From Candidatus Giovannonibacteria bacterium RIFOXYD1_FULL_48_21 (GTDB lineage Bacteria > Patescibacteriota > Minisyncoccia > JACPKW01 > UBA11713): DNA of 64,000 nt. The notes below the pieces were generated by a model. That model was not told where the DNA came from, did no database searches, and saw nothing but the letters and a program-made list of their open reading frames with translations. Numbering within the stretch: position 1 is the first letter of the stretch; each line of letters opens with the position of its first letter. The DNA lies in the NCBI GenBank assembly GCA_001778985.1, contig MFIU01000004.1, forward strand, positions 3,067-67,066, read 5' to 3'. Positions 1 through 64,000 of the stretch are shown here, one piece after another. The position numbers were made by a program, and so were the translations under genes.

Positions 1-312
1 CTTAAAAAAATCATGAACCCAAATATAAAAATGAATTTCGCCGCCATCCCCCACAATTTCCAAAGAAAACCAGGCCGTGATCCATCCGTTCCAGTAACGT
101 TCAATCAAATTACCTTTTCGGTAAGTGCCGTGAATGCCAGCGAAAATGCTTTCCATGGCCTGGGGACTTTTGGCAACATCCCTTGGGATTTTAATTTCAA
201 GAACAATGTAATTTCTTTTGAAAATAGCGAAAGCGCGGACATACCTAACCCATGTCTCCCAAAATAATAAAGCGAGTATAAACGGCACCCATAAAAACCA
301 GGTATCTCCCAA
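1..312 (-). CDS. hypothetical membrane-anchored protein, N-terminal part (gene runs off window start)
   Basis: Minus-strand open frame continuing past position 1. Translation ...LYWLGDTWFLWVPFILALLFWETWVRYVRAFAIFKRNYIVLEIKIPRDV... has one TM helix then a soluble domain. Possible TTG start near 312 with AGGGAGG-like RBS at 325-331. Preferred over the + ORF 13..267. Confidence 0.35.
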   Translation of the reverse strand, partial: MGDTWFLWVPFILALLFWETWVRYVRAFAIFKRNYIVLEIKIPRDVAKSPQAMESIFAGIHGTYRKGNLIERYWNGWITAWFSLEIVGDGGEIHFYIWVHDFFK

Positions 313-340
313 CCAATAAAGCACCTCCCTTACAACCGGA

Positions 341-1378
341 TCATTTAAGAGAATATTTACCATCAGCGAGCTTTTTGAAATATTGTTTGTTCTCCAAATT
401 GATGAATATCGTATTGGGCTTTACAAAACGCTGTTTCAAAACAGCTGTTATGACTTTTTCTTTGACCATTGGTCCGCCTTTTCCTAAAATATCGGAAATA
501 ACATCTTTAACAACTCCGGCGGTATAACCCCAATCTTTAAGCGCGTAGAGACCTCTCCCTACCAAAACAAATCTCCCGTCTTTTATAAGCTCGTTATGCA
601 CTGTCTGCGTATGCACCGGTTTACCGACAAGCTTACCGATCTGGTCAGCCACCGCGGAAAAATGCAAAGGCTTTCCATTACGGGTCAAAACCATGTGCGA
701 AAGATCTCTCACTCCGCGCGGTTTGATTTCCGGAAACTCCACCAAGCCCCATTGGTCAAAATAATTTTTAGAAATCATCTTTGAAAGCATCAGCCAATTA
801 GCAAGCACCCCTTGGTTTGCGGAGGCCAACTCTCCGGCATTTTTAGCGGAAGAAGAAATTATTTCAAAAAGCTGTGGTTCCGTCACCGGTTTGCCTATTG
901 CTCTAAGCTTATCCACCGCGCCTCGGAGCGCGTGCTTCGCGGTATCATGGGCCTCCTCGCCGTAAGTCCAGCGCTCATGGAGTTCGTCCGACTCGTGAAA
1001 TCTTTCAAAGGGGGCGTGTAAAGAAAGCAAAAAGTAAATATGATTTTCGTGTTTGGGATGAGGCGCCAAAGCTTTCAAGATTTTGTCTTCTTTTATCACC
1101 CTGCCCTCTTGTTCAAAATAATTTTCCAAAGACGCAAAAACTTCTTTAAGCTCGCCAAGCTGGGGAGATTTTCTGATGCGGCTGAAACCGTCCGCTTCTA
1201 TCTGGCGGACGCGTTCGCGGGTAATGCCGTATTTCTGGCCAATGGCTTCAAGGGTCATCCTTTTAGGGTTTTTGCCCAAACCAAAACGCTGCTCCAAAAT
1301 ATCTTTGGTCCTTTTGGGAATAGCTGTAAACAGCCTTTTAGTGGCCTCTTCCGGATGAACCGGCAACTGATAATTCAT
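341..1378 (-). CDS. sigma-70 region-4-like HTH domain protein with large C-terminal domain (CPR-type DNA-binding protein)
   Basis: N-terminal segment LEAIGQKYGITRERVRQIEADGFSRIRK matches the sigma-70 region 4 HTH signature. ATG at 1378 (MNYQLPV...) is more plausible than the TTG at 1420. It lies 13 nt downstream of a TTGACA-17-TAGTAT promoter. Confidence 0.55.
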   Translation of the reverse strand: MNYQLPVHPEEATKRLFTAIPKRTKDILEQRFGLGKNPKRMTLEAIGQKYGITRERVRQIEADGFSRIRKSPQLGELKEVFASLENYFEQEGRVIKEDKILKALAPHPKHENHIYFLLSLHAPFERFHESDELHERWTYGEEAHDTAKHALRGAVDKLRAIGKPVTEPQLFEIISSSAKNAGELASANQGVLANWLMLSKMISKNYFDQWGLVEFPEIKPRGVRDLSHMVLTRNGKPLHFSAVADQIGKLVGKPVHTQTVHNELIKDGRFVLVGRGLYALKDWGYTAGVVKDVISDILGKGGPMVKEKVITAVLKQRFVKPNTIFINLENKQYFKKLADGKYSLK

Positions 1379-1388
1379 AATTGTTATA

Positions 1389-1464
1389 ATTATACTAGCA
1401 AACCTCACAAAATCTGTCAAACCCCGTTAGAAATTATACAAAATGTAAATAGCGACAGGGGTTT
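1389..1464 (-). promoter_or_regulatory. promoter (-35 TTGACA at 1415-1420, -10 at 1389-1397) with abutting upstream CCCCGTTAGAAAT motif (1421-1435) and partial inverted partner (1454-1464)
   Basis: Minus strand reads ATTTCTAACGGGGTTTGACA-17 nt-TAGTAT, then ATG at 1378. Confidence 0.5.
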
Positions 1465-1769
1465 ATCAATTCCGTATAGTCATTTGCTTAATAATAACTC
1501 TACAATAATTTCTATATGGGGTCAAATTAAGCGTAGCAAGAAGGTGAAAAAGCTGTCAAGGTTTCTATAAAATTCTCTTTAGCCGCGCGCCAGTATATCT
1601 TTTTTGCTTAGGTTCATTCTTTTGCGATCGCTGAAGTATGAACCATTTTTGAATTTATAGTTTCAACGCTATAGCTGTCAGATTGCAAATTGGAAAACTA
1701 CCAAAAAAACCAGCTAAACAACTATCTCCAACCACTAGCCAGTGTAAAAGTTTTTATGAGAAGTGATGA

Positions 1770-2960
1770 TTAAGCCCCTAAAATGCCTTCGCTGAAGCGG
1801 TTTTCGGTGCCGATGAAAATGCCTTTTTTGCGCAAAGAAAAGCTCTCCAAAATTCCCAGCGCCCAAAAAAGGCTGATGAGGCTTGATCCGCCATAAGAGA
1901 GAAATGGCATCCCCAAGCCGGTTATCGGCAATACGCCCGAATTCATGCCGATATGAATCGCGGACTGAAAAAGCAGTAAAATCGCGAGCCCCGCCGCGTA
2001 AAGTTTTTCAAAATTTGATTCTCCGTAAATTCCAGCCCGCAGAACGCGCCAGATGATAATACTGAAAAAAAACAATAAAAATACGACGCCGAGAAAACCC
2101 CATTCTTCCGCGAAAGCCGCGAAAATAAAATCGGTTTCATGTTCCGGTAAAAATTCCAGCCGCGATTGGGTGCCAAAGCCTATGCCTTTTCCAAAAATTT
2201 CCCCCGAACCTATAGCGATAACCGACTGCTGGGCGTGATAACCCGCTCCACGGATGTCGCCTTGCGGATTTATAAAAGCGGTAATCCTTGTTTTTTGATA
2301 AGGCAATAAAAAAAAGTTCCAAGCGACAGTTGTTATCAATAAACCAGTAAAAAACAAAACAATGAGATGGCGCAGTTTTATTCCGCCAACTAAAGCCATG
2401 CCCAGCCAAATTGCTCCCAAAACAATTGCTGACCCCAAATCCGGCTGCAACATCACCAACGCCATCGGCACAGCCACATAAACGAACGAAATAAAGAGAT
2501 GCACGAATCTGGCAATCTCAACATGTCTTTTAGAAAAATATTTTGCCAAAATTAAAACCGAAACAGGTTTTAAGAGTTCCACCGGCTCAATGGTCACTCC
2601 GCCGATCTTGAGCCAGCTGGCGGCGCCTTTCACAGCATACCCTGTCAAAATCAAAAAAATAAGCGCGCCAACCAAAATAAAATATAAAATAAGCAAAAAA
2701 ATGCTGTTTGTTTTAAGGAAACTCCAATCGATAAAAATCGCGCTCATGAAAAATACCGCAGCCCCGGCCGATGCCCAAATAATTTGCCGGATAAAAAAAT
2801 AATCCTCGCCCAGACTCGGCCCGCTTAGCCCAAGCGAGGCGAGCGAGGCTGGCCCTCCTGCGCCGAATGATTTCATCGTGGCAAGCCCCAAAAGAACAAG
2901 CATCAGCGCCGCCAAAAGTAGAGTCCAATCAAGACTCCTCCACATGCGGCTGGGGTTCAT
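1770..2960 (-). CDS. ftsW: SEDS-family peptidoglycan polymerase FtsW/RodA
   Basis: Polytopic membrane protein with the C-terminal LPITGLGMPFLSYGGSSL motif diagnostic of FtsW/RodA/SpoVE. Start set to the internal ATG (MNPSRMW) abutting the upstream gene stop. Confidence 0.8.
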   Translation of the reverse strand: MNPSRMWRSLDWTLLLAALMLVLLGLATMKSFGAGGPASLASLGLSGPSLGEDYFFIRQIIWASAGAAVFFMSAIFIDWSFLKTNSIFLLILYFILVGALIFLILTGYAVKGAASWLKIGGVTIEPVELLKPVSVLILAKYFSKRHVEIARFVHLFISFVYVAVPMALVMLQPDLGSAIVLGAIWLGMALVGGIKLRHLIVLFFTGLLITTVAWNFFLLPYQKTRITAFINPQGDIRGAGYHAQQSVIAIGSGEIFGKGIGFGTQSRLEFLPEHETDFIFAAFAEEWGFLGVVFLLFFFSIIIWRVLRAGIYGESNFEKLYAAGLAILLLFQSAIHIGMNSGVLPITGLGMPFLSYGGSSLISLFWALGILESFSLRKKGIFIGTENRFSEGILGA

Positions 2961-3739
2961 GGTGTTTGTCTTAATAAAATATCCGCGCGCAAAACTCCGC
3001 TTATGGCCTGTGGCCATGTAAATACCATATTTTTCTCTTCGCCGATGTCTAAGCGATTTAGCAAAGTTTTGGATACCCCTAAAACCTCTCCTTCTTGGCT
3101 AAGAAGTATAGCTCCTATTTCAATATTTTTATAAATTTGGTTCTCTTGATTTTTAATTCTTACCCCCAGACGCGGCGAAGATGAATCTTGAAGCAAGATA
3201 TCTCTTTGTAAAATATCTATTTTTAATGGCCGCGCTTCTCCTGCTTCCCAAGCAACTTCGCGCATTTCCAACAAAACTCTTTTTGGTACGCGATTTTCCG
3301 CCAGAATATTTGGCTCAAAAATTAAAAATTTCTCTCCAGACCAAATAAAAGTGCTGTTCTCGCGTACAGCGATAAGCACGCCGTTTTCATCATAAAGCTT
3401 AAAAGCGTAGACGAATTTCCCAGTTTTTAAAAATTGATTGCTGTTTTCTAAAAGCGCAGCTGCATCATACACTCCCTGGCGCGTCTGGAAAAAACGCGTC
3501 CATAAAATCGTGAGGTCGTGAATTTGCTCGGAGCAGGAGGCGCAGCGTGCTTCGGCGCCTCCGCAATCAATTCCTTCTTCGTCTTGATTTTTGCGATTAT
3601 CAAAACAGGTTGGCTCCGGCCGGAAATAATAAATCAGCCCGCCGACAATCAAAAAAATCACAGCTGCGAAAAGCACGAAAACCCAGAGCTGCCTCCTAAG
3701 TCCCCAAGAAAAAATCGGCATAGAATAAGTATATAACAA
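2957..3739 (-). CDS. hypothetical N-terminally membrane-anchored protein with Cys cluster (CFDNRKNQDEEGIDCGG...CASC)
   Basis: Long ORF in operon position between ftsW and the amidase gene neighbourhood. One TM helix. No recognisable family. Confidence 0.5.
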   Translation of the reverse strand: MLYTYSMPIFSWGLRRQLWVFVLFAAVIFLIVGGLIYYFRPEPTCFDNRKNQDEEGIDCGGAEARCASCSEQIHDLTILWTRFFQTRQGVYDAAALLENSNQFLKTGKFVYAFKLYDENGVLIAVRENSTFIWSGEKFLIFEPNILAENRVPKRVLLEMREVAWEAGEARPLKIDILQRDILLQDSSSPRLGVRIKNQENQIYKNIEIGAILLSQEGEVLGVSKTLLNRLDIGEEKNMVFTWPQAISGVLRADILLRQTP

Positions 3740-3759
3740 ACCTGCTATAATAAAAAATA

Positions 3760-4674
3760 ATGCTTAAACACGCAAAACTAGTAATATTGGCAATTTTAAT
3801 ACTAATAGTTGCGTATTATTTTGATATCGCCCGCGTCGGCACGACCGCTTATTATTTGGCGGGAGTATTTTTTGGAAAAGAAGTGCGCGCCGAAGAGCTT
3901 CTGGAAAAATATAAAAATGGCGAGGTAAAAATTTTAATAGTCCCCGGGCACGATAAAAAAAATTATGGCGCACAATACCGAGGGGTAACCGAAGCAAGTT
4001 TAAACGCCGAGCTGGGAAATTATTTATTTGATTCTTTGCGAAACAACGGAAAATTTTCCGTTTTTATCACGAATAACAGCAGCGGAGAACGCAACGATTG
4101 GATTTTGGATTACGTAAAAAGCCAGAACACGGCAATCGCCGCGTTTAAAGAAAAAGTGAAAACTATTTTTAAAAACGCCGTCAAAATCGGAGCGGTAACA
4201 AAAGAAACAAAAGTTTTTCATAACCCGGCCGCGGACAACATTTCACAAATTCTTTACGGCATAAATAAATGGGCAAACGACAATGGCATGGATATCGTGC
4301 TCCACATACATTTTAACGACTATCCAGGCAGAACATACGATATGCCCGGCAAATACAAAGGGTTCGCGATATACGTGCCGGACAACCAATTCCCCAACGG
4401 AAAAGCAAGTATGGAGATCGCGGGGTTTATAAAAAACGAACTTGAGAAAATTGTCAAAGAAAGTAATTTCCCTGGAGAAAAAGATGTTCTTATAGAAGAC
4501 CAGCAGCTGATCGCAGTGGGCTCAAACGCTTCCCGGGAAGGCGTTTCATTATTAATAGAATACGGGTATATTTACGAATCTAAATTGTTAAATAAAGATT
4601 TGCGGCCGTTTGTGCTGCGCGAATTAGCCGAAGCAACACATAGGGGCCTCGCGAATTTTTTCAAAAAATATTAA
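3760..4674 (+). CDS. N-acetylmuramoyl-L-alanine amidase-like (Amidase_3-type) cell-wall hydrolase
   Basis: N-terminal anchor. ILIVPGHD...TEASLN...IVLHIHFND spacing resembles the Zn-ligand H/E/H pattern of Amidase_3. Assignment from motif recall only. Confidence 0.5.
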   Translation: MLKHAKLVILAILILIVAYYFDIARVGTTAYYLAGVFFGKEVRAEELLEKYKNGEVKILIVPGHDKKNYGAQYRGVTEASLNAELGNYLFDSLRNNGKFSVFITNNSSGERNDWILDYVKSQNTAIAAFKEKVKTIFKNAVKIGAVTKETKVFHNPAADNISQILYGINKWANDNGMDIVLHIHFNDYPGRTYDMPGKYKGFAIYVPDNQFPNGKASMEIAGFIKNELEKIVKESNFPGEKDVLIEDQQLIAVGSNASREGVSLLIEYGYIYESKLLNKDLRPFVLRELAEATHRGLANFFKKY

Positions 4675-4841
4675 ATCCTTTCAACCGGCGGCTAGCTCCC
4701 CCCGAGGAAGTATCACCCGCCTGCAACGCTATGTGTAGCATTGCGGGCAGGTCGCCACTACCGCGTTTTACCTGCCTCGCGTTGACGCGAGTCAAAGCGG
4801 GCTTCTCTGTCCCCGCACTAAAAATTTTAGACACTAAGTAT

Positions 4842-4968
4842 GGGCGGCTGCCTACTTTCCCCAAAAATGAGTATCATCGGCAGTACAGCGTTTTACTTCT
4901 CTGTTCGGAATGGCCCGCTTCGCCGAAGCGAGGCGAGGAAGAGGTAGTTCCACTGCCTCAAGCCACCC
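4842..4968 (-). rRNA. rrf: 5S rRNA
   Basis: Minus strand reads GGGUGGCUUGAGGCAGUGGAACUACC...CAUUCCGAACAGAGAAGUAAAACGCUGUACUGCCGAUGAUACUCAUUUUUGGGGAAAGUAGGCAGCCGCC. Loop C and the loop E-helix IV core match bacterial 5S. The ends pair (GGUGGCU/AGCCGCC). Contains an extra CGCUUCGGCGAAGCG hairpin. Confidence 0.8.
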
Positions 4969-5128
4969 AAACTTAATGTCCAAATTTTTAAAATTTCAGT
5001 GCGGGGCGGGTCGGAATGTTCCCGATTTGCCCACAAGTCCGCCAGCTGGCGGACGAGTGGCTGCAAATCGCAATCCCGCGAGTCATTCTGATGACTTTGC
5101 GGGAGGAAGACCTGCCTGCCGGCAGGCA

Positions 5129-5160
5129 GGCAGGGGTAGTTCCACGGCGCCAAGCCACCG
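5129..5160 (-). repeat. partial duplicate of the 5S rRNA 5' end in the 23S-5S spacer
   Basis: GGUGGCUUGGCGCCGUGGAACUACCCCUGCC matches GGUGGCUUGAGGCAGUGGAACUACCUCUUCC (about 24/31). It is followed by the palindrome CCTGCCTGCCGGCAGGCAGG. Confidence 0.6.
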
Positions 5161-5313
5161 AATGAAAAGATTTAATTTCGTAAGCACATTTTCTAACAAG
5201 ACGGCTCGATCTATTAGTACTCCTCGGCTGAAATCCTTGCGGATCTTACACCTGGAGCCTATCAACGTGGTAGTCTTCCACGGATCTGATAACGATTCCT
5301 AATCTTGGGGCGT

Positions 5314-5344
<31 letters not shown>

Positions 5345-6130
5345 ACTCAACGACATAGCTACCCTGCGGTGCTCCTGGCGGAACAGCAGGTAGACCAGAG
5401 GTCGCCTCCTTCCGGTCCTCTCGTACTAGGAAGAACCCCCCTCAAGAATCAACGAGTGCAGTAGATAGGAGACCAACCTGTCTCACGACGGTCTGAACCC
5501 AGCTCACGTACCTTTTTAATTGGCGAACAGCCAAACCCTTGGGAGCTTCTCCACCCCCAGGATAAGATGAGCCGACATCGAGGTGCCGAACTCCGCCGTC
5601 GATATGGACTCTTGGGCGGAACTAGCCTGTTATCCCCGGAGTAGCTTTTATCCGTTAATCTTCCACCGGTCCTACACCGAATGGTCGGTTCACTAGATTC
5701 TGCTTTCGCATCTGCTCGGCCTGACCGCCTCGCAGTTAAGCCGGCTTGTCCTCTTACAGGTCCAGCGCGATTTCCATCCGCGCTAAGCCGACCTTGATAA
5801 ACCCCTCCGTTACCTTTTAGGAGGGTTGCGCCCCACACAAACTGCCCACCAGACACTGTCCCCAAACGTTTTCTCCGTCGAGGTTAGAATATAAGTCCTT
5901 TAAGATGGGTATTTCACTGGTGACTCCGTCCCGCCCGAGAGCAGGACTTCAAAGTCTCCCCACTATGCTACGCATAAAAAATTCATACCCAATATCAAGT
6001 TGCAGTAAAGCTTCCGGGGTCTTTTCGTCTAACTGCACCTAACCGGCATCTTCACCGGTATTGTATTTTCACCGAGCGAATCCTCGAGACAGTCCCCCAG
6101 TCGTTACGCCTTTCGTGCGCGTCGGAACTC

Positions 6131-6861
6131 CATGTTAATCCACTATTTCTAATGGCACAGACTATATCTTCATCTCAACGTCTTGAGAATATCTTTTTGA
6201 CTATATTTTCTTTTGCCGCTTGGATTCATTTTGCAAGCAATCATGACTATCTTTTTTAATCCTGACACTCTTCGATGTTTCCCTTTCTTCATAAGGCGGC
6301 AAACTTGTCTGAATCGATAAAAATCTTTTATCTTTGGAGACAAGAGCGGATACTTCTCGAAATGTGGTATTACGCGGTCGATCAAATCGTTAAGACTTCT
6401 TACTTCATATTTAAGAGTCTTATCCGAAAGATCTCGTCGCATAAATCCGCACCCAAGAGTTTTCTGTATGAGATAAAGGACGTTGGCCCTTTCTTCATTC
6501 TGACTTATAGATAAACTTGGTTTGGTTTCCCATCCTACCAAGAATTTCTTTCGTCTTGAGAAAGATACACAAAAACTTCCTTCACCATCTACATATCCAG
6601 ATATATACTCGCGATAATTTCTCTTTTTGTTGAGAGCCGGCATGTTATAGATTCATTATACTACAAATCTATCTAGGTCGCCATTGATTAACGGCGACCT
6701 AAGTCGTTACGGGGTCAATCTCGACGCTATGGTCGGGACGACTTCCCACGGTATTATCCTGCCTTCATTGCTTGAGCCTTGTTACTCAAACTCCAGCGAG
6801 AACTTCACCGTTATAAGCCGGTGTTTCATTGCGGCATCGCTGCCGCATCGGGCAACTTCCT
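6131..6861 (-). mobile_element. group I intron in 23S rRNA at the E. coli ~1917 site (GUCGGGU | intron | GAGUUCCGAC)
   Basis: Exon sequence CCUUGUCGGGU...GAGUUCCGACGCGCACGAAAGGCG is contiguous with E. coli GUCGGGUAAGUUCCGACCUGCACGAAUGGCG once 731 nt are removed. The 5' exon ends in U and the insert ends in G. The insert carries a LAGLIDADG ORF on the rRNA strand. Confidence 0.75.
6170..6643 (-). CDS. LAGLIDADG homing endonuclease (single-motif, I-CreI-like)
   Basis: 157-aa ORF inside the 23S intron with YISGYVDGEGSF (the LAGLIDADG motif) near the N-terminus. Confidence 0.8.
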   Translation of the reverse strand: MPALNKKRNYREYISGYVDGEGSFCVSFSRRKKFLVGWETKPSLSISQNEERANVLYLIQKTLGCGFMRRDLSDKTLKYEVRSLNDLIDRVIPHFEKYPLLSPKIKDFYRFRQVCRLMKKGKHRRVSGLKKIVMIACKMNPSGKRKYSQKDILKTLR

Positions 6862-6878
6862 CACCCGACAAGGAATTG

Positions 6879-6914
<36 letters not shown>

Positions 6915-8440
6915 GACGAGGGCTTCGGACAGTCAGCCCCTCGACTCGGTGCTATGCACCTCGCTCGGGGTAAACCCTAGAAATCCAGGATTTATCCTGA
7001 GTGAGATACGCAGTATCGAATCGAAGGACCGCCATCGTTAACCTTCTCGCATTGGTCAGGCGTCACCCCCTATACATCCTCTTACGAGTTCGCAGGGAGC
7101 TGTGTTTTTGATAAACAGTCGCCAGGGGTACTTTCGCTGCGCCCCGCCTGCCATATATTTCTATACGTTGGCGGGGAGGCCTTATTCCGAAGTTACGGCC
7201 GCTTTTTTGCCGAGTTCCTTGAGGATCTCTCACTCGTTCGCCTGAGGCTACTCGCCTCACCCACCTGTGTCGGTTTTCGGTACGGTTTCCCTCTTCATAA
7301 TCTTAGAAGCTTTTCTAGGAAGGCTGCTTTGTTCCATTTCCTCCGCCGAGGCGGAAAATTTTTGCTCGACTAAGAGTTGCCAAAAGGCCGTCCCGAGATT
7401 TTCTACGGGACACTCCTCATCGCACAAACGCGAATCCAATAACACGCAGAACATACTAACCTTCGTCCCTTCATCGAAAAAGAAGGAAGTCACGGAATAT
7501 TAACCGTGTGTCCATTACCTGCGGCTTTCGCCATTGGCTTAGGACCGACTAACCCTTGGCTGACAATCATTGCCAAGGAAACCTTAGGTTTGCGGCGTGC
7601 CGGTTTTTCACCGGCATTGTGGTTACTTGTGCCAACATTCTCACTTCCCAGCGCTCCATCCCGGCTCACGCCGTGGACTTCACTGCACTAGGAACGCTCT
7701 CCTACCCCCCGCTTTACATTAATATTTCAAATGTTAGCGGAGCCTCACCTTCGGCACTCTCTTTAGTCCCGATTATCTGCGGCGCAAGGTCTCTTGACGA
7801 GTGAGCTGTTACGCACTCTTTGAAGGATGGCTGCTTCTAAGCCAACCTCCTCGCTGTCATTGAAACCTCACCGCCTCACTTACACTTAAGAGAGATTTTG
7901 GGGCCTTAGATTGAGATCTGGGCTGTTGCCCTCTCGACCGACGGAGCTTAGCCCCCGTAGTCTGACTGGCCGCCCAAAGCTACGCCATTCGGAGTTTGGT
8001 AGGTACGTCGAGATTTCTCCCTTTACGAACCTTCCAGTAGCTCTACCTGCGTAGTTGTAGCGGACGCTAGCCCAAAAGCTATTTCGGAGAGAACCAGCTA
8101 TTCCCAGGTTCGATTAGCTTTTCACTCCTACCCCCAACTCATCCGATAGCGTTGTACGACTAACCGGTGCGGACCTCCTCCCGCCTTTCGGCGGGATTCA
8201 TCCTGGCCAGGGGTAGCTCACCTGGCTTCGGGTCTATAGCAAACTGCAAACGCCCTATTAAGACTCGGTTTCCCTACGCCTCCTCCCGCTATAACGGAAT
8301 TAGACTAGCAGCGTACTATAACTCGTTGGCTCATTCTTCAATAGGCACCCCGTCACCCTGAACACGCTTGCGCGTGAACGGGCTCCGAGTCCTTGTAAGC
8401 ATATGGTTTCAGGTACTATTTCACCGCCCTCACCGGGCTG

Positions 8441-8479
<39 letters not shown>

Positions 8480-9237
8480 GTTTCGAAGTATTTAGCCTTA
8501 GGAGAGTAGTTCTCCCTGTTTCCTCCGAGCTTATCTTGTTCTCGAAGTACTCAAGAAAAAAGACAAGGAGCATAAAAGGTTTTTTAAGTACGGGGCTATT
8601 ACCCTCTTTGGCCGGCCTTTCCAGGGCCGTTCCCCTAAACAACTTCTATATTTCTAAACTCCCTTCCAGGAACATAGCTATACGCTCCGGAAAGTCTTTT
8701 TCTTACTACCCCCCGCCCACTAATCAAAAATAAATTCCTGAATAGTGAAGCGAGGTTTGGGCTTTTCCCCTTTCGCTCGCCGCTACTTAGGGAATGTCCC
8801 GCATTCCGCGGGATTGTTTTCTTTTCCTCTGGGTACTGAGATGTTTCACTTCCCCAGGTGCACGCAGTCCGAAGTTACTCGGAAAGCAATTCGACATTAC
8901 TCGAATTAGGTTACCCCATTCGGAAATCACCGGATCAAAGGTTGCTCGACACCTCCCCGATGCTTATCGCAGTCACGCCACGTCCTTCATCGTCTTCGAA
9001 ACCCTAGGCATCCACCATACGCTCTTATTTTCCGCTCCGATCTAAAAGCTCTCCAGCTTTAGATCAAAGTTATTTTTATACTTTATACATTGGTGCTCTT
9101 TAAATTTTTAAGGTTCTAACCTTATGAACTTATGAAAAAATCCGCCTAGAAGCGGACCTACATAGCGCAACTACGCGTGATTTTATCCGCTTCTATGTCT
9201 AAAGTTGATTAAATTAAGCCTCATAAGATTGTGCTTT

Positions 9238-9343
9238 CATTATAGTCCTGTCATTTGGCGCGTCAAGCCCCCGTTAGAAATCCGCCCTGTGAATAATTTC
9301 ACACGACGCCAGCCGCCCCAGGGCGGCTTATTTCTAACGGGGC
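9238..9343 (-). promoter_or_regulatory. rRNA operon promoter (-35 TTGACG 9261-9266, -10 TATAAT 9240-9245) with inverted pair of CCCCGTTAGAAAT motifs (9267-9289 and 9319-9343)
   Basis: Minus strand reads ATTTCTAACGGGGGC-TTGACG-16 nt-TATAAT about 190 nt upstream of the 23S 5' end. Half-sites CCCCGTTAGAAATCCGCCCTG and CAGGGCGGCTTATTTCTAACGGGG are long inverted repeats. Confidence 0.55.
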
Positions 9344-9363
9344 AAGCCCCTTGTGGAAAATGA

Positions 9364-9392
9364 AAACCGGCCGTTAAACGGCCGGTTTTCAA
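9364..9392 (-). terminator. intrinsic terminator hairpin (AAAACCGGCCGTTTAACGGCCGGTTTT)
   Basis: Perfect GC-rich stem followed by a T-run on the minus strand, immediately downstream of the 9413..10099 gene. Confidence 0.6.
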
Positions 9393-9412
9393 CTCTATCT
9401 AAGTAAGATTGA

Positions 9413-10099
9413 CTAGCGGTTTGAGATGTCCGAGCGCAGGCGATCGAGGTAGCGCGCCGCAGTTTCTTTCCCGCCTAACCCGAAAGCAAGTCCCAAGGCC
9501 AGGGCAAGCGCCGCGACCACGCCGGTGAAAAGCGTCTGAACCATCGGTCCCGCGATGCCAAGCTGGTATAGCGCCGCCAGGATCGCGAAGACCCAGATAG
9601 CCCATTTACTAACTCCGCCAAAGAAACCGGCCGAAGGAAGACTTGCCGCTTTCGCCGTTCCGGAAACCAACCTGCTAACCGCGTCCGCTATAAGTGCCGC
9701 CACCACCAAGATTAAAGCCGCCACGAAAACGTTCGGCAGATACAGCAACACCACTTCCTGCAGGAAAACGGTTACCTGAGAGAGGCCCAACACTTCTACC
9801 GTTGCCGCCAAGAAAACGATAATGAAGAACCATTTCACGAGTCCGCCGATGAAAGCGCCCGCGTCCAGGCGCATTCCGGCTCGCGATAACGGCTCTTCTA
9901 GGCCGATGGACTGGAGGGCTTTATCGACTTTCGCGGCGCGGATGATCTGGGCGATCACTTTGCCCAAGGCCATCGCTATCACCCAGCCGATTACAAAAAC
10001 AATAATAGCCACGATTAAACGCGGCACAAATCCGACCACTCCAGACCACAGATTTTGGAAAGATACCACTAAAACATCCCCCCAAGTTTGAACTAACAT
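9413..10099 (-). CDS. membrane protein with repeated conserved TM-helix units
   Basis: 228-aa hydrophobic ORF with repeated VxxxxxxxxxAAxILxxGW-type helices. No catalytic motifs. Confidence 0.5.
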   Translation of the reverse strand: MLVQTWGDVLVVSFQNLWSGVVGFVPRLIVAIIVFVIGWVIAMALGKVIAQIIRAAKVDKALQSIGLEEPLSRAGMRLDAGAFIGGLVKWFFIIVFLAATVEVLGLSQVTVFLQEVVLLYLPNVFVAALILVVAALIADAVSRLVSGTAKAASLPSAGFFGGVSKWAIWVFAILAALYQLGIAGPMVQTLFTGVVAALALALGLAFGLGGKETAARYLDRLRSDISNR

Positions 10100-10204
10100 A
10101 TATTATTTATTTTTTCCCCTATTTAGCCCTATAAAATTCCCTCGCGAGGAAATTTTGAGTCAAATTCGACCTTTGGGCTCAATTGGGTATATTATACCAC
10201 GACC

Positions 10205-11374
10205 TCACCCTACGTTCGAGAGGAGTGTGGATAAAATTTGGGCGCTTTTTCTAATCTTTCTTTGCATAGTTTTATAATCGACCTCGACCAATCCAAATCT
10301 TGGCCAGAAGCCCTTGTCCCATTCGAAGTTATCCAGCAAAGACCAGTAGAAATACCCCCGCACATCTACGCCTTCCCCGATTGCTTTTGCGACCCATTCC
10401 AAGTGTTCTTTGATGAATTTTTCTCTATGAATATCCCTTGCGTCCGCCACGCCGTTTTCAGTTATATAAATTGGTTTATTATATTTTTTTAATTCTTTCA
10501 AAACCTGATAAACCCCCTCCGGATAAATTTCCCAGCCCATGTCAGATACTTCTTTATTTTTATTTTGGTTAAACCTAAATCCATAAGTTTGATTATGGAA
10601 ATAATAGTTAAGACCAATAAAATCTTGGTAATCCTTAATTTTGTTCAAAAACCAATTATTCCAGAAATGATTTAAAGCTGGCGTAAGCCATCCCTCAAAA
10701 TAAGAATTATTTTTAGCAATGCCGATTTGTGCGCTGTTATTTATATCGCGAATAACTTTGTGCGCCACCTTATGCACTTTCACCAAATTTTTATAAACTT
10801 TTAAAAACTTCCAAAACGATTTTTTCTGCGGTGGCCATTCCCCGTGTAAATAACTATTCATTGTGTAAATCTCCGGCTCGTTTAAAGTAACCCAAAATTT
10901 TACCTCTGGAAAATTCTTTGCCATTTTTTCAGAAAATATTGCAAAGTATTTTGGAAATTCTTTTGAAGTTACTCCTCCTTTGTCTCGCATCCAAATTGGG
11001 ATCGTCCAATGCCAGAGAGTCACAAATGGTTCCAATCCTCTCTCACGGAGGGCTTTAATTACTTCCCGGTAGTGTTCGATTTCTTTTTCATTGAATTTAC
11101 CTCCTTCGGGTTCAATGCGCGACCATTCGATGGAAAAGCGGTGAGCATTGTGTCCCAAAGATTTAGCGATATCGAAATCTTCTCTGAAGCGGTTATAGTG
11201 ATCGCAGGCTTTGCCGGAAATATAATTTTCCGGCGGATACTTTCCCCCGCTTTCTTTTGAAAGTCTCTCGGCGTTAGTTTTTTCCCATTCTGACCAGTCG
11301 TTTTTATTATTCCCCTCAACTTGATGAGCCGAGGTTGCCGCTCCCCAGAGAAAATCTTTTGGAAAGTTAAACAT
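10205..11374 (-). CDS. glycoside hydrolase family 1 beta-glucosidase-like
   Basis: N-terminal FLWGAATSAHQVEG, the acid/base TLNEP and the nucleophile ITENG motifs of GH1. Confidence 0.8.
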   Translation of the reverse strand: MFNFPKDFLWGAATSAHQVEGNNKNDWSEWEKTNAERLSKESGGKYPPENYISGKACDHYNRFREDFDIAKSLGHNAHRFSIEWSRIEPEGGKFNEKEIEHYREVIKALRERGLEPFVTLWHWTIPIWMRDKGGVTSKEFPKYFAIFSEKMAKNFPEVKFWVTLNEPEIYTMNSYLHGEWPPQKKSFWKFLKVYKNLVKVHKVAHKVIRDINNSAQIGIAKNNSYFEGWLTPALNHFWNNWFLNKIKDYQDFIGLNYYFHNQTYGFRFNQNKNKEVSDMGWEIYPEGVYQVLKELKKYNKPIYITENGVADARDIHREKFIKEHLEWVAKAIGEGVDVRGYFYWSLLDNFEWDKGFWPRFGLVEVDYKTMQRKIRKSAQILSTLLSNVG

Positions 11375-12002
11375 AGGTTTTGATTTTTAATTCTTCTCTA
11401 AGTTTCTCAAAAAATCCTCTCTTCCCGAGCACGCCTCCGCCCAGAACAACAGCCTCGGGCTTATATTTTTTTATTAAAACCGAGAATTTCTCGCCCAGAA
11501 ACATTGCAAGCTTTTCATAATCTTTTCTGTCACGGATTTTCTGATATTCGCGTTCCCATTTTTCTGGATATTCGAAATTCTTGATTTTTTTCACCCTTCC
11601 TTTTTCTGCATAGGCGCGCCCAATCCCGGTGCCGATAGTAAACGTCAAAATTCTCTTAGCTCTTACTTTTTTAGCCCTTTCCCGCAAAAAGACGCGGGCG
11701 TCATTGTCCACGCGCAAAACTGCTTTTGGGAATATTTTCTGGAAATCAAAATTCTTAAGATAGAGAATATTGGGGCTGAAAACTACTCTGGTCCCAGAGA
11801 TAACTCCGGCAACGCCGATTTCGATTCTTTTTGCATCTGAAAATTTTTTAAGAAGAGAAACGAAAGATTTTCTATTTTTTGGAGTCCGAAATTCCTTCCG
11901 CCCCGTCCGGATTTTTGATCCGCCTATGTCTAGAGTTAAAACAATTTTTTCGCTTCGTTCCATATTTCGGGATGACCGTTTATTTTGAGCCAATACCACC
12001 AT
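11367..12002 (-). CDS. ROK/glucokinase-like sugar kinase (short)
   Basis: LDIGGSKIR phosphate-1 motif of ASKHA sugar kinases and a C-terminal AVVLGGGV motif. Start uncertain (12002 or 11963). Confidence 0.5.
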   Translation of the reverse strand: MVVLAQNKRSSRNMERSEKIVLTLDIGGSKIRTGRKEFRTPKNRKSFVSLLKKFSDAKRIEIGVAGVISGTRVVFSPNILYLKNFDFQKIFPKAVLRVDNDARVFLRERAKKVRAKRILTFTIGTGIGRAYAEKGRVKKIKNFEYPEKWEREYQKIRDRKDYEKLAMFLGEKFSVLIKKYKPEAVVLGGGVLGKRGFFEKLREELKIKTYV

Positions 12003-12952
12003 TCTACGCCCCAAAGATAAAATTCATCAAAACCGGTTCTCTTGGCGTATTCAATGTGCTCGCGGAAAGTTTCGATATTAAAATGAGAAAGCTGTTCCTC
12101 AATTGTAAAAAGCTCATATTCATAATTTTCATAGGGGCCCCAAGGCTCGGCTTGAAGTTCGGAAACTAACATCGGTTTATTGCCTACAAAAAATTCTATG
12201 AGGGCTCGTTTAACTCTGAAAAAAGCTGGCGGCAAGGGATAGGTGAAGTAGCCTAAATTCTCGTTCCAGACGGTGCGGTATATCGTGGTCCCGAAGATAT
12301 CGGCACGCTTGACGGCCTTTACCCAAAAGGAAAGCTCGCCGGAATCCGTGATAATTATAGGATGTTCTGGATCAATTTTTCTCACGAGCGAAATTTCTTT
12401 GTCCAAAAATTCCCCTCCTAAAAGCTGGCAATTTTCCCCGAAAGGCAAAAAAGGTTCATTCTCAACTTGCCAAGCGTAAAGCGCTGGATGTTCTCGGTAT
12501 TTTTTAACCACTACTTCTGAAAATTCCAAGAGCTCTTTTTTCTCATATCCCTCATCTTTTTTATCTAAAATCCATCCCGGCTGGTGGCACTCCGGCCAGC
12601 GCGGGAGCTTCCGCCCTATCGCTAAAATCACTTCCGCCCCGCGCTTTTCCGCCTCCTCGAGTTGCCAGTCTATCTCTTTGAAATCATAAGAATCGTCTAT
12701 TGCTTCGGTTTTGTTCCAATAAATCGGCAGGCGAATCCTTTTAACTTTAAGGTCGTCGAGAATGGCCAGGAAAACTTCGCGCTTATCCATTCCGTACTTG
12801 TCCGAAATCCAATCAATATAAGTTACACCGAAAGCTCTCGTTTCCTTGACGGGGATGGACAACAAGGCCCAGGAAATTACAAACAAGCCAACCACGAGAA
12901 TTAAAAGAAAAATTCCGAAAGAAGCCAAAAGAAATTTTTTAAACTTGAGCAT
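11936..12952 (-). CDS. membrane-anchored TIM-barrel glycoside hydrolase (GH5-like)
   Basis: N-terminal TM anchor. WQVENEP (NEP acid/base-type) and VSELQAEPWG (candidate nucleophile) spacing is typical of clan GH-A enzymes. Confidence 0.5.
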   Translation of the reverse strand: MLKFKKFLLASFGIFLLILVVGLFVISWALLSIPVKETRAFGVTYIDWISDKYGMDKREVFLAILDDLKVKRIRLPIYWNKTEAIDDSYDFKEIDWQLEEAEKRGAEVILAIGRKLPRWPECHQPGWILDKKDEGYEKKELLEFSEVVVKKYREHPALYAWQVENEPFLPFGENCQLLGGEFLDKEISLVRKIDPEHPIIITDSGELSFWVKAVKRADIFGTTIYRTVWNENLGYFTYPLPPAFFRVKRALIEFFVGNKPMLVSELQAEPWGPYENYEYELFTIEEQLSHFNIETFREHIEYAKRTGFDEFYLWGVEWWYWLKINGHPEIWNEAKKLF

Positions 12953-13856
12953 TGCCGAAAATGGTTAATAGATAAACGCCGAGAGAAACCAAAATCATTC
13001 CGAAAACTTTCTGCAAAACCGCTTTCCTTTGAAAATTCTCTTTAATAACTCCCGGCAGGAAAAAATATAACATTACGGCGAGTATAAACAGAAAGGCATA
13101 TTGCAATCCTTGAAGCGCGTTGACCAAGGTCGCGGGGCCGCGCGATAGCGCGAATGAAATAAAAAGCACGCCCAAGGCACCAAAAATTTTGTTTAAAAGC
13201 ACTCCCGCAGAAGCTTTGGGACGCTTCATAACTTTCAATGAGGAAAGAATAGACTTTCTCGTCGGGGCGAAAAACAAAAGAGAAAGCCCTCCCAAAAACA
13301 TTCCGACCCTTGTCCAGATTAAGACGTTAAAGAAATTTTCCCGCAGAAAGAGTGCCCTCATCAAAAAAGCAGAGAGCGCGAAGAGAATCGCGGCCGCCAG
13401 AGAATAAAGGATAAAAATTCTGTATCCGGTTTTTTCCTTTCTTTCAAAATCGAACGACAGAATAACACTTCCGGAGACTAAAAGCAGTGCCGCAAAAATT
13501 TCGTTTCGCCCGAAAACGGTTTTCAGGCCGTAACTTTCAAGTATAAAAAGAAGTAGAGGCGTTAAGCTTAGAATAATGGGTTGAACCCGTGAAGCATCCG
13601 CCAGCCGCAGGGCATGGAAAAAGAAAAAAAGAGCATACAGGAAGAATCCGCCCGAGAGAAAACTTAAAAAAGCTTCTCCAAAAGGGAGCAGGGAAAACCC
13701 GAACGGAGCAAAAATGAAAACCCCCAAACTTAAAATCCCCTGCCAGAAAGCGTAGCTGGCGGGCCTCGTCAGAATTTTTCTCAAAATGAGTTTATCACCG
13801 AGAACCGAAACTGCATTCAAAAAATATCCAAGCCCCGCAAAGAAAACCCATGACAT
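12939..13856 (-). CDS. polytopic membrane protein (DMT/EamA-like transporter fold suspected)
   Basis: About 10 predicted TM helices. No soluble domain. Weak family call. Confidence 0.4.
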   Translation of the reverse strand: MSWVFFAGLGYFLNAVSVLGDKLILRKILTRPASYAFWQGILSLGVFIFAPFGFSLLPFGEAFLSFLSGGFFLYALFFFFHALRLADASRVQPIILSLTPLLLFILESYGLKTVFGRNEIFAALLLVSGSVILSFDFERKEKTGYRIFILYSLAAAILFALSAFLMRALFLRENFFNVLIWTRVGMFLGGLSLLFFAPTRKSILSSLKVMKRPKASAGVLLNKIFGALGVLFISFALSRGPATLVNALQGLQYAFLFILAVMLYFFLPGVIKENFQRKAVLQKVFGMILVSLGVYLLTIFGNAQV

Positions 13857-13932
13857 GGTGGGCGCGCCCCGATTCGAACGGGGGACCTTTCCGATGTGAA
13901 CGGAACGCTCTAACCAGCTGAGCTACGCGCCC
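13855..13932 (-). tRNA. tRNA-Val (anticodon CAC)
   Basis: GGGCGCGUAGCUCAGCUGGUUAGAGCGUUCCGUUCACAUCGGAAAGGUCCCCCGUUCGAAUCGGGGCGCGCCCACCA folds as a cloverleaf. Anticodon loop UUCACAU. Confidence 0.85.
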
Positions 13933-14021
13933 CGTATAGAAAATTAAACAAACATTTTTATACGGCTGAAGTGTTTAATCTATAAAATAACAACCAAAAT
14001 CTCATAAAACAAGACGCAAAA

Positions 14022-14045
14022 ATTTTCTAACGGGGCGCGCCCTGA
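14022..14045 (-). promoter_or_regulatory. single CCCCGTTAGAAAAT half-motif about 90 nt upstream of tRNA-Val
   Basis: Minus strand reads CAGGGCGCGCCCCGTTAGAAAATTTTTGCGTC. Overlaps the stop of the 14027..14620 gene. Confidence 0.4.
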
Positions 14046-14620
14046 TTATTAATCAAAATGTCGTGCTCGGATTCGAGGATGTCCAAGATAAACCGGTCGT
14101 ACATGCCCTGACGGTATTTGAATTCTTTGGTGTCGAAAAGAGCGTAATTCAACTCTTTGCCGAGTTCGGCTTCAATCTTGCCCAAAATTTTTTCAACCTT
14201 GGAACGCTTGATATTGTCTCCCACCATCAAGATATCAATATGTCCAGGGGTCGCTCGATCTATGAAAACACCGGAGAGAAGAACCAAGCGCAATCCTTTG
14301 CCTAAGCGCTTGAAACGCCGAGCTATAATTTCTCTCGAGATCGAAGCCGCCTCCACGACGAGGGCGCGAAATTGTCTCGCGAAAGGAAAAAACGGATTCA
14401 AAACAAAACCGGGTTCACGTTTTTTCTCTATTTTCTTGATTCCCTTTTTGATAAACCCCGCGGAATTCAGAAATTTTAACTCGCGCCTGATCTTTGGCCG
14501 GCTCACGCGGAGCGATTTCGCGGCCTCCCGAAGCGTAAAAACCTGTTCTGGGTTTGCGAGAAAAAGCCGCATCGTCTTAACGCGCGCCTCTCCGCCCAAA
14601 AGCTTATTTAATGCCTCCAC
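14027..14620 (-). CDS. winged-HTH domain protein of unknown function
   Basis: N-terminal LREAAKSLRVSRPKIRRELKFLNSAGFI resembles an ArsR/MarR-like wHTH. C-terminal 110 aa uncharacterised. Directly upstream of rplJ-rplL. Confidence 0.45.
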   Translation of the reverse strand: MEALNKLLGGEARVKTMRLFLANPEQVFTLREAAKSLRVSRPKIRRELKFLNSAGFIKKGIKKIEKKREPGFVLNPFFPFARQFRALVVEAASISREIIARRFKRLGKGLRLVLLSGVFIDRATPGHIDILMVGDNIKRSKVEKILGKIEAELGKELNYALFDTKEFKYRQGMYDRFILDILESEHDILINNQGAPR

Positions 14621-14991
14621 TATTTCAATTCTACCACGGCGCCCGCGGCTTCAAGTTTTTTCTTCAATTCCTCTGCCGCGGCCTTATCAAGCCCCTCTTT
14701 CACCACCTTCGGAGCCGCGTCCGTGATGCCCTTGGCATCAGCCAAGCCCAAACCCAAAGCCTCGCGCAGAACTTTAATCACTTGAATCTTCTGCCCGCCG
14801 GCATTTTTCAATTCTACATTAAAAGTGGTCTTTTCTTCTTCCGCTCCGACGCCCTCCGGGGTCGGAGCCCCGACTGCAAACGTCGGGGCCGCCGAAACGC
14901 CGAACTTCTCCTCAATCTTTTTGACGAGGTCTGAAAGTTCAAGCGCCGTGAACTTGGAAACCTCCTCCACGATTTTGCCTAAATCGGCCAT
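14620..14991 (-). CDS. rplL: 50S ribosomal protein bL12 (L7/L12)
   Basis: MADLGKIVEEVSKFTALELSDLVKKIEEKFGV...Ala/Glu-rich hinge...KIQVIKVLREALGLGLADAKG. Confidence 0.9.
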   Translation of the reverse strand: MADLGKIVEEVSKFTALELSDLVKKIEEKFGVSAAPTFAVGAPTPEGVGAEEEKTTFNVELKNAGGQKIQVIKVLREALGLGLADAKGITDAAPKVVKEGLDKAAAEELKKKLEAAGAVVELK

Positions 14992-15011
14992 AAACTTTTT
15001 ACTTTTAATTC

Positions 15012-15524
15012 TTAACTTCTAATTTTCTTCTCGACCTCTTTAAATACGCGAGCTAAACTCGCCATTGGCTGTGACAATATAAACGCAAGCTGGGTGAGTA
15101 AAACTTCCCGCGGCGGAATCGCGGCTAGGCGCCCAATCACGTCGCCATCCACAAATTTTGATTCGTAAATTCCGCCGATGATTTTTAACCCCCGCCGGTC
15201 GGCAGACAAACCTCTAAATTCCGTTTTTATGAATTTTGAAATCAGCGCCGGTGGTTCGGTGGCTTCGCCGTATCCCGCCGCGATTCCTATCTCGCCTTCC
15301 AATTTAGGCGCGTCCGTCAGGCCCATGGCTCCAAGCGCGCGCTTCAAAAGCGTCTTCTTCGCGACTTTATACTTGACCTCTGATTTTCTAAACTCTCCCC
15401 GAAGTTTCCTTTCTTTCGCCACCGAAAGCCCGTGAAAGTTCACGAACACCAAAATACTCGCTTTCTCAAAAAGCTTTTTCAATTCCTGAACGATGGATTC
15501 TTTTTGTTTTTTAGTTGTAGACAT
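15012..15524 (-). CDS. rplJ: 50S ribosomal protein uL10
   Basis: MSTTKKQKESIVQELKKLFEKASILVFVNFHGLSVAKERKLR... is typical uL10. Start set to MSTTKK. The upstream 105-nt UTR (15552..15656) could be an L10 leader. Confidence 0.85.
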   Translation of the reverse strand: MSTTKKQKESIVQELKKLFEKASILVFVNFHGLSVAKERKLRGEFRKSEVKYKVAKKTLLKRALGAMGLTDAPKLEGEIGIAAGYGEATEPPALISKFIKTEFRGLSADRRGLKIIGGIYESKFVDGDVIGRLAAIPPREVLLTQLAFILSQPMASLARVFKEVEKKIRS

Positions 15525-15656
15525 AAGAAAATTGCAGCATAAAAGCCGCAATCACGCCTTGGCAGGACTTATAGTATTCGCGCCTGCGTTCTACGGCTTG
15601 ACCAAAGCATAGCAAGGTGCTATGCTCATGTCAAATTTAATCGAGGAGGAAGAGTT

Positions 15657-16007
15657 ATGGACGTTAAAAACTATCTGGTGCTTCTAGCAGCCATAGCGAT
15701 TAAAATTGACAAAAAAGAAAGGGTGGGCGAGCGCGCTCTGGATGACATACTGAAGTACCTGGCCGAGGAGCTTGAAGGGGATAATCCCTTCAGCGGCCCA
15801 CAAGATCTAAGAGCGACTGCTTTCGAAATGGTGGAGAAGGGAATATTAGATTTCGAGAAAGGTTTTTTATCCCTTTCCTATACGGGATATCGCATAATAC
15901 AGGATGGCAGGCTCCTCCGATTTCTCCGCAAAGAGGTCCCGCAAAAGGTTCGCGAAGGGATGGAAAAAAAGAATCCATTCCTGCGGGCCAAAGACTCACA
16001 ATCTTAG
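15657..16007 (+). CDS. hypothetical protein
   Basis: 116-aa ORF with RBS GAGGAGGAAG upstream. No family recognised. Confidence 0.4.
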   Translation: MDVKNYLVLLAAIAIKIDKKERVGERALDDILKYLAEELEGDNPFSGPQDLRATAFEMVEKGILDFEKGFLSLSYTGYRIIQDGRLLRFLRKEVPQKVREGMEKKNPFLRAKDSQS

Positions 16008-16091
16008 GGCCAATCGAATTCGAAAAAGGCGGGAGCTAACCACTCTCGCCTTTCGTTTTTTATAAAAAGATTTATCAAGGGGGATAGCTAA

Positions 16092-16113
16092 GTGATACGA
16101 TATATCGTATCAC
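16092..16113. promoter_or_regulatory. perfect 22-bp palindrome GTGATACGATATATCGTATCAC (copy 1, downstream of TrpR-like gene)
   Basis: Exact inverted repeat. The core GATACGATATATCGTATC is repeated at 16582..16599. Confidence 0.6.
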
Positions 16114-16143
16114 TTGTTTCTTCCCAATCCTGAATTCTTATGA

Positions 16144-16563
16144 TTATTTATTATCACCAAGTATTTTATAAACATTCGCCCATCTACCGCGCCCGCGCGG
16201 AGGCATCCCCGCCCGCAATAGAATCTCCAATTCATCCCAAAATTTCTTTCTTTCTTGTTTTTTTCTCGATAACTTAGAGACGAATTGAAAATCTTTTATT
16301 TTAGTTAATTTCCAAAATCGTGAAACTGTTGACGGACTTAACTTAAGAGTTCTAATAACTATTCGAAACGGAATTCCTTTTTTCAGCATCAGGATTGCGG
16401 CCATACGCTTGGCAAGCATAATCCGCTCCGTAGGCGTTAAAAGTTCGTTCAAAAAGCCCCTTATTTCTGAAGAATTTTTTAAACTAGCGATATTCTCAAT
16501 AAATTCATTACTCATTCGCTTGAAAATATCTTTTTTTACTCTTTTTCGTGATACGTGCGGCAT
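16144..16563 (-). CDS. TrpR-like YerC/YecD family DNA-binding protein
   Basis: LTPTERIMLAKRMAAILMLKKGIPFRIVIRTLKLSPSTVSRF matches the TrpR_YerC/YecD HTH architecture. Confidence 0.6.
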   Translation of the reverse strand: MPHVSRKRVKKDIFKRMSNEFIENIASLKNSSEIRGFLNELLTPTERIMLAKRMAAILMLKKGIPFRIVIRTLKLSPSTVSRFWKLTKIKDFQFVSKLSRKKQERKKFWDELEILLRAGMPPRGRGRWANVYKILGDNK

Positions 16564-16581
16564 AAAATAAAATAGTCAATC

Positions 16582-16601
16582 GATACGATATATCGTATCA
16601 C
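16582..16601. promoter_or_regulatory. palindrome CGATACGATATATCGTATCA (copy 2, in promoter region of TrpR-like gene)
   Basis: Same 18-bp palindromic core as 16092..16113, about 20 nt upstream of the start codon on the minus strand. Confidence 0.6.
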
Positions 16602-16633
16602 GTAACTTCTTGTGCTGTGCAATTGAAATTAAA

Positions 16634-17290
16634 TTATGAAACTAAAAACGCAGAGGCGATGACCGCCGCAGTTTCCGCCCGCAGGTTCAGCCGTCCGAGC
16701 GAAACGGCTTTAAAACCGCACTCTTTGGCTTCGCCAACCTCTTCTTCGGTCCAGCCCCCTTCGGGGCCCACGAAAAGCGCCGTCCTCGCTTCTTTCAACG
16801 ATTCCAAAATATGTTTTTTGGAATTCGGGTCGGTAATAATTCCAAAGAGGCGCTCTTTTTGCACGAACTCTAATGCTTTTTCAAAATCTATCGTCTCATG
16901 AATTTTAGGCAACACTGCGCGACCGGACTGCTCGGCGGCTTCTTTGATTATTTTCTCGGCTCGTTTCTGATTGAAATCTTTTTTAATCGAGCGCGCCGAA
17001 AGAACCGGAATGAATTCAAAGACGCCAACCTCGGTTCCTTTTTGAAAAATCCATTCCATCTTATCTTTCTTAAGAAGTGATTGGAATAAAAATATTTTAC
17101 GTTCGGGCTCGCGCCGGTTCAGAACTTTCTCGACTATCTTCGCCTCCTCTCCCGTAAATTCGGAGATAAAATCATATCCCGAGCCGTCAAAGAGAATGAT
17201 TTTCTCGCCTTGTTTCAGTTGAAGAACATTTTTCAGCTGATGCAAAATGTCGCGGCCTATCTCCAGTTTTTCCGAGAAAAAGCGATGCAT
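16634..17290 (-). CDS. rsmE: 16S rRNA (uracil1498-N3)-methyltransferase RsmE
   Basis: PUA-like N-terminus. C-terminal FVGPEGGWTEEE and LRAETAAV motifs of RsmE. Confidence 0.8.
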   Translation of the reverse strand: MHRFFSEKLEIGRDILHQLKNVLQLKQGEKIILFDGSGYDFISEFTGEEAKIVEKVLNRREPERKIFLFQSLLKKDKMEWIFQKGTEVGVFEFIPVLSARSIKKDFNQKRAEKIIKEAAEQSGRAVLPKIHETIDFEKALEFVQKERLFGIITDPNSKKHILESLKEARTALFVGPEGGWTEEEVGEAKECGFKAVSLGRLNLRAETAAVIASAFLVS

Positions 17291-17958
17291 TATTTTGAGT
17301 CGACAACAACAACAAATTCCCCTCTTTCGCGCTCGCCCTTGAAATGCGATATCGCCTCCGAGAGTTTCCCGCGAAAAACCTCTTCATGAATTTTGGTAAG
17401 CTCCCGGCCGACGTTTAAGTAGCGCTCTCCCGCCGCCTGATAGATTTCCGAGAGAGTTTTCAAAATCCGGTGCGGAGACTCGAAAAGAATTATAGGCGTT
17501 TTGCTTTTCGAAACCATCTCAAAAAATTTTCGGCGGCCTTTTTTTGCCGGCGGGAATCCTAGAAATAAAAATTTCGAAAGATTTATATCGCTGGCAGAAG
17601 CAATGGCGGAGAGGGCCGAGGCGCCCGGCACCGGGATTACCGTAAAACCTTTTGCGGACAAATCTTTCACCAGCTTCCGGCCTGGATCAGAAATCGCGGG
17701 CGTCCCGGCGTCCGTGACTAGGGCAATTTGCCTGAAATTTGAGAAATCCCTCGAGGAAACGTATCTAAAAATCGGTTTCCTGATATTATAATGGCTTAAA
17801 AGTTTTCTCGTGACCCGCGTATCCTCCGCCAAAATCACGTCAACTTCTTTCAAAATCTCCAGCGCCCGCAGAGTTATATCTTTCAAATTCCCAATGGGAG
17901 TGGCGACAATATAGAGATTTCTCATAAACGGGTTATACCATATAGAAAAGAACTCCAC
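17290..17958 (-). CDS. rsmI: 16S rRNA (cytidine1402-2'-O)-methyltransferase RsmI
   Basis: LYIVATPIGNLKDITLRALEILKEVDVILAEDTR is the tetrapyrrole-methylase-fold RsmI signature. The true start may be the internal MRNLY. Confidence 0.8.
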   Translation of the reverse strand: MEFFSIWYNPFMRNLYIVATPIGNLKDITLRALEILKEVDVILAEDTRVTRKLLSHYNIRKPIFRYVSSRDFSNFRQIALVTDAGTPAISDPGRKLVKDLSAKGFTVIPVPGASALSAIASASDINLSKFLFLGFPPAKKGRRKFFEMVSKSKTPIILFESPHRILKTLSEIYQAAGERYLNVGRELTKIHEEVFRGKLSEAISHFKGERERGEFVVVVDSK

Positions 17959-17961
17959 ACG

Positions 17962-18300
17962 TGGGCGGAGTTCTGGTTCTAATCGGGACGACTGATGGGG
18001 CTCTGCGCTCCATCAACCAAGTAATCAGGCGTCCAATCTTCCGGGAGCAAGCCCCCGATTTCAAGTTCGCCAAAAACACCTGGCAACAGCCGCTTTTGAG
18101 CTACCCATCAGTAATCACCGCGGAACGGGTTTCTTGGCCCGCTCCTCCCACGACCGAACTGCTTTTCGGAACGGACAAGCCGAAGCCTGTCGGGTATCCT
18201 ATTGCAGCCCAGCCGCAAGCTCAAAAATTCAAGATCACTTTGTTCAATATTTAATCTACCTCCAATTACAAACTCGCGCAAACCGATTTTCAAAAATTAA
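17962..18300. ncRNA. candidate structured non-coding RNA (identity unresolved)
   Basis: About 340-nt gap between rsmI and truB with visibly higher GC than its flanks and only implausible ORFs. The 5' end resembles a tmRNA head (GGGCGGAGUUCUGGUUCUAAUCGGGAC), but no matching 3' tRNA-like end was found. Confidence 0.35.
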
Positions 18301-18355
18301 CGCTAAAAAACCTTTATTTTAACGTGATTTTTCCAGAGGTTATAAACAATTTATT

Positions 18356-18421
18356 CACCCCGTTAGAAATTTTCGCAAAAAACGTCCAAAACGCCGCACC
18401 ACACCCATTTCTAGCGGGGTT
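18356..18421. promoter_or_regulatory. inverted pair of CCCCGTTAGAAAT motifs (CACCCCGTTAGAAAT ... ATTTCTAGCGGGGTTAAC)
   Basis: Half-sites at 18356-18370 and 18407-18424. The second overlaps the truB stop. Confidence 0.5.
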
Positions 18422-19088
18422 AACTTTTAAGAAATCCCACCCAATTTTTGGAAGTAAATTTTGACAGCTCTGCCGCGTCTTTGATGTGATAAGGCCCGAT
18501 TGAAACTCTCCTAAGGCCTATGACTATGGCGCCCGTGCCCAAAGAATCTCCTAGGTCGCGCACGATGGAACGGATATAAGTTCCGGAGGAACAAGCAATA
18601 TCAAGGGTCAAAAGCGGAAATTTGTACCAGACTGTTTCCAATTTTGAAATAGTGACCTGGCGAGCCTCCAACTCCACCCTCTTTCCTTCCCGCGCTTCCT
18701 CATAAGCTTTCCGGCCTCGGACTTTCACGGCCGAGAACTGCGGCGGGACCTGTTTAATTTTTCCGCGAAATTTTTCCAAAGCACCCTCAATATCCTCCCG
18801 GAGCGGAATCGCGAATTCTTTTTTTAAAGTTATCTCCCCCTCCACGTCATGGCTGTCGGATTCCAATCCCAGGCGCAACGTGGCGCGATATTCCTTGGAG
18901 AGTTTCATAAAGTCCTGCGATTTTTTCGTAAAACCGCCGACCAATAAAATCAAAAGGCCCTCGGCCAAAGGGTCGAGGGTGCCGGCGTGCCCAATTTCGC
19001 GGATTTTGGTCAAGAGCCTTAACTCTTCGACGACGTCGTGGGAGGTCGGTCCGGGTGGCTTATTGACGAGAAAAAATCCGTCCGCCAT
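18420..19088 (-). CDS. truB: tRNA pseudouridine(55) synthase TruB
   Basis: FFLVNKPPGPTSHDVV and GHAGTLDPLAEGLLILLVG catalytic-Asp motif. Confidence 0.85.
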   Translation of the reverse strand: MADGFFLVNKPPGPTSHDVVEELRLLTKIREIGHAGTLDPLAEGLLILLVGGFTKKSQDFMKLSKEYRATLRLGLESDSHDVEGEITLKKEFAIPLREDIEGALEKFRGKIKQVPPQFSAVKVRGRKAYEEAREGKRVELEARQVTISKLETVWYKFPLLTLDIACSSGTYIRSIVRDLGDSLGTGAIVIGLRRVSIGPYHIKDAAELSKFTSKNWVGFLKS

Positions 19089-19095
19089 AGGACGG

Positions 19096-19269
19096 TCAGG
19101 TGGGGAGATTAGCTTTCGGAGTCTTAAAACCTATGAAGGCGATTACCAAAGTCGTGGCCATGGCAATCAAAAGAATGTTTTCCACGGAAATGTCTTCGCG
19201 GGCCCAAATCGCAATGGCCGAACCGAGCCAAACTCCGATAATCGACATCGAAACCCAAGGATATTTCAT
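19096..19269 (-). CDS. small membrane protein (57 aa), paralog of 20823..20987
   Basis: Hand-translated as MKYPWVSMSIIGVWLGSAIAIWAREDISVENILLIAMATTLVIAFIGFKTPKANLPT. Two TM helices. Absent from the supplied ORF track (under 60 aa). Confidence 0.55.
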   Translation of the reverse strand: MKYPWVSMSIIGVWLGSAIAIWAREDISVENILLIAMATTLVIAFIGFKTPKANLPT

Positions 19270-19285
19270 AGTTCGATATTATTAA

Positions 19286-20818
19286 CTATTCGAATGTTTC
19301 CATTATAGCCGAGGTTCGCTCGGCGAGCAATTCCCGCTCCAGGCCTTTTTGCTCCAAATCGAAAGAACTGAAAATTTCGGCCCATTCAGGGTCAAACCCC
19401 GGTTCTAAATATGGCGGCTCTTCGTCCGGAAGTTCCTCCAGGCGCCGAAACTCCTCCGGATATTTTTCGAAGAATTCCTGGACCGCTAGCGGGATATTGA
19501 AAGTGGGGGCCAGCGCCAAAATCGAAACATCCAAGCTCAAAAACGTCCGGGCAAACAGAACGCCGGCCTCCGGCATTCTGATGCCGGAACGTTCGGCTAA
19601 TTGAAAAAGTTCCATGAACTTGTGCATGGGGCTTTTTTCATGAATGGGGCCCCCGTCTCTGGAAGCTCGGTGCCAGCGAGTCATAAGGTCGTCCAACTCT
19701 TCTTTAATTCTTTTCAAAAATATATTTTTCATGAACTGAATTCGAATCCAATACTGCGGGTAGGTCGTCTTAGCTTCGGACAATATTTCCAAAAGAGGGG
19801 TGCGCACCATCTCCAAAAAAGCTTTAACGCCCGCTTCCAAATCTTCTTTCGCGACGGCCTTAATGTATCTGGCAAATTTCTTGCGGTCGGAAATTTTTAT
19901 CTCGGCCGCGATCCCGGCGTCAACCAGCCCCAAGCCTCCGCCGTCCAGAACCAAAATATTGGCCGGGTGCGGGTCGGCATGGAAAAAACCCTCGAACAAA
20001 AAAGAGTAAAGCTCAAAGAAAATGGCCTCTCGAAAAAAGGAGCTGGCGTCCGGCGGAGGAGTGTTGGAGAGATAGAAAGATTTTAAAGTCTGGCCCTCTA
20101 TAAACTCCATAACCAATATTCTCCGGGTTGTATATTCCAAATGGGCTTTCGGGATTTTTATCCGCAGTTTGCCCCTCGCTACTTGCTCCCGAAGACGCGT
20201 CAGATTTTCCGCTTCTTTGAGATAGTCCATTTCCCGCTCGGTCAAGTGAATAAAATCGCGGACCACCTTCTGGGGGTCGACCGTTTTGACGATGCCGGTT
20301 TTGCCAATCACCCAGGCGAGGAAGGAAAAAAAGCGGGCATCCATAGAAAAATCTTCAGCCACAAACGGCCGCTGAACCTTGAGCGCGACCTTCCTGCCTT
20401 GACTCGCGTCAGGCGAGGCAGGCTCCCCCTCCGCCAGCCAGGCCGCGTGCACCTGTCCGAAAGAAGCGGCCGAAAGAGGTTTTCGTTCGAACTTCGAAAA
20501 AACTTCTTCCGGACGCTTGCCGTATTCTTTGATAAAAATTCCGTCCAAAAGCTGCGGCTCAATCGGAGAAACATCGTCTAAAAGCCCCAAAAGCTCCCGG
20601 CAGTATTCCTCCGGAAAATAGTCGGGGCGGACCGAAGCCAGCTGGCCGAACTTCAAAAAACTTCCGCCGAGCTCTTCCAGTATTCCCCGCAAATCTTTGG
20701 GGGAAATAAAAGGCTTGGCCCCGCCGAAAATTTTCTGCCGCAAAATCTTAAAAGCGTAATCGACAATAACTTCAAAGACTAAAAAATACCTGCCCGCTCT
20801 TTGCAGAAACCTAGACAT
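19286..20818 (-). CDS. UbiB/ABC1 (aarF-domain) atypical protein kinase
   Basis: ASFGQVHAAW, HADPHPANILV and VDAGI motifs of the ABC1/UbiB kinase family. Confidence 0.75.
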   Translation of the reverse strand: MSRFLQRAGRYFLVFEVIVDYAFKILRQKIFGGAKPFISPKDLRGILEELGGSFLKFGQLASVRPDYFPEEYCRELLGLLDDVSPIEPQLLDGIFIKEYGKRPEEVFSKFERKPLSAASFGQVHAAWLAEGEPASPDASQGRKVALKVQRPFVAEDFSMDARFFSFLAWVIGKTGIVKTVDPQKVVRDFIHLTEREMDYLKEAENLTRLREQVARGKLRIKIPKAHLEYTTRRILVMEFIEGQTLKSFYLSNTPPPDASSFFREAIFFELYSFLFEGFFHADPHPANILVLDGGGLGLVDAGIAAEIKISDRKKFARYIKAVAKEDLEAGVKAFLEMVRTPLLEILSEAKTTYPQYWIRIQFMKNIFLKRIKEELDDLMTRWHRASRDGGPIHEKSPMHKFMELFQLAERSGIRMPEAGVLFARTFLSLDVSILALAPTFNIPLAVQEFFEKYPEEFRRLEELPDEEPPYLEPGFDPEWAEIFSSFDLEQKGLERELLAERTSAIMETFE

Positions 20819-20822
20819 TTTA

Positions 20823-20987
20823 TCAGGAAATTCGCGGAGTTCGAAAACCCAAATAAGCCAAAACTACGGTCCCGAAAGCCGCGATAGACAGGACGTATTC
20901 CGGGTTCGACTTGGGTCTCGCCCCAATAATCCAGGCCGAGAGAATCCAAATCGCCACGATAGCGACAGAAGTCCAAGCGTACTTCAT
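20823..20987 (-). CDS. small membrane protein (54 aa), paralog of 19096..19269
   Basis: Hand-translated as MKYAWTSVAIVAIWILSAWIIGARPKSNPEYVLSIAAFGTVVLAYLGFRTPRIS. Shares the MKY-W...IW...GFxTP pattern with the other copy. Preferred over the out-of-frame track ORF 20779..20976. Confidence 0.55.
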   Translation of the reverse strand: MKYAWTSVAIVAIWILSAWIIGARPKSNPEYVLSIAAFGTVVLAYLGFRTPRIS

Positions 20988-21026
20988 GTTCTAATTATAT
21001 AGAAAATAGCTTTATTTGTCAAATTT

Positions 21027-21875
21027 CTATATCCGATGCCCGCCGAAGCGGGAACGGAGCGCGGAAAGAATTTTGCCGGCGTAGCTCGGTTTTTTAGCAG
21101 ATTCGATTCGAAATTTAAGCGCGCCTTCTATAATCTTCGCCGGGACGCCGAGCTCCTTCGCCGTCTTGACCGTCCATTCCCCTTCTCCGGTATGCCCAAC
21201 TTTGCCGGAAACTTTTTTTAAATCTTCTCCGTAAACTCGGAAAGCTTCTTTAAGCCACCTCGTGAGCCGCGATTCAATCACCGAGCCGTGATTATAAACT
21301 TCGGCAACGCGCCTCAAATCAAGGTGATATTTTGATTTTTTCAAGACAGCAAAACCTTCGGCAATCGCCTGCATCATGCCGTACTCGATGCCGTTATGGA
21401 CCATCTTCACGAAATGCCCGGCGCCCGCGCCTTCAAAAAACTCCAAAGCTCCCGGCTCGCGCGCGACGGCGAGAAAAAGTGGCCGCAAATACCGATAATC
21501 CTTTCTCCTCCCTCCAACCATAAGACAAGCCCCGTGCCTCGCCCCTCCTGGGCCTCCGGAAATCCCGACGTCCGCAAACCGAATTCCTTTCCGGGAAAGC
21601 CCACCAGCTCGTCGAACTGAATCTTTATAGAAAGAATTGCCGAAATCGGCGATGATGTCGCCTTTCTCTAAAAACTTCGAACTCTCGCGAATAATTTCAT
21701 CCACCGCCTGGGCAGGAACCGAAAGAATCAGAAGGCGCGGCCGAGAAATATCTTTTATTTTCGAAAAATTATATCCTTTATCCAATCCCAATACCTTCCA
21801 TCTTCGTTCTTTCAAACGAAGCGCCATATTTTTACCCATCTTCCCAAGACCAATGATGGCAACTTCTTTTTTCAT
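21027..21875 (-). CDS. gnd: 6-phosphogluconate dehydrogenase (decarboxylating), short form
   Basis: AIIGLGKMGKNMALRL Rossmann motif and HNGIEYGMMQAIAEGF. About 280 aa, as in YqeC-like short Gnd. Confidence 0.75.
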   Translation of the reverse strand: MKKEVAIIGLGKMGKNMALRLKERRWKVLGLDKGYNFSKIKDISRPRLLILSVPAQAVDEIIRESSKFLEKGDIIADFGNSFYKDSVRRAGGLSRKGIRFADVGISGGPGGARHGACLMVGGRRKDYRYLRPLFLAVAREPGALEFFEGAGAGHFVKMVHNGIEYGMMQAIAEGFAVLKKSKYHLDLRRVAEVYNHGSVIESRLTRWLKEAFRVYGEDLKKVSGKVGHTGEGEWTVKTAKELGVPAKIIEGALKFRIESAKKPSYAGKILSALRSRFGGHRI

Positions 21876-23026
21876 GGCATTTCCCCTGGATGATAAAATT
21901 TTAAAGGAACTTTATTTTTTTCCCAAGCTTTCAAAATCGGGTCAACAAAACGCCACATTTGAAAGACTTCCTCCCGCGACAGAAACCACGCGCGCTCTCC
22001 CCGAAAGGCCTCGGAGAGCAAAGTTTCGTACTCTTCCACATACTGATATTTCTTTTTATGAAGTTCTGTCGGGAAAATAAGCTTTTTGCCGTCGTGGAAG
22101 TTGATTTGAACTTCTTTCCGCGTTTCCGGCAGACACTTGCCGGATTCAAGCGAAACCCCGATTCCTTTCAGGGAAGCGGTGATTTTGAAATAGGTTTCCG
22201 TTCTGGAATTTCGCTTCACCTTTGGGATTTCCCTGTATCCTCGATACTGCGCCCGAAAGCTCGCGCGCGGCTTTAAAAATTCCAGAATCCGGGCGCGCTT
22301 TCTACGCCCGGACGAGAGCGCCGCGGCGAGCATCGCGAGGAGATGATTTTGCCCCACGTCGCGCAAGGCGCCCACCGAATCGTAAAATTCCCCGCGCCCT
22401 TGAGCTCCTGAAGTTTCCCAGAGGCGGATTTCAATAGAGGAAATGGGCTCGAAGGAAAGCCGGAAAGCGGCGAGTTTCCGAAGGCCGTCTTTGGCCAGAT
22501 AGTGGTCAATTCTGTAAATCTGCTCCTCTCGAAAACACTTTGCCAAAAGGCGGTCCAGCGACCTTGCGCTTTTTAAATCCAGGCCGAAGGGCTTTTCCAC
22601 GAGAAGCCGGTCGTTTTTTTTCACGAGATTCGTCTTCAAAAGCCAGTGAGAAATGGGTCGATAAAACCCTGGAGCAACCGCCAGATAAAAAAATGCTTCG
22701 GCTTTTTTATCTAAAACTCGTTTCAAGTCCTCGTAAGTGTAGCGCTCATCAAAAAATCCGCGCACAAAAGAGAAAAGTTTTAAAAAAGAAGAAAGTTTTT
22801 TGTCGCGAACAATGTCTTTATACTTCACGAGGGCGGCTTTCAGGTGCTTTTGAAATCCTTCTTCCGAAAGCTCCCGGCGCGAAACGCCGATTATCTTAAA
22901 GTCCTTCGGCAGTTTTTTCTCCTTATATAAATAGAAAAGCGAGGGCGCCAGTTTCCGCGCCATCAAATCCCCCGTCGCGCCAAAGACAACTAAGGTTATC
23001 TTTTTATTCAAAAACTGGTTCGCCAT
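21872..23026 (-). CDS. zwf: glucose-6-phosphate 1-dehydrogenase, short form
   Basis: LVVFGATGDLMARKLAPSLFYL NADP-binding motif and RIDHYLAK active-site motif. Confidence 0.8.
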   Translation of the reverse strand: MANQFLNKKITLVVFGATGDLMARKLAPSLFYLYKEKKLPKDFKIIGVSRRELSEEGFQKHLKAALVKYKDIVRDKKLSSFLKLFSFVRGFFDERYTYEDLKRVLDKKAEAFFYLAVAPGFYRPISHWLLKTNLVKKNDRLLVEKPFGLDLKSARSLDRLLAKCFREEQIYRIDHYLAKDGLRKLAAFRLSFEPISSIEIRLWETSGAQGRGEFYDSVGALRDVGQNHLLAMLAAALSSGRRKRARILEFLKPRASFRAQYRGYREIPKVKRNSRTETYFKITASLKGIGVSLESGKCLPETRKEVQINFHDGKKLIFPTELHKKKYQYVEEYETLLSEAFRGERAWFLSREEVFQMWRFVDPILKAWEKNKVPLKFYHPGEMP

Positions 23027-23657
23027 TTTCGAAACGCTTGGGTTGTTCTTTTAAGATTTTTTGGGAGAGCGCCGAATCGTAAACGTATTTTGAGCCGTTC
23101 CATGAAAAAGCTTGGGCCTCCCAGGACCAATTGCCCTCGCCGTCCTCCAAGCCGGAAACCTGCGCCAACGCTTTTTGGTCTTCGAGCACTTTAAAAACTT
23201 CGGCGTTCCGGACGGACGCGCCGTCCCAAAAAACAGCAGGATGCATAGAACCGTCCGCCGACACCAAATCCAAAAACTTCCACTTTCCTTCTGCAAACTC
23301 AAACACGCCGTAGGAAGTGGCATAAGCGCCAGAGTCATTCAGGTCCGCGACAATCTCTTCGATGCCATCCCCATTCAAATCAAGGCGTTCGGTAATCTCG
23401 GGCGCGGCCGTGCTTTGAATTTCAAGGTCTCGAGGAAGCGCTTTGACGAGAGCCGAAAGTTTTTCTGTCAGTTTCTCGCTTGAAACCTCTGGGCTGGCTT
23501 TTTCCTCCGGCGCCGCCACCTGCAAGGCCTTGTCCTGCAGAAGATAAACTTTAACCGGATCGTAATATTTAAAACCGAGCCAGGCGAAAACGCCTAAAAT
23601 TGCAATATAAAATATGAACCTAAGCCTGCTTCTAAATCTACTCTTGCGGCGCGCCAT
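23004..23657 (-). CDS. hypothetical secreted/membrane-anchored protein
   Basis: Start set to MARRKSRFRSRLRFIFYIAILGVF (signal anchor). No family. Confidence 0.45.
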   Translation of the reverse strand: MARRKSRFRSRLRFIFYIAILGVFAWLGFKYYDPVKVYLLQDKALQVAAPEEKASPEVSSEKLTEKLSALVKALPRDLEIQSTAAPEITERLDLNGDGIEEIVADLNDSGAYATSYGVFEFAEGKWKFLDLVSADGSMHPAVFWDGASVRNAEVFKVLEDQKALAQVSGLEDGEGNWSWEAQAFSWNGSKYVYDSALSQKILKEQPKRFENGEPVFE

Positions 23658-23669
23658 TTCTTCATTATA

Positions 23670-24266
23670 ATGGAAAATATGTTTCAGGTAGACAAGAAAT
23701 TTCCGCACTTCTCGCTGGAGACTTATAACCCCATAAGTGAGGAGGTGGAGCGAATCAAAAATGAAGATTTCAGAGGATCGTGGCTTGTGCTCTTTTTCTA
23801 TCCGGCCGATTTTACCTTCGTCTGCCCAACCGAGCTCGTAGACATGAACCGCCACATGGAAGACTTCAAAAAATACAAGGCGTGTGTAATCGGTGCCTCA
23901 ACCGATACGGTCCATACGCACCGCGCCTGGATCGAAATGGAAGAACTTTTGAAAGGGCTCAAGTATCCGCTTGCCTCGGACCACGGCGGTAAATTCTCCG
24001 CGGAACTTAGCATTCTCTATGAAGATTCCTTCAAATCGCAGCGCGCCGCCTTCATCATTGACCCTGACGGCATCCTGCGAGCAGCTGATATTGTCGCTGA
24101 CGACATCGGCCGGAACGCCTCGGAAATTTTGCGCAAACTCAAAGCTCTCGACTTCGTTCGCAAAAATCCCGGCAAAGTCTGCCCGGCCTCCTGGGACGAG
24201 GGCGAAGCGACCCTGTCCCCCTCCATCAAAAAAGCCGGAAAGGTTTATAGGGAATTAAGGAGATAA
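23670..24266 (+). CDS. 2-Cys peroxiredoxin (AhpC/Tsa family)
   Basis: FFYPADFTFVCPTEL peroxidatic-Cys motif and C-terminal VCPASW resolving Cys. Confidence 0.85.
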   Translation: MENMFQVDKKFPHFSLETYNPISEEVERIKNEDFRGSWLVLFFYPADFTFVCPTELVDMNRHMEDFKKYKACVIGASTDTVHTHRAWIEMEELLKGLKYPLASDHGGKFSAELSILYEDSFKSQRAAFIIDPDGILRAADIVADDIGRNASEILRKLKALDFVRKNPGKVCPASWDEGEATLSPSIKKAGKVYRELRR

Positions 24267-24286
24267 ACTAGAAGAGAACTTGAAAG

Positions 24287-24311
24287 GCCTGATGCGGTTC
24301 CGCATCAGGCC
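24287..24311. terminator. bidirectional intrinsic terminator (GGCCTGATGCGGTTCCGCATCAGGCC + T-run)
   Basis: Perfect hairpin between the convergent peroxiredoxin and purB genes. Confidence 0.65.
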
Positions 24312-24333
24312 TTTTGTTCGTTGCTAGTATCAG

Positions 24334-25650
24334 CTACTGGCTAAAGATATGCTCAATGCCTTTTTGGATATACGCATTGACATCAAAGCATTCTTCGATT
24401 TTTTCTGATGGCAGAATGTCAGTGACATATCTGCCATTCAAAGGCCGCAACGTCAGCAACGTTTTCAGATGCATCCGATCTTTCTCCGCTTCGAAAGAAA
24501 GTTGCTGGACATACTGGTATGCTTCTGAATACGGAATACCTGCATCCATTAGCGCGTTGCGAACACGCTGGCTAGCCCAAACGCCCTGAGAATTCTCCAG
24601 ATTCTCTAACATACAATGCGAAAAAACCACAAGCCCTTCAACAAGCTCTGTCATCTTACGCACCATATAGTCTAGAAGCGAGGTCGCGTCTGGAAATATA
24701 TGCCGTTCAACGCTTGATTGAGAGATATCGCGACACTCCGGCGTAGCGATATTTTCCATCGCTGCATGGGCATAGCCACGCAGAAGGCGCGCCATTCCCA
24801 TGAGACGCTCGGTCAAAATGGGATTTCTCTTATGGGCCATGGCCGAGGAACCACGCTGCTCCGGTGCCCTAGGTTCCCGCAACTCACACACATCGCTGCG
24901 CATCATCTCCCAGAAAGTCCGCGCTATTTGTTCGATAGTTCCTCCTGCAATGGCAATCGCCGAGAGAAGAGCCGCATGTCGATCCCGTTGAAGGATTTGT
25001 GTTTCTGCTTGAGCCGGACGCAACTCGAGAATTTCCAAGGCTTTCGCTTCTACTTTGGGATCGAGTTCTCCATAAACGCCAACTGCGCCAGAAATATTGC
25101 CCTGGTTTAGCTCGTCTCTGACAACGTTGTGAAGCCTCTCAATAGACCGCTTAATCCCAAATTCAAAAACCATCAGCAGATGGCCAAACGAGGTCGGTTC
25201 GGCATACTGCCCGTGTGTCCGGGCAATCATAATGGTATTGCGATGTTCTACAGCTTTGTCCCGTAAAGCAGAATGCAATCCGTGAAGTACAAAAATAATG
25301 GCATTGGTCGCACTGCGTAAGAGTAACACCATCGCTGGATCTTCGACGTTATACGAAGTGAGTTTCTTATGAAACTCATTCTTCCATTTACCGACACCGG
25401 CGGTTTCGAGCGATTCCTGCACGCTCTCAATAAATGCGATCATGTCGTGCCGATACAGATTGTCCAATTCATTTATCCGGGCCACGTTAATCCTGGCGTG
25501 ATATCGAATCGCCTCAAATCCCTCACGGGGTAATTCTCTCAGCTTGAACCGCGCTTCGAGCACAGCAAGTTCGACTTTGAGCCAAGTTTTATACCTGTTC
25601 TCTTCGCTCCAAAGCGTCTGCATTTCCCTATATGCATATCTTTTTAACAT
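24334..25650 (-). CDS. purB: adenylosuccinate lyase
   Basis: Fumarate-lyase signature GSSAMAHKRNP. Overall PurB-like length. Confidence 0.8.
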   Translation of the reverse strand: MLKRYAYREMQTLWSEENRYKTWLKVELAVLEARFKLRELPREGFEAIRYHARINVARINELDNLYRHDMIAFIESVQESLETAGVGKWKNEFHKKLTSYNVEDPAMVLLLRSATNAIIFVLHGLHSALRDKAVEHRNTIMIARTHGQYAEPTSFGHLLMVFEFGIKRSIERLHNVVRDELNQGNISGAVGVYGELDPKVEAKALEILELRPAQAETQILQRDRHAALLSAIAIAGGTIEQIARTFWEMMRSDVCELREPRAPEQRGSSAMAHKRNPILTERLMGMARLLRGYAHAAMENIATPECRDISQSSVERHIFPDATSLLDYMVRKMTELVEGLVVFSHCMLENLENSQGVWASQRVRNALMDAGIPYSEAYQYVQQLSFEAEKDRMHLKTLLTLRPLNGRYVTDILPSEKIEECFDVNAYIQKGIEHIFSQ

Positions 25651-25756
25651 AAAGACCCTCCCTTTCGCTTATTTACAAACTCACAGAAACGGTAGCAGAT
25701 TACAAAAATAAAGTAAATGCTGTAGAATTCCTGCTTCAGGCCCGCAAACAAAAAGA

Positions 25757-25782
25757 AAAGCCCCCTGATCAGGGGGCTTTTC
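25757..25782 (-). terminator. intrinsic terminator (AAAAGCCCCCTGATCAGGGGGCTTTT)
   Basis: Perfect hairpin plus a T-run downstream of the RRM gene. Confidence 0.65.
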
Positions 25783-25797
25783 TTTTTGTTAGTTCTA

Positions 25798-26145
25798 CTA
25801 GAACTCTTTTCGGCCGTAACCGCCGCGGGAGCCGAAGCCGCCGCCCCCGCCACGGCGGGGAAAACCGCCGCCTCGTGGACGTCCGGCTCCGCCTTCGCCC
25901 GCCGGCCGCGCCTCGTTCACAACGAGCGCTCTGCCGTCGAGCTCTTTTCCGTTCAGCGTCTCGATGGCTTTCTTAGCCTCTTCATCGGAGGCCATCTCCA
26001 CAAAACCGAAACCGCGCGAACGTCCGGTCATTTTATCCATAACCACTGACGCGGACTGAACCGTTCCGGCTTGCGCAAAATGCTCTCGCAGGCTTTCATC
26101 CGTAGTGCTGTAGGAAAGGCTCCCTACGTATAACTTCGTGGACAT
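25798..26145 (-). CDS. glycine-rich RNA-binding protein (RRM domain)
   Basis: RNP-2 LYVGSL and RNP-1 RGFGFVEM. RGG-rich tail. Confidence 0.85.
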   Translation of the reverse strand: MSTKLYVGSLSYSTTDESLREHFAQAGTVQSASVVMDKMTGRSRGFGFVEMASDEEAKKAIETLNGKELDGRALVVNEARPAGEGGAGRPRGGGFPRRGGGGGFGSRGGYGRKEF

Positions 26146-26261
26146 TTTTATTTGCTAATTCAATAAACCTTTGTAGGCAGACCTAATCCTACAAAACATC
26201 TTTAGCCTAGCAGAAAGAGCGCCTCTTGGCAAGAAGCGCTCCCTCAAAATCAACTAGACAA

Positions 26262-26699
26262 CTAGACAATGAACTCTCCTAAGACTATTTCCTCCCCATT
26301 CCCAAGAAGCCAGACCAGCCATCGCGCATCTTTTTGTCCCAGCCGCACAAAAGGACTGACCGGCGTCAGACTGAGATGGATAAGGTTTTTGTCTGAAAGG
26401 CCGTTCCGAAGCAGCATCCGCCATTCTCCGCCCCGCAGGGTTAGACGATAGTCATAAGCGTATCTCCTGCCTTTGAGCTGCAGATTAATAAAAATACCCT
26501 CTCCTATCCTCCAAACCAGCAGATAAATGCGGCTATCCTCTTCGTAGAGGGCCACCGCAGTCCTGTCTTTCAATCGCTCTGAGGCCGCGAGATAAGCGTC
26601 TAGCGAGTGATGATAATCAGAAAATCCAGAGGGCTTTGAATAACCGAACAAGAAGAGAACCAAGACCAAAAACAGGATATAAATTTTTAAATTTTTCAT
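26262..26699 (-). CDS. hypothetical secreted protein
   Basis: Signal peptide MKNLKIYILFLVLVLFLFG. No family. Confidence 0.45.
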   Translation of the reverse strand: MKNLKIYILFLVLVLFLFGYSKPSGFSDYHHSLDAYLAASERLKDRTAVALYEEDSRIYLLVWRIGEGIFINLQLKGRRYAYDYRLTLRGGEWRMLLRNGLSDKNLIHLSLTPVSPFVRLGQKDARWLVWLLGNGEEIVLGEFIV

Positions 26700-26736
26700 C
26701 CCTTTCCCTCCTTTTTATCGATTATTCCACAGAGCG

Positions 26737-27420
26737 CTAAAAAGGTCTAGGGCATTCGCCTTTTTGCCTAATCTCAACTTTCGCTCGTCTGGCGTGGCAA
26801 TCATTGGAATAAGTCTTGCCGTCTTGGCCGCAGACCGGGTCATATATCTGGGTGCAGACGATTTCTTCATTCCGAAGTTTCCCGGCCCGCTCCAGAGTTC
26901 TTTCAAGTGTTTCGCCTAATCTTTCTTTTGCCTCCCGCGAAATATCCCGGAGTTCCTCTTGGTCTTCGAACTTTTCCAAAAGCTCCTCAAACAATCTTTC
27001 GTGTTTTTCGGTGCGCTCTTCCAGCCTTTCCAAAAGTCTTTCGACTTGCGGATTTTCTGAAATATCCCCCAAGGCCTCGAGGCGCGCTTTAAGACGCTCT
27101 TGCGATTTTTTATAATTTTCAATCGCCCTCTTGATGGCCTCGATATTGTCGGGATTTTCTTCTTCAACTTTCTTGGCCTCCGCCGCTTTCTCGTTGGAAA
27201 TTTCGAGCTCGAGTTCGGCTTTCTTGACGCGGTCGAAAGTAAACAAAAGCTTCAAACCCCGGCGCCATTCTTTCAAGAAATAAAAGGGGCTCGTGGGAAG
27301 GGTGCCTGGGTCCTCTATACCCAAATCAACCGTGATAGTTATCTCATCCTCGGGATGGGCCAGAACCGCTCCCGCCAGAAAAAAACTTACAAATAAAGGC
27401 AAAATAAGAAATTTTTTCAT
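26737..27420 (-). CDS. secreted coiled-coil protein with C-terminal Kazal-type protease-inhibitor domain
   Basis: Signal peptide. SPFYFLKEW motif region and Glu/Arg/Leu coiled coil. C-terminal CTQIYDPVCGQDGKTYSNDCHARRAKVEIRQKGEC fits the Kazal C-x-PVCG-x-DG-x-TY-x-N-x-C pattern. Confidence 0.6.
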   Translation of the reverse strand: MKKFLILPLFVSFFLAGAVLAHPEDEITITVDLGIEDPGTLPTSPFYFLKEWRRGLKLLFTFDRVKKAELELEISNEKAAEAKKVEEENPDNIEAIKRAIENYKKSQERLKARLEALGDISENPQVERLLERLEERTEKHERLFEELLEKFEDQEELRDISREAKERLGETLERTLERAGKLRNEEIVCTQIYDPVCGQDGKTYSNDCHARRAKVEIRQKGECPRPF

Positions 27421-27427
27421 GTTATTT

Positions 27428-27988
27428 TTATTTTACCACCTTCATCCAAAATCGCCATGGTTTTTTGGACCAGATGGGGCCGGCGTAATCAATGCCGATT
27501 CTGGACGAACAAAAAAATTTTTTCGGCTTTATTCCGTCCTCTATCCAAAGCCTGGTCTTCTTTGACAAAGGCTTGTTGTTAAGAGACTTGTCGATATTCA
27601 AAAATCGCGCGACTCTCCCGGGGCCGTTTACGTGTTCTTTGCCGAAGAAAATTCCGCGAATCAAAACGGCGGCTGGGAAATCTTTCTCGCCAGTCACTAT
27701 ATTCAAGCAGTAATACATTCCATATATCAAATAAACATAAATGACGCCAGCCTCTCCAAACATAACTTCTGTTCGCTTCGTCCGCCCGCGGGAAGCGTGC
27801 GAGGCTTTGTCATTCGGGCCGTGGTAAGCTTCAACTTCCGATATTATACCTTCTATTTTTTTGCCGTTTATTTTTCGGACAATTTTCTTTCCCAAGAGCT
27901 CTTTGGCAACCCTCAAAGTATCCCGCGCGAAAAATTCTTTTCCGAGACTTTTCATAAAACCAATAATATACAGAAAGGCCAGGAGCAT
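27428..27988 (-). CDS. mpg: DNA-3-methyladenine glycosylase (AAG/Mpg family)
   Basis: FFARDTLRVAKELLGK...ISEVEAYHGPNDKASHA...GVIYVYLIYGMYYCLNIV matches the Mpg family core. Confidence 0.75.
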   Translation of the reverse strand: MLLAFLYIIGFMKSLGKEFFARDTLRVAKELLGKKIVRKINGKKIEGIISEVEAYHGPNDKASHASRGRTKRTEVMFGEAGVIYVYLIYGMYYCLNIVTGEKDFPAAVLIRGIFFGKEHVNGPGRVARFLNIDKSLNNKPLSKKTRLWIEDGIKPKKFFCSSRIGIDYAGPIWSKKPWRFWMKVVK

Positions 27989-28015
27989 AAACCCCCGGCC
28001 TTCTTCTTCGCGAAC

Positions 28016-28477
28016 TTAGGCAGCTTTCTTTTTCAACCGTTCAAGAGCGCCGATTCTATGGGCCCTAAATCTCAGCCTCAAAAACTCTGCGATTCTCTGA
28101 CCGTTGACCTCGACAAAAGCATTTACTGATCCCCTCTTCCCTTTGAGATCTAATATCTCCACCAAAAAAACTACGTCGTCACCGGCGATTGCGGAATGTT
28201 TGAAATCGAATGAGTCCCCGCCTTCTAGCATCGGAAGGCGCCCATCAAACATCCCCAAAGCTTTGACCAGCACTGCCGCTGCTTGGGCTGACGCCTCAAG
28301 AAGCCGCGCTCCCGGAAGGGTGTCAAAATGCCCCTCACATTCCGTAGCCGGAATTTCCCAGGTCGCGGAAATGTTTTTTTCAGAATGCCACGCCCCCGAG
28401 AACGGAATTCGCTCTTTGTCCCCAAAAAATTGTGAAAGAATTTCCCTAATATCCCCTCCTAACAAATAATTTTTCAT
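28016..28477 (-). CDS. FabZ/FabA-like hotdog-fold dehydratase
   Basis: GHFDTLPGARLLEASAQ resembles the FabZ HFPGxPxxPGxLxxEAxAQ active-site region. Confidence 0.5.
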   Translation of the reverse strand: MKNYLLGGDIREILSQFFGDKERIPFSGAWHSEKNISATWEIPATECEGHFDTLPGARLLEASAQAAAVLVKALGMFDGRLPMLEGGDSFDFKHSAIAGDDVVFLVEILDLKGKRGSVNAFVEVNGQRIAEFLRLRFRAHRIGALERLKKKAA

Positions 28478-28542
28478 ATCAGACCTCCTTTAAAGATTTT
28501 TCAATCTAATCTTACACCAAGTGAAATTTTATTTCAACATGG

Positions 28543-30075
28543 CTATCTAAATCTGACGGGAATTCTAATCTCGTCCGCGTTCTCCGGAAGGCCTGAAGGA
28601 TTGTCTTTTTCCAGAACCAAAAATCCAGTGTCGGTTTCCGGCGCGGGAAATTTCAATCCCAATTTAAACGGCACAAAATTTTCCGTCATCCACTCTCCAT
28701 CAGCTTGAGCCGGACCCCGCGCCAGAAGTTTGCCGTTGGCGTCGTAGAGCGAAACTGGGAAGGAAGCCTCGAAAAACCAAAATCCTCTGGCCTCGCCGCT
28801 AATCAGCAAGGGGCTTGTCACTATTTCGTTCGGCTTGGGACTTTGAACCTGAATCAAGTCAGATTTATTGCCACCATAAATTACTTTATAAATCACTCCG
28901 GCTTTGTCGTCCGAGATATAAATTATTCCTCCGGGCTGAATTAAAATATCCACCGGGCGGCCCAAAGCGCCCTGGGAAGTTAACCAACCGCTGATAAAAT
29001 CTTCTTCGCCAAGATAATTTCCTTTTTCGTCCAGCTTGTAGCGAACAATTTTATAGCCAGTCGGAACGCTCCTGTTCCAAGAACCATGGTAAGCCACTAA
29101 AAGATTGTGCCAATAATCTTCCGGCCAGCCTTCTTCCGGAAAAAAGGCCAGGCCCAAAGGCGCGGAGTGCGCCGGGATATCGATATGACTCGGCGTTTCA
29201 AACGGCTCCTCGCAGGGATTCCTGATATACGTCTTCTTGTCGAAATTCGTATCGTGAATATTTTTGCCGTAGCAAATCGGCCAGCCGTAATTCTTGCCCT
29301 CTTCTATTATATTAATCTCGTCCGGCGGCAAATCGTCGCCCAATAAATCCCGGCCCATCTCCGTGGCCCAGATTTTTCCGCTCACGGGATGAATCGCCAT
29401 AAAAACCGCATTTCGAAGTCCTCGGGCAAAGATGTTAAGTCCTTTTTCATCCTGGACCAAAATTTTTGCCCGTCGCCAATCCCTCTCCTCACAAACGTTG
29501 CAGGACGAGCCAACCGAAATTAAAAGCCGCCTGTCCTCCGGATAGGGCATAAACAAAAGCGTTCGGGTAAAATGATTTCCGTCGTCCGGCAGATCTGCGA
29601 TTTTCTCGGGTTTTAAAGCTTTGAGATTTTCAGCGTCATAATCATAAGATATGACCTGGTGAGATTCCGCAATAAAAAGTTTACAGCCCTCGGCCAGGCC
29701 CACGCATTTCAAAGACATTCCATGGGGCCGATTCAAGCCGGAGATTACGGTTACATTTTCGTCCGCTTTTCCGTCGCCGTTTTTGTCGGGCAGAGCAACT
29801 ATCTTTCCTTGCGAAGGAATGCTCACCAAAATATTTCCAGAGCTATCGTAAGTCATCACGCGAGGAGCCAGCAAATCTTTGGCAAAAATAGAAATCGAAA
29901 ATCCGGGCGGCAGTTTCAGGGGGAAGTCAGTATTATTTATGCTTTCGGATATATCTCCTGGAGAAGGTTTTATCGCCGGGCCGGCTCCCCGCAAATTCTT
30001 CCAAGCCCAAAATCCAGCCCAGCCCAAACCAGCCAAAATTAAAATCACTAAAATTGTTATGAAGATGTGCTTCAT
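28543..30075 (-). CDS. soluble PQQ-type glucose/sorbosone dehydrogenase-like beta-propeller protein
   Basis: N-terminal anchor. LLAPRVMTYDSSGNILVSIPSQGKIVAL...GLNRPHGMSL are SGDH-family blades. About 130-aa C-terminal extension. Confidence 0.6.
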   Translation of the reverse strand: MKHIFITILVILILAGLGWAGFWAWKNLRGAGPAIKPSPGDISESINNTDFPLKLPPGFSISIFAKDLLAPRVMTYDSSGNILVSIPSQGKIVALPDKNGDGKADENVTVISGLNRPHGMSLKCVGLAEGCKLFIAESHQVISYDYDAENLKALKPEKIADLPDDGNHFTRTLLFMPYPEDRRLLISVGSSCNVCEERDWRRAKILVQDEKGLNIFARGLRNAVFMAIHPVSGKIWATEMGRDLLGDDLPPDEINIIEEGKNYGWPICYGKNIHDTNFDKKTYIRNPCEEPFETPSHIDIPAHSAPLGLAFFPEEGWPEDYWHNLLVAYHGSWNRSVPTGYKIVRYKLDEKGNYLGEEDFISGWLTSQGALGRPVDILIQPGGIIYISDDKAGVIYKVIYGGNKSDLIQVQSPKPNEIVTSPLLISGEARGFWFFEASFPVSLYDANGKLLARGPAQADGEWMTENFVPFKLGLKFPAPETDTGFLVLEKDNPSGLPENADEIRIPVRFR

Positions 30076-31127
30076 TGCTCCAGTTTTTCTATTCTAACAC
30101 CTACGAGGCGAAAAAGCTTATTTTTAGGGTTCTCGCGCCTGTCCAGAAAAGGCAGGAAGAGCCGAAGAACCTCTGATTTTAGAATTTTGAAGTCAGAGGC
30201 GGGCTTTTGGAAAGTGCGCGAACGGGTTTTGGTTTCAAAATCGTGAAAGCGGACTTTCAAAACAATGGTCCGAAAAGTTTTCTGCTTCGATATATCGAAG
30301 CGCTGCCGCGCCTCGCGGCATAATTCGCCCAGCGTTTCCAAAAGGAGGACGGAGCTTCTGGTGTCATTTTCGAAAGTTTCCTCCTCGCCGATGGATTTTG
30401 CCTCCCGCTCGATCACCAGAGGGGTATCATCATGAAGAATTCTTTCGTATAAATCAGAGGGGAGGTCCTTCACAATTTTAATTCCTTTTTCTAAAAACTT
30501 CGCCTCGGTCTTGGGGCCAATGCCCGGGACTTTGCGAATCGGCAAAAATTTCAGAAAATTTTCAGCTCCCTCGCCCGTAACCACCGTGAGCCCGTCCGGC
30601 TTTTTAAAATCCGAGGCGATTTTGGCGATAAGTTTATTCGGCCCGATGCCGATGGAACAGGTAAGTTTTTCTTTCTCCAAAATTTCGTCTTTGATTTTTT
30701 TCGCGATTTTTTTTGCCTCCTTCCAAAGTTCGAAGTCCGACTTCGGGGGCTTCAGAAGTCGGACTTCTGATAGGCCCTGGACATCGGATGTCAAAATAAA
30801 GTAGGCCTCGTCCACGCCCGCCGTCTCCACCACTTGTGAGAATTTCCGCAAAATCTTCATTATTCTATCCGAAACTTCGGTATATTTTTTGAAATTACCC
30901 GCTAGAAAAATACAGCGGGGGCAAAGCTTGAACGCTTTGGAAATCGGCATGGCGGAATGAACGCCGTATTCGCGCGCTTTATAGTTGGCGGTTGAAACCA
31001 CGCCCCGGCCCTCGCCGCCTTTCGGGTCCGCGCCCACGACAATGGGCTTTCCGTGAAGCCACTCCCGGTCCCGCTCCTCCACCGCCGCGAAAAACGCGTC
31101 CATGTCTAAATGGCCCACGATTCGCAT
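30072..31127 (-). CDS. dinB: DNA polymerase IV (Y-family)
   Basis: MRIVGHLDMDAFFAAVEERD (compare E. coli DinB MRKIIHVDMDCFFAAVE). Little-finger domain present. Confidence 0.85.
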   Translation of the reverse strand: MRIVGHLDMDAFFAAVEERDREWLHGKPIVVGADPKGGEGRGVVSTANYKAREYGVHSAMPISKAFKLCPRCIFLAGNFKKYTEVSDRIMKILRKFSQVVETAGVDEAYFILTSDVQGLSEVRLLKPPKSDFELWKEAKKIAKKIKDEILEKEKLTCSIGIGPNKLIAKIASDFKKPDGLTVVTGEGAENFLKFLPIRKVPGIGPKTEAKFLEKGIKIVKDLPSDLYERILHDDTPLVIEREAKSIGEEETFENDTRSSVLLLETLGELCREARQRFDISKQKTFRTIVLKVRFHDFETKTRSRTFQKPASDFKILKSEVLRLFLPFLDRRENPKNKLFRLVGVRIEKLEQ

Positions 31128-31141
31128 GAGAAAATTATACG

Positions 31142-33694
31142 CTATGTCAGCTTCCGGTTATAGAACCATTTAATCAGTTCCACCAGGCCTATCTTGAAAA
31201 TCCCGAGGACAAAAATCGCGACAAGATGCTGGGGAGCCAGGGGCGTGGTTTTTAGGACCAAATTCAGCGCCGGCAAGTAAATGGCGAGACCCATCATCAA
31301 AAATCCTAAGGCTACGGCCGCCAAAAGATAGCGGTTCGACCAGAGCTCGGTTTTAAAAATCGGGCGGTCTAAAGATTTTAGTGAAAAAACATACATTAAA
31401 GAATCCGTTCCCAGGGCCGCGAAAATAAAAGTCCTCACGTACTCGAGCGGCAGTTTCGAAAATTCCAGAAAAAGCCAGAAGACGGCCAGAAGAACCAGGT
31501 CGGTGATTGCGCCGTAAGCAAAAGCTAAAGCCCGGCCTTTTTTGTCCAAAATCGGCTCCGCGCGCTTAATGGGTTTCCGCTTCATAATATTTTTATCCGC
31601 GCCTTCAAAGGCCAAAGCGAAGTTCGGCAGGCCGTCTTCAACCAGATTTGTCCATAAAATCTGCGCCGCAGTCAACGGCAAAGGAATGCGCAAAATCAAA
31701 GCTCCCAAGATTAAAATAATTTCAGTGAAACTTCCGGAGAGCAAAAAAATCGTAACCTTGCGGATATTGTCAAAAGCGGCGCGGCCGAAACGAATGGCGC
31801 TCACAATAGTGGCGAGGCTGTTTTCAACCAAAACCAAGTCCGCCGCCTCTTTAGTTACGTCCGTGCCGGAATTTAAGGCAATGCCGATATCCGCGAATTT
31901 CAGGGCCGGCGCGTCGTTAATGCCGTCACCGGTCACGGCCACCGCTTCTCCCCGCTCTTTCCACGCTTTCGCAATCCGCATTTTATGTTTGGGGTCCACG
32001 CGCGCGAAAATTTCAATGGCGCCGACTTTTTTCCGAAGCTCCTCGTCTGAAATTTTATCAAGCTCCGTTCCCTCCAAGACATTCTCGGCGGCGGTCCTAA
32101 AGCCCAGTTCCTCTCCGACCGTAACCGCGGTCAAGCGGTGGTCGCCGGTAAACATGATGGTCCTGACCCCGGCCCCCCTGACTTCGGCGATGGCGGCCTT
32201 AACTTCCTTGCGGATCGGGTCGCGAATCACGGCGAGCCCCAGAAAAGTCAGATTCTTCACCAGCCGCTGGAGTTCGACCTCGCCTTTCCCCGAAACCGCC
32301 TCCGGCGCCAGCGGCAAATCCTCTTCCGCGGCGGCGATTACTCTAAATCCTCTTTTCGCGAGCTCCTCGAATTCCCGCCGCATTTCCTCTTTTTCCGGAA
32401 AATCGCGGGAGAGCGACAAAACAATTTCCGGCGCGCCGGAAACAAAAACTCTGCCGGTGTGAAACGAAGCCAAAAATTTTCTCGAAGAATCAAACGGCAA
32501 AAAATTTATCCGCGGAAGCGTTTCCAGAATTTTTTTTAAATCGAATCCTTTATCCAAAAAGGCCTCGAGCTTGGCCTGGTCCGTGGCTTCGCCTTTCACT
32601 ACCCCTCTCTCTACCAGCGCTTCGTTCGCCAGGGCGAGGGCCAGCAAAGTTCTGTCAGAGGCGGCTTTCGAAATTATTTTCTCGACTTTCATCCGGCCTT
32701 CGGTCAAAGTTCCGGTTTTATCCGCCAAAAGCACCGAGACCGAACCCAGAGTTTCGGCCGCGAGAAGTTTTTTGACCAAACCGTTATTCTGGAAAATATT
32801 TTTGCTGGAAATCGCGAGAATCACGGCGATGGCCGCCGGCAGGCCCTCCGGAATCGCGGCCACGGCCACGGCCACGGCGGTTACGAAAATCTGATAAAAT
32901 TCAAACTCTTCCCAAACGCCAACGCCCACGATTATCAAAGCGGCCAGAAGCACGATGACGCTCAAAAAATTACCGAGGCGGGCGATTCTTTCCTGAAGCG
33001 GCGTCTGGTCCTCATGGGACTTTTGAGTGAGCTCGGCGATCTCTCCGATCTGGGTAGATTTTCCGGTAGCCGTGACCACGGCTTCGCCCTCTCCTTTCTC
33101 CGCGGAAGTTCCCGCGAAAAGCATATTTTTACGCTCCGCGGTCGGAACTTCGGCCGAAATTTTTTCTATATTTTTTTTAACGGGGGAAGATTCTCCGGTC
33201 AGAAGGGCTTCGTCCGTAAAAAGTTCTTTGACTGAAAAAAGGCGGGCGTCCGCCGGAATTTTCATTCCGTTTTTAATCAAAATCACGTCCCCCGGCACAA
33301 GCTCGCTGGAATCCAGCTCCCGAACCTCTCCTCCTCTTCTGACCCGGGCCGTAACTCTGACTCGGGCGGAGAGTTTTTCCAAAATCTGACTCGAAGAATA
33401 TTCCTGATAAAAACCGATGCCGACGTTAACCGCCACCGCCGTAAGAATAATGGCCGTATCAAAAAACTCTTTTATCCAAAAAGAAAGCGCTCCCGCGATT
33501 AAAAGAATGTAGACGAGCGGACTTTTGAACTGCGAAACTAGAAAGCCAAGAAGCCTAAACCCTTTTTCGCGGAGAAGCTCGTTCGGTCCGTATTTCTTAA
33601 GCCGCTTTCGCGCCTCTTCGTCCGAAAGCCCTTCCGGCGAAGTCGCGAACGATTTTAAAACCTCCGCCCCCGAAAATTGGTAGAAGCCAGCCAT
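31142..33694 (-). CDS. cation-transporting P-type ATPase (P2/P3-like)
   Basis: Phosphorylation motif DKTGTLT, hinge TGDGINDAPAL and MFTGD. Ten TM helices. Confidence 0.85.
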   Translation of the reverse strand: MAGFYQFSGAEVLKSFATSPEGLSDEEARKRLKKYGPNELLREKGFRLLGFLVSQFKSPLVYILLIAGALSFWIKEFFDTAIILTAVAVNVGIGFYQEYSSSQILEKLSARVRVTARVRRGGEVRELDSSELVPGDVILIKNGMKIPADARLFSVKELFTDEALLTGESSPVKKNIEKISAEVPTAERKNMLFAGTSAEKGEGEAVVTATGKSTQIGEIAELTQKSHEDQTPLQERIARLGNFLSVIVLLAALIIVGVGVWEEFEFYQIFVTAVAVAVAAIPEGLPAAIAVILAISSKNIFQNNGLVKKLLAAETLGSVSVLLADKTGTLTEGRMKVEKIISKAASDRTLLALALANEALVERGVVKGEATDQAKLEAFLDKGFDLKKILETLPRINFLPFDSSRKFLASFHTGRVFVSGAPEIVLSLSRDFPEKEEMRREFEELAKRGFRVIAAAEEDLPLAPEAVSGKGEVELQRLVKNLTFLGLAVIRDPIRKEVKAAIAEVRGAGVRTIMFTGDHRLTAVTVGEELGFRTAAENVLEGTELDKISDEELRKKVGAIEIFARVDPKHKMRIAKAWKERGEAVAVTGDGINDAPALKFADIGIALNSGTDVTKEAADLVLVENSLATIVSAIRFGRAAFDNIRKVTIFLLSGSFTEIILILGALILRIPLPLTAAQILWTNLVEDGLPNFALAFEGADKNIMKRKPIKRAEPILDKKGRALAFAYGAITDLVLLAVFWLFLEFSKLPLEYVRTFIFAALGTDSLMYVFSLKSLDRPIFKTELWSNRYLLAAVALGFLMMGLAIYLPALNLVLKTTPLAPQHLVAIFVLGIFKIGLVELIKWFYNRKLT

Positions 33695-33700
33695 GCCATA

Positions 33701-34297
33701 TTACAAAATTAACGAGGCCACCAAAAAGTAAACAAGCAAAGCCAGAATGTCCTGCACGATGGTGGTAAAAGGTCCCGCCCCCACGGCCGGATCTTTGCCG
33801 AAACTCCTCAAAAGAAGAGGCACGAAAGTCGCAATGAGTACGGCAAATATTGAACTTATAATCATGGAAACTCCAACGATGGCGGCGACAGAAACATCAT
33901 CAAAAACCAAAACCGCATAGAAATAAAGAAGGACACTCAAGACCGCGCCCATGAAAAAACCTATTATAGTTTCTTTAAAAAGATATTTTTTTAAATTGAT
34001 TTTTTCAATCGCGAGCGCCCGAATAAACAAGGTTTCAGTCTGCGTGCCGACCGCGTCTGACATATACACAATAACGGGGATGAAGAAAGCCAGAGCTAGC
34101 TTTTGTTCCAGCGCCCCTTCAAAAAATCGCACAATCAAGGTGGCGATGATTCCGCCCAAAAGCCCCACCAAAAGCCAGGGCAGCCTAAGTTTCAACAAGC
34201 GCGAGATGCTGAACTTCACGATGTCCGTAATCGGCTCTTTGGCGAGGTGCCCCAGCGCTTTATGGTGATGAATCTGTGGTCTTTCTTCGAACATCAA
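33701..34297 (-). CDS. MgtE-family divalent-cation transporter, membrane domain only
   Basis: 198-aa all-TM protein with FTTIVQDILALLVYF-type MgtE C-terminal helices. Lacks the N-terminal CBS domains. Confidence 0.5.
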   Translation of the reverse strand: MMFEERPQIHHHKALGHLAKEPITDIVKFSISRLLKLRLPWLLVGLLGGIIATLIVRFFEGALEQKLALAFFIPVIVYMSDAVGTQTETLFIRALAIEKINLKKYLFKETIIGFFMGAVLSVLLYFYAVLVFDDVSVAAIVGVSMIISSIFAVLIATFVPLLLRSFGKDPAVGAGPFTTIVQDILALLVYFLVASLIL

Positions 34298-34300
34298 TTA

Positions 34301-34486
34301 TTAGCAAAACTCGCAGACTTTGTCGGCTTTTTCTTTATGCTCCCCTTTGGAAGCGTCCCCGCAGCACTCTTTACAGCAAAAAGCGCTTCCCTCCAGCACA
34401 AAAGCTCCTTCGGACTTCTTTTTCTTTTTGCCGCATTTCGCGCAAGTGTAAATTTCCGGTTCTAACGTTTGGTGATTTGTTTCCAT
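34301..34486 (-). CDS. Cys-rich miniprotein (9 Cys in 62 aa), putative metal binding
   Basis: METNHQTLEPEIYTCAKCGKKKKKSEGAFVLEGSAFCCKECCGDASKGEHKEKADKVCEFC, adjacent to the cation ATPase/MgtE genes. Confidence 0.45.
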   Translation of the reverse strand: METNHQTLEPEIYTCAKCGKKKKKSEGAFVLEGSAFCCKECCGDASKGEHKEKADKVCEFC

Positions 34487-34608
34487 AGAAAAATTATTAG
34501 CAAAACTCCGGCCACCACCCAGACGATGGCTCCGAGGCCCAAAAACCATCCCCAGAAGCCGAAGTCGCTCATCATCCCATACCCGCCAAAACCTCCATAA
34601 CCCATCAT
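34462..34608 (-). CDS. Gly-rich single-TM miniprotein
   Basis: MMGYGGFGGYGMMSDFGFWGWFLGLGAIVWVVAGVLLIIFLWKQITKR. Start uncertain. Overlaps the previous ORF by about 25 nt. Confidence 0.3.
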   Translation of the reverse strand: MMGYGGFGGYGMMSDFGFWGWFLGLGAIVWVVAGVLLIIFLWKQITKR

Positions 34609-34736
34609 AATATTATTTAAATTAATATTTAATAAAGACCTTATACAAATAATAACACCACTTGAGAAAAAACGCATTCCTCTTTATAGTAAGTTATTGC
34701 ATTCCCCGGTAGCTCAGCGGTAGAGCGACTCCCTGT

Positions 34737-35291
34737 GGAGAAAGTTCATTAAGTCTAGTGGTATACTTCAGTGAGTATGCCAGACAAAAGAACTTATGCC
34801 GATCGTGCAAAGTACTTAAGCAAGTACGTATCAAAACGCCGAAAGAAGCTGAAACAGATGGTTGTAGCATATAAGGGTGGTAAGTGCGTGCTTTGCGGGT
34901 ATAGCAAGTACGAAGGCGCATTTGATCTTCATCATATTGATGAGTCAAAAAAAGAATTCGGCTTATCGACAAGAGGCCTGACAAGATCTTGGGAAAAGAC
35001 AAAACGAGAAGCCGATAAGTGCGTTTTAGTATGTGCTAATTGTCATCGCGAATTGCACGGTGGTATTACGCAGCTTTCCGCCGCAAGGCGGATTGAAAAA
35101 CGAGGTGAATTGCTGGAAACCTAAATCCTTTTGGACAAGGCAATCAGCAGCCAAGTCCCGCCATCGGCGGGAAAGGTTCAGAGACTATCTCGAAAGAGAG
35201 TAGTCCGACACAAAGTCGGACGAAGCGCCTCGCCCCTGCAAAATCAGGGTGATGATATAGTCCACCCCCATAAGAAATTTTGGGACAAGTG
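34737..35291 (+). mobile_element. group I intron with HNH homing endonuclease ORF
   Basis: Core segment CAGCAGCCAAGTCC...GTTCAGAGACTATCTCGAAAGAGAGTAGTCCGACACAAAGTCGGACG matches group I P6/P7/P3/P8 consensus (compare Tetrahymena GUUCACAGACUAAAUGUCGGUCGG). Confidence 0.75.
34777..35124 (+). CDS. HNH homing endonuclease (intron-encoded)
   Basis: CVLCGYSKYEGAFDLHHID...CANCHRELH, an HNH motif with flanking Zn-binding Cys pairs. Confidence 0.75.
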   Translation: MPDKRTYADRAKYLSKYVSKRRKKLKQMVVAYKGGKCVLCGYSKYEGAFDLHHIDESKKEFGLSTRGLTRSWEKTKREADKCVLVCANCHRELHGGITQLSAARRIEKRGELLET

Positions 35292-35350
35292 TAAGGAGTG
35301 GGTCGCAGGTTCGAATCCTGCCCGGGGAGCCAAGAAACTAGATACGAACT

Positions 35351-35560
35351 ATGTCAAAGCAAGAAGCGACAATCGGCGAGAATATAAAGAAATACCGAAA
35401 CAAGCTCGGCATTTCTCAAGATGTCCTCTCAAAAAGGGCAAACCTTGCTTTTCATACCATCGCCAAGATTGAAGCGGGAGCGACGCCGAACCCGACCATT
35501 GAAACTGTTAAGAAAATCACGGATGCGCTCGGCGTATCGCTTGATGATTTAATGAAATAA
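35351..35560 (+). CDS. XRE-family HTH regulator (candidate RM controller protein)
   Basis: IGENIKKYRNKLGISQDVLSKRANLAFHTIAKIEAG is a Cro/C1-type HTH. The stop is translationally coupled to the next gene. Confidence 0.7.
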   Translation: MSKQEATIGENIKKYRNKLGISQDVLSKRANLAFHTIAKIEAGATPNPTIETVKKITDALGVSLDDLMK

Positions 35561-35561
35561 T

Positions 35562-35894
35562 ATGTCCGAGAGCCAAAAGAAAACAATCAAAGATTTACCA
35601 GAGGACGAGCGGCCGCGCGAGAAATTATTAAAATACGGCGCTGATAAATTGAGCAACACGGAACTTCTCGCCATACTCTTGCGGACTGGCACAAAGGGGA
35701 AATCAGCGATTGATATGGCGGAGGAAATTTTGAAAAGCGCCGGCGGCACATTTAAAGGTTTGGCCGGAAAAGACACAGAAGATATTACCAAAATGCTGGG
35801 CCTAAAAAATGCTAAAGTTGCTACGGTCGCCGCTGCTTTAGAAATTTCGCGTCGTGTTTCCAAGCAGATATTAAAAGATAAAGGAATTATCTAA
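35562..35894 (+). CDS. RadC-like (UPF0758) N-terminal HhH domain only, no JAB/MPN domain
   Basis: DLPEDERPREKLLKYGADKLSNTELLAILLRTGTKGKSAIDMAEEIL matches the RadC N-terminal signature. The ORF ends at 110 aa. Confidence 0.55.
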   Translation: MSESQKKTIKDLPEDERPREKLLKYGADKLSNTELLAILLRTGTKGKSAIDMAEEILKSAGGTFKGLAGKDTEDITKMLGLKNAKVATVAAALEISRRVSKQILKDKGII

Positions 35895-35895
35895 T

Positions 35896-37890
35896 ATGCC
35901 AAAACTACCTGATCCATTTTCTACAAAACCGACCAAAGAGCAGATTCAGACAACGCGCGAGATTTTGGACGCTATTTTTAAAGACCCCCAAGTCAAATAC
36001 GGCTTGCGGGAGTTTTCGAAACTAAAAATAGAGGAAGCTATCACGATTTTTGAAAAAGAAAAAGACAAATTTTATATCCACTGCCTCAAACGCGATAAAG
36101 ATATTGCGGTTTATGACAAAAGCAAAAATACCGGCAAGCCGGAAGAAATTATCCGTCAGCTTTGGCTTGTCAGATTGATTAGAGATTATCGCTACCCCCC
36201 CGATAGAATTGATGTTGAGGTTGACGTACATTTCGGCACAGAAGTCCACAGAAAAGCCGCCGATATAATGATTTACCAGGACGATAAGGAAACGCCCTAC
36301 ATTGTTTTTGAATTAAAGAAGCCGAAAGTTGAAGACGGGATAGATCAGTTAAAAAGCTATCTAAACTCCAAAGGTTCGCCGATTGGTGTTTGGTCCAACG
36401 GAAACGAGCGGGTTATTCTTTATCGTCCCTATCCGAAAAAATTTGAAAACAACTTGCGGGCAATCCCTCGCGTTGACCAGACAATTGAGGATGTTCTGGA
36501 AGAACGGCTTACCTTGGAAAAATTGACCTCCGACTATGATTTGAGCGAGCGCATTAAAATTTTGGAGGAACTGGTGCTTGCTAATGCCGGAGTTGATGTC
36601 TTCCAGGAAGTTTTCAAACTCATTTACGCAAAACTTTATGATGAAAAAGAAGCGCGCTCGCGCCCGGACAAAGAGGTTTATTTCCGAATGTCCAAGGACC
36701 CGAAATTTACTTTTGACATTGTTAATCGGCTATTCAAGGAATCTGTTTTGGAGTGGCCGGGAATTTTTACTCCTCACGATGAACTTCAATTATCACCCGA
36801 ACATCTTGCCGTTTGCGTTTCAGAGTTGGAAGACATAAAACTCCTTGATTCAAGCTTGGAAATTATTGACACCGCTTTTGAATATCTTTTGCCGGAAGTG
36901 GCGAAAGGCAAAAAAGGACAATACTTTACGCCTCGCCATGTGATTGATATGGCGGTAAAAATGCTCAATCCGCGCGATAAAGAATACATTGTTGACCCAG
37001 CGGCAGGGTCGGGCGGCTTTCTTATCCACGCTATGCAGTGGGTTTGGAGCCATGACTTGAAAGAAACGCCGCACGAAAAGCAGGTTGACTATGCCCGCCG
37101 GTATCTTTTCGGCATTGATTTTGACGATAAGCCGGTAAAAATCTCCCGCGCCTTGATGCTTATTGCCGGAGACGGCCGCTCGCATATTTTCAAACTTAAT
37201 TCTCTTAATCCGAAAGAATGGCAAGGTTCTGACTCTGAAAAAGAAAATGCGAGAGCAGAACTTCGCAAACTACTTCTTAAAACCGGTGATTACGAAGCAG
37301 ACCGAAACAACGAGGAAAATTTCCGCAGTTTTGCTTTTGATGTTTTACTTACCAATCCGCCGTTTGCCGGAAAAATCAAAGAGCAAATGCTATTGCGAGA
37401 GTATGAACTAGCCAAAAACAAAAAAGGTAAAATTCCTAAACAAGTCGGCCGCGATCTTCTTTTCATTGAGCGGGCGCTTCAACTAATAAAGCCCGGCGGG
37501 CGTTTAGCAATCGTCCTCCCCCAAGGCAAGCTAAACAACACGAATACCGAATACATCCGCCAGTGGTTGTTAGGTAGGGCGCGAGTTTTAGCGGTTGTCG
37601 GATTGCATGGTAACACCTTCAAACCGCATACCGGCACTAAAACCTCTCTATTATTTTTGCAGAAATGGGGCGGCGAAGCCGGAAGGCCAGAAGACGATTA
37701 CCCAATTTTTATGGCAACTTCCAAAAACTCTGGAAAAGATAATTCCGGAGAATATGTCTATAAAAAAGATGCGAAAGGAAATTTTGTTTTGGACGAACGC
37801 GGCCGCCGAATTTTACATCACGACTTGGATGAAGTTGCCGAGACATTCGTCAAATTCGCCAAAGAACAAAAATTTAGTTTTTGGAAATAA
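35896..37890 (+). CDS. restriction-modification protein: HsdR_N-like PD-(D/E)xK nuclease domain fused to gamma-class N6-adenine DNA methyltransferase (HsdM / type IIB A-subunit-like)
   Basis: N-terminal ADIMIYQDDKETPYIVFELKKPKVEDGIDQLKSY (D...ELK pattern of HsdR_N). MTase motif I VDPAAGSGGFL and motif IV LLTNPPF. Confidence 0.75.
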   Translation: MPKLPDPFSTKPTKEQIQTTREILDAIFKDPQVKYGLREFSKLKIEEAITIFEKEKDKFYIHCLKRDKDIAVYDKSKNTGKPEEIIRQLWLVRLIRDYRYPPDRIDVEVDVHFGTEVHRKAADIMIYQDDKETPYIVFELKKPKVEDGIDQLKSYLNSKGSPIGVWSNGNERVILYRPYPKKFENNLRAIPRVDQTIEDVLEERLTLEKLTSDYDLSERIKILEELVLANAGVDVFQEVFKLIYAKLYDEKEARSRPDKEVYFRMSKDPKFTFDIVNRLFKESVLEWPGIFTPHDELQLSPEHLAVCVSELEDIKLLDSSLEIIDTAFEYLLPEVAKGKKGQYFTPRHVIDMAVKMLNPRDKEYIVDPAAGSGGFLIHAMQWVWSHDLKETPHEKQVDYARRYLFGIDFDDKPVKISRALMLIAGDGRSHIFKLNSLNPKEWQGSDSEKENARAELRKLLLKTGDYEADRNNEENFRSFAFDVLLTNPPFAGKIKEQMLLREYELAKNKKGKIPKQVGRDLLFIERALQLIKPGGRLAIVLPQGKLNNTNTEYIRQWLLGRARVLAVVGLHGNTFKPHTGTKTSLLFLQKWGGEAGRPEDDYPIFMATSKNSGKDNSGEYVYKKDAKGNFVLDERGRRILHHDLDEVAETFVKFAKEQKFSFWK

Positions 37891-37899
37891 ATTACTCTT

Positions 37900-38871
37900 A
37901 TGAATACTGAAGAATATAAAAAAATAGATTGGAACAAACTACTTCGTAAGGACTTGGGCGAGTATAGTTTGGAAGTGGCGAAGCCAAATCTCGACAGAAT
38001 AAAGTCGATATTTGACGAGATTTTGAATTATCCAAACCTCGATCAGCTATCTGATAATTTTAAAAATCAGATTCAATCACAACTTAATTCCTTGGTGCAA
38101 TTTGCGAATCAGATTGTAAATAACTTTCAAAATACGAGTGAGCGTCAAACTTGGATCAATAATATAAAAAATAAGGAGTTCGAAGTTTATCAAAATCTCT
38201 CAAATATCTATGGGTATATAAAGGATTTTGATCCGGCAAGAGATGAACGGCTGAAAGATGTTATTAAAAAGTCAGAGGAACGTATAAAAAAGTTAAATGA
38301 GGATTTAAGTAAAACAGAAGCTCTTTTGCAGCAGGCGCAGAAAAAGGCAGTTCAAAGCGAAGTAATGGAATATGGAAACTTCTTTGGAAATGAGGCGGTA
38401 AAAAACGAGAGAACGGCAAAAATAAACCGATGGCTAATGTTCGGAAGTGTTGCTTTAACTGCTGTGCTCTCTGTTATCTTTCTACAAAACATCAAATTTG
38501 TTTCATCAGAAGAAATGACATTTTTTGAAAATGTCCTACAAACTATAAATGCACAAAACATACTTATAAAGTTTGTTTTGCTCTCGCTGGGCGGTTTCTT
38601 GATTGCTCATTTTTCAAAAGTACATTCAACGGAGAAAAACTTGTATAACCTCAATATCCAGCGACAAAATGCGCTTAATTCTCATAAACAAATTCTTGAT
38701 TCAGTAGTTGCTACTGAAAGTGAAAATGAGAAAGAAGTTAGAAACGCGATTTTACTTGAACTTACTAAAGCAATTTTTGCTAACCATGAGACCGGTTACT
38801 TGAAGGGTTCTAAAGATAATCCTGGGCCAGCAAGCCAGATAGTAGAGATAACAAAGACTTTACCGAAGTAA
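37900..38871 (+). CDS. hypothetical coiled-coil protein with two TM helices, embedded between the M and S genes
   Basis: 323 aa. About 170-aa Asn/Gln/Lys-rich coiled-coil N-domain, helices WLMFGSVALTAVLSVIFL and ILIKFVLLSLGGFLIAHF, and a 90-aa C-tail. No family. Confidence 0.5.
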   Translation: MNTEEYKKIDWNKLLRKDLGEYSLEVAKPNLDRIKSIFDEILNYPNLDQLSDNFKNQIQSQLNSLVQFANQIVNNFQNTSERQTWINNIKNKEFEVYQNLSNIYGYIKDFDPARDERLKDVIKKSEERIKKLNEDLSKTEALLQQAQKKAVQSEVMEYGNFFGNEAVKNERTAKINRWLMFGSVALTAVLSVIFLQNIKFVSSEEMTFFENVLQTINAQNILIKFVLLSLGGFLIAHFSKVHSTEKNLYNLNIQRQNALNSHKQILDSVVATESENEKEVRNAILLELTKAIFANHETGYLKGSKDNPGPASQIVEITKTLPK

Positions 38872-38873
38872 TC

Positions 38874-40238
38874 ATGCAGTATTCAATAATCCAAAAATCA
38901 CGACTTGAAGGTGGCCTACGGCTAGACGCGGAATTTTACCATCCGGAAAAATTAGAGGCGATGGAAAAGTTATCTAAATTCGGCATTAGCACTATTGCCG
39001 AGAATTTTCGGAACGTAAAAGAAACTTTTAACCCCCTCCGACATAAGTTAGCTACCACCCCCGCTCGCGTTTTTGATTTGTCTGATGTGAGTTCTTTTCT
39101 ACTGGAAGCAGGAGCAAAAGTAGAAAAAGCCGATGAAGTCGGCTCTACAAAAAAGATTATTCGCCAAAATGATGTTTTGATTTCTCGCTTGAGGCCTTAT
39201 CTCAAGGAAGTTTCTTTTGTGGGGTTTAATGAGGTTCAAAAACTGGCTTCAACCGAGTTTGTGGTTTTACGAAAAAAGAAGGATTCAAAGTTTCCTCCGC
39301 AAGCCCTTTTTGCATTTTTAACAACAGACGAAGTTCAAAATATTTTATTCTGGAGTCAAGGAGGAACAGAACATCCTCGCTTTTCCGAAAATCTTTTGAT
39401 GGGCTTAAAATTGCCGAAAACTTCGGAAAAGATGGCAGAAAGTATCGTAGATGATGTTAACGGCACTTACAAAAATTATCTGATATCACAAAATCTTTAC
39501 TCTCAAGCCGAGGATTTGCTGTTGGAAGAATTAGGATTGAAAGATAAAGATTTTGAGATTAAGGACGATTTGGCTTATATCGTCAATCTTTCTGAAATAA
39601 AATCCAACCATCGCGCTGACGCCGAATACTTCCAGCCGAAGTACGAAAACATTATGTCTCTAATTCGCGCGAATGGTGGAACAATGCTTGGCGATTTAGC
39701 AACGATGAAAAAAGGCATTGAGCCGGGGAGTGAGGTATATCAAGATGAGGGCAAACTATTTATTCGTGTAAGCAGCTTGTCTAAAAATGGGCTTGAAGAC
39801 AAAGACCAAAAGTATTTAAGCGATGAATTGTATCAGAAGTTAAAGAAAAATTACGAGCCGAAAGTTGGCGAGATTTTACTAACCAAAGACGCAACGCCAG
39901 GCACCGCTTATGTAGTGAAAGAGCCGATTGAGGGGATTGTTTCGAGCGGCATTTTACGCTTGAAGTTAAAGAATGAAAAGGTGGAAAATGAATATCTGGC
40001 ATTGTGTCTTAATTCCGTAATCGGACAAACTCAAGCGGAGCGCGATGGTGGGGGTTCTATCATTACACACTGGAGACCGGAACAAATCAAAAATGTTTTA
40101 ATTCCGATTTTACCCAAACCCACCCAGCAGAAAATCGCCGACTTAGTCCAAAAATCCCACGAAGCCCGCTCAAAAGCAAAACAACTTTTAGAACAAGCCA
40201 AATATAAAGTTGAACAATTGATTGAATCTAAAAAATAA
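38874..40238 (+). CDS. hsdS: type I-like specificity subunit HsdS (two target-recognition domains)
   Basis: Internal duplication with conserved LDAEFYHPEKLEAMEKL and ADAEYFQPKYENIMSLI spacer motifs typical of HsdS. Confidence 0.75.
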   Translation: MQYSIIQKSRLEGGLRLDAEFYHPEKLEAMEKLSKFGISTIAENFRNVKETFNPLRHKLATTPARVFDLSDVSSFLLEAGAKVEKADEVGSTKKIIRQNDVLISRLRPYLKEVSFVGFNEVQKLASTEFVVLRKKKDSKFPPQALFAFLTTDEVQNILFWSQGGTEHPRFSENLLMGLKLPKTSEKMAESIVDDVNGTYKNYLISQNLYSQAEDLLLEELGLKDKDFEIKDDLAYIVNLSEIKSNHRADAEYFQPKYENIMSLIRANGGTMLGDLATMKKGIEPGSEVYQDEGKLFIRVSSLSKNGLEDKDQKYLSDELYQKLKKNYEPKVGEILLTKDATPGTAYVVKEPIEGIVSSGILRLKLKNEKVENEYLALCLNSVIGQTQAERDGGGSIITHWRPEQIKNVLIPILPKPTQQKIADLVQKSHEARSKAKQLLEQAKYKVEQLIESKK

Positions 40239-40258
40239 TAATGTTAATTTTATAAATT

Positions 40259-41179
40259 ATGGCCAACTTATATTGGAAAAAGGATAAAAAAATATTTGCT
40301 GCCACAGAAACTCCATTTAAAACAGAAGAGGAGCTTGAGCATTATCTTTTAGATACGCGAGGAATTCTTAGCGATATTTATATTTTAAATAGACAAGTGA
40401 GGGCGAGGGCGGTTTCTGGTATAGAAATTCCGGACATGGTTGGAGTGGATAGCGAAGGAACGATTGTGATTATTGAGAACAAAAATATTCCCGTTGATGA
40501 AAAAATTATTTCGCAAGTGCTTAATTATGCACTTTGGGCAGAAGCAAATCCAGATTCAATAAAGAATCTTTGGCTTGAAGCCGAACAAGAGGGCACAGAG
40601 CCCGAGTGGGACAACCTACAAATTCGCATTATTATTGTCGCGCCTGAAATAAAACAACACTTGGCAAAATTTATATCGAAAATAGGATACCCGATCGATT
40701 TATTAGAAATCAAAAAATTCAACATAGGTAAAGACGAATTTATAGTTCTTAATAAGATTGAGGCCAATGTTTTTACTGCAAAGCCGGTTCATGGAAAAAG
40801 GAGCTATGATATCGCTTACTACGCAAAAGGGCATAATAAAGAGAGTGTTAAAAAATTTGAACAAGTTGTAAATCGCGTTGAGAGTTTTATTCACAAAAAT
40901 GGATGGAAATTGGAAAAGAAATTTAATCAAGGATATATAGGTTTCAAATACGGCTTCCCATTGGTTTTTGGTATCCAATGGCTTGGAAGTAGGTCATTTG
41001 GTTTCTTTTTCAAAATGCCTAAATCAAAAATGAAGAAAATCATTGTCCCTGGCCTTGAGTTTAGAGGATATATTGATAGGTGGAGTCAAGTTGAATACAA
41101 AATTAACTCGCCCGATTTTGATATTAAAAAATTAACTCCCTTATTTTTGGCTTCCTACAAATACATAAGGGGGGGGTAA
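40259..41179 (+). CDS. PD-(D/E)xK nuclease-fold protein with uncharacterised C-terminal domain
   Basis: IPDMVGVDSEGTIVIIENKNIPVDEKIISQVLNYALW fits the D-x(n)-E-x-K restriction-endonuclease-like core. About 170-aa C-terminal domain unknown. Confidence 0.5.
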   Translation: MANLYWKKDKKIFAATETPFKTEEELEHYLLDTRGILSDIYILNRQVRARAVSGIEIPDMVGVDSEGTIVIIENKNIPVDEKIISQVLNYALWAEANPDSIKNLWLEAEQEGTEPEWDNLQIRIIIVAPEIKQHLAKFISKIGYPIDLLEIKKFNIGKDEFIVLNKIEANVFTAKPVHGKRSYDIAYYAKGHNKESVKKFEQVVNRVESFIHKNGWKLEKKFNQGYIGFKYGFPLVFGIQWLGSRSFGFFFKMPKSKMKKIIVPGLEFRGYIDRWSQVEYKINSPDFDIKKLTPLFLASYKYIRGG

Positions 41180-41234
41180 AAATTTGTGGCGCACCAGCTA
41201 ACGCTGGCACAAATTCCGTCGGCGCAAAAAGCGA

Positions 41235-41277
41235 GGGCGCGGCGGAAGGGGGGTGTGGGGGGAATTCCGCCGCGCCC
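41235..41277. repeat. perfect 13-bp GC-rich inverted repeat (GGGCGCGGCGGAA / TTCCGCCGCGCCC) with G-rich loop GGGGGGTGTGGGGGGAA
   Basis: Read directly from the sequence, just downstream of the island's last gene. Confidence 0.6.
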
Positions 41278-41501
41278 GAGCCGGAAGCGAAGCGTCAGAA
41301 ATCAGTGTCAGGATTTTCGCGAAAAAAAGTTCGGATTTCGTTCAGGGTGTGGAGCCAGTAGCAAACTTAAGTCATTTTCAGAAAAATTTTTGCGTGCGAC
41401 GCAAAGCGTCGCCCATTGTTTTGCGGGGATTTCTTCAACTTTTTTATTTCGTAAAGTCAGGTTCGAGCCGAATATTTTTTGGAGAACTATAAATAATTTT
41501 T

Positions 41502-41615
41502 ATGGACGAAGAAAAAGAACGGCAAAAAGAAATAAGAGAAAAGCTGGAAAGCGAGGGGCTTGATCCTGACGAGTTTGACGAGGACGAGCAAGAACAACTC
41601 GCCGATTTACTTTAA
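41502..41615 (+). CDS. acidic miniprotein (37 aa)
   Basis: MDEEKERQKEIREKLESEGLDPDEFDEDEQEQLADLL. TATAAAT-like -10 upstream. Stop lies 6 nt before the Zn-ribbon ORF. Confidence 0.35.
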   Translation: MDEEKERQKEIREKLESEGLDPDEFDEDEQEQLADLL

Positions 41616-41621
41616 TCATAT

Positions 41622-41795
41622 ATGGTCAAATTCACACAAAAAGACGACAAAGAACTATATCAATGTGAGGAGTGCGGTTTTCACTATGAATACCGCGAGT
41701 GGGCGGAAAAATGCGAAGCGTGGTGCCGGGAACATAAGAATTGCAATATTGAGATTACTGCTCATGCATTTGAATTATTCTATTTGGGTTATTAA
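41622..41795 (+). CDS. Zn-ribbon miniprotein (57 aa), paralog of 50103..50270
   Basis: MVKFTQKDDKELYQCEECGFHYEYREWAEKCEAWCREHKNCNIEITAHAFELFYLGY. Cys4-5 ribbon. About 65 percent identical to the second copy. Not in the ORF track. Confidence 0.55.
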   Translation: MVKFTQKDDKELYQCEECGFHYEYREWAEKCEAWCREHKNCNIEITAHAFELFYLGY

Positions 41796-41820
41796 TTAAA
41801 AAGAGCTAAAATATAAACAT

Positions 41821-42582
41821 ATGTTTGAACTCAAAAATAAAGTTGCGTTGGTCACCGGCGGGAGGCGCGGCATGGGGAGAACTCATGCTTTGGCTTTGGC
41901 CGGTCAGGGAGCAAAAGTTATTGTTACCGACATTGATGCCAAAGAATGTCTGCCGGTGGTTGAGGAAATAAAATCAAAAGGCGGCGATGCAGCCTGCTTC
42001 AAGATGGATGTTTCAAACGCAGAGGAGGTTAATCAAGTTTTTGACGAGGCCATTAAACAATTCGGTCGCTTGGATATTTTGGTAAATAACGCCGGCATTT
42101 ATTTCTCAAAGCCGGCCTCAGAACTTACTGAAGCGGACTGGGACAAGATGATTGATATTAACCTTAAGGGGCAGTTTCTGTGTGCCCAACGAGCCGCAAA
42201 AGAGATGACAAAGAACAAGTGGGGTCGGATTATTAACATTGCATCGGTTGCCTCCGGGCAGGTTGGTGTCGGCATTGCCGGCGGCGCGCACTATACCGCC
42301 TCAAAAGGAGGAATTATTGGGATGTCGGAAACTCTGGCGGTCGAGTGGGCCCCGCTCGGAATTAATGTAAATGTCGTAGCTCCCGGCGCGATTGATACTC
42401 CGATGGTGCAGGCGGCACAACTGCCAAAGGAAGCAATGGACGCCATGCTCTCCAGAGTTCCATTAAAAAGAATCGGCAGGCCGGAAGAAGTTTCTGCAAT
42501 GGTTGTCTTTCTCGCTTCAGAGGAAGCAAGTTATGTCACTGGTGCCACATTTTATGTGGACGGTGGCTGGTTGGCCGTATAA
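41821..42582 (+). CDS. SDR-family oxidoreductase (FabG-like)
   Basis: VALVTGGRRGMGRTHALAL glycine motif, NNAG, YTASKGG catalytic Tyr/Lys. Confidence 0.8.
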   Translation: MFELKNKVALVTGGRRGMGRTHALALAGQGAKVIVTDIDAKECLPVVEEIKSKGGDAACFKMDVSNAEEVNQVFDEAIKQFGRLDILVNNAGIYFSKPASELTEADWDKMIDINLKGQFLCAQRAAKEMTKNKWGRIINIASVASGQVGVGIAGGAHYTASKGGIIGMSETLAVEWAPLGINVNVVAPGAIDTPMVQAAQLPKEAMDAMLSRVPLKRIGRPEEVSAMVVFLASEEASYVTGATFYVDGGWLAV

Positions 42583-42610
42583 AAACCGAGACATAAATCC
42601 TACCAGCAAT

Positions 42611-42667
42611 TCACCCCGTTAGAGGCAGAGGCACGCTGCGAGCCCTCGCGGCCTCTAACGGGGTTCA
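42611..42667. promoter_or_regulatory. inverted pair of the CCCCGTTAGA motif family (TCACCCCGTTAGAGGC ... GCCTCTAACGGGGTTCA)
   Basis: Long hairpin-capable palindrome 28 nt after the SDR stop and about 190 nt upstream of mscS. A TTGACT follows 25 nt downstream. Confidence 0.45.
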
Positions 42668-42859
42668 CTATCTTAACCTACCAATAGTTGACTATCTTGA
42701 ATGGGGAAATCGAGCCTTTTATTTCCCAAATTGCGGTTCGAAATGCGTGAAGCGCGCGGAACCAGTATAAAACTTCTCTCATTTTCAGAAAAACAGGGAA
42801 AGTATTATATTTGGCTCCCGAATTAAAACCTTCTCAAACTTATGTTAAAATAAATAAGT

Positions 42860-43717
42860 ATGTTCGTGCTTCAAAAATTTGTTCAAAATATAACACCTTG
42901 GTTTCTTGATCATGGCGTAAAAATTGTCGCAATCATTATTGTTGCTTATCTTATCCGTAAATTTGCCGGAATTTTTATTGAAAGAATCATAAGAAAGATT
43001 ATTATTTCCGATCATTTTTTGACTAAAGAAGCGGAAAAAAAACGAGAAGATACTCTTATCCGAATTTTCACCGTCTCACTTGGAATACTTATTTGGCTCT
43101 TGGCCCTTTTGATGATTCTTCAGGAAACGGGTATCGCCATAGGCCCGCTTCTTGCGGCTGCAGGAATTGCTGGTCTTGCTTTCGGCTTTGGGGGACAGTA
43201 TCTCATTCGCGATCTTATCAGCGGCCTTTTTATCATTTTGGAAAATCAGTACCGTCTTGGAGATGTGGCGTGTTTTGACGGAACTTGCGGATTGGTTGAA
43301 GACATCAGCATGCGAATGACAACCTTGCGAGATCTTGACGGAATTGTGCATCATGTTCCCCACGGAGAAATTAAAAGGGTCTCCAATCTTTCAAAATATT
43401 ACGCCAGAGTTAATCTTAATATCGGGATTGCGTATAACTCTGATTTAGAAAAAGTAATTGGCGTGGTAAACCGAGTTGGAAAAGAGCTCGCCGAAGATGT
43501 GCAATGGAAAGAATTTATAACAAAGCCTCCACAGTTTTTGCGCGTTGATGATTTCGCGGACTCGGCGATTATAATTAAAATCCTCGGGGAGACAAAGCCC
43601 ATCAAACAATGGGATGTTGCCGGAGAACTCCGCAAACGGCTCAAAATCGCATTTGACAAAGAGAATATAGAAATTCCATTTCCTCAAAGGGTTATACATT
43701 CCGCGAATAAATCTTAG
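42860..43717 (+). CDS. mscS: small-conductance mechanosensitive channel (MscS family)
   Basis: Three TM helices then GGQYLIRDLISGLFIILENQYRLGDV (pore-helix / beta-domain junction). Confidence 0.75.
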   Translation: MFVLQKFVQNITPWFLDHGVKIVAIIIVAYLIRKFAGIFIERIIRKIIISDHFLTKEAEKKREDTLIRIFTVSLGILIWLLALLMILQETGIAIGPLLAAAGIAGLAFGFGGQYLIRDLISGLFIILENQYRLGDVACFDGTCGLVEDISMRMTTLRDLDGIVHHVPHGEIKRVSNLSKYYARVNLNIGIAYNSDLEKVIGVVNRVGKELAEDVQWKEFITKPPQFLRVDDFADSAIIIKILGETKPIKQWDVAGELRKRLKIAFDKENIEIPFPQRVIHSANKS

Positions 43718-44988
43718 TGGATATGCCCCGAACATATCTTGAAAAAGTCATTTTTTCAAAACAAGTACGCCGGGCGGACTTTTTAAGATTTATGCCGGAG
43801 GGGCAAAAAAGGGAATTATTGAAGCAGGCCTCTTATCTTCAGGGGAAAAGAGTAGTGCATATCAATGCCGTCGCCGATGGCGGAGGTGTCGCGGAAATAC
43901 TCGCAAGCCTCATTCTATACCTGCGCTCTTTGGGTGTTGAAAGCGACTGGTATTTTATCAATCCCGACGTCGGCAAAAGATTTTTTGAGACAACCAATAA
44001 GATTCATAACGCCCTGCAAGGCGCACCGGTAAAAATCAGCGGCCGGGAATGGGATGAATATAAAGAGATAAGCAGACGTATCGCCGAGGAACTGGAAAAA
44101 ATTGATTGCGACATCTTGGCTATAAACGATTCCCAGCTTCTTTTGGCAGGGTATCTCGCGCATCTTACTAAACATAAAATATATTTCAGCCATATTGATA
44201 CCTCCTCGGTTTTTAAACCGGTTTGGAAGAAGCTTCTCCCCGCCATTAAATTTTATCATCGAATTGTTTTCAGCAATCGTGATTTTGTAAACGGCAGTCT
44301 GCCCGGCCGCAAAGTAAAAATTTTCACGCCAGCGATTGACCCGCTGGCTCCCAAACAAAAGATTGTTTCCCAAAAAGAAGCCCGTTTATATTTAAAAAAA
44401 TACGGCGGCGTCCCAGCGCATTGCCCTCTCATCGCGCAGATATCGCGTTTTGATATTTGGAAAAACCCAATGGGAGTTATTCAGGCTTTTCGCATAGTCC
44501 AAAATACGTATCCCAATGCGCAGCTGATTTTGGTCGGCTTTAATACCGCCAATGATAATCCCGCGGCGAAGACGGTTTATAAAGATATTGCGGCAGTTGC
44601 CGGCAAATCCCGCGAAATTTCTTTGTTTTTTGACCCCAAAGGTAAAAATGTTTTGGAGTTTACCGTTATGACGCAAAATGGGGCTGATATCATCGTTCAA
44701 AATTCCATCAAGGAGGGATTTGGCTTAGTGGTAACGGAGGCAATGTGGAAACGACAAACGGTAATTGGCGGCCCGGCTTTAGGGATAAGAAAACAAATTA
44801 GCAACGGCAAAAACGGCTTTATTGTAAAATCTCCAGAGGAAATGGCTCAAAAAATCATTTTTCTTCTATCCCATCCGGCGAAAAGAAGGTTGGTGGGAAA
44901 CTCGGCGAGAAAAACCGTTTTTGGGAGTTTTTTATTCCCACGGTTGGTTTTAGATCATCTTAAACTGTATCGGTCTTGTTTAAAATAA
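43717..44988 (+). CDS. GT4-family glycosyltransferase (TreT-like)
   Basis: HINAVADGGGVAEILASL resembles the TreT N-terminal signature. C-terminal GT-B Rossmann fold with E-x7-E-like region. Confidence 0.55.
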   Translation: MDMPRTYLEKVIFSKQVRRADFLRFMPEGQKRELLKQASYLQGKRVVHINAVADGGGVAEILASLILYLRSLGVESDWYFINPDVGKRFFETTNKIHNALQGAPVKISGREWDEYKEISRRIAEELEKIDCDILAINDSQLLLAGYLAHLTKHKIYFSHIDTSSVFKPVWKKLLPAIKFYHRIVFSNRDFVNGSLPGRKVKIFTPAIDPLAPKQKIVSQKEARLYLKKYGGVPAHCPLIAQISRFDIWKNPMGVIQAFRIVQNTYPNAQLILVGFNTANDNPAAKTVYKDIAAVAGKSREISLFFDPKGKNVLEFTVMTQNGADIIVQNSIKEGFGLVVTEAMWKRQTVIGGPALGIRKQISNGKNGFIVKSPEEMAQKIIFLLSHPAKRRLVGNSARKTVFGSFLFPRLVLDHLKLYRSCLK

Positions 44989-45023
44989 AATCAGATGATA
45001 CTCTCTAAGATGAGTAGACTCGG

Positions 45024-46562
45024 ATGATTTTTCCACAAAAAAAATCCAGACTGAAAATTCTTTTTGTATCGACCGAAGAAACCACTTTTGCCAAAGTGGG
45101 CGGATTGGGCGAGGTGATGTTTTCCCTGCCGCGGGCTTTAAACGAGCTTGGGCATGACGCCAGGGTGATGCTTCCCCGCTACGGCACGATTGACCCTTAC
45201 CTCCATAACCTAAAACTAGAGTACGAAGGCCTGCAGGTTCCCACGGCTCCGGAAAACGGCGGGAAGCGGCTAGTTTGCAACGTGCTCCGTTTTGACCCCA
45301 CTTCAGAGACCAGAAGTCCGGTAACGACATATTTTTTGGAAAACCGGGAATACTATGAACTGCGCTCCAACGCCTACGGCTACAAGGACGACCCCGTGCG
45401 CTTCGCGCTTTTGTCGCGCGGGGCTTTGGAGTTTCTGGCGGACGGGGCAGACTGGCTTCCGGATGTAATCGTGGCCACGGACTGGATGACGGGTTTTATT
45501 CCCAATCTTCTCGCCACGGATTATGCTGAATATAAACGCCTAAAAAATATCGCAACAGTCTTCTCCATCCATAACCTCGAATCCCAGGGACCTTTAAGAC
45601 ACCATCGCTTCATCCCCGAGATGGAGCGGGACGACGGCTATGGTTCCCTGCCGGATTTTTTCTCGGAGCGTATGGAGAATATAAACGCCATGCGCCGCGG
45701 CATTCGCTATGCGGATGTGATTAACACCGTCTCCCTGAAGTACGCCGAAGAGATTTGCACCCCGGAGTTCGGAGAGGGTCTGGACGGGCTTTTGAGGGAG
45801 AGGCGGGAAAGGCTTTTTGGAATTTTGAACGGTCTTGACTACGAAACCAACGATCCGGCCCGGGACCCTCTGCTCGCCAAAAATTTTAATTCCAAAAATC
45901 TGGAGGCCAGAAAAGAAAACAAGGCCGCGCTTCAAAAGCGCTTCGGGCTTGAGTCGGATAAAAACAGGTTTGTGGCCGCAATCGCCTCGCGCCTGACAAG
46001 ACAGAAGGGATTTGAACTTTTATTCAAGGTTGCGGATACCTTTTTGAAAACCAGCCTCGCCCAGCTTATCGTCGTGGGCGAGGGCGACCCGGAGATTATG
46101 ACCGCTTTCAAGGAGCTTGAGAAAAAATGGCCCGGCCAGGTCAGGACCCACCTCCAGTTTGATGATGAACTTCCGCGTCTGATTTTCGCCGGAGCGGATG
46201 CGATTCTCGTCCCTTCTTATTTCGAGCCCTCGGGCCTTATCCAGATGGAAGCCATGCGCTACGGCGCCGTGCCCGTGGCGCGCCAGACCGGCGGACTCGC
46301 GGACACCGTCGAGGATTTCTCGCCGGAAGAAAAACGCGGCACCGGTTTTCTTTTTGAAGAGTATGAACCCTCCTCACTCCTGGTGGCGCTCGTCCGGACC
46401 TGGGAGAACTGGCGGCAAAAAGAGGCCTGGAAGAAAATCCAGAAGAGGGCGATGGAGAAAGATTTCTCGTGGCTGGCTTCAGCCCGGGAATACGAAAAGC
46501 TCTTCCGGCTCGCCCTTAAACTCCGCGCCAAAAACGGCGCTCCGAAAACGGACTTAGAATAA
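45024..46562 (+). CDS. glgA: glycogen synthase (GT5)
   Basis: N-terminal KVGGLGEV motif. Length and C-terminal motifs as in GlgA. Confidence 0.85.
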   Translation: MIFPQKKSRLKILFVSTEETTFAKVGGLGEVMFSLPRALNELGHDARVMLPRYGTIDPYLHNLKLEYEGLQVPTAPENGGKRLVCNVLRFDPTSETRSPVTTYFLENREYYELRSNAYGYKDDPVRFALLSRGALEFLADGADWLPDVIVATDWMTGFIPNLLATDYAEYKRLKNIATVFSIHNLESQGPLRHHRFIPEMERDDGYGSLPDFFSERMENINAMRRGIRYADVINTVSLKYAEEICTPEFGEGLDGLLRERRERLFGILNGLDYETNDPARDPLLAKNFNSKNLEARKENKAALQKRFGLESDKNRFVAAIASRLTRQKGFELLFKVADTFLKTSLAQLIVVGEGDPEIMTAFKELEKKWPGQVRTHLQFDDELPRLIFAGADAILVPSYFEPSGLIQMEAMRYGAVPVARQTGGLADTVEDFSPEEKRGTGFLFEEYEPSSLLVALVRTWENWRQKEAWKKIQKRAMEKDFSWLASAREYEKLFRLALKLRAKNGAPKTDLE

Positions 46563-46647
46563 CGATAAAAATAGCAAAAAAAAGAAAGAGGTAAACCCGT
46601 CTCACATCCAAAGGCCCGGTCAAGGTTCAACACCTGCCAGGCCTTTT

Positions 46648-47673
46648 TTAACGCTTTATCAGAAGCCTCGTTAAATCCGAGATAATTTTTGATACGCGGT
46701 CCACAAACCCTTGAAGTTCCACCCGCAGTCCTGTGACTAAGCGTGGGTTCACCGTAAATTCTTCTCCGGAATCCGTGCGCAGGACAAACGAGCCGTCCGC
46801 GTTGACTTGAATTATTGTTCCAGAAACAATCTCGCGTTGGGACGGCTTGGATAAGTCGCGCAGAATCAGCGCTTCAATCACTTGAGTATCTTCATCATAA
46901 AGCCCATAAATGTTGACGCGGTCTCCTGGGGCAATTTGGCTAAAACCGATTAGATTTTTGTTGCGGTCAAGAAGATTCGTGCCGCTTTTCACTTCAATGA
47001 CATATTTTCTGTAAAGATTGGCGGGAAAACGCGTCTCGTCCACTCCCGTGGCTTTGAGCGGCATAGGGCAGGCCATAGAGCGAGCGGGAGAATTGCCTTC
47101 CGAACCATAGTCATAACAGGGGTGGGAGAAATTCTGAACGGCCGTGATGGTCGCCGGCGTAGTCGAAGAAGAAATGCTCACAATATCGAGATTATTCAAC
47201 TGAATGAATTGGCGTTCTTTGGGTTTCGAGAGATTTCGCAAAATCAAGGCCTCGACTGTGTTTGTGTCCGCGTCGTAAAAGCCGTAGATGTTGAGCCGGT
47301 CATTCACGCCAAAATCGGCAAAAGCCCCGCGCGAGCGGTCGCGCAGAAGAAAGATAGTCTGGGAGCCGGTTTTAATTGTATATACAATTTGGGGGGCAAT
47401 AGATTGGCCTAAAGGCACTGGGCAAGGGAAAGAAGCTCCGCGGCTTTGCTCGAGGGTTTCAAATTTTAGACAGGGGTTTGGAACATCGTAGTTCGTGACA
47501 GCCCGAAGTTCGCCTGCCGAGACAATTTCGGTTATTCGGAGATTATTGAACTGAACAATTTCGTCAGATTGATTGCCCGCGGTTCCTGGAGTAACGGTTC
47601 CCGTTCCGGTCTGGGCTACCGCCGTCCCGGCAAGGATTAAAAACAAACTCATCGGCAGAACTAACTTTTTCAT
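46648..47673 (-). CDS. secreted protein with three ~100-aa tandem repeats (paired-Cys modules)
   Basis: Signal peptide. Repeats share NNLxI...PCxxxG...CPxPL...IYGxYDxDTxxIEALILRxLSKP. Confidence 0.5.
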   Translation of the reverse strand: MKKLVLPMSLFLILAGTAVAQTGTGTVTPGTAGNQSDEIVQFNNLRITEIVSAGELRAVTNYDVPNPCLKFETLEQSRGASFPCPVPLGQSIAPQIVYTIKTGSQTIFLLRDRSRGAFADFGVNDRLNIYGFYDADTNTVEALILRNLSKPKERQFIQLNNLDIVSISSSTTPATITAVQNFSHPCYDYGSEGNSPARSMACPMPLKATGVDETRFPANLYRKYVIEVKSGTNLLDRNKNLIGFSQIAPGDRVNIYGLYDEDTQVIEALILRDLSKPSQREIVSGTIIQVNADGSFVLRTDSGEEFTVNPRLVTGLRVELQGFVDRVSKIISDLTRLLIKR

Positions 47674-47777
47674 ATCTTCATATTAGCACTAATAACGTAA
47701 ATACCCCAGCTTGGAAATATGGTACTATTTTGGCATGTCTGAAAAGCAAAAGGGAAGCATAAGAAATATAACGAATT

Positions 47778-48320
47778 ATGAAAATTGAAGACGTAAAAAC
47801 GGCAATCAAGGTAGGCGATTTTGTACTAAGAAAAGATAATCGGAATAAGATAGATATTAAATATTCACCCGACCTTGATAAAGAAGTTCTTATTGACGAC
47901 TCAGCGAGAATATATTTGATCGTTCAAGACGGGATCATAAAGAAAATAGGTGGCTCTATTCAAAAGGGAGGCATTAAAGGAACTGTAAGTTTTTATATTG
48001 GCGCTATGACGGGGAGTCCTGGCAGGCCCAGGTTTATTTTACATTTACTCATTGAAAAAGCTCTTAAAAGCAAATCAAAAATGGAATTACATATGATTAC
48101 TTCCCCAAAAACTATGGCTAGGGTGAGTGGTTTATTTAGAACTAAGAAAATGAAAATTGCTAGTTTTAAGGAGATGGAAGATTTATGTAAGTCCGATTAC
48201 TATTCCAGAGAAAAGAAATATCCAGATTGGAACTTTCAAGAGAACCATAAACCATATCCCCCAGAATTAGAAAGGAAGTTCATGGCATATCATAGGAGGC
48301 GTTTAGGCAGAAAAAACTAA
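47778..48320 (+). CDS. hypothetical protein
   Basis: 180-aa ORF, by eye AT-rich. Confidence 0.4.
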   Translation: MKIEDVKTAIKVGDFVLRKDNRNKIDIKYSPDLDKEVLIDDSARIYLIVQDGIIKKIGGSIQKGGIKGTVSFYIGAMTGSPGRPRFILHLLIEKALKSKSKMELHMITSPKTMARVSGLFRTKKMKIASFKEMEDLCKSDYYSREKKYPDWNFQENHKPYPPELERKFMAYHRRRLGRKN

Positions 48321-49852
48321 TTTCTGGGCGGACAAAAAATTATTATCTCGTGAGATTCTTTTACATGGTTGCCGTTGCCGTTTTTTCGGTTTAATCCGAT
48401 TCTTGTTTCTCCTTGTCCCATAGTATATTGCCAACTAGGGAAGAATTGCTGAAATTCTTTGTAGTATTCTCTTATTGTGGGACAGTTGTTATAAGAAAGA
48501 ACAAAACCTCCTTTGTGGTTTTTTAATAAATCTCTCAAAGCCTCGTGCGGAAACCCATTATGATGGACTGGTATATTCCTCATTGGATAAATTCCTTTAA
48601 ACATTTTTGAATCTTTTCCGATATAGTAAGGGGGGTCGCAGTAAAGAAAATCATTTGGGTGATTTTTAATTACCTCCTGAAAATCTACACACTCTACTTT
48701 CAGATTATTCGGGTCAAAATCCCGAATATTTTCTATCATTCTTTTGTATCTTTTGTCGTTTAGGTAAATCTTAGACGACCAACCCATAAAGCCGGGGCCG
48801 TAGGATAAGTTAAAATTATAAACAAAATAAACTGCCAAAGTTAGCGGATCTAATTTTGTTTTTTTCTTCCAAACATCATTTAAAATCAAACGTATTTTTT
48901 CAAAGGTTGTTTTATTTGGCTTTAATTCTTTCAGTTTTTTGTAAAGAAGGTCTGATTTTTCTATTTGGAATTTCCAATAATTACAGAGAATATCGAAGAT
49001 ATCGTAGCCGATAACTTCTAGGCCCAGCTCCTTGCTCATGGCTATTTCAATAGAGCCGCCCCCAAAAAATGGAGAGACAATCCTGGTTATGTTACCGGGC
49101 AATAATTCAACTACATGTCCGACCGCTAAACTTTTCCCTCCCGCATATCTTATTGGAGAAAGAACAACTCTTTTATATTTATTTTGACTATTTGAATTTT
49201 TGCTTCTTATACGATCTAAAAAGACTTTCTTTTTGTAGGCGAGCGTGTTGTCTTTGGCACCATTTTCTAGGTTTCTTATAATTCTAACTACAACACCCCT
49301 TATTTCTACTTCCTTGCGATAAATTGGCAACATCGCCTGGTTCGCTGGCTGTAATTTAATACGGCCTTTCTCTCTATAAATCTTCTTGAGCGTTACTTCA
49401 TTGTCATCAATAATTGCGACAATAGTCTGTCCGTCATCAGCAGTTTTTTGTTTACGAATTACAACAACATCACCATCAAAAATTCCATCACCAATCATAC
49501 TATCCCCTGCAACTTTTAGGGCGTAATGTTCACCATGCTTACCTATAAAATCTCCAGGAATAGAAATTTTTTCTGGTATCTCAATCGCCTCAATGGGGTG
49601 CCCGGCGGCGATGGTGCCCAAAAGAGGAATCTTGATTAATTTTTCTGCGGATGAAATTTCAATGCTCCGGCGCTGGTTTTTCCGTTTATTTAGATATCCC
49701 TTTTCTCTTAGCGCCTCGATATGCTGGTGGATGTTAGAAACAGAGGAAAGGCGCAGGCGCTTTCGTATGTCCTCAAGCGAGGGCGCAAAGCCGCGCTTTT
49801 TGGTGTAGGAGGTTACAAAATCCAAGACCTGCTTCTGCCGAGGAGTTAGCAT
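48317..49852 (-). CDS. LexA repressor (HTH + S24 autopeptidase) fused to Dam-class (D12) N6-adenine DNA methyltransferase
   Basis: Residues 1-205 hold a LexA-type HTH, the AG cleavage site (TIAAGHP), VAGDSMIGDGIFDGD (catalytic Ser), TLKK (catalytic Lys) and VVRIIRN. After a 35-aa linker come PIRYAGGKS, SPFFGGGS (motif I) and LYCDPPYY (motif IV), as in Dam. Single uninterrupted 511-codon frame. Confidence 0.7.
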   Translation of the reverse strand: MLTPRQKQVLDFVTSYTKKRGFAPSLEDIRKRLRLSSVSNIHQHIEALREKGYLNKRKNQRRSIEISSAEKLIKIPLLGTIAAGHPIEAIEIPEKISIPGDFIGKHGEHYALKVAGDSMIGDGIFDGDVVVIRKQKTADDGQTIVAIIDDNEVTLKKIYREKGRIKLQPANQAMLPIYRKEVEIRGVVVRIIRNLENGAKDNTLAYKKKVFLDRIRSKNSNSQNKYKRVVLSPIRYAGGKSLAVGHVVELLPGNITRIVSPFFGGGSIEIAMSKELGLEVIGYDIFDILCNYWKFQIEKSDLLYKKLKELKPNKTTFEKIRLILNDVWKKKTKLDPLTLAVYFVYNFNLSYGPGFMGWSSKIYLNDKRYKRMIENIRDFDPNNLKVECVDFQEVIKNHPNDFLYCDPPYYIGKDSKMFKGIYPMRNIPVHHNGFPHEALRDLLKNHKGGFVLSYNNCPTIREYYKEFQQFFPSWQYTMGQGETRIGLNRKNGNGNHVKESHEIIIFCPPRN

Positions 49853-50102
49853 ATATTTATTTTAACGATATCTGGCATCTCTTGCTTGTGGATAACTTTC
49901 GGTTTTCTTTCGGTATATAAGTAGTAAAATTAAACTGCCAACAAAAAAATTAGGAAAGTAGTTCTACAAGCTCACTATAAATAAATTTATGAACTCATGA
50001 AAAATTATTCAAAAACTGGCGGGAGGAAAGGAATTCCAGGGTACCGCACCCCGGTGCATTTTCGCTCGCGGAAGAATTTGAAAAATGTAAAAATGAAAAC
50101 AT

Positions 50103-50270
50103 ATGGTGAAAGAAATCGCAAAAGACGATAAAGAACTCTACCAGTGCGAAGAGTGCGGTCTGCATTACGCCAAGAAAGAAACCGCGGAAAAATGCGAGGC
50201 CTGGTGCCGGGAGCACAAAAGCTGCAACTTGGAGATAATCAAGGAAGCCGTCAAAACAGAAAATTTTTGA
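50103..50270 (+). CDS. Zn-ribbon miniprotein (55 aa), paralog of 41622..41795
   Basis: MVKEIAKDDKELYQCEECGLHYAKKETAEKCEAWCREHKSCNLEIIKEAVKTENF. Confidence 0.55.
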   Translation: MVKEIAKDDKELYQCEECGLHYAKKETAEKCEAWCREHKSCNLEIIKEAVKTENF

Positions 50271-50395
50271 TATAGTTTAACTCTATTGATAAATAAATTT
50301 TTATATGCTATGCTATATTAACAAAGAGCAATGATTCGAAATAGTCGAGTTTCTAGATTTTGCTTCATTTGTTTAATCATTAATTAGCCGATTAT

Positions 50396-50593
50396 ATGAA
50401 AGGTGTCATCAAAAAGATCACTGACAAGGGCTTCGGCTTCATCACGGCGGAGGGCCTGGAAAAAGATTTATTTTTCCATGGCAACTCTCTGGTAGATGTG
50501 AAGCTGGAGGAACTGCACGAAGGCGATGCGGTTACCTTTGAAACAGAAGATACTCCAAAAGGACCAAGCGCGAAAAACGTACAACGCGCTTAG
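50396..50593 (+). CDS. cspA: cold-shock protein (CspA family)
   Basis: GVIKKITDKGFGFITAE (RNP1-like KGFGFI) and HGNSL. 65 aa. Confidence 0.9.
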   Translation: MKGVIKKITDKGFGFITAEGLEKDLFFHGNSLVDVKLEELHEGDAVTFETEDTPKGPSAKNVQRA

Positions 50594-50602
50594 TATCTTC
50601 CT

Positions 50603-50635
50603 AAAAAACGCCCCGCGGCCGCGGGGCGTTTTTTA
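50603..50635 (+). terminator. intrinsic terminator (AAAAAACGCCCCGCGGCCGCGGGGCGTTTTTT)
   Basis: Perfect GC hairpin flanked by A and T runs, just after the cspA stop. Confidence 0.7.
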
Positions 50636-50670
50636 TTTCCCGCTGGCTATTTAAGCGTAACCATGATAGT

Positions 50671-51081
50671 ATGCAAACAATGAAATTACTGGAAAAAGTA
50701 AAGAGCGAACTGGACGAGAAATTCCAAAAAGTTTCAAAGACGCCCGCGGGCTTCGATTTTTTTGTGGCCATCCACGATTTCATCGAATATATAGAATCGA
50801 ATTCGTCTCTTTCTCATAATCTTTCCTACCCCGCAAAATCCAATCAAGAACTGAAAATCCCCGCTAAATACGGTCATTTAAAACAGATTTATCAGGGACT
50901 GGAGGACGCCGATACGGAATCAAATGTTGATTTGGGACACGCGCGGTATATGGTACTGGTGGAGTTGAACCAAATTCGGAACAAAGATTTTTCAGAAAGC
51001 AATTCGTTTTGGAAAAGGCGGGAATTGTTCAGGAAATTGACGGGCGAGATCTATGAGAGATTAAACGCGAATTCAGTATAA
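50671..51081 (+). CDS. hypothetical protein
   Basis: 136-aa ORF. No family. Confidence 0.4.
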   Translation: MQTMKLLEKVKSELDEKFQKVSKTPAGFDFFVAIHDFIEYIESNSSLSHNLSYPAKSNQELKIPAKYGHLKQIYQGLEDADTESNVDLGHARYMVLVELNQIRNKDFSESNSFWKRRELFRKLTGEIYERLNANSV

Positions 51082-51097
51082 AATCTCTGGACGATAT

Positions 51098-51541
51098 ATG
51101 TTTCGCATCACTAGCCAGGTTTTTGAACATAATAAATTTATTCCTCCAAAATACACTTGCGACGGGGAGAATATAAGCCCGCCGCTTGAAATTTCCGGCG
51201 TTCCCGAAAGCGCGAAGAGTTTAGTTTTGATAATGGATGACCCGGACGCGACCCGCGGCGTCTGGGCGCACTGGCTTTTGTGGAATATTTCTCCAGACAC
51301 AAAAGAAATTCCTGAAAATTCGGTGCCACCCGGCACTACGGAAGGTGTAACTAGCTTCGGGCGTTCGGGTTACGGCGGCCCCTGTCCTCCTTCCGGCACG
51401 CATCGATATTTTTTCAAGCTCTACGCCCTCGACCAAGCCATTTCTCTCCCCTCCTCCGCTGACAAGAAAAAACTCGAAGAGGCCATGGAGGAGCATATCC
51501 TCGCTTCCTCTGAACTCATCGGTCTTTACAGCCGCAAATAG
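51098..51541 (+). CDS. YbhB/YbcL-type phosphatidylethanolamine-binding protein (PEBP)
   Basis: IMDDPDATRGVWAHW and GYGGPCPPSGTHRYFFKLYALD. Confidence 0.8.
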   Translation: MFRITSQVFEHNKFIPPKYTCDGENISPPLEISGVPESAKSLVLIMDDPDATRGVWAHWLLWNISPDTKEIPENSVPPGTTEGVTSFGRSGYGGPCPPSGTHRYFFKLYALDQAISLPSSADKKKLEEAMEEHILASSELIGLYSRK

Positions 51542-51549
51542 CGCCAGGG

Positions 51550-52773
51550 CTAACTTTCCGGCAGACAGATTTCGCAGGACTCGCAGAGCGTTTTTCCGCT
51601 CCGGAAAGCCAAGATGGCTTTTTTAAAAGGCAGAATCGAAAGGAAATACCTGAAATCGGCAAACCTCCGGAAAAACCACCCAACTCGCCCGTAAAGCGTA
51701 ATCCGGCCCAGCGAGGCCAAAGCCCAGCCAGAACCTATCGGTATAAAATTATAGGGCTTTTGAGGCCGGCAGCGAATCAGCGGCAGGCCCTCCAAATCCC
51801 TAAGAATATTCTTGGCAACACTTTGGCCGTCGTGAATCGCGGTCTGCGCCATCCCGGAGTACGGAGTGGACGCGCCGTCGCCGAGCGCGAAAATATTTTT
51901 GAAGTTTTTCGCCTGGAGATATTCATCCACCAAAATCCGTCCCTTGGAATCAAAGGCGAGGCCGAAAATTTTCTGATACAAAGAGTTCGGCTTGATGCCC
52001 GCGGTCCAAATCACGGTTTCGGTCTTCATGCTAAGCCCCCGAACTTTAATCTCTTCGAGTTTTTGAGCCTCCATGGGGCGGCCGGTGAAAATATTTACGC
52101 CGAGCTGCCGCAGATGCCTCGCGGCTTTCTCTGAAATTTTCGGCGCGAGTGCCGGAAGAATCCTTGGCGCGGCTTCAATGAGGTCAATCGTTATCAGCTC
52201 CTCCCCCACCCCGTGCTCTCTGGCGAGTTTTCGCGAATACTTGGAGAGTTCTCCGGCCAGCTCCACTCCGGAGGCCCCGCCTCCGACAACGACGAAATGC
52301 AGAAGGCAGACTTTTTCATCCGGATTTTTTTCCTTGGAACAATCTTCAAAAAGCTTATGCAAATGCCGCTTTAAGCGCAAAGCCTCGGTAATGGATTTGA
52401 AACCGAAGGAAAATTCCTCGAGCCCGGAGATATTGAAATAAGCCGTCTCGGAGCCGAGCGCGAGAATCAAATAATCAAAAGCGTAATTCGCGCCCCAGGC
52501 GCCTCTGGCCGTTTTTTGCGCAAGGTTTATATCCTGAAGAGTGTCAACAATAAATTCAACTTCTCTTCCCTCGAGAATTTCCCGAATCGGGATGCAGACT
52601 TCGAGCGGAGATTTCCCGGTGACCACGCGGTAGAGGGCGGGGCGATATTCAAAGTGCGGCTTAGCGGAAACTAAAACAATCTTGAGTTCTCTCGTTTTAT
52701 TTTTCTCAAGCGTAAGCGCGGCCGCAATCCCTCCGAACCCCGCACCCGCGATTAAAACCCGCTTTTGCGCCAT
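51550..52773 (-). CDS. FAD/NAD(P)-binding oxidoreductase, NDH-2 / pyridine-nucleotide-disulfide oxidoreductase-like
   Basis: Two dinucleotide-binding motifs, VLIAGAGFGGIAAAL and VVVGGGASGVELAGEL. Confidence 0.65.
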   Translation of the reverse strand: MAQKRVLIAGAGFGGIAAALTLEKNKTRELKIVLVSAKPHFEYRPALYRVVTGKSPLEVCIPIREILEGREVEFIVDTLQDINLAQKTARGAWGANYAFDYLILALGSETAYFNISGLEEFSFGFKSITEALRLKRHLHKLFEDCSKEKNPDEKVCLLHFVVVGGGASGVELAGELSKYSRKLAREHGVGEELITIDLIEAAPRILPALAPKISEKAARHLRQLGVNIFTGRPMEAQKLEEIKVRGLSMKTETVIWTAGIKPNSLYQKIFGLAFDSKGRILVDEYLQAKNFKNIFALGDGASTPYSGMAQTAIHDGQSVAKNILRDLEGLPLIRCRPQKPYNFIPIGSGWALASLGRITLYGRVGWFFRRFADFRYFLSILPFKKAILAFRSGKTLCESCEICLPES

Positions 52774-52818
52774 TCCTTTATTTTATCAGAGATGTTAAAA
52801 TCAAAATACAGCATTAAC

Positions 52819-53181
52819 ATGAAAAAAATTTTAGTTTCGGCGCTTTTGGTCGGAGCCGGGGCCATTGGCTGGTGGATATATTACGACGCGAGCCAGCCCG
52901 GCAAGTATGACGCGTTTGCCAAATGCCTTGAAGAAAAAGAAGTATTATTTTACGGCACTTTTTGGTGCCCGCACTGCCGGAATCAGAAAGCAATGTTCGG
53001 AAAATCAGACAAATACCTTCCTTATATAGAATGTTCGACCGCGGACGGAAAAGGCCAGCTTCCGATATGCAACGAACAGAATATTTCCGGATATCCAACC
53101 TGGGAATTTGCCGACGGCTCCAGGGAAACAGGCGAGCTTTCGCTCGCGCATCTGGCCCAGAAAACCGGCTGTCCCCTATAA
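52819..53181 (+). CDS. membrane-anchored thioredoxin-fold protein (WCPHC)
   Basis: TM anchor then FYGTFWCPHCRNQKAMF. The C-terminus KTGCPL parallels the Trx domain of the adjacent VKOR. Confidence 0.6.
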   Translation: MKKILVSALLVGAGAIGWWIYYDASQPGKYDAFAKCLEEKEVLFYGTFWCPHCRNQKAMFGKSDKYLPYIECSTADGKGQLPICNEQNISGYPTWEFADGSRETGELSLAHLAQKTGCPL

Positions 53182-53189
53182 TATAATTT

Positions 53190-53978
53190 ATGGCGCGAAC
53201 ACTTATAATCATTCTGTCTCTGGCTGGGCTCGGCATAATGGCCTATCTCACCTATATCCATTACGCCAACCAGCAATCGTTTTGCGACCTTAGCCAGGAA
53301 GTTTCCTGCGACGTGGTGACCACCAGCATCTATTCCGAAATCTTCGGCATTCCGGTGTCGGTTCTGGGTCTTTTCTATTTCGCGGGAATTTTGGCTCTCG
53401 TGATTTTCAGCCGCCGGAAAGAAATTTTTCAGGCGGTATTTTTGGTCACGCTTTTCGCGCTGATTCCGTCGCTCTATCTTTCGCTCGTCGAACTTTTACT
53501 CATAAAATCAATTTGCATTCTCTGCGAAACTTCAAAAGTGCTGATGCTCGGAATTCTCATCATCTCTTTCGTGGTGGCGCGCCGTTTCGTAAAAATTAAT
53601 CTGCGTTTCGTTGCGCCGGTCATTATCGCGGGCTTGGTGGCCTCCGGCATTACTTATTTCGCGCAGGTAGGAAACACGGCGCGGGAAGATTATTCGGAGC
53701 TCGTGGCCTGTTTAAACGAAAAAGGCGTGGTTTATTATAAGTCGGTTCGCTGTTCTACCTGCCGAAGACAGGAACAGCTTCTGGGCGCGGCCTACACCAA
53801 ACTTAACTCAGTGGAATGCCACCCGGAAGGAGAAAATCCCCAAGTCGAGCTTTGCTTTGAAAAAAAGATAAATAAAACACCGACTTTTCTTCTGGAAAAA
53901 GACGGCCAAGAAATTAAAAGGCTCGAAGGGCTTCAGCAAGTTGAAGAGCTCGCGAAATTTGCCGGATGCCCGTTATAA
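53190..53978 (+). CDS. bacterial VKOR (vitamin K epoxide reductase) fused to C-terminal Trx-like domain
   Basis: CDLSQEVSCD loop Cys pair, CILCETS TM CxxC, and a C-terminal domain with CSTCRRQ. Confidence 0.65.
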   Translation: MARTLIIILSLAGLGIMAYLTYIHYANQQSFCDLSQEVSCDVVTTSIYSEIFGIPVSVLGLFYFAGILALVIFSRRKEIFQAVFLVTLFALIPSLYLSLVELLLIKSICILCETSKVLMLGILIISFVVARRFVKINLRFVAPVIIAGLVASGITYFAQVGNTAREDYSELVACLNEKGVVYYKSVRCSTCRRQEQLLGAAYTKLNSVECHPEGENPQVELCFEKKINKTPTFLLEKDGQEIKRLEGLQQVEELAKFAGCPL

Positions 53979-54700
53979 AAATGCTTGGCCAGGAAATAAC
54001 ATTAGGAATAGTTATCGCGGCCGCGCTGGTGGATTCCATCAACCCCTGCGTTTTAGGCGTTTTGATATTCCTTATCGCGTTTATGACGCGGGTTTTCAAA
54101 AGTCCCAACAAAATGCTTTTGGGAGGACTTTTGTATTCGGCGGTCGTGTACGCGACTTATCTGGCTTTGGGTTTCGGCATCCTCAAAGCCGCGCTCTCCA
54201 TCGGCCTTGCCACCTCGATTTATTGGGCGGCGGCCTTGATTGCCATCGGCGCCGGGCTTTTTGAAATTAAAGATTATTTCTGGTACGGCCGGGGCTTTTC
54301 TTTGCAAATGGTGCCGGGCGCGGCCGAAAGAATCCGCAGATATACCGCCCGAATCGAGGGCCTAGAAAGCCTGCATCCCTTTTTTCTTTATTTGACCACG
54401 GCGGCCCTCGGTATTTTTGTCGTCTTGGTGGAACTCCCCTGCACCGGCGCGCCCTATCTCGTAATCCTGGGGCTTTTGGCCAAGGGAGAGTATTCGGCGG
54501 CCGTCCCTCTTTTGCTTTTGTATAACTTTGTATTCGTGCTACCGCTTCTGGCGGTTATCGCTCTGGCTTATTTCGGGACCTCGTCCGAGCGGCTTGAGGC
54601 TTGGCGTAAAAAACACCGCGGGCTCATGCGACTCGGCATTGGAATTTTCCTGATAGCGCTTGGATTCTATATGATTTATTCTTTAAATCCGGTATTATAG
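53966..54700 (+). CDS. ccdA: cytochrome c-type biogenesis / thiol-disulfide transporter CcdA (DsbD family)
   Basis: Conserved Cys in VDSINPCVLGVL and VELPCTGAPYL on six TM helices. Confidence 0.75.
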   Translation: MPVIKMLGQEITLGIVIAAALVDSINPCVLGVLIFLIAFMTRVFKSPNKMLLGGLLYSAVVYATYLALGFGILKAALSIGLATSIYWAAALIAIGAGLFEIKDYFWYGRGFSLQMVPGAAERIRRYTARIEGLESLHPFFLYLTTAALGIFVVLVELPCTGAPYLVILGLLAKGEYSAAVPLLLLYNFVFVLPLLAVIALAYFGTSSERLEAWRKKHRGLMRLGIGIFLIALGFYMIYSLNPVL

Positions 54701-54704
54701 ATAT

Positions 54705-55079
54705 ATGACTGCCGCAAAATGGATATTGAGAATCGCGGTGGCCGGCGAATTTATCGGCCACAGCGTGTTCGCGCTTCAGGGCAAAAAGGAATGGGTGGGG
54801 TGGTTTGCCAACTTCGGCGTAAGCGACCCTGGCTTGGCAGGCCAGCTTTTGTTCCTAGTTGGGCTCGTTGACCTCGCGGTGGCGCTGATTGTTTTGGTAA
54901 GGCCAATCCGAGCGGTACTGCTTTGGGCGACTTTCTGGGGATTTTGGACCGCGCTTCTGCGGCCGCTCGTGGGTATGCCAATCTGGGATTTCATAGAACG
55001 CTGGGCTAACTGGGGCGCACCCCTGGCTTTGCTCTTCCTCTCCGGCTGGCCGAAAAATTGGAGGGAGTGGCTTAAATAG
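54705..55079 (+). CDS. small polytopic membrane protein (DoxX-like suspected)
   Basis: 124 aa, 3-4 TM helices. Confidence 0.35.
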   Translation: MTAAKWILRIAVAGEFIGHSVFALQGKKEWVGWFANFGVSDPGLAGQLLFLVGLVDLAVALIVLVRPIRAVLLWATFWGFWTALLRPLVGMPIWDFIERWANWGAPLALLFLSGWPKNWREWLK

Positions 55080-55244
55080 TGGATAGAAAATATTTTTCGG
55101 CAATACTGCTTTTAATAACTCTGACGATAATCGTGGTCACGCTCGGGACCGGGATTTTTTACTATCAGAAATTTCTGGAAGAAAAACGGGCGCTCACTCC
55201 TCCGGCGCCCGCGCCCGTCTCCCCTTTTCCCGAAGTTCCGTAAT

Positions 55245-55667
55245 TTATTTGTCCCAGCACCACTGGCTTCGCTTCCAGGGAGAAGTGCCGTATTTGCGGT
55301 AAAGATAGAGCGCCATGGCCTCGTTGCCGGTTTCGGCATAAATATCGTAACCGAGCTCCTCGGCTTTCTCCTCCCAGAAAAGAGAATTTATCTGATAGCG
55401 GCCGATGTCGTAGCGGTTATATTTTCCGAGAAGCACCTTGCCGTTTTGGCCAAAGTGCAGGTCCCCTGATTCGCATTCGGCGATTTTTCGCATAATCTCC
55501 GGAACGCCGAAATTTCCCAACGGAGAAAGGGCTCCGGAAATAATCGCGGCGTTTTCGCCCAGATAAGTGTCGGGCTCATAGCTTGGTCCGGCTTCATGCC
55601 CGATTTCCGGCAAAGCCAGAGCCAAACTCATTAAAATCAAGTAAATATAAGGCATATTGGGCAACAT
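55245..55667 (-). CDS. secreted lysozyme-like / transglycosylase-like domain protein
   Basis: Signal peptide then IAECESGDLHFGQNGKVLLGKYNRYDIGRYQIN, reminiscent of Rpf/transglycosylase-like CESGG...Q(I/F)N modules. Start uncertain. Confidence 0.4.
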   Translation of the reverse strand: MLPNMPYIYLILMSLALALPEIGHEAGPSYEPDTYLGENAAIISGALSPLGNFGVPEIMRKIAECESGDLHFGQNGKVLLGKYNRYDIGRYQINSLFWEEKAEELGYDIYAETGNEAMALYLYRKYGTSPWKRSQWCWDK

Positions 55668-55743
55668 AAAATCCCGCATATCACGGGACTTTACATTGGC
55701 GTATATAGTAGCAAATGGTGTAGAATAAGTCAATAACAACAAC

Positions 55744-56964
55744 ATGATGTCAAGTTCAAATGAAAATTCAAGCGCCGGTTTCTATGGCCTGGGCATTGCT
55801 CCGACCCTTTTAGAAATCCTGGCGCGCCATCGTTTTAAAACTCCAACCCCGATTCAGACGCAGGCAATTCCGCTCGCGATTCAAGGCAAAGACCTCGTGG
55901 GCATCGCGCAGACCGGAACCGGAAAAACGCTCGCTTTCGGAATCCCGATAATTCAGCGCCTGGCGCAGATAAAAGGACAGGGACTCGTAATTCTGCCCAC
56001 GCGGGAGTTAGCGCTCCAAGTGGAAGAAGTCTTCCATCGCGTGGGCCGCGGTCTCGGACTGCGGACCGCGGTTCTAATCGGGGGGCTTTCTTTTAAACCG
56101 CAACTGCAGGCCCTCTCTCAAAAACCGCACGTCATCGTCGCGACTCCCGGCAGACTCATCGACCACTTGCGGCAAAAAAATCTCCGCTTGGACGCGGTTC
56201 GGATTGTGGTGCTGGACGAGGCGGACCGCATGCTGGATATGGGATTTATGCCGCAGATTCAAAAAATTCTGCAAGCCCTGCCAAAGGACCGCCAGACCAT
56301 GCTTTTCTCCGCGACCATGCCGCCGGAAATAATGAAACTCGCCTCCTCCCACATGAAACTCCCGATTCGGGTGGAGATTGCTCCCGCGGGAACGACGGTG
56401 GAACAAGTGACCCAGGAGCTTTTCGTGGTCAAAAAAGAGCAGAAATTGGTGCTCCTTGAAAAACTGCTTGAAGCCTATCAGGGCCCGGCGCTGGTTTTCG
56501 CCAGAACAAAATACGGAGCCGAGAAAGTGATGCGCTACATCCGAAATCTTGGAATAAAAGCGGCCGACATCCATTCCAACCGCTCGCTTCCCCAGCGCCG
56601 CGAAGCGCTGGCGGGATTCAAATCGGGAAAATACCGGGTGCTGGTGGCGACCGACATCGCTTCCCGCGGCCTCGATGTCATAGGCATCGAATTGGTTTTG
56701 AATTTTGACCTGCCCTCGACTTCTGAAGATTACGTCCATAGAATCGGACGCACCGCCCGGGCCGGAGCCAAAGGACACGCGATTACTTTCGCGATGCCGG
56801 ACGAGGGCCGAGAAATCCGCGCGATTGAAAACTTAACCAAAAAAGTTCTGCCGATATCAAAACTTCCGGAATCTCTCGCCCGAACCGGTTCCGAATTCAT
56901 AAAACCGGCCGCGCGCCCGTATTATCGGCCTTATCGCCATCCGCGCCGCCGCGGATACAGATAA
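55744..56964 (+). CDS. DEAD-box ATP-dependent RNA helicase
   Basis: Q-motif TPTPIQ, Walker A AQTGTGKT, DEAD (VLDEADRM), SAT, and HRIGRTARAG. Basic C-tail. Confidence 0.9.
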   Translation: MMSSSNENSSAGFYGLGIAPTLLEILARHRFKTPTPIQTQAIPLAIQGKDLVGIAQTGTGKTLAFGIPIIQRLAQIKGQGLVILPTRELALQVEEVFHRVGRGLGLRTAVLIGGLSFKPQLQALSQKPHVIVATPGRLIDHLRQKNLRLDAVRIVVLDEADRMLDMGFMPQIQKILQALPKDRQTMLFSATMPPEIMKLASSHMKLPIRVEIAPAGTTVEQVTQELFVVKKEQKLVLLEKLLEAYQGPALVFARTKYGAEKVMRYIRNLGIKAADIHSNRSLPQRREALAGFKSGKYRVLVATDIASRGLDVIGIELVLNFDLPSTSEDYVHRIGRTARAGAKGHAITFAMPDEGREIRAIENLTKKVLPISKLPESLARTGSEFIKPAARPYYRPYRHPRRRGYR

Positions 56965-56965
56965 T

Positions 56966-57676
56966 ATGCCGAAGTTGATTTTCGATATCGAAACCGTGGG
57001 CGAAGATTTTGATTCGCTGGACAAAATCTCGAAGGAGGCTTTGACGCGCTGGATTAAAAGGGAAGCTGGCTCTGAAGAAAATTACGAAAATATGCTGGAG
57101 GATTTGAAGGCCGGACTCGGCTTCTCGCCCTTGACCGGTGAGATCGTGGCCATCGGCGTCTTGGATTACGAGAAATCAAAAGGGGTAGTTACGTTCCAGG
57201 CTCCTGACGAGAAAATCGAAGAGTTCGAAGAGGACGGCGTTCGCTTCAAACAGCTTAACGAGAAAGAAATGCTCGAGAATTTCTGGCAGGGCGCGAAAAA
57301 TTACAGCGAATTCATAACTTTCAACGGCCGGGGGTTTGACGTTCCATTTCTGATGGTTCGTTCCGCCATTCACGGAATTCGTCCCACCAAAGATTTAATG
57401 TCGAATCGCTATCTCTCGAGCCAGCGCGATTTCGCGAAGCATATTGACCTGCAGGACCAGCTGACTTTCTACGGAGCCATGCGGCGAAAAGGAGGATTGC
57501 ATCTCTGGGCCAGGGCTTTTGGAATAAAAAGTCCCAAAGCCGAAGGGATTAAAGGCGAAGACGTGGGCCGGCTTTTCAAAGAGAAAAAATATCTGGACAT
57601 CGCCCGCTACAACGTCGGCGACCTCTGGGCTACGGCCGAACTTTATACCTATTGGAAGAATTATTTGGCTTTCTAA
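56966..57676 (+). CDS. DnaQ-like 3'-5' exonuclease (RNase H-like fold)
   Basis: Exo I LIFDIETVGE and Exo II-like FNGRGFDVPFL motifs. Confidence 0.6.
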   Translation: MPKLIFDIETVGEDFDSLDKISKEALTRWIKREAGSEENYENMLEDLKAGLGFSPLTGEIVAIGVLDYEKSKGVVTFQAPDEKIEEFEEDGVRFKQLNEKEMLENFWQGAKNYSEFITFNGRGFDVPFLMVRSAIHGIRPTKDLMSNRYLSSQRDFAKHIDLQDQLTFYGAMRRKGGLHLWARAFGIKSPKAEGIKGEDVGRLFKEKKYLDIARYNVGDLWATAELYTYWKNYLAF

Positions 57677-57694
57677 CATGGGGGCCCGGACGCT

Positions 57695-58153
57695 CTATAG
57701 CGCCGGGCCCTTCACCTCGTGCATGCCTTTCCAATCGCAGAAATAGACATGCGTTTCGGCTTCGTAATCGTTTTTCCTCAAAAAGTTTTGGAGTATTTCG
57801 CGAGCCTTAAGCAATTCTCCTTGAAAGAAAAGCGTCTCCTCTTCCTCGGTTTCGAATTTTTTGCCGTACTTGCCGCAGCCCGCGTGAACCCCGAGATTAA
57901 CCCGATGGCAATGGTGAAGTTTCAGAAGGTCTAAAATATCCTCGAGAGTTGACTGGCGCTCGCCCTCGTTCGCCGGCGAGGAGAGTTTTTTTGCTCCGCC
58001 GGCCACGAAGACGCGGTCGGGATTTTGGTAACCCTCGTGTTCAAAAAATAGAGGGTAGAGCTTATTGGCGAAGCGGCAATCGGAACAGAAAACATTGACT
58101 GCCTCCGAGATATAATGCGCCGGAGAAATTTCGAGCGGAACAATAGTTTCCAT
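57695..58153 (-). CDS. hypothetical protein with beta-carbonic-anhydrase-like Cys/His motifs
   Basis: VFCSDCR and LHHCHRVNLGVHAGCG resemble CxDxR / HxxC Zn-site motifs. Weak. Confidence 0.3.
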   Translation of the reverse strand: METIVPLEISPAHYISEAVNVFCSDCRFANKLYPLFFEHEGYQNPDRVFVAGGAKKLSSPANEGERQSTLEDILDLLKLHHCHRVNLGVHAGCGKYGKKFETEEEETLFFQGELLKAREILQNFLRKNDYEAETHVYFCDWKGMHEVKGPAL

Positions 58154-58225
58154 TGTATAATCTTACCTCCTTGGAACAAAATTTTAAAACAATTGTAGCA
58201 GAAAGAAAAAACTTTTCAAGCGAGA

Positions 58226-59353
58226 TTAATACTCTTCAAGTTTCTTGGCTTTCTCGTGGTCGCGGATTTTCATCAGAGCTTTGGCTTCAATCTGGCGGAT
58301 ACGCTCTCGGGTCACCCCAAACTCCCGGCCGACCTCTTCGAGGGTATGAGAAATTCCGTCGTCCAAGCCAAAGCGCAGGCGTAAAATCTTCTGCTCCCGC
58401 GGCGCCAAATCCTGCAAGATTTCCCGGAACTGGTCTTTGAGCAGCTTTCGCGACGCCTCCTGCGCCGGAGATAAAATTTTTTCATCTTCAATAAAATCCC
58501 CCAAAAGCGAATCCTCATCATCCTCGCCCACGGGCTGTTCCAGAGAAACCGTCTCCTGCGAGATTTTCTGAATGTGCCGGATTTTGCCCACCTCCAAATT
58601 CATCTCGGCCGCTATCTCTTCAGCCAAAGGGTCCCGTCCCAAATCCTGCGTCAAACGCCTCACCACCTGCTGGTATTTTGAAATCGTCTCAATCATGTGC
58701 ACCGGAATCCTGATGGTTCGAGCCTGGTCCGCGAGGGCTCTCGTTATGGCCTGGCGAATCCACCAGGTGGCGTAGGTTGAAAACTTAAAGCCCCGGCGCC
58801 AGTCAAATTTCTCGACCGCCCTAAAGAGCCCCAAATTCCCCTCCTGAATCAAATCTAGAAGCGTTAAATTCGGAGAGCGGCCCACGTATTTCTTGGCGAT
58901 GGAGACGACCAGGCGCAGGTTGGCTTTGGCAAGTTTATTCTTGGCCTCGGCGTCCCCTTTCTCGATTCGCTTCGCGAACTCTTTTTCATCGTCAGCGGAA
59001 ATCAGCGGAATCTTGCCAATCTCCCGCAGATACATCTGCACCGAATCCGCACTGAATTCGCCCAAACCCTCCTCCAGTTTCGGCTCCTTGCTCTTCCCTT
59101 TCAAGGTCAGCTTCTCGCCTTCCAGAACATTCACGCCGGTTTCCTCCAGCCGGCGGTACAAATCGTCGAGAAAAATGATATTGTCTTCAATATTTGGAAA
59201 AGAATTCAAAATCTCCGCGTAGGTTATGAACCCGCGGCTTCGACCTTTCTCAATCAAGCCCTCGACCTTAATCTCTGAAAATTCCTTTTCTTTCTTTTTG
59301 GCCGCCTTAGTCCGCCGGCCTGATTTTAATTTTTTGCTCTTAATTCTTGCCAT
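58226..59353 (-). CDS. rpoD: RNA polymerase primary sigma factor (short N-terminus)
   Basis: Region 2 [31 protein letters not shown], region 4 [24 protein letters not shown]. Confidence 0.9.
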
Positions 59354-61092
59354 AAATGGTTCAATTTTACAGAGGCGTTTTGAAATTCCTTCAGGCGCTG
59401 GGCCAGAAGACTTTGCTCGCCGGCCAGCTCCAGTTTCCGAATCTCTCCTGATAAAATCTCGAGCTTGGCGCGAACTGCCTCGCGCTCCAGCTCCGACAGA
59501 AGATTTTTGAATTCAGAAGGAATATCCGCCATCTCCCCGTATAACAGCTCCGCCTCCAAAGCCAGTTTCGAAAATCTGGCCTGGTAATCTTTTCCGGCCG
59601 GAGCCGCTTTCCCAAAAAATCCCTCCAGAAACGGCCGGTTCTCGGCCGAGAAAAACTCTTTCGCCTCTTCGTCCAAATTTTCCAAAAATTCATTCGGCTT
59701 CCAAGCCAGCATTCCCAAGACCCGTTCTTCCAATAAATGCCGGCGGGTCTTTTGGCCGAAATCCGCGAGCCCGCCTGCGCGGGCAGGCTTGACCTCGGCC
59801 GTGACCCCGGTTTCTTCTTTTCTGAAACCTCTGGAAATTTTTTTCAATTCCTCCCACAGAGGCTCTTCTTTCAGTTCCAAAATTTTCGAAACCTCCTGAA
59901 CCCAATGGGCCTTCTCAATTTCGTCGTTCAACCGCGCCAAATACGGCAGAATCAAATTTTTAGCCTCGCTCCGAAGCTTTCGCATATCGCCGGAAAACTT
60001 CTTTTGAAGGTTCTCCAGAAAGAAGGCGATGACTGGCTTAGCCCCGGACAAGACCTTTCGCCAAAGTTCAGGATCGCGCCCAATAGTTTCAGCAGGATCT
60101 TTGCCTTCCGGAACTTCAATTATATTGACGTCAAAACCTTCCCCAAGCGCAAATTCCAGGGCGCGCCTGGCCGCGATTTCTCCGGCTGGGTCGGCGTCGA
60201 AAGCCAAAAGCAGTTTCGAGGCCAGCCGTTTTATCAAAGCCAGATGCCCTCTCCCCAAGGCCGTGCCGGAAGTGGCTACCACGTTTGTAATACCGGCTTG
60301 ATGCGACATTATAGCATCCATTTGCCCCTCCACCAGCACGCAAACGTTTTGTTTTCTAACCTCGTCCCGAGCCCTGTCCCAGAGATATAAAATACGGGAT
60401 TTGTCATAAAGAATAGTGTTGGGAGTATTAATGTATTTGCCTTCGTTGGTTTCCTTTTCAAAAATTCTTCCGGAAAAACCAATCACCCGTCCGGAAGGGT
60501 CAAAAATCGGAAACATGATGCGGCTTCGGAAGCGGTCGTAGAAAGAAGCTTTTTCGGAACGGATGGCAAGTCCCGCCCGCTCCGCCTCTTCCCTTTGGAA
60601 GTCTTTGGCCTTCAAATGATTCAAAACATTCTCCCAGCCGTCCGGCGCGAAGCCCAAGCGAAAAGATTGGACCGTGTCTTCGCGAAGGCCGCGATTTTTT
60701 AAATAATCCAGGGCTTCCTTATTTTTTGAAAGTTCTGACTGATAATAGCGGGTTGCTTCTTCCAAAAGAGTCAGACTGCGCTTTCGCTGGGTTAGAAGGC
60801 GCGGGTCTTCCTTCCTCAAGACCACTCCGGCGCGGGAAGCCAGGAGCTCCAGCGCTTCCGGAAACTCCACCCCTTCAATCTGGGAGACGAAACGAAAAAT
60901 ATCTCCGCCGGCGTCACAGCCGAAACAATGCCAGATTTCCCGCGCGGGCGAAACGTAAAAAGAAGGCGTCTTTTCGCTGTGGAAGGGACAAAGCGCCTTG
61001 AAATTGGCTCCGGCCTTGGATAGACGCAGATAGGAACCGACCAAGTCCACAACGTTGACCCGTTTTTTGATTTCTTCGACCGGCGAAGCCAT
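59326..61092 (-). CDS. dnaG: DNA primase
   Basis: Zn-ribbon [11 protein letters not shown]...[26 protein letters not shown]. Classic dnaG-rpoD arrangement with 28-nt overlap. Confidence 0.9.
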
Positions 61093-61154
61093 AATTACAA
61101 TAATATAATGAAACGAATTTTTATCGCAATCAACTTTTCAAATATATCACTATG

Positions 61155-62942
61155 CTACCGGCGCGCCTTCTCGCGTTCGGTTTTACTAAGATGCGACTTG
61201 CGCAGACGCACGTTTTTGGGAGTGATTTCGAGATACTCATCTTCGGCCATCAACTCAAGCCCGCGCTCAACGGTAAGCTCAAACGGCGGCACCAAATCAA
61301 TCGCCTCATCCGACCCCTTGGACCGCATGTTGGTCAACTGCTTGCCTTTGGTGGGGTTCACGGCCATTTCTACGCCTTTGGAAGTGTTGCCGATGACCAT
61401 TCCTTCATATACTTCAACATTGGGACCTATGTACAGCGTGCCGCGCTTCTGCAGCCCCCATAGCGCGTACCCCAGCGCCTTGCCGTTCGCCATAGACACC
61501 ATAGAGCCGACGGCGCGCTTTTGTATTTCTCCGGCGTAGGGTTTGAAACCGATAACGCGCGAAGTAAAAATCCCCTCGCCTTTTGTGTCGATGATAAATT
61601 GGCCGCGGTATCCCAAAATGCCGCGAGTGGGCCCTTCAAAAATCAACCGCATAAGCTCGTCGCGCTGGAATAAATTTTTTAAGACAAAAGCGCGCGAACC
61701 CAGGCGTTCGATAATAACTCCTTGGTATTCCCGCGGTATATCGATAATGACTTCTTCAAACGGCTCGGAGACCTCGCCATCATTTTCCTTACGGAAAATG
61801 ACTTGCGGCTGGGACACTTGGAGTTCGTAGCCCGCGCGTCTCATATTTTCGAGCAAAATCGCGATATGAAGCTCTCCGCGGCCATATACCCGGGAACTGT
61901 CGCTTGAGGAAAAATCAACGCGCAGACCGACGTTTACTTCAAGTTCCCGAGTCAGGTAGTCGCGTAGCTCGCGCGAAGTGACGTGCTTTCCTTCGCGCCC
62001 TCCAAACGGCGAATTATTCACCAAAAACGTAAGGGCGATGGTTGGCTCGTCCACGGCAATCGCGGGAAGCGCCTCGGTCTCGGCATCCGTGGTCACGGTT
62101 TCACCAATATCAATATCGGGAAGCCCGGCCACCAGCACGATATCACCAGCTTCGGCCCGGGCCACTTCTTTCTTCTTCAAACCTTCAAACGCGAAAACTT
62201 TTGTCAGCCTGCCGGAGCGAGTCTCCCCATCCGGCTTTTTCACGAATATGCTTTCTCCCGCGGAAATCACGCCTTCATATATCCGCCCCACGGCCAAACG
62301 TCCTAAGAAATTATCGTACCCAAGGTTAAACGGCTGGAAGCGCAAGGGTTTTCGCGTAAGCTCCGGGGAAGACGCGCACGGCACATACTCGAGAATCGTA
62401 TCCAAAAGGGGTGATAGGTCTCGCGATTCGTCCGCGAGAGCGCGCTTGGCAACGCCGAGGCGGCCGTTCGCGTACACCACCGGAAAATCTATCTGCTCCT
62501 CGCTCGCGCCAAGCTCAAAAAATAGTTCCAGCACCTGCTCCTTGCAGCGCGCGGGGTCCGCCGCGGATTTATCAATCTTATTGATAACCACGATGGGCCG
62601 CAAACCAAGCTCAAGCGATTTTTTGAGGACAAAACGGGTTTGAGGCATGGGGCCTTCCTGCGCGTCCACCACCAAAAGCACCGAATCGATGGAACGCAAC
62701 ACGCGCTCAACTTCGGAACCGAAATCCGCGTGGCCGGGAGTGTCCACCAGGTTTATTTTCGTACCGCGATACGCGATAGCGGCATTTTTTGAGTAAATGG
62801 TAATGCCGCGCTCTTGTTCAAGCGCGTTTGAATCCATGGTCACGCCCTCTTTGAAAACGCCCGCCTGCAGCAAGAGCGCGTCGGTGAGCGTCGTTTTCCC
62901 GTGGTCAACGTGCGCGATAATAGCGATATTTCGTATCTCCAT
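61155..62942 (-). CDS. typA: translational GTPase TypA/BipA
   Basis: [27 protein letters not shown]. About 600 aa with the EF-G-like domain order of BipA. Confidence 0.85.
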
Positions 62943-63014
62943 AAAAAAATCCCCGGCGTTGCGAGGCGTTTATTTATAATATAGAAAAAAGGAATCCGCG
63001 TCAATAAAGAAGGT

Positions 63015-63041
63015 CTGCAGCCGCTTGACAACTGCAGACCT
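63015..63041. terminator. hairpin GGTCTGCAG-N9-CTGCAGACC at the 3' end of the nucleotidyltransferase gene
   Basis: Perfect 9-bp stem overlapping the stop codon. No strong T-run. Confidence 0.35.
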
Positions 63042-63867
63042 AGACGAGACGAAGAGCGTTGAGTCTCACGAACTCCAGCGTATCCCACGCCAAGTCCTTT
63101 ATCTCCTCAATGGCTCGGGAGTATCGGCCCTCGTTGGGATGCTGAAGCTGCGCGAGAAGCTCCGTCGTGTACTCACTATCGGCGGCGGTGATTTTTGCGA
63201 ATAGATCGCGCTCTTGCGCGTTAGCGATGTCAGGATAGTGGCGCATCACTGTTCGCTTTGAATCGTCAGCCGTTTCCACCTTTTGCCACCAGAGAATCCT
63301 TCGCGCAACATGCACTGGAGCTTCGAGCACTTTCTGGAGAAATCGGTGGAGTTCGGTGATTTCCATTGTGGGAAGCGCGCTCAATCCTTTCTCCAGTCTC
63401 CGCAACTTGTTGCGAAGATAACCGCGGACATCCTCAATGCCGTTTGCGTCGTCGAAAACTAAAAGCGGCAACGGATTCTCCTTGATTAGACCCCCATTTT
63501 CCGCTGCGTATCGCAAGTGGGCAGCAAATGACAGCCCGATGTGATGAAGCGGGGTTCCCGCGATGTGCAAGTCGAGTGGAATCATTTCGGCAGGCACATG
63601 ACGATCGGCGGCGGCTTGATTGATTCCACGAAGTGCATCAAAGACCTCGCGTCGTTTCGCCGGATCGTACACAACCACGCAGTCGATATCGCTACGCTGG
63701 TTGTAACTGTTCCAGAGAATCGAGCCGCAGAGAATTCCGCCGACAACACCGTCAGCAGCTTCCAAGTCTTGCCTAATCTTGTTGACAATAGTCGTGAAGT
63801 CCAATAGTTGAGGAATTTTTTTCTCTCCGACTTCATTCCAAGAGAACACTTTACCCACGATTATCAC
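63040..63867 (-). CDS. nucleotidyltransferase-fold protein (Pol-beta superfamily, ANT/KNTase-like) with helical C-domain
   Basis: GGILCGSILWNSYNQRSDIDCVVVYD is a G-S-x9-13-D-x-D minimal NTase motif. By eye GC-rich relative to neighbours. Confidence 0.55.
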   Translation of the reverse strand: MIIVGKVFSWNEVGEKKIPQLLDFTTIVNKIRQDLEAADGVVGGILCGSILWNSYNQRSDIDCVVVYDPAKRREVFDALRGINQAAADRHVPAEMIPLDLHIAGTPLHHIGLSFAAHLRYAAENGGLIKENPLPLLVFDDANGIEDVRGYLRNKLRRLEKGLSALPTMEITELHRFLQKVLEAPVHVARRILWWQKVETADDSKRTVMRHYPDIANAQERDLFAKITAADSEYTTELLAQLQHPNEGRYSRAIEEIKDLAWDTLEFVRLNALRLV

Positions 63868-64000
63868 CTCCTTTCAGGTTGTTAGGGTGCAAAAGTTTCT
63901 CCAATGACATTACAAGAAAAATCATTAAACGTCAAACAAAAAATCCTTATGAAAAAATTTCTTTTGCCCCTGCGCTACCGCCTGTGCTTTTTGCCGTGGC

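Follow-up and report, generated by a model that had tools for sequence, protein, structure and literature searches.

A LexA-methyltransferase fusion in Patescibacteria, adjoined by a candidate GIY-YIG nuclease gene and preceded by a putative LexA operator

The fusion gene and its two halves

The locus described here consists of two convergent genes within the window, which is the whole 64-kb stretch of DNA that was analysed (Table 1). The longer gene encodes a single protein in which a LexA repressor is followed by an N6-adenine DNA methyltransferase (MTase), and the shorter gene, whose 3′ end overlaps that of the fusion gene by 4 nt, encodes a candidate restriction endonuclease. Upstream of the fusion gene are found a candidate promoter, a putative LexA operator and a DnaA-box-like 9-mer.

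Table 1. Features of the fusion locus, in coordinates of the window
Feature	Position	Strand	Details
GIY-YIG restriction endonuclease candidate	47778..48320	+	180 aa; R.HpyAORF481P branch; convergent to the fusion
LexA-MTase fusion gene	48317..49852	-	uninterrupted ORF, 511 aa + stop, ATG start
D12 (alpha-class) N6-adenine DNA MTase	48320..49255	-	residues ~200-511; PF02086; M.HpyAORF481P family
MTase motif IV DPPYY	48623-48637	-	
MTase motif I FFGGGS	49052-49069	-	
S24 autoprotease/dimerisation domain	49286..49627	-	residues 76-189; PF00717, 4.5e-28
Catalytic Lys156 (TLKK)	49385-49387	-	
Catalytic Ser118 (GDSM)	49499-49501	-	
Cleavage site A83-G84	49601-49606	-	
LexA winged HTH	49667..49849	-	residues 2-62; PF01726, 2.8e-16
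DnaA-box-like 9-mer	49887..49895	-	TTATCCACA; abuts the putative operator
Putative LexA operator	49897..49914	+	tandem direct repeat TTTCGGT-TTTC-TTTCGGT; 11-bp register
Candidate fusion promoter	49914..49941	-	TTGGCA 49941-49936, 16-nt spacer, TATATA 49919-49914

The single unbroken frame of 511 codons reported in the initial annotation is borne out by the reading of the ORF, which contains no internal stops, and the three Pfam families that had been proposed for its two halves were all matched, namely LexA_DNA_bind, Peptidase_S24 and MethyltransfD12 (PF02086, residues 236-478, 3.6e-32). A frameshift at the junction had been raised as a possible artefact of reading or assembly. It is ruled out by the identical sequence of the gene in independent JGI and ENA assemblies and by an architecture of three domains and about 511 amino acids that is common to at least 120 clusters of homologs (clustered at 90% identity), the full-length homologs numbering in the hundreds. 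The MTase half is more AT-rich than the LexA half, as had been judged by eye (35.0% versus 42.8% GC, with 46.7% for the whole window). What had been described as a basic linker of about 35 residues is instead the conserved native N-terminus of the MTase family, as the alignment of stand-alone homologs begins at about residue 204, and the true joint between LexA and MTase is about 8 residues in length (NLENGAKDN). An internal methionine at this joint is absent in most fusions, so that in these the MTase would be made only as a fusion, and an internal start giving rise to a LexA-free MTase was rejected on the same ground. A near-consensus promoter on the antisense strand at the joint (49254-49282) was also set aside, being unconserved in 16 other loci. 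The full-length AlphaFold model (pLDDT 64.7, pTM 0.45) was too poor for the packing of the domains to be read from it.

The LexA half scores 187.2 bits over residues 2-195 against the NCBIfam equivalog model TIGR00498, for which the cut-off is 110.95 bits, and its best match in the PDB is the LexA of T. maritima (3k2z, E 7.8e-36). The recognition helix of its winged HTH is SVSNIHQHIEAL. The complete set of LexA hallmarks that was initially recognised in the N-terminal half is therefore upheld, including the cleavage site and the Ser/Lys dyad, and the motifs named at that time are all present; A83-G84, S118, K156, FFGGGS and DPPYY are kept in 119 to 120 of 120 close homologs, and the Ala-Gly, Ser and Lys residues are invariant in 40 fusions that involve other MTase classes. 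This conservation indicates an intact self-cleavage machinery that is kept by purifying selection, and the invariance of its residues makes a RecA-triggered separation of the HTH from an S24-MTase fragment plausible. A recA gene was not found within the window; we assume that RecA is present in the source genome, as is general for Patescibacteria.

The MTase half matches PF02086 across profile positions 1-253 of 253 (112.5 bits) and the PADLOC type II MTase model PDLC03281 over residues 204-505 (1.2e-112). Its stand-alone homologs are encountered among DPANN archaea (70-78% identity) and in Helicobacter (about 55% over residues 202-505). An assignment to the Dam class holds at the level of the Pfam D12 family and fails at that of the Dam family proper, where the fusion obtains 58.9 bits against a TIGR00571 cut-off of 114.85 bits. 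The tetranucleotide GATC is depleted in the window, with 80 sites observed and 222 expected, which is only a hint towards the recognition sequence.

The restriction partner and the operator cassette

The 180-aa protein had no match in Pfam, NCBIfam, PADLOC or the PDB sequences, and its GIY-YIG identity came from fold comparison alone. A lysine replaces the tyrosine of its "YIG" half-motif (IKKIGGS), a homologous nuclease is present in Helicobacter (E about 1e-25), and the nuclease gene adjoins the MTase gene in three distant lineages. Kaminska et al. described in 2008 (PMC2630997) an R.HpyAORF481P branch within the R.Hpy188I GIY-YIG family, and the features of that branch are found at this locus: an alpha-class MTase, an adjacent GIY-YIG nuclease and the lysine-containing half-motif. 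In H. pylori the gene order of the corresponding locus is HP0478-HP0483, with HpyAORF481P represented by HP0481/HP0482. HpyAXII (GTAC) was rejected as the Helicobacter relative, as its nuclease is a PabI-type glycosylase. On these comparisons, the fusion is not the lone Dam-like enzyme that had been supposed; it forms the M half of a type II restriction-modification (R-M) pair of the HpyAORF481P family, with the GIY-YIG protein as its candidate nuclease. An orphan Dam-like MTase is ruled out by the conserved nuclease partner and the Dam score below the cut-off. The GC content and the distribution of the M-R core indicate its lateral transfer.

The putative operator belongs to a cassette that is inverted in the window relative to the fusion gene. 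The exact sequence TTTCGGT-N4-TTTCGGT occurs once in the 64 kb, and the search for further copies that could define an SOS regulon yielded degenerate matches at the level of chance only. Repeats of the same type abut or overlap the -10 box of the fusion's own promoter at 26 of 28 fusion loci; they are found at none of 33 LexA-less loci and in about 2% of random windows. A DnaA-box-like consensus, TT[AT]TNCACA, is likewise present in 25 of the 28 fusion promoters, in one of 33 stand-alone MTase promoters and in 1.6% of random windows. A second copy of TTATCCACA, at position 10226, lies within a coding region and was taken as a chance occurrence. The candidate promoter runs through the putative operator; it was read by hand as an imperfect match that the consensus scan did not report. 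The operator cassette is, from its distribution, specific to fusion loci and is the predicted target of the LexA half. A palindromic operator had been looked for upstream of the gene, where a scan gave AT-rich chance palindromes only, the conserved element being a direct repeat instead. It had also been suggested that the HTH might direct the MTase towards operators. Each of the loci compared has a single putative operator, located at the promoter of the fusion itself, which points to autoregulation rather than to targeted methylation. Upstream of the nuclease gene, in a region that is unconserved across loci, no operator, DnaA box or conserved promoter was seen, so that control of the nuclease is a matter of conjecture.

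Recognition helices and half-sites were found in four pairings (HQH with TTTCGGT, HFH with TTTCTAT, HEH with TTCGGG, and HKH with TTTCGCT), and the two switch together even where the LexA modules are 81% identical; shared ancestry is a partial confounder of this covariation. Free LexA genes on related contigs have the same type of repeat over their -10 box.

LexA-MTase fusions are widespread in Patescibacteria, where LexA domains of one clade, separate from that of the free LexAs, are joined to MTases of at least four unrelated classes. Fusions with other classes of MTase are also accompanied by a tail-to-tail partner gene, in one case encoding an MwoI_N nuclease domain. Viral contigs contained the separate halves only and no full-length fusion. 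Several fusions bear the NCBI name "transcriptional repressor LexA". The initial annotation knew of no characterised LexA-MTase fusion, and in the literature searched none was found either; an earlier mention in studies of the Patescibacteria SOS response is possible, and the design is apparently undescribed.

A proposed control circuit and its alternatives

In an R-M system a toxic nuclease has to be kept in balance with a protective methylase. The three known strategies for this control rely on C proteins, on MTases that bear an HTH, or on antisense RNAs. The reading favoured here, with a probability of roughly 0.6, is that a mobile type II R-M MTase gained a LexA together with an operator/promoter cassette, and that the resulting autorepression is relieved by RecA-stimulated cleavage. 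Here, the N-terminus of an MTase in Patescibacteria would have acquired a complete LexA along with LexA's own operator/promoter cassette. The fusion protein would dimerise by means of its S24 domain, and its winged HTH would bind TTTCGGT-N4-TTTCGGT at the -10 box of its own promoter, whereby synthesis of the MTase would be negatively autoregulated and the sensor would be physically joined to the enzyme. RecA, activated by DNA damage that may include self-restriction of under-methylated DNA, would stimulate self-cleavage at Ala83-Gly84, detaching the HTH, derepressing the promoter and thereby raising MTase output. Since the two genes overlap tail to tail, the nuclease gene may be less readily transcribed while MTase output rises. 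Upon entry of the module into a naive cell the promoter would be unrepressed, and a burst of MTase synthesis would come early. The sign of the physiological effect is presumptive, as would be any role of DnaA at the neighbouring box, and the selective logic is uncertain because more MTase during a phage-induced SOS response would weaken defence.

It is unlikely that damage would have the opposite outcome, a loss of protection in which the MTase is rendered inactive or unstable by cleavage, for example through exposure of a degron as in the E. coli LexA fragments, and the nuclease then kills damaged or infected cells by cutting the chromosome or incoming DNA harder. Such an outcome is consistent with the intact cleavage machinery, with the lack of any separate MTase in most fusions, and with the C-terminus that would be generated by cleavage (...TIAA), which resembles the VAA end that makes the N-terminal fragment of E. 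coli LexA a substrate of ClpXP. However, the E. coli degron marks mainly the N-terminal fragment, which here would comprise the HTH only, and once the repressor is cleaved the promoter would be freed as well, restoring the full-length protein. R-M modules are nevertheless able to kill cells once methylation falls (PMC3874152).

Somewhat less probable still is that the fusion doubles as, or replaces, the global SOS repressor of these reduced genomes and so would govern the SOS regulon of the host, with the MTase as a passenger that makes lexA addictive. The equivalog score and the NCBI names agree with this, and the repeat type shared with related free LexA genes makes cross-recognition of host SOS boxes possible. 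Yet a master regulator bound to its regulon would not be expected to diversify its specificity so rapidly, and the single exact operator in the 64 kb, with one per locus elsewhere, argues against a regulon. The fused LexAs are placed in a clade of their own away from the free LexAs, the M-R core shows the GC content and distribution of transferred DNA, two different fusions lie 1 kb apart in one genome (locus L023), and a free LexA-like protein is encoded 2 kb from the module at locus L025.

Least likely is that LexA serves as a mere dimerising DNA-binding module in which cleavage is irrelevant, either as an SsoII-like autoregulator or as an HTH tether for local marking; the S24 domain does supply the LexA dimer interface, but a tether for genome-wide targeting is at odds with one operator per locus. 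MTases with an N-terminal HTH can act as autoregulators in the absence of a protease (PMC3874152), yet the invariance of Ala-Gly, Ser and Lys over 160 fusions and four MTase classes would be unexpected if cleavage were dispensable.

Beyond this locus, a more general version of the RecA-relieved autorepression is conceivable, at slightly less than even odds, wherein a portable Patescibacteria cassette composed of a DnaA box, an operator/promoter and a self-cleaving LexA was grafted onto many unrelated R-M MTases. The MTase classes that this version takes in are the alpha, beta and gamma N6A/N4C classes and C5. If true, R-M systems would respond to damage sensed by RecA and possibly to replication status sensed by DnaA, systems sharing a cell would be sorted into orthogonal "immunity groups" by the fast co-evolution of helix and operator, and self-restriction would have a brake or a trigger built in. 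A full LexA on a methylase would then constitute a fourth, signal-responsive mode of R-M control, with an SOS sensor wired into the protective arm. The genomes of Patescibacteria are tiny and contain few CRISPR systems, and these bacteria are thought to lean heavily on R-M, and the control of R-M in this group would inform how these episymbionts handle autoimmunity and phage defence. The helix/operator pairs provide a natural series for the study of how repressor specificity evolves and are a potential source of compact, orthogonal, damage-inducible repressor-operator parts. The question is also raised why a DnaA box is retained at fusion promoters.

Comparison with known systems

The closest known relative of the pair is HpyAORF481P of H. 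pylori, in which an alpha-class PF02086 MTase, about 55% identical over residues 202-505, lies beside a homologous GIY-YIG nuclease. The Helicobacter genes are co-directional, however, and their MTase is without a LexA, a tandem-repeat operator or a DnaA box.

With canonical LexA proteins (TIGR00498; 3k2z, 1jhh), the fusion shares the order of domains, the catalytic residues and a score above the equivalog cut-off. Unlike these, its LexA is joined covalently to an enzyme and belongs to a separate clade; no promoter other than its own appears to be under its control, and its specificity has diverged among close relatives. LexA boxes built as direct repeats are well established, as exemplified by GTTC-N7-GTTC in Alphaproteobacteria (PMC8565304), and the putative operator of the fusion can similarly be written as xTTC-N7-xTTC, overlapping the promoter of its own gene.

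MTases of the SsoII/Ecl18kI/EcoRII/MspI/ScrFI type bind their own promoter, which the passage on them in PMC3874152 (references 169-172 therein) treats as an established mode of R-M control. They resemble the fusion in having a DNA-binding module on the N-terminus of the MTase that presumably represses the M promoter and thereby balances M and R. In the SsoII type this module is a short HTH attached to C5 MTases, which lack a protease and any connection to DNA damage, whereas the fusions possess a whole LexA whose autocleavage site is intact, extend over four MTase classes and have a predicted direct-repeat target. The DNA-binding domain of the fusion (LexA winged HTH plus S24) is moreover non-homologous to that of the SsoII type, and no operator is seen at R.

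As with C proteins (C.PvuII, PMC2175313), a dedicated transcription factor and its operator travel with the R-M module, and cross-talk among systems in the same cell would be limited by the divergence of their specificities. The C proteins are small stand-alone activator-repressors of the XRE-type HTH class that are co-transcribed with R, whereas the module of the fusion has no operator seen at R, is joined to M and includes what is predicted to be a signal-responsive protease.

The LexA-methyltransferase fusion and its joint

The fusion of a complete LexA repressor to an N6-adenine methyltransferase (MTase), described in the initial annotation as one uninterrupted frame, is real: the 511-codon ORF is confirmed, and its three Pfam domains score far above their gathering thresholds. 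The N-terminal 195 residues pass the NCBI LexA equivalog model (187 bits against a cut-off of 111), the nearest solved structures being the LexA repressors of T. maritima (3k2z, E 7.8e-36) and E. coli (1jhh), and those nearest to the C-terminal half are D12 MTases such as DpnM. The LexA catalytic set is complete, consisting of the A83-G84 cleavage site (TIAAGHP), the S118 nucleophile (GDSM) and the K156 general base (TLKK), and MTase motifs I (FFGGGS) and IV (DPPYY) are both found. Each of these residues is kept in at least 119 of 120 close homologs, and the hallmarks first read by eye thus all stand, as does the greater AT-richness of the MTase half (GC 35.0% versus 42.8% for the LexA half, with 35.2% for the neighbouring gene and 46.7% for the window). 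The LexA half evolves faster than the MTase half among close D12 fusions, where median identities are 65% and 87%, respectively.

An assembly or frameshift artefact at the junction is ruled out by an identical protein with the same neighbours on contigs of independent JGI and ENA assemblies, and by at least 120 clusters (90% identity) that share the three-domain architecture of about 511 aa at 73-84% identity. The source labels of these clusters include Candidatus Giovannonibacteria, Wolfebacteria and 'Patescibacteria group'. Among species-representative genomes, about 25 Patescibacteria, spread over many classes, have the full-length fusion (65-82% identity), and all named examples of LexA-MTase fusions are Patescibacteria. 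Database annotations read 'LexA', 'DNA adenine methylase' or 'hypothetical'.

The supposed 35-aa basic linker belongs to the MTase itself, since stand-alone members of this family share the segment L..KK..FL..I.SKN..NKYKRV..SPIRYAGGKS (fusion residues ~204-240); about eight residues connect the LexA C-terminal RIIRNLEN to this native N-terminus. An internal Met near the joint is lacking in most fusions, so the MTase is made solely as a LexA fusion. A near-consensus sigma-70-type promoter lies antisense exactly at the joint; its position is not conserved in 16 other loci, and it is therefore probably due to chance.

Features of the fusion locus and other window features
Feature	Position	Strand	Remarks
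LexA-MTase fusion gene	48317-49852	-	single 511-codon ORF, ATG start
LexA_DNA_bind	residues 2-62		Pfam
Peptidase_S24	residues 76-189		Pfam
MethyltransfD12	residues 236-478		Pfam
180-aa ORF, candidate nuclease	47778-48320	+	convergent, 4-nt overlap with fusion end
DnaA-like box	49887-49895		
Putative LexA operator	49897-49914		TTTCGGT-TTTC-TTTCGGT
Hand-read promoter (putative)	49941-49914	-	TTGGCA-16-TATATA
Antisense promoter-like sequence at joint	49254-49282	+	TTGGCA-17-TATAAT (11/12)
DUF7128 protein gene	50103-50270	+	divergent from fusion gene
Second DUF7128 protein gene	~41622-41795		
Type I R-M specificity subunit gene	~38874-40238	+	PF01420 Methylase_S; L001:19615-20979
Second TTATCCACA	10226-10234	-	taken as chance
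Glycoside-hydrolase-like ORF	10205-11374		contains second TTATCCACA

The nuclease partner and the restriction-modification module

The 180-aa protein encoded tail-to-tail with the fusion has 575 homologs, up to 86% identical, on the same contigs as the fusion, and one source labels such a homolog a type II restriction endonuclease. Sequence profile searches with the protein gave no match; an AlphaFold model from 25 homologs is confident (pLDDT 83.5, pTM 0.82), and the YIG half-motif reads IKKIGGS, with Lys replacing Tyr. The R.HpyAORF481P branch of the Hpy188I family comprises GIY-YIG nucleases with this same substitution, associated with alpha-class PF02086 MTases (Kaminska et al. 2008, PMC2630997), and the window pair matches that branch in both members. 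Free-standing counterparts of the MTase half (residues ~200-510) exist in DPANN archaea and a few other phyla (70-78% identity) and in Helicobacter and Campylobacter (about 55%), and in most such loci a homolog of the 180-aa protein adjoins the MTase gene; the H. pylori order is HP0478 - typA - D12 MTase - nuclease - C5 MTase.

The conserved nuclease neighbour and the HpyAORF481P-type pairing thus argue that the fusion serves as M component in a laterally mobile restriction-modification (R-M) module of type II. A solitary Dam-like enzyme is rejected, as the C-terminal half also scores 58.9 against a cut-off of 114.85 in the NCBI Dam-family model. HP0481 has no motif assigned in the 26695 methylome. 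Among the 4-bp palindromes of the window, GATC is the one most depleted (80 observed, 222 expected under a maximal-order Markov model), a depletion that is only a hint at the recognition sequence. CGTACG and GGATCC are absent from the window, with 5.0 and 3.2 expected.

In DPANN MTase-nuclease loci the MTase is immediately preceded by a 52-62-aa ORF (L028:3698-3856, L032:3663-3821, L047:3670-3858), the last matching the MazE/AbrB fold (PF04014, 29.6 bits), and this ORF may specify another type of controller protein for the shared R-M core. The type I specificity subunit gene of the window lies about 8 kb from the module and is adjoined by another large gene, an arrangement that may represent a small defence cluster.

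The upstream cassette and its covariation with LexA

Upstream of 23 D12 fusions there is a nearly invariant TGTGGATAAC, the reverse complement of the DnaA-box 9-mer TTATCCACA, adjoined by a 7-mer tandem direct repeat in an 11-bp register that usually abuts or overlaps a TATAAT-like box. Within 160 nt upstream, the DnaA-box consensus TT[AT]TNCACA is present at 25 of 28 fusion loci, 1 of 33 LexA-less homologs of the same MTase and ~2% of random windows drawn from these loci; the corresponding figures for the xTTC tandem repeat are 26/28, 0/33 and ~2%. Each locus has one operator, at the promoter of the fusion (an inverted pair in L016), and the region upstream of the nuclease gene has neither element and is not conserved.

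The tandem repeat most likely serves as the LexA operator, because half-site and recognition helix covary: ST[IV]HQH goes with (T/G)TTCGGT, STAHFH or STAHYH with TTTCTAT, ST[AV]HEH with TTCGGG, STVHHH with GTTCTA and TVHKH with TTTCGCT. The two copies always change as a pair, and the rule is valid across MTase classes. The LexA parts of loci L005 and L008 are 81% identical, yet helix and operator both differ, and a deep phylogenetic split alone therefore does not explain the association. Free lexA genes of related contigs, whose products pass TIGR00498, carry the same repeat type over their own -10 box (TTTCGGC-N4-TTACGGT in L092, CTTCGGT-N4-TTTCGGC in L104), and direct-repeat LexA boxes of the form GTTC-N7-GTTC are an established class (PMC8565304).

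The DnaA-like box, which may add an input from replication status, has an extended form, AAGTTATCCACA, and variants TTTTCCACA and TTATTCACA that also fit the consensus. The 9-mer was noted with a LexA operator upstream in L005-L025, L086, L088, L089 and L091, is absent from both free lexA promoters examined, and varies in spacing and orientation relative to the repeat between fusion promoters; its only other copy in the window is intragenic. In the window, L050, L015 and L017 the cassette lies inverted with respect to the gene, and in the window it points towards one of two genes for small zinc-ribbon-like DUF7128 proteins (55-57 aa). The hand-read promoter would read through the window operator.

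LexA fusions to other classes of MTase have a cassette of the same kind upstream. When 50%-identity representatives were searched exhaustively, many proteins of 400-890 aa were recovered that match this LexA over their first ~200 residues (45-60% identity). The ten longest all join LexA to a DNA MTase of the gamma (N6_Mtase/Eco57I/TaqI_C), C5 (DNA_methylase) or beta (N6_N4_Mtase) class, and 34 of 40 further proteins carry such a domain (27 N6_N4, 4 D12, 2 C5 and 1 gamma); no member of this set varies at the A-G site, the Ser or the Lys. Fusions to the other classes are likewise paired tail-to-tail with another gene, and one such partner has an MwoI_N nuclease domain. Neighbour joining of LexA domains places 42 of the 44 fused representatives in a single clade of 58, which includes only four apparent free LexAs; nearly all of the remaining 43 leaves are free LexAs. 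The LexA of the L085 beta-class fusion shares 69-73% identity with D12-fusion LexAs that have its specificity, as close as those are to each other, so that LexA-plus-operator cassettes have passed from one MTase gene to another. That fusion is preceded by a divergent HTH_3 and Peptidase_M78 (ImmR/ImmA-like) gene pair (L085:2978-3800 and 5419-6195 noted) and followed by a second N6_N4 MTase and a convergent 393-aa gene. A Portnoybacteria contig (L023:2401-4260 and 3-1457) has two fusions 1 kb apart, one D12 and one gamma-class N6_Mtase/Eco57I, the second with its own helix TVHKH and operator TTTCGCT-N4-TTTCGCT.

A proposed model of autoregulation and damage relief

The best-supported reading, at a probability of roughly 60%, is autoregulation with relief upon damage, drawn throughout from anatomy and conservation. 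The fusion would dimerise via its S24 domain and repress its own promoter through the tandem-repeat operator; DNA damage, self-restriction included, would provoke RecA-stimulated self-cleavage at A83-G84 and lift repression. Since the tail-to-tail overlap has no space for a terminator, the resulting burst of M transcription could interfere with that of R. Upon entry into a naive host the promoter would be unrepressed, favouring early MTase. The interpretation proposed initially is partly supported and has been substantially extended.

A less probable alternative, in which the same cleavage serves damage-triggered loss of methylation as a suicide or abortive-infection switch, shares the intact protease. 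Less probable too is a role of the fusion as the global SOS repressor of the cell; its operator is the sole exact copy in 64 kb, degenerate matches being at chance level, and at least the L025 genome has both kinds of protein, a free 191-aa LexA-like protein (L025:7565-8137; TIGR00498 108.5 bits, just below the 110.95 cut-off) lying 2 kb from the LexA-MTase/nuclease module. That LexA is only a dimerising DNA-binding module, its protease irrelevant, is likewise less probable and sits poorly with invariant catalytic residues.

LexA-MTase fusions, of which the initial annotation knew no characterised case, are not described in the full-text literature covered, including a review of R-M regulation (PMC3874152), a Bacteroidetes LexA paper (PMC8565304) and a 2026 CPR-methyltransferase preprint, a coverage that does not extend to the likeliest place of mention, the study of the SOS network in Patescibacteria by Sánchez-Osuna et al. 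(2017). The individual components all come from known families, and the fusion is an R-M methyltransferase that bears its own regulator of transcription, in this case a complete, signal-responsive LexA. In its proposed autorepression it would be functionally analogous to SsoII- and EcoRII-type MTases, which bind their own promoters (references in PMC3874152), and, as helix and operator diversify rapidly, systems resident in one cell would show limited cross-talk, an argument also made for C proteins.
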